Both the position numbers and the translations under genes were made by a program. Below the pieces are notes generated by a model that saw nothing but the letters and a program-made list of their open reading frames with translations, was not told where the DNA came from and searched no databases. Below are positions 1 to 37,563 of a DNA stretch of 37,563 bases, in pieces; positions within the stretch are counted from its first letter, which is position 1, and each line of letters opens with the position of its first letter. This stretch comes from Collodictyon triciliatum (lineage: Eukaryota): assembly GCA_043381765.1 (NCBI GenBank), contig JBHJMP010000953.1:1-37563 (forward strand), in the 5' to 3' direction.

Positions 1-93
<93 letters not shown>
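1..93. repeat. (AAT)n microsatellite at window start
   Basis: Perfect AAT repeat, 31 units. Confidence 0.98.
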
Positions 94-94
<1 letters not shown>

Positions 95-448
95 GGTTTT
101 TAACGAATTTAAAATACATTCCTTTTAAGTGGAGAATTTGTCACTGTATAATCTTATATTGATTCAGAATGCGATTCTGCTTTTTTTTTCATTTTTCTTT
201 CAATTTTGTATTTCTGTACCTTTAATTAAAATAGGCTCTGAGGCATAAAAGCATTTGAAAAACACAAAATTCAGAATAATATGGAATATTTTAATTGGCT
301 ATGTTTTCCTTGGTAAAGCTTGCCCGAATAAATGAAGGAGAGTTGCATGAAGGGCCAGGTCGTATCTTTTATTCATATGTGTTTGTGAGTTATTTTATCT
401 GGTGGCTATTGCTGTGAAAAGTAATTTGTTTTCAATCAAGCCTCCTGA

Positions 449-2178
449 ACCCGGTGGAAAAAACAAATAACCCCGTCAAAAGCTTTGCAAGGCAGCAGTT
501 CTTCTGGTTCCAACGCTGGCGCGGAAAAACCCCGAGTTGCACGTAAGCCCAGGAAGATCTATGCAAGGAAGCCGCTTGCAAGTCTGTCAAATCGGACAGT
601 ATTTTTGCACGGGGTCGAGCAAATCGTTTACAACAAGAACAAGGCCCGCAGGCTCACTGGTGCACTCGCCTCCTTCTTGAAAGCGGACAAACTTTGGGAA
701 GAGTCCATCCAATTGCGCTTACCGGACAGCAAAGACTTTTGTTTCATCGCCTTCCGCGCTGCAGAAAACGCCCGAAAGCTTCTGGAGCTGAAGAAGGTAA
801 TTTTGATCGATATTACGATCAGCTTCAGCAGAAGTAAACCAAGAGACCTCTGTGATGCTCTACCAACTACCGCTGGACGTGTGGCCGCAACTTATTCGTG
901 AGGAGCTGAAGCCGTTCAGACCGACCCACGTGGACATCAAACAGGACAAAGGCTTCTTCACAGACACGGCCATAGTGAAGCTTCTTTGTCACAAGAACCA
1001 GCTCTCTGAAAAGTTTACGGTCATGGGCAAAAAGTGTCCAAAGCGCATCCTCAAAGAGCGTCCGCCAGCCGCGAACAACGAGCGACAAGTAAAAGGCCCG
1101 CAAAAGATTACACCCGCCAAGCAGACAAGCAGCAACGGGGTCAAGGAAGCCAAGGCCAGGCAACAACAGAGTCCGCATGACTCACAGCAGATACGCGCAT
1201 ACAGCGACAGCGACGATGACATGGAAGGAAATCTCGGTTCCTCTTCAGAATCCTCGCACTCGAGCCCCAACACCGCCAATACTGGACAAGCCCACACATC
1301 GCAAGACCCAAGAGCAGCGCATCTCCAAAACCTGAAAGAAATCTCCCCTTAAACTACCCATTCAGACTGACGTGAATATGGTTAACATAGAAGGCCTCAA
1401 GGCGGTCTTCGTTACTTATCCGAAAGGATACTCCAAAGCGAAGGCAACACAAGAACCAGCGCCCACCAAAGATAGTCCGTTTATCCTGCCCCAACCCATC
1501 GCACCGAGAACCAAGGAGCAAGAGCAAACAGCACAAGTCGAATACAAGATTGGAACTCCACAGACCAAAGATAATTCGAGCAAGCAGGAGCATATGTTTC
1601 TAAAACCACAAACGCATATCCATACTCCGGTTAAGCAAAGTCCACTGCCAGCTACGCATGGTTCTGAAAACCAGGGGACGGTCAAGTGCCACTTCCGATA
1701 ATTCCAGACAATAAACGATGTATCGCTTTATGTCTGAGTCACCCAGCAAGAAACGCAAGGAAAGTAACCCGTTGTCCTTTCAAAAGACTCACGCTATGGA
1801 ATGAAAAAGGATGTAAATCTTGTCTGAGATAGATTGTCGAAAGGACTCGTCGGAATCGATTTTCGAAGTAACTGTCATGTGCGTACTTTCATCGACCCGA
1901 CAACTTCATCCGCTCTTCTGTCAGTCTCGAATACAACCAGAAATCGCGTTGTATTTGAAACCACTTTGGGTAGAATAGTCTGTGTGTGAGAACACTTTCT
2001 CTTCTTCCTTCCTTGGTTTTTTCTTTTCTTCTTCCAAAACAAAAACGCAACCACACAACCACACAATCCGGGGGTTTCCACTATCTTTTCCACAGCTCAT
2101 ATTTATCTAAGAGGCGAGGGCGGTTTCCTCAGCTTTTTTTTTCTCTTAATAAACTGTTGAAATGTAACAAAAAAAAAA
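449..2178 (+). mobile_element. Degenerate, internally deleted non-LTR retrotransposon-like copy (ORF1-like region, 3' UTR, poly-A)
   Basis: GC-richer island with three successive ORFs in different frames (485-901, 852-1352, 1372-1701) and no upstream ATG. RRM-like motifs are TVFLHGV (RNP2-like) and KDFCFIAF (RNP1-like), followed after a frameshift by MLYQLPLDVWPQLIREELKPF. The island ends with AATAAA at 2148-2153 and A10 at 2169-2178. No RT or endonuclease is visible. Confidence 0.45.
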
Positions 2179-2412
2179 GTACAGATCACGGTAAGTAGTA
2201 GCCAAAATTATGAAAACACTGTCCCTCTTCCTCTCTATAAATGTTTCTTTAAAAACCCTTCTATGTTTAAAGTTTTTTTTCTTATTTTTTCTTGCAAAAT
2301 TTTATTGGGTGACATTATCTTGATGGGATAAAGCCTTGAGGAGTTTCTTAATTTTGGTAATTTTTGAAAACAACAAATGTAAATTGAAGCATAGGGCTGG
2401 CTTCGACGAAAA

Positions 2413-5400
2413 TTAAATGGATAATGTATCGGTGCTTTGCTGGTACCCATCTTGAGCTTTTTCTTCTTCGTTCGTTTTAGGCCCATATAATCGCTCTATG
2501 AGATGTCGATAAATCTGATTCAAATCAACCAAAGCGCACAAAAAATTAACAACAGAAACAACCTTATCTAAAGCCATTTTCAAAACAACAGGCCCTGCCT
2601 TTGAAAAGAAAAGAATAGCTATTCCTCCATTAAGCAAGATTACCAAAACCATCAATATCAATTCTTCTGTCGGATTTAAATTTCGGTATCGGAAGAGAAG
2701 GCTCAGCATTAAGGTAAAGTAGAGAACCATCAATGATTGAATTTGGGATTTTTTCAAAACATTAGATATGAATGGCTGGAAATATATTGTCGAAGCCATC
2801 ATAAGAAATATCAACCACAACCCGAAGTAAATCTGCAAGGAGGCAGAAAAGAATGCAGTAATCATGACTATGACTATCTTTTGCATCATCATAACAACTT
2901 CCCAGTACATACATTTTTCATTGTATCCATCAACCAAGAATCTTAAAAGAGAATACACTCTTGAAGTCGGGTCTTTCAATGAGCTCCTATTTCGAATTAT
3001 CACTGCTAATATAATCAAAGGTCCTCCAAAACAATATAAAAATAAAAAGAGTAAGGAAATGTTTTTCCAAGCTGAATATTTTGCACCATCACAAACTATA
3101 GACATGTCTGCCCTCAAATATTCAACATCACCTAGTGGTTCGCAGGAAAATATCTGAGATACGCCCGATGTAATTGAAGGATGCACAAAAAATAGAATGA
3201 CCAGCATGGAATACATGACCTCGTTTTGTATATTCTCTGGGGTAAATAACGTACTTGTGGCATTATTTTTGATAATTGCCCACAGTTTCTTAATAATAAT
3301 TATGAATATGACGACCCCGATCAAAAAAATTGGAGTTATCATCGAGTAGAGTACTTTTTCGTATGTGGTCATTTCGAATTGACATTCCATGGGATAGCTA
3401 TCCACCGAAAGAGAAAATGAAAACACTGCAGGAATTTTCATAACCGACACAATAGCTGAGTTCCAATTTACATCAAAGTTGGCCAAATATGACAAAACTT
3501 GGTAATGTGTGGAAAGAGACTTTAGAATTTGAATATTTCCTGTTTTTGTTTGCCGAGATTGCTCTATCATAAAGTAAACAAAAGTAAGCGGAAAAGCGAT
3601 GCTTAGAAAAACCAGAAAACCGTTTGAATCTTTTGATAAACATTTAAGACAAAAGTGGCCCGATTTTCCATATCCTTTTTGGCAAACACTACATAGGGCA
3701 CCAGTGTAGCCTTTAGCGCAAGTGTTATTTCCGCCATCACAGGCAATATGATTGGGACATTTATATGCTATATATTCTCCATCGGGACTCGGAGCTTTCC
3801 AGTATCCCGCAGCAACATTGAGTTGGTTATTTCCATAACATATGAATCCTATTGGACAGCTCTGGCACTGCTTTTTTAATGAGTCCATATAACCTTTGGG
3901 TGCACAGTTGCAGTGATCGATCGAAATTGCACCAGTTATATTTGTGTATGAAGTAGGAGGACATTCATTGCAAAAATTTTGTCCATAGTTTTCATTATAG
4001 GTGTTTGGCGAACAAGGATAACACTCATCTTGCTTGCGGTACCAACCAGGCTTACACTCACATGTAGAGTTTTCTATTAGTTCAAATCCATCCTTACATA
4101 TACAATCATCTGAACCCATCGAGCCATTATTCTTGGTTGTAAATTTGCTTGCACAAGGTAAACACAAATTTGTATCGCTTGTTGACTTGTACGAACCAAC
4201 TTTGCAAAAAACACACGATCCACTATATTCGTATTTACCAGGGGGGCAAGTGCAAGAACCAAAAATATTTTCATAGCTCTTAATACAACTACAATTATTA
4301 ATCGATATAGAACCTTCTCCTGATGTTGTTGAGCGTGTAGGGCATACATTACATATTGAACTCCTCTCCAGACTAAAGCTCCCGACCGGACAAATGTAGC
4401 AAGATGCTATATCAAATGAACCAGTTTTGTTATTGAAAGTTCCTGCTGGACATGGAGAACATGACGCTTGACCATCTTTGTCACTCCAAGTCCCTTTTGG
4501 GCATTCTGAGCATGACCAATTTCCAAATGAACCAAAATTAGAGTTGAAATGTCCTTTTGGGCAGGCATGACAAGAACGAGAATCTCTCTCAATGGTTGGT
4601 TCTTGATAATATCCAGGTGAGCACGAAGTACAAAAAGAGCTCCTTTCAGAAGAATATGTACCTTCAGAACATGGCATGCAAGACGAATTTCCAAATGAGC
4701 CTGTTTTATTATTGTATGTCCCCGCCGGACATGAGATACATGCGTTCCTGTAATTGTTTCCGTATGTTCCCTGGGGACACTTAGTACAATAAGTACTGCT
4801 GCTTGCACCAAATATTGGGTTCTGTGTTCCATCAGTACATTTCTTGCATTGGTAAAGTCCTTCTTCGTCACTGTATGTTCCTGGTTTGCACAACGCGCAT
4901 TCAATGGACCCCGTCTGATTCGAGAATGTTCCTTTTTCACACGGAACGCAATCGATTATATTTCGAGAAGGTGATTTTATGTTATATGTCCCAGCAGAAC
5001 ATACTTGACAGGTAGTGGATTTCGTGGAATTCGAAAAAGTACCAGGAGGACACGGATAACAGAATTTTGCTTGATAATCATTCATAAAAAATCCAGTTTC
5101 GCATAAAATGCAGCTTGATTGTCCTGATGAGGGATTATAAGTCCCAGGTTCACATGGAACACAGTATTGATGACTTTTTGCACCAAAATATGGGTTGAAG
5201 GTACCCGAATCACAAAGAGAGCAAATAGATTGACCTGATTCTGAATTGTAAGTTCCAGAGGGACATAAAAGACAAGAGATATTACTGGGAGACCCTTGAG
5301 AAGGATTGTATGTTCCTGGTGGGCATAAAGAGCATGACAAAGTGTCTCCGTGACTAAAAGTACCAGTTGGGCACATTCGACAAATTTTTATTTCTGTGTC

Positions 5401-6453
5401 ATAATAGAATCCGGCTGGACAAAGAGTCCAAAGTTTTAGTGTCCAATCTAAGCCTCCAGATATGATTTTAGAACCATCCGGGGTAGCTGTAACAGAGTTA
5501 ATACCAGAGGAGTGACCAGTAAGGGTTCGGAAAAGTAGTCCATCAAAGATATTCCATACTTTGACGGTACTATCACCGCTTCCAGAAATGATTTTAGAAC
5601 CATCAGGAGAAACAGAAACGCTGTAAACACCATTTGAATGTCCTATTAAGGTTAGTCGCAGTGATCCATCAGATATATTCCAAATTTTAATTGTTGAGTC
5701 AAGAGAGCCAGATACAATATTCATGTCATCGGGAGTCACCGCAACACATCTAATTGGCCAAATATGACCTACTATGGTTAGAACCAGGGTTCCGTCTGAG
5801 CGATTCCATACCCTTATTGTTTTGTCATTTCCTCCGGATATAATTTTTGAGTTATCACGGGTGATAGCGACACACCAAACGTAGCTATCATGTCCGGTCA
5901 ATGTGCGAATTAAAGACCCTGATAAAGAACTCCAAATTTTAATATTCGTATCCCAACCCCCTGATATAATCTGTGTATCATCATAAGAAAATGTGACACC
6001 ATAAGCAGCAGTGGTATGACCTGTCAGCGTGTTTAGTAGGGTTCCATCTGTTAAATTCCAAGTCTTTATGGTTCGGTCCCAATAGTCCCATCCGCCAGAG
6101 ACAATTATTGAATCGTCATGACTAATTGCAAGACTGTATATTTCCCGAGTATGTCCCAAGAGCGTTCGCATGACGGTGCCCGTATAAAAGTCCCAAATTT
6201 TGATAGTCTTGTCATTTCCACCAGAGACAATCCTTGAGCCGTCATTAGTAATAGAAACACAATAAATGGAATCGGTATGACCCTTGTATGTTAGCATCAG
6301 GTAATCTTGCCCTTTAGCATAGTGAATTTGAACATTGATTACTAACCCTAGACACGAATATTTGTTAGAAAATGTTTTTAAAAAATACATCAAATGAATA
6401 GTAATACCCAAGATTAGTATAGAAAAAACAAGTTTCCATGAACCGGATGTCAT
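2413..6453 (-). CDS. Secretory-pathway receptor-like protein: signal peptide + 7 WD40 repeats + Cys-rich (GCC2/GCC3, ephrin-receptor-like CxxGxY) stalk + ~9-TM C-terminal domain. Probable 60-nt intron at 6348-6407.
   Basis: 1346-aa ORF. Seven canonical GH...W(D/N) repeats lie at ~5422-6300. More than 25 CxxG(T/F)(Y/F)-type units lie at ~3640-5421, ending in CAKGYTGALCSVCQKGY. Hydrophobic helices with YWEVV and QPF motifs lie at ~2590-3620. The stop is TAA. Confidence 0.92.
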   Translation of the reverse strand: MTSGSWKLVFSILILGITIHLMYFLKTFSNKYSCLGLVINVQIHYAKGQDYLMLTYKGHTDSIYCVSITNDGSRIVSGGNDKTIKIWDFYTGTVMRTLLGHTREIYSLAISHDDSIIVSGGWDYWDRTIKTWNLTDGTLLNTLTGHTTAAYGVTFSYDDTQIISGGWDTNIKIWSSLSGSLIRTLTGHDSYVWCVAITRDNSKIISGGNDKTIRVWNRSDGTLVLTIVGHIWPIRCVAVTPDDMNIVSGSLDSTIKIWNISDGSLRLTLIGHSNGVYSVSVSPDGSKIISGSGDSTVKVWNIFDGLLFRTLTGHSSGINSVTATPDGSKIISGGLDWTLKLWTLCPAGFYYDTEIKICRMCPTGTFSHGDTLSCSLCPPGTYNPSQGSPSNISCLLCPSGTYNSESGQSICSLCDSGTFNPYFGAKSHQYCVPCEPGTYNPSSGQSSCILCETGFFMNDYQAKFCYPCPPGTFSNSTKSTTCQVCSAGTYNIKSPSRNIIDCVPCEKGTFSNQTGSIECALCKPGTYSDEEGLYQCKKCTDGTQNPIFGASSSTYCTKCPQGTYGNNYRNACISCPAGTYNNKTGSFGNSSCMPCSEGTYSSERSSFCTSCSPGYYQEPTIERDSRSCHACPKGHFNSNFGSFGNWSCSECPKGTWSDKDGQASCSPCPAGTFNNKTGSFDIASCYICPVGSFSLERSSICNVCPTRSTTSGEGSISINNCSCIKSYENIFGSCTCPPGKYEYSGSCVFCKVGSYKSTSDTNLCLPCASKFTTKNNGSMGSDDCICKDGFELIENSTCECKPGWYRKQDECYPCSPNTYNENYGQNFCNECPPTSYTNITGAISIDHCNCAPKGYMDSLKKQCQSCPIGFICYGNNQLNVAAGYWKAPSPDGEYIAYKCPNHIACDGGNNTCAKGYTGALCSVCQKGYGKSGHFCLKCLSKDSNGFLVFLSIAFPLTFVYFMIEQSRQTKTGNIQILKSLSTHYQVLSYLANFDVNWNSAIVSVMKIPAVFSFSLSVDSYPMECQFEMTTYEKVLYSMITPIFLIGVVIFIIIIKKLWAIIKNNATSTLFTPENIQNEVMYSMLVILFFVHPSITSGVSQIFSCEPLGDVEYLRADMSIVCDGAKYSAWKNISLLFLFLYCFGGPLIILAVIIRNRSSLKDPTSRVYSLLRFLVDGYNEKCMYWEVVMMMQKIVIVMITAFFSASLQIYFGLWLIFLMMASTIYFQPFISNVLKKSQIQSLMVLYFTLMLSLLFRYRNLNPTEELILMVLVILLNGGIAILFFSKAGPVVLKMALDKVVSVVNFLCALVDLNQIYRHLIERLYGPKTNEEEKAQDGYQQSTDTLSI
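6348..6407 (-). other. 60-nt in-frame GT-AG intron inside the signal peptide
   Basis: TTG G|GTATTACT...TTTTCTAACAAATATTCGTGTCTAG|GG TTA, with a CTAAC branch point. Splicing gives MTSGSWKLVFSILILGLVINVQIHYAKG/QD, a clean signal peptide. Confidence 0.7.
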
Positions 6454-8377
6454 CCTAGTTAGGCTGTTATTTTCTTGGAAATGTTAGAAAAAAGGTTCCT
6501 TGATTAACGATTCATTTAAAATAAAAGAACTATTTCATGTAATCTGTTCTTTTGATTTCAAAAATTATTGATGTCATATGAACCAAAAGGTAAGTAGTTT
6601 ATTTAATTTTTAATAAGATGTACTGGAGGTGTTGTAAGTCATTCTACTAGTTTATTTTAATCGAAAGACTATCAGGGGGTGTTTTCATGGAATGATGATT
6701 TTTCAGAATTGCCAAAAAAGTCATTCATACGATTATGAAAATGTAAAAAATTAGTAGGGAGGGAAAGTTGCGTGTTTAGGTTGCACAGAATTATTGATGA
6801 CAAATGATAAATGAGACGATTATTTGAAAAACGATCAGTGTAGGCACAAAAATACTGAATACACCAGATTGGATGAGCCCAATATTAAAAATACAGTAGC
6901 ATGAAGTCATGTTTTGTAAAAATGGCATTGAGTCTAATAAGTGGCAAAAAAAGAGAACTTTCAAAAGTTCATTAATATCAAAGTTATATAAATTTGTGAC
7001 GAAATATACTGAGATATGAGAAAATTATTAAATCAGATATTTGTACACATAAACTAGAAAGAACTTATATTCTCAACTTTTTTACCTTTATTCGATTCAA
7101 AGTTACATTTTAAGATCATTTAATTTGATGTTACTTTATTTTAATAGAATTTCATGAATATAGATGCAAAAAAGTTATGCGATAAAATTTTAAATACATC
7201 AGTAATGTTGTGGTATTATCATCTACATAAAATACAGATGACAATTACGCTAATGTTACTTTAATGAAATTTTATCATCGTTTCTAATGTAAAAGCAAAA
7301 AAATAATAATTAATTTAAATATATAAACATTTGAGTCCTTACAATAAAAGCAGTATCTATCAAAATTCTGTAAAACGGAGATGTATCATTTGTGTATATT
7401 TAATTTTGAAGAAAAAAAGATAAATTCATTTATTAGAAGGTCATGAATCTTATTCAAAGCTACTGAAATATGATGCATATCCCTCTAAAAATATTTATGG
7501 TAGGAAAAGAAACAATGCGTAAAAAATTGTCCGATATGTTCTGTTGAAAAGATTACATGAACCCTATTAGAGGAGGAATTAAAATCATAATAATTTTATC
7601 GATAAGATAAATTTACCTGCTATCCTTCCGTATTCCGATGCAAACCACATTCGAGAAAAATAGTATGATTTAAAAAAAAGCCTGCTATTATAAATGCCAT
7701 GAATTTAAGTCTTTACACTTATCATGTTTTTTTCTCATTTCTATTATATTATCTGATTATGACAGACAAACGCCTAGGCTCAATATGAAATTTCTACCAG
7801 TGTCTTTGATATCACCTTCTTGTATTGATTAAAAATAAAATTTCCTTTGCTTTCTTTTTATCCGTGAACTATAGATATAAAAATAAAAATTAAAAGTCCT
7901 CAGTATTATAGAAAAATTAATATCTGTAATGATGACCAATTAGGAGAATGAGAATAAGTGCTATAATATAAATGCTTCAAATCAAAGAATTTTTTGTTAA
8001 TTAAAAAAAGTATGTTCTTAATACTTCAATAATTTCAAAAATTCATATGTATCTTATCCGTTGCGAGTTTCATCTGATTTAATTGAAACATATTCTTTAA
8101 GGGTGAACATAATGTAACAAAAATATAGCTAGAAATAAAATACCATCCAAAATTAAAATTAAAATACTCCCACACTGTAAGAGCCTTTTGATAGTATATT
8201 TATCTGATGATAAGTTTTGAATTTTTTGTGGTGAAAGAAAAACGTTCATATACAAAAATCAATGATATAAAAAAAAAACTCACTACAATTACTAAGCTGG
8301 TGGACAATGCTCTCTTCGAGGTCACTCAGCGTGTTTACATCGTGCTGTTGCATTTGCTGCTTCCTTTTTCACCTGAA

Positions 8378-8750
8378 NNNNNNNNNNNNNNNNNNNNNNN
8401 NNNNNNNNNNNNNNNNNNNNNNNNNNNNNNNNNNNNNNNNNNNNNNNNNNNNNNNNNNNNNNNNNNNNNNNNNNNNNNNNNNNNNNNNNNNNNNNNNNNN
8501 NNNNNNNNNNNNNNNNNNNNNNNNNNNNNNNNNNNNNNNNNNNNNNNNNNNNNNNNNNNNNNNNNNNNNNNNNNNNNNNNNNNNNNNNNNNNNNNNNNNN
8601 NNNNNNNNNNNNNNNNNNNNNNNNNNNNNNNNNNNNNNNNNNNNNNNNNNNNNNNNNNNNNNNNNNNNNNNNNNNNNNNNNNNNNNNNNNNNNNNNNNNN
8701 NNNNNNNNNNNNNNNNNNNNNNNNNNNNNNNNNNNNNNNNNNNNNNNNNN
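8378..8750. other. Assembly gap (N run)
   Basis: Run of N. Confidence 1.
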
Positions 8751-9429
8751 GTAATTGCAAGAACCGAGGGAAATGCCCGCTTTCAAAGAGCAAGTGTCTT
8801 TCATTTTTTAGCCTTTGGCCGCCTTGTCACCAAGGACAACAAACTCACCTATGGGTTGGCATACCATAGTCAAAGGGTATTTGTGGAGCGAGCTAAATAT
8901 GGCATGAACGCTCTTGCTGATTTGCCCACAATTTTTTTTTTTATTCACGACAGACTTAGCTGTTGGCGCCCATGCCAACAATCTTTTTTTCAACCACCAA
9001 GCAGGTATTCCGAGGTAAAAAAGGGAAAAGTGATGGCGGATGTGCCATCAGAGGAGTATGGAGATGGGGAAAAGATAAAGGAAGAAAAGATGATGAAGAG
9101 GAATAGGAAAGGAAGTAATGACCCTGGGGCTTGATAAGAGGCCTTTTCTCTGGATTGTTAACAATATTAGCAAAGATATTGTAACTGTTAAATTTGTCTT
9201 GCGCACATTCACCCATCCATAATATACTAGCACACTTCGTTCTTTTGCATACGTTCAATATTTTATTTTGAGTAGGATTAATCGTCAAGCACCAGTCCTC
9301 TGGCACGCATACTTGTATTGAGCAGGACGTCTGTTTACCTTGTTTTCAGCCTCATATGATTGATTCGACATGATGATGAAATTTATTTACCACTCCTGCT
9401 ACGTTATCCATTTAATCGTGTTTTTAAGT

Positions 9430-10135
9430 TTTCCACATTTAAGAACTGAAAAGGTGCGCATGGTAGAGAGCAAATGCGAGTGAGGGAAGACACTACCGTG
9501 GAGAGGGTAGCACTGGAGAGAAATCAGTGGTAGCGAGTTGGTCGGATGGGCATCCCAACTGGTTGATTGGCTGTGTGGGTAGCAGGGGTTGGATATGCTG
9601 TGGGAGTTATCTTACAACACATTCCCACGTCTCTCTTCATTTGGGGTCAGAGTGGCGAAGAATGCGGGCGTATTTCAGCAAGCTGTTCAGGAAGCTGTAT
9701 TGCACGAGGCTTTCAAGCATGGATACATTGATTTCTCGTTCGGGTGAATGATTGGAGCGAGAGAATGCGCGCACACTCCATAAGGACCACAGCATATGTC
9801 CCCTTGTGACTGTCCAGGGTATTCCAGAGTCGTGGGTCATTTGGTATTGTGGGCCAAACAGGATGTCTGACGCGCTGAGTTGGTTGGGAGGATAATCAAG
9901 CTCAGAGAGTATCTTGTGGGTAGACTCTGTCACTTTTTGAGCCAGAGAGCACTTCACAAATGTGTGTTCGATAGAGTCATCTCCACTATGGCACATGGTG
10001 CATTCCGGAGAGGTCGTTTCTGCATGGACTACACTCGCACATATCCACAGTTCTCTGTTGGATATAATAAGCAGTAGGACGCAGTGTTTCGGGAGTAGCT
10101 GAGTTATGCGGGCTTGCTACTGTTCAATTTTTTGA
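9430..10135 (-). mobile_element. 5'-truncated LINE (non-LTR retrotransposon) fragment: ORF2 C-terminal zf-RVT zinc-binding domain plus 3' UTR
   Basis: The minus frame reads LLPKH...ISNRELW...SPECTMCHSGDDSIEHTFVKC...HMLWSLWSVR, i.e. the CxxC...E/S..H...C and WxxWxxR signature of L1/Tx1-type ORF2 ends. It is bounded by in-frame stops at 10117-10119 and 9637-9639. A C-rich putative 3' UTR follows. Outer boundaries are approximate. Confidence 0.8.
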
Positions 10136-10369
10136 GGGGATTTTGGTGTCAGAATCATAAATCATTTATGATTCAATCGCCATATTAATTGTGGTGAATT
10201 AATCACATGAAAATCAACTGTCCAGTTTTTTTTTTAATTCAGGAGGCAGAATCCTTTACAACTTTTAATTTTTGATCATAAAATTAAAGAGAAAGGAAGG
10301 ATTTGGTTTTTTTTTTTGGATGGTGATATAAAATCTATAGAATAAATGAAGCCTTTCATTTCGATATCC

Positions 10370-12253
10370 CTAACCAGCATCCTTCTCCCAATGCTCTGCA
10401 CTAGGACGAAAGGTATGAGACGCCATGGAAGCTGCCATAATAAGAAGAAATGTAGCCTGCAAAATGGCTGCTGGCTTAAAATTATACTTCCATGATTTTA
10501 CGATGGGTAGTTCAATTCCGTAGAAATAGTTCTCAACCAAAATAGATGTAAACTGAGTAAATATTTCTGCAAACAACTGAATGATTATACTGTAGCACAT
10601 GTGCTCCAATCTGGAAAACGTCTGAAACTTAACATATCTTTGAATTGGATGGCAAAGAAACATAATAACAGGCATAAACACCGATGATTGAATTTCAAAC
10701 ATCGACACATAATACAAGCGGTTGACATGCTGGGTCACCAGAAATTCGACCATGTCGCCATCCACTTCGTAGCGTCTTAGAGTGTCGTTGAAGATTCCTT
10801 TGCGTGGTTTCTGAGGACATACGGTTTTACACTTTGGTTCCATTAGATGATTATTCTGAACTGAACAAGGCACTGAGACGTTGGGAATTTGGGCAAGTTC
10901 GGCTGATTCGTCTCTTTGTAGACGGTCCGAAACATGCTCAATATTCTCGAAACTATGTATTTTATTCTTTGAGAGACATAAACACCCTAAATTCATTTTC
11001 AAAAGAATAGCCACCTTCATGATGAAAATGGCTCGGGGTATATATGTAATGCGGAAAAGGATTTCAAAGAAACTTGTACATGCAACCATAATAATTGTAT
11101 CGCGGATGTTTGGGGAATCGGAAATCATTAATCTTAAGATGCATATTGATATATTGTTCATCGTATTGCCGGCAATCATCCTATAGTTCAAGTAATCCTT
11201 CGATTTTCCAATAAGCATATTGTTTTGATAAGTGTCTACAAGATTGAAAAGAAACGGCATGATCAAAACTCTCCCCACAATTCGTAAAGTTAAGCCAGAA
11301 TCCATAAAGAGAAATACAAAATAGTTGGTCGATGCAAAGTACACTATGACATAGGGTATGAATCCTTTGAAGAAAAGCATCGGAGTTCCGTCTGATGATA
11401 AAATGTGATATCTTCTTGTCCTTCCAGATATTTCTGTGAGAGGCACGAGGGGTAACTGTGGTTTTATACTGCGCAGAAGAATATAATAATGCAAAATGAA
11501 AATCCCATAATAGACGGGTGTCAGCCAAGTAATCATGTAAATCTGTCTTACTGCATACATAGCGGAATGCACGAAAGACAGCGGGAGGGTAATTTTGAAT
11601 ATCAACCCTAAAATTATACTCCTGCCAAACACGTACAAGAATGTACTAGCGATGGCTGAATAAGAAAATAGTGTAAACAACGTGTCGCTCACAATCATAT
11701 GGTACATGACATTTTTGTTGTTGATTTCAAAAAACCAGGTTGCCCCATACACGCATCCAATAACTGACATTGGCACAAATCCAAGAATCGATGAATGAAA
11801 AGTGATCCAGAACACAGCACCTGCAGAATAGCTCACCCGATCGAAAGACTCACACATATTATCTGCACAAACAGCAGACGGACGAGCGTCCTCCGAAACG
11901 CCATTCGCATCATAAGACAGACACTTATCCACAGACATGGTCTGTTCTGCGTTCACAACCGAAACTACATCACAGGCAGGCGCCTGTCTCTTGACAATAC
12001 ACGGGTGCTCTTTGCCTGTTATGCTCGCGTCATGTTCTTCTGGACCACTTGCGTCTCCAGAACAACTATCCAAATCTGCGAGATTCTCTGGCGAAAAAGC
12101 GCTCTCTCCAGCACGGCAGCCAGGAACCGGTTGCTTTTCTCGATCCATAGGTTCGTTGTGGTCTTGGAAGGAGCCGTTAGAAACGGGGGTTGTTTTGGTT
12201 GGGGTGTCGGGCTGGGTGACACGATCGAGACTCAGGACACAAGGGTCGTCCAT
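10370..12253 (-). CDS. Uncharacterised polytopic membrane protein (~10-12 hydrophobic segments) with a long acidic/disordered N-terminus. Intronless as modelled; start uncertain.
   Basis: The open frame exceeds 2 kb (ORF track 10370-12385) and the first in-frame ATG is at 12253 (MDDPCV). It has multiple 20-aa hydrophobic segments and a TAG stop. No family was recognised. Confidence 0.8.
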   Translation of the reverse strand: MDDPCVLSLDRVTQPDTPTKTTPVSNGSFQDHNEPMDREKQPVPGCRAGESAFSPENLADLDSCSGDASGPEEHDASITGKEHPCIVKRQAPACDVVSVVNAEQTMSVDKCLSYDANGVSEDARPSAVCADNMCESFDRVSYSAGAVFWITFHSSILGFVPMSVIGCVYGATWFFEINNKNVMYHMIVSDTLFTLFSYSAIASTFLYVFGRSIILGLIFKITLPLSFVHSAMYAVRQIYMITWLTPVYYGIFILHYYILLRSIKPQLPLVPLTEISGRTRRYHILSSDGTPMLFFKGFIPYVIVYFASTNYFVFLFMDSGLTLRIVGRVLIMPFLFNLVDTYQNNMLIGKSKDYLNYRMIAGNTMNNISICILRLMISDSPNIRDTIIMVACTSFFEILFRITYIPRAIFIMKVAILLKMNLGCLCLSKNKIHSFENIEHVSDRLQRDESAELAQIPNVSVPCSVQNNHLMEPKCKTVCPQKPRKGIFNDTLRRYEVDGDMVEFLVTQHVNRLYYVSMFEIQSSVFMPVIMFLCHPIQRYVKFQTFSRLEHMCYSIIIQLFAEIFTQFTSILVENYFYGIELPIVKSWKYNFKPAAILQATFLLIMAASMASHTFRPSAEHWEKDAG

Positions 12254-12859
12254 ACCAGCTTCCTTGCTCTTTTCTTGTTCTTTCTTGTTCTGCCTTTTTC
12301 CTTGCTCTTCCTTTTTCTTTCCAGCAAAGACTGGATCAGAAGATACAGGCGGGGAGTGAGAGTCGGTGAGACTTTGCTGAGGCAATAATAGTGGATAGCG
12401 TTTGTGGCCACGATAAACACAGCCGCAGTTTACACGGACGACGCTGACAAGGCTGTATGAAATTGGAGCAAAATATTTATTTTCCGCATTAGGAAGGATA
12501 GATAAATCTGGTTGGTTTCATTGACGGTTCAGAGAAAGTCTCTGGCGTTGTGCATCAGTATTGGTATGAATGCCTTGAAAGGGTGTGTATGCGAATGTTT
12601 TTTCCTCCACCCGCGGCTTGAATGAGTGCTCTGTTGAATTGGATTCGCAATAAATGATAACATCCTCGTGTGATTAATTGAAAAAACAACACACTGCCCC
12701 AACTTTCTCTCGATTCCTTACTTTTATTCACGATAGTCGCAAAACACTTTATATTAAAGATAGGAAAAAAAAAAAAAAAAAAAAAAAAAGAAGAGTTTTG
12801 CATTTGTGTGAATTGAAGGGAACAATATCCAGCAGACTTCTTCATGGGCTGGTTTCTTT

Positions 12860-13184
12860 TTATCGGTTCAGCTGGTCGTTCAAATACTGAATAAACATAT
12901 CCGCTGCTTGTATAGCGTTGGATGGGGGCTGTACCTTTATGTGGAGAGCATGCTATCTCAGACAGTTTCTCATTCATTCAATTTTCTTTAGAATGAATCG
13001 TTTGACTTGGCATTCTTTGTATGATACGAATATATTTACTTGAGCAAGTTTAGTGAAAGAGAGTTTCAGCCTTCGGAATTCCCCGATAGGTATCTTCTTC
13101 CGAAATTCATACTAATCAAGGAGATAAAAAGGATTGTACTATACAGTCGATATAATTGTTCAATCGAATAGATGAGCTATGCAT

Positions 13185-13230
<46 letters not shown>

Positions 13231-13258
13231 AATTTATTTATAAAAAAAAAAAAAGAAA

Positions 13259-13289
<31 letters not shown>

Positions 13290-14811
13290 AAGAAAGAAAC
13301 TCATGTAAGTTCATATGAAAAAAAAAACCTTAGTGGTTGCATTTGGTATTGGGATGAGGTCTCCAGGTATTGCGGCTTCCTGTAATTTTTAAAATAATTA
13401 TAAGTAGATTTATTCAATGACTAACATGTACCCATTAAGTAAATAAATGCAGCCGTTAAAAGAAAACCTGGGTGTCTCGTATGTGGTTAAGCACTTCTTG
13501 CGTGACTTGATCCAGTTCGTGCAAAAAATTTGTATCCTGAAGTCGGTTCTGTTGGTAAAGTAATAAAAAATAAAAAAAAAAGTGACAATTTGAATATGAA
13601 AGACACGATGCTATTATCTTCTTGGTTTCGCCATACTGACGCATTATTTGTTGTAAATTATCAGTGCATACTCACGGGTTTTGTTGCCATGCTTTGTTTT
13701 GGTGCGCGACCTTTCATCATTTCGTCGATAATCTCTTGCACTGGCAAAGGCGAGTCTGGCCTATAATATTTATCAGATGGTTCAATTGTTATCACACAAA
13801 AGTTGAGTTTGTGACATAATCTTCGCCTTTGGAAGTATTTACGTGAGTGTAAAAAGAGGAGCATCCCATCTATTTCTAGGGTTTGGAGTCTCGAAACGAC
13901 CAATCAAATCCTCCATTCTGCGGTTTGGTTGTGGGTAGTTTAGAATTGAGCGCAATGTCAAAGTCGCATCCCCTTACACATGTATTATCATTTTATCGTT
14001 TTCAATAATTGATTGCATGATAGATCTATGGCGTACATATGAGGAGGGTAAGAGACGCTAAAATCGCGAGCTGAATTCCATAACTTAGTTGTTTCTGGCG
14101 AGGTATCACAATAAACCTGCGAGATATATAATGGAGTGGACGTCTGATAAAAGTGCGCAGGATAACCATTATTTTTCTGATAGTTATGGTCTGCGGATAA
14201 AAGAACAAGCATAGAAACATACAAGCTTAGCAGTGAGATTTTATTTTCAGCCATCCAAACAGATGATATATATAAAAGCGAACCATGCAATATGGAACAC
14301 CAGCTGTGCGAGCGCGGCAATATAGTTCATATCTATACCCCTTAATAAAGTTGACTGAATCCAGAAGCACAATATTGTCTTTTGAAAGCTGTCTCTCGCT
14401 AGCTGCCTTCAGCTTGTCTCTTGTATTCTTCTCGGAAGGACCGTCTAAATAATCACAATAATAATCACAATAATAATCACAATAATAATCACAATAATAA
14501 TCACAATAATAATCACAATAATAATCACAATAATAATCACAATAATAATCACAATAATCATAATCATAATAATTCAGGAAGATGTTCGTAAAGTGGCTAA
14601 AGGTGTTTGTCTTTTCAGACCGAGTTGTGAGGCATATATAAGAACTCCGGTTAGTCTTTGTCGCACCTTGATAAGCCGTGGATCGGGAGACCGACTCGGA
14701 CTCTTCGTTGACAATCACCACCCGCTTCTCAGTTTGCTCTTGCAGGGCAGACTGCAGTTCCTTGGCCCGTTTTGACTTGCCGCTGCTCGGGAGACCGCAG
14801 AACACAATCAT
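12860..14811 (-). CDS. KTI12: KTI12 (Elongator-associated P-loop, PSTK-like). Nine exons: 14811-14667, 14444-14284, 14116-14037, 13917-13843, 13760-13676, 13548-13468, 13379-13329, 13111-13040, 12934-12860.
   Basis: The spliced protein has MIVFCGLPSSGKS (P-loop), IVLLDSVNFIKGYRYELYC, RFETPNPRNRWDAPLF, TNFLHELDQVTQ, EFRRLKLSF and MFIQYLN*, all KTI12 hallmarks. All joins are GT-AG and phase-consistent. Confidence 0.93.
13186..13286. repeat. Poly-A tracts within a KTI12 intron
   Basis: Three long A runs separated by short AT spacers. Confidence 0.95.
14447..14572. repeat. 12-bp minisatellite (AATAATCACAAT)n in KTI12 intron 1; reads (CDYY)n on the minus strand
   Basis: About 9 perfect units plus degenerate AATCAT units. 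Confidence 0.97.
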
Positions 14812-14858
14812 CCTTGGATGGTTTGTTCTTTGCCAGTTGAATTTGCCGGTGTGTAAGT

Positions 14859-14946
14859 GAAGAAGAAAGAAGAAAGAAGAAAGAAGAAAGAAGAAAGAAG
14901 AAAGAAGAAAGAAGAAAGAAGAAAGAAGAAAGAAGAAAGAAGAAAG
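14859..14946. repeat. (AAGAAAG)n 7-bp pure-purine repeat just upstream of KTI12
   Basis: About 12 tandem units. Confidence 0.96.
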
Positions 14947-15139
14947 AGTGGCAGTGAACGGGCAACAACATTTAGATTGTTGGAATGAATAAAGAATCTT
15001 GCGCAAAATAAAATAGCACAGCACCGCAACCACACAATTATATCGCAGTAGTATCAGTGACACGTTTCTTTCCCTTTTGTTTTATTCAACTACCCCTTCG
15101 AAAACGGGAGGTCAGCGCCTGCTGAGGCGGTGCTGAGCA

Positions 15140-15242
15140 GAAAAGAAAAAGAAAAAGAAAAAGAAAAAGAAAAAGAAAAAGAAAAAGAAAAAGAAAAAGA
15201 AAAAGAAAAAGAAAAAGAAAAAGAAAAAGAAAAAGAAAAAAG
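15140..15242. repeat. (GAAAAA)n hexamer repeat
   Basis: About 16 tandem units; source of the spurious KEKE/FSFS ORFs. Confidence 0.97.
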
Positions 15243-15297
15243 CAATGCAGAATTCTTCAGCAGTTGCCACACAGAGACAAAGCCGTGTGCCCTTTTC

Positions 15298-20742
<5,445 letters not shown>

Positions 20743-21717
20743 CTTGTGCTTGAGTTTCAAACCTATAATGGCGCCCGCGTTAGTCAGTCTCTTCGCGGTG
20801 GGCTTGGCCGCTTTGCCTCGTGTTTCGAGTTGTGCTGTGACTGTGTTTGATGTGGTTTTGATCACAAAGATTTGAATTTTTGTTCGCTCGGCTTTGAAAA
20901 TTACTCACGTTATGCCTTATTTTATAAGAAAAATAAAAAAATTCACGCTCTGACCAATATTGTATTCCACATCTGTTCAAGGGAAAAGTGTATCACCCTC
21001 GTATCTGGGCTTTTTCGGGCCCCTGGCCTCTGGCGATTTAAAAAAACCTTACAAGGGCCCATCAAAGCCTTCATCCAAATCTTGATCCAACGATATGAAC
21101 ATCGCTGCAAATCTCCCCTGGGCCTCACCCAGAACTTGTTAGAAAACATCACCTTTCGAAAAAAGAAAATACCTGTATGTAACTGAAACAAGGGCGCAGC
21201 TTATCCATTATGGTAAATACATGCATGCGATCCACCTGTTGGTGGTAAATACAAATTATACTCCATAAAAGGATTCCGTTACTCCTTTGAATTATCAACG
21301 AATTCTCTCATGATCAAAACCAATCAAAACCAATCAGAATCAATCAGAATCATCCGAATCCGTCCTAATCCACCTGAACCTTATACAAAACCGAGTGGCC
21401 TAACGCCATTCACTCAAACTCGTCATTAAGCCATCCGATCATCGCTAGGAACCCTATTTCCTATCACCCGCAATCACACCTAAAACCCCCAAGAAAGAGA
21501 TTCGAAGCGCAAGAGCAAAAGCCAACCTTTTGAACCCATTCACACCCGGACTTCCTCGGAGATACAAGTTGCTTTTAAGGTACATACTTCCGCAGCTTCA
21601 CATTTCAACGACTTTAAAAGAAATCAAGTACTACAAAGAAAAAGACGAGGAGGTAACCAAACCCAATTCGACTGAGGAAAGCATCTATTTTGCAGCCAGT
21701 AATCTTATACGTGCGCA
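20743..21717. promoter_or_regulatory. Putative bidirectional promoter between the coiled-coil gene and the dynein heavy chain
   Basis: Divergent predicted ATGs lie ~975 bp apart. The interval has tandem CCAATCA at 21320 and 21330 within a 10-bp-period repeat, duplicated TGGTAAATACA at 21211 and 21243, and GGGCC(C) motifs. Confidence 0.5.
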
Positions 21718-37442
<15,725 letters not shown>

Positions 37443-37480
37443 GTATGTATCCCTGTGTTTCTTATTTTTCTAAAACACTT

Positions 37481-37550
37481 NNNNNNNNNNNNNNNNNNNN
37501 NNNNNNNNNNNNNNNNNNNNNNNNNNNNNNNNNNNNNNNNNNNNNNNNNN
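37481..37550. other. Assembly gap followed by (TG)n at the window end
   Basis: Run of N, then TG repeat. Confidence 0.95.
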
Positions 37551-37563
37551 TTGTGTGTGTGTG

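Follow-up and report, generated by a model that had tools for sequence, protein, structure and literature searches.

WD40 propellers are textbook scaffolds of the cytosol and the nucleus. A gene of the flagellate Collodictyon triciliatum (contig JBHJMP010000953.1 of assembly GCA_043381765.1) raises the question whether such a propeller can also be carried on the outer side of a membrane, and by what kind of protein. To our knowledge, no characterised eukaryotic protein bears a sequence-canonical GH-WD propeller outside the cell. In the literature searched, mention of an extracellular WD40 domain was restricted to a structure paper on CRINKLY4 and one cyanobacterial review, and none was found as a secreted, luminal or ectodomain WD40. 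The whole stretch of 37,563 nucleotides that was analysed is referred to as the window.

Gene and domain organisation

The coding sequence occupies positions 2413..6453 on the minus strand as a single uninterrupted open reading frame (ORF) of 1346 aa plus stop, without an intron and exactly at the coordinates given in the initial annotation. An in-frame stop is located 10 codons 5' of the ATG. From the N- to the C-terminus the protein comprises a hydrophobic leader, seven WD40 repeats, a Cys-rich stalk, a DUF7630 module and about nine transmembrane (TM) helices. The features are as follows:

2413..6453, minus strand: complete single-exon coding sequence, 1346 aa plus stop (ORF; upstream in-frame stop)
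6361..6453, minus strand: N-terminal hydrophobic leader, aa 1-31, signal peptide or signal anchor (hydropathy; helix in the AF2 model)
6310..6360, minus strand: linker, aa 32-48, predicted to be disordered (pLDDT <50)
5419..6309, minus strand: predicted closed seven-blade canonical WD40 propeller, aa 49-345 (PF00400; AF2; Foldseek)
3763..5418, minus strand: Cys-rich stalk, aa 346-897, Ephrin_rec_like / TNFR-like repeats (PF07699; Cys and motif counts)
3640..3762, minus strand: juxtamembrane Cys-rich DUF7630 module, aa 898-938 (PF24633; also found in relatives)
2599..3633, minus strand: predicted nine-helix membrane domain, aa 941-1285, related to PF06011 (Flc/Pkd2 'TRP-like') (AF2; relatives; K/R distribution)
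3091..3144, minus strand: TM4-TM5 loop, aa 1104-1121, with the invariant C1104 and C1121 (alignment of 35 sequences; beta-hairpin in the model)
2416..2598, minus strand: predicted cytoplasmic tail, aa 1286-1346 (7 K/R; no further TM-grade segment)

The GC3 value is 0.32 in the WD40 part, 0.29 in the stalk and 0.37 in the TM part, and codon usage correlates among the three parts with r 0.56-0.59. A second copy of any of them was not detected by tblastn within the window.

The WD40 head

Pfam assigns seven stretches of the head to PF00400 (WD40) with an E-value of 1.1e-66 and a score of 218.9 bits (cut-off 27). The seven GH..W units share a mean pairwise identity of 47 % and are mostly 42 aa long, except for one of 45 aa and the last one, which has only 37 aa because it stops at the stalk junction. 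In the AF2 model 28 strands are distributed over aa 53-343, and blocks within aa 51-340 reach a pLDDT of 86-99. The closest solved structures found by Foldseek are 2ymu and 7big designer propellers, with an rmsd of 0.7 Å, 43 % identity and a TM(target) of 0.97 for 7big and an rmsd of 0.8 Å and 44 % identity for 2ymu; WDR5 follows at about 1.6 Å. The head is thus modelled as a closed, four-stranded seven-blade WD40 propeller of canonical fold. The seven regular GH-WD repeats noticed in the initial annotation, which had suggested this check by AlphaFold and Foldseek, are therefore confirmed.

The propeller has only three cysteines (C65, C195 and C237), which occupy one and the same position of strand A in three blades out of seven, and its three N-x-S/T sequons are, by a rough estimate, about the number expected by chance. 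In its sequence, nothing indicates that the propeller is adapted to an oxidising environment. Directly behind the first hydrophobic position of strand A, the seven blades carry Y, Y, Y, W, R, Y and N, respectively. These positions may form an aromatic ring, which makes the top face of the propeller a putative ligand-binding site.

The stalk and its junction with the head

The region of aa 346-940 (about 595 aa) contains 68 Cys and 21 C..G.[YFW] motifs, a motif that is found neither in the WD40 part nor in the TM part. Furthermore, PF07699 (Ephrin_rec_like) is matched in 12 stretches with an E-value of 2.1e-66, in good agreement with the stalk of about 590 aa of CxxGxY-type repeats read from the DNA before. 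In addition, Pfam detects a TNFR_ELAPOR1-type module in the protein and, at aa ~898-938, DUF7630 (PF24633) with an E-value of 1.1e-7 and a score of 32.3 bits (cut-off 27). The first Cys repeat follows the last WD40 strand directly, with the junction at ~5419, and the first Cys repeats have a pLDDT <50 in the N-terminal AF2 model. The stalk possesses no leader of its own and therefore depends on the one upstream of the WD40 part.

A solved precedent for this order of head and stalk is provided by CRINKLY4. In the ectodomain structures of ACR4 and PpCR4, plant receptor kinases, an extracellular N-terminal seven-bladed propeller, termed 'WD40' by the authors, is followed directly by a TNFR-like Cys-rich domain; each blade has one disulfide, and the N-terminus is buried in the core. 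However, CRINKLY4 is a single-pass protein with a kinase and disulfide-linked blades, whereas the Collodictyon protein is predicted to be multi-pass and kinase-free and to carry a canonical GH-WD propeller without disulfides. Of the 40 Pfam families that match the whole protein, the 25 best include no kinase, nor was one detected in the scan of aa 892-1346, which spans membrane domain and tail.

Leader and membrane topology

The leader shows Kyte-Doolittle (KD) values of 2.0-2.9 across aa 7-25, has its core at aa 8-25 and forms an N-terminal helix of aa 5-31 in the AF2 model. By hydropathy its core of about 18 residues appears long for a cleaved signal peptide. Of the signal peptide assumed initially, the hydrophobic N-terminal helix is thus present, and it may be of either kind, signal peptide or anchor. 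An N-terminal hydrophobic segment occurs in 47 of 111 long family members versus 31 of 116 WD40 control proteins, but this was not used as a family trait because so loose a threshold does not discriminate and many of the members derive from fragmentary transcripts.

Between the leader and aa 945 no TM-grade hydrophobic segment was detected in the KD profile; the sole window above the threshold, aa 221-239 with a KD of 1.57, is a beta-strand pair within the propeller. The hydropathy profile hence bears out the earlier view that WD40 and stalk, predicted to be contiguous, lie on the same side of the membrane. With the head modelled outside, 12 K/R fall into inside loops and 4 into outside loops. 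In addition, the loop with the Cys pair C1104 and C1121 comes to lie on the stalk side by parity. Because of the N-terminal leader, the K/R bias and the position of this invariant Cys pair, WD40 and stalk most likely face the extracytoplasmic side, so that the outward orientation postulated for the WD40 part is supported at the level of prediction.

The membrane domain and its relatives

The AF2 model of aa 892-1346 has a pLDDT of 88.9, with low values at the end of the tail, and together with the hydropathy profile it substantiates the estimate of about nine TM helices. The TM4-TM5 loop is a beta-hairpin in this model, and its two cysteines (alignment columns C213 and C230) are invariant in 35 sequences. 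P150, P201, G252, W293, K301 and P336 are near-invariant in the family alignment. Among solved structures, Foldseek gave no PDB match to the model at E<=1e-3, the sequence profile search of the PDB yielded nothing below E 0.01, and the best Z-score in VIA wide (8.1, Hrd1) is in the chance range for helical proteins. This lack of a solved match is no evidence for a new fold.

Relatives of the membrane domain are numerous, with 7041 representatives at E<=1e-3, 1746 at E<=1e-10 and 52 at E<=1e-30. In the 150 best ones the match is located towards the C-terminal end, and the lengths range from fragments of 273 aa to proteins of 6588 aa. Fourteen of 20 matches looked up were named, 12 of them from Rigifila and Mantamonas. 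Two proteins each of Rigifila ramosa and Mantamonas plastica are 32-35 % identical in the membrane domain (E 1e-53 to 1e-58) and share DUF7630, the Ephrin_rec_like stalk and the domain order with the Collodictyon protein.

PF06011 is matched by 12 of 35 short relatives (best E 2.6e-14) and by two of 33 long relatives, and each of these matches the Collodictyon membrane domain at E<=3e-24. However, aa 892-1346 of the Collodictyon protein itself gave no match to PF06011 at E<=1 in Pfam. PF06011 is therefore treated here as a probable related family, and the Collodictyon protein is not filed as a member. The fungal Pkd2/Flc proteins (PF06011 'TRP', TRP-like putative Ca2+ channels) have the same predicted plan of signal peptide, N-domain, nine helices in about 400 aa and tail. 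For fission-yeast Pkd2, AlphaFold and sequence analysis predicted nine helices between an extracellular domain, preceded by a signal peptide, and a cytoplasmic tail (bioRxiv 10.1101/2022.08.11.503631), and its Ca2+ permeability is reported to be activated by membrane stretch (PMC9727806). The head of the fungal proteins is an Ig/ML-like domain of 147 aa, whereas in Collodictyon it is a WD40 propeller on a Cys-rich stalk of about 590 aa with DUF7630.

The heads of the 33 long relatives are diverse: TIG in 14, RCC1 in eight, PQQ and LRR in three each, FG-GAP and beta-helix in two each and Kelch in one. Chlam_PMP modules are found among the heads of the family, too. Ephrin_rec_like (PF07699) is present in 18 of the 33 and DUF7630 in four. 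The combination of head, Ephrin_rec_like stalk, DUF7630 and nine-helix domain hence appears to be a huge protist family with interchangeable heads, and the swapped N-terminal domains on a shared stalk and TM part, for which a search had been proposed, do exist. RCC1 and Kelch propellers, like those of WD40 type, are usually cytosolic.

A WD40 head is confined to the Collodictyon copy, being present in none of the 156 relatives examined. Conversely, none of the 120 listed matches of the WD40 region has a stalk or TM domain, in a search that was swamped by proteins with many repeats, so that seven-repeat proteins would rank below the list. Atlas searches for the architecture of signal peptide, WD40, stalk and TM returned only Ephrin_rec_like (0.81) or WD40-only (0.86) clusters, below the evidence level. 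In a metagenome scan for WD40-headed relatives two loci showed the same match, one of which is a G-beta gene. The claim of a novel architecture consequently has to be narrowed: the base of stalk, DUF7630 and nine helices belongs to a huge known protist family. What looks unusual is the WD40 head alone, a single example within a family in which head-swapping is already a habit.

Origin of the WD40 repeats

The propeller is of the highly repetitive kind known from cyanobacterial, fungal, STAND, kinase and TIR WD40 proteins, which we take to resemble the HET-E/NWD type. Among the matches listed, the best identities of the WD40 region are 44-48 %, to cyanobacterial proteins, and 29-40 % to those of Stentor, Reticulomyxa and fungi; as the repeats are consensus-like, this gap is unreliable. 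A horizontal transfer from cyanobacteria was considered for these slightly higher identities and not adopted, and the codon usage carries no foreign signal. The named best matches among those listed bear NACHT, AAA, TIR or kinase domains.

The STAND-like, highly regular repeat type stated in the initial annotation is thus confirmed by the identities to cyanobacterial proteins and to 2ymu (44 % identity, 0.8 Å); cyanobacterial and fungal STAND, kinase and TIR proteins carry the same repeat type. Its further claim, descent from an NLR sensor, found no support. Unlike the named matches, the Collodictyon protein lacks NTPase, kinase and TIR domains and possesses leader, stalk and membrane domain. 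The 25 best of the 40 matching Pfam families include no STAND NTPase (NACHT, NB-ARC, AAA_16), and the 48 residues N-terminal of the propeller, leader and linker, leave no room for one. NLR descent is unsupported also because the same repeat type rides on many unrelated N-terminal domains. Most likely, the WD40 head was gained by domain shuffling within the head-exchanging family.

Possible function and alternative explanations

With a probability of about 0.65, the locus is an intronless gene for a multi-pass protein of the head-swapping protist family, with an extracytoplasmic WD40 head and possibly a function in ion signalling. The leader would send the protein to the ER; propeller, stalk and DUF7630 would end up non-cytosolic, facing either a lumen or the outside of the cell, and the nine helices would span the membrane, followed by the cytoplasmic tail. 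The product would be a multi-pass membrane glycoprotein in which the top face of the propeller binds a ligand and the disulfide-rich stalk acts as a spacer between head and membrane. Binding to the head, or pulling on it, may be turned into an ion (Ca2+) signal by the membrane domain, unless the latter merely serves as an anchor. An ion-signal role is possible because some relatives of this domain match the fungal Flc/Pkd2 TRP-like family, a distant homology from which we infer a potential channel function. A role in the recognition of prey, pathogens or self is speculative.

Alternatively, the protein could be a passive adhesin or coat protein whose WD40 head attaches to a surface, prey or matrix ligand and whose nine-helix domain is a mere anchor that conducts neither ions nor signals. 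TIG, beta-helix, Chlam_PMP, LRR and FG-GAP heads are typical adhesin modules, the Collodictyon protein itself stays below a PF06011 match, and the membrane-domain model resembles no solved channel. However, a conserved nine-helix domain of about 400 aa with near-invariant residues and two invariant Cys far exceeds the needs of an anchor; this, the 1746 relatives at E<=1e-10 and the Flc/Pkd2 matches among relatives make a purely passive protein rather unlikely. Still less probable is that this predatory flagellate redeployed a hypervariable STAND/NLR-type sensor outside the cell, on a rigid stalk above a Pkd2-like, stretch- or Ca2+-permeable domain, where prey or microbes bound at the aromatic face would pull the stalk and gate an ion signal; such a protein would be the first eukaryotic sequence-canonical WD40 ectodomain.

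A location within the cell, in the ER, Golgi, vacuole or a phagosome, is found for some Flc/Pkd2 relatives and would make the WD40 part face a lumen, but we consider it improbable here. The sequence itself does not tell in which compartment the protein ends up, and fungal PF06011 proteins are reported from both the ER and the plasma membrane (PMC11333956; bioRxiv 10.1101/2022.09.20.508804); on the other hand, the long Ephrin_rec_like stalks and adhesin-type heads throughout the family suggest surface display.

An artefact, either an assembly chimera at the WD40-stalk junction (~5419) or a WD40 part missing from the mature mRNA, is hardly credible: the junction rests on one assembly because no WD40-headed relative was found in any second genome or transcriptome among those searched, and introns do exist elsewhere (a frame change of the dynein gene near 37050), but the frame of 4041 nt runs through the junction without a stop, the three parts are homogeneous in codon usage and GC3, the stalk needs the leader located upstream of WD40, and the strands up to the junction number exactly 28 and form a complete propeller.

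If the multi-pass protein is made as predicted, a disulfide-free WD40 propeller is able to fold and work in the secretory pathway. Moreover, a hitherto uncharacterised protist family of very large size (7041 representative clusters) joins swappable binding heads to an Flc/Pkd2-like membrane domain, and phagotrophic protists may use this nine-helix family as a system for sensing or adhesion.

The host appears to be a CRuMs-type flagellate and a relative of Diphylleia. A dynein heavy chain gene adjoining on the contig is 87 % identical to the dynein of Diphylleia rotans; it shifts frame near 37050, and the ORFs upstream are all short.

Gene and domain architecture

The receptor gene occupies 2413..6453 on the reverse strand as one unbroken open reading frame encoding a product of 1346 aa (P0001, whose residue numbering is used below). 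A stop codon lies in frame 10 codons 5' of its ATG, and further upstream the same frame is rich in stops. In Pfam, P0001 matches WD40 in seven stretches (E 1.1e-66), Ephrin_rec_like in twelve (E 2.1e-66) and a TNFR_ELAPOR1-type module; a separate scan of the C-terminal 455 aa added DUF7630 at aa ~898-938 (E 1.1e-7, above the cut-off). The WD40 units share a mean pairwise identity of 47 % and are therefore unusually regular. Five of the GH...W units measure 42 aa and one 45 aa; the last has 37 aa because it stops at the boundary between head and stalk (window ~5419).

Starts of the GH...W units in P0001
Unit 1: aa 54
Unit 2: aa 96
Unit 3: aa 141
Unit 4: aa 183
Unit 5: aa 225
Unit 6: aa 267
Unit 7: aa 309

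The stalk (aa 346-940) contains 68 cysteines and 21 C..G.[YFW] motifs, a motif found nowhere else in P0001. Hydropathy places an N-terminal segment at aa 7-25 and the next segment of transmembrane grade from aa 945; the sole window above threshold between them, aa 221-239, is inside the propeller. Seven regular GH-WD repeats, a cysteine-rich CxxGxY-type stalk, a continuous run from one to the other free of membrane segments and about nine transmembrane helices had all been proposed in the initial annotation and are recovered here, the helices by an AF2 model read with hydropathy. As far as can be judged from sequence, gene and architecture are real. GC3 is 0.32 in the WD40 part, 0.29 in the stalk and 0.37 in the membrane part, relative codon usage of the three correlates at r 0.56-0.59, and neither measure gives any sign of a foreign origin of the WD40 part. 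No second assembly carrying the WD40-stalk junction was found among 156 members of the membrane-domain family, the 120 listed matches of the WD40 search and a metagenome scan.

The WD40 head

The N-terminal AF2 model (aa 1-470, 27 aligned sequences) begins with a helix (aa 5-31) and a disordered linker (aa 32-48), followed by 28 strands within aa 53-343, predicted to form a complete seven-blade propeller (pLDDT 86-99 in the blocks of aa 51-340). Its first strand is supplied by the segment preceding the first GH and its final strand stops two residues ahead of the first Cys repeat; the model does not resolve the repeats of the stalk (pLDDT <50). In Foldseek, the nearest structures to this closed propeller, a fold that the earlier reading had left to be checked, are 2ymu, a 'highly repetitive propeller', and the symmetric designer propellers 7big and 7bie, all at 43-44 % identity with an rmsd of 0.7-0.8 A; WDR5 ranks after them at 32 % identity.

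Among the matches listed for the WD40 region within 740-2356 aa, the best are bacterial and fungal multi-repeat proteins with NACHT, AAA, TIR or kinase domains as well as Reticulomyxa NB-ARC and Stentor proteins, the top local identities (44-48 %) being to cyanobacterial proteins. The repeat type of the proposed NLR-style sensor thus holds. Descent from an NLR is not established, since the 48 residues before the propeller leave no room for an NTPase and since this repeat type is borne on many unrelated N-terminal domains. Three matches of ~2000 aa (P0031, P0062, P0103) have 4-5 strongly hydrophobic C-terminal segments; PF00520 (Ion_trans) is listed for P0062 and for P0038, the latter outside the rows flagged as hydrophobic. 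Such PF00520-bearing proteins represent a different WD40-plus-channel fusion with a presumably cytosolic WD40 part.

Just after the first hydrophobic position of strand A, blades 1 to 7 carry Y, Y, Y, W, R, Y and N, respectively, and a Trp also precedes the conserved Asp of blades 2 and 3. In WDR5-type propellers these positions line the top-face pocket, so that aromatic residues there make a putative aromatic binding site on the top face a reasonable reading of the sequence.

Membrane topology

The placement of a canonical WD40 propeller on the extracytoplasmic side is well supported but indirect, as three concordant arguments point to it: the leader, the K/R content of the loops and the invariant cysteines. 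The N-terminal segment is the sole hydrophobic segment upstream of the stalk; as the Cys repeats follow on immediately from the final WD40 strand, the stalk lacks a separate leader. For a nine-helix arrangement that puts the head outside, K/R counts in the short loops are 12 inside versus 4 outside, or 11 versus 5 for an alternative choice of helix 2, and the tail adds 7 more K/R. Finally, C1104 and C1121 are the only residues invariant across the 35 membrane-domain sequences of an alignment including P0001; they lie in a beta-hairpin loop joining helices 4 and 5 which, by helix parity, is on one side of the membrane with the cysteine-rich stalk. The earlier claim that WD40 region and stalk share a membrane side is borne out, given that no transmembrane segment separates them.

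The leader has a hydrophobic core of ~18 residues, which is long for a cleaved signal peptide. However, both propeller ends come together in one blade of the model and the linker to the leader has only ~17 residues, so that an uncleaved leader would pin the head to the membrane despite a stalk of ~590 aa. Leader cleavage is for this reason the simpler reading of the model.

The closest described analogue of the outer part of P0001 is plant CRINKLY4, the solved ectodomain of which, as outlined in its structure report, combines a seven-bladed propeller with a TNFR-like cysteine-rich domain C-terminal to it. The per-blade disulfide of the CRINKLY4 kind is absent from the P0001 propeller, which has three cysteines, each at the same strand-A position. 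In a literature search of limited coverage, extracellular WD40 led only to the CRINKLY4 structure paper and a cyanobacterial review, and secreted, luminal or ectodomain WD40 to nothing.

The membrane domain and its family

The C-terminal AF2 model (aa 892-1346, 34 short relatives, pLDDT 88.9) comprises a small beta-hairpin module corresponding to DUF7630 and a helical bundle in which, with hydropathy taken into account, nine membrane helices and then a C-terminal tail can be assigned. A phmmer search with aa 892-1346 against 1.84 billion cluster representatives returned 7041 matches at E<=1e-3, 1746 at <=1e-10 and 52 at <=1e-30. The best 150 of the 7041, between 273 aa (fragments) and 6588 aa in length, match toward their C-terminal end. 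The top match is a 293-aa metagenome fragment (48 % identity) and the following ones reach 32-35 %. Identity was looked up for 20 of the 150: 14 are named records (Rigifila ramosa 8, Mantamonas plastica 4, Clastostelium 1, and the metagenome fragment, labelled just 'hypothetical protein') and six are metagenome or Logan records. A more distant member occurs in the green alga Caulerpa.

Heads and stalks were surveyed by Pfam in 33 long members, namely 29 of the 150 listed matches (the best-scoring under ~2200 aa) and four of six from another search.

Pfam domains in 33 long family members
Ephrin_rec_like: 18/33
TIG: 14/33
RCC1: 8/33
PQQ_2: 3/33
LRR: 3/33
FG-GAP: 2/33
Beta_helix: 2/33
NCD3G: 2/33
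Chlam_PMP: 2/33
Kelch: 1/33
EMC1-type propeller: 1/33

From this content it follows that a head, a cysteine-rich stalk, DUF7630 and nine helices form a common modular protist architecture, in which, judged by domain matches, several propeller types are already used as heads. Phmmer with the parts of P0001 found a P0001-like stalk in 32 of 156 members and WD40 repeats in none. What is new in P0001 is the WD40 head; the chassis belongs to a modular family which is known though uncharacterised.

The alignment of P0001 with 34 of the 150 listed matches, picked for shortness, links the family to PF06011 ('TRP'), which 12 of its 35 sequences match (best E 2.6e-14); six match DUF7630. PF06011 includes Pkd2 of fission yeast and the Flc proteins of fungi. 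P0001 itself does not match PF06011, and the putative link is transitive, via relatives matching both.

Pkd2/Flc is the closest known system for the membrane part. Pkd2 is described, on the basis of its sequence and AlphaFold modelling rather than a determined structure, as having a signal peptide of 23 aa, an Ig-like extracellular domain of 147 aa, a nine-helix domain of 405 aa and a cytoplasmic tail, and a role of the outer domain in gating the channel has been suggested as possible (bioRxiv 10.1101/2022.08.11.503631). The Ca2+ permeability of Pkd2 is described as activated by membrane stretching (PMC9727806). P0001 has the same layout with a far larger outer part. Because the membrane-domain model has no convincing relative among solved structures, the argument that this domain may be a channel is one of distant sequence homology. 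We infer that the head on its stalk would bind a ligand, and that the Pkd2/Flc-like domain would either be coupled to it or merely anchor it.

Other features of the contig

The window is eukaryotic and, besides the receptor gene, contains part of a dynein heavy chain and a homologue of KTI12.

32012-37562 (+): axonemal dynein fragment, AAA2 to AAA5 and stalk, one 1682-aa exon
15980-18934 (-): 984-aa ORF, coiled-coil protein
14227-15063: KTI12-like ORF
7001-9000: very AT-rich stretch (GC 0.22-0.25) a short way 5' of the receptor gene

A Diphylleia rotans transcript matches the dynein piece at 87 % identity; the second-scoring match has 50 % identity over only 59 % of the query and later full-length matches at most 60 %. 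The result is in line with the CRuMs provenance of the closest relatives of the membrane domain. A change of reading frame near 37050 suggests an intron. Dynein GC3 is 0.53, well above the 0.29-0.37 of the receptor gene, and the codon usage of the two is uncorrelated (r 0.04-0.23).

In the 984-aa ORF, the N-terminal third consists of near-identical tandem units, seen in the DNA at 18021-18797 as periods of 72, 105 and 177 bp with 83-94 % matches; its sole Pfam match, AvrM_N, is weak and passes no domain threshold. ORFs in 7001-9000 overlap on both strands and have no Pfam match. Numerous short tandem arrays and microsatellites, perfect or nearly so, with units AAT, ATA, AAGAAGA, AAAAGA, TCCTT and 12-mers, occur at the following positions, some within or adjoining the KTI12-like ORF.

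Microsatellites and short tandem arrays
1-94
14448-14573
14860-14947
15141-15240
20469-20651
29779-29894
30246-30344
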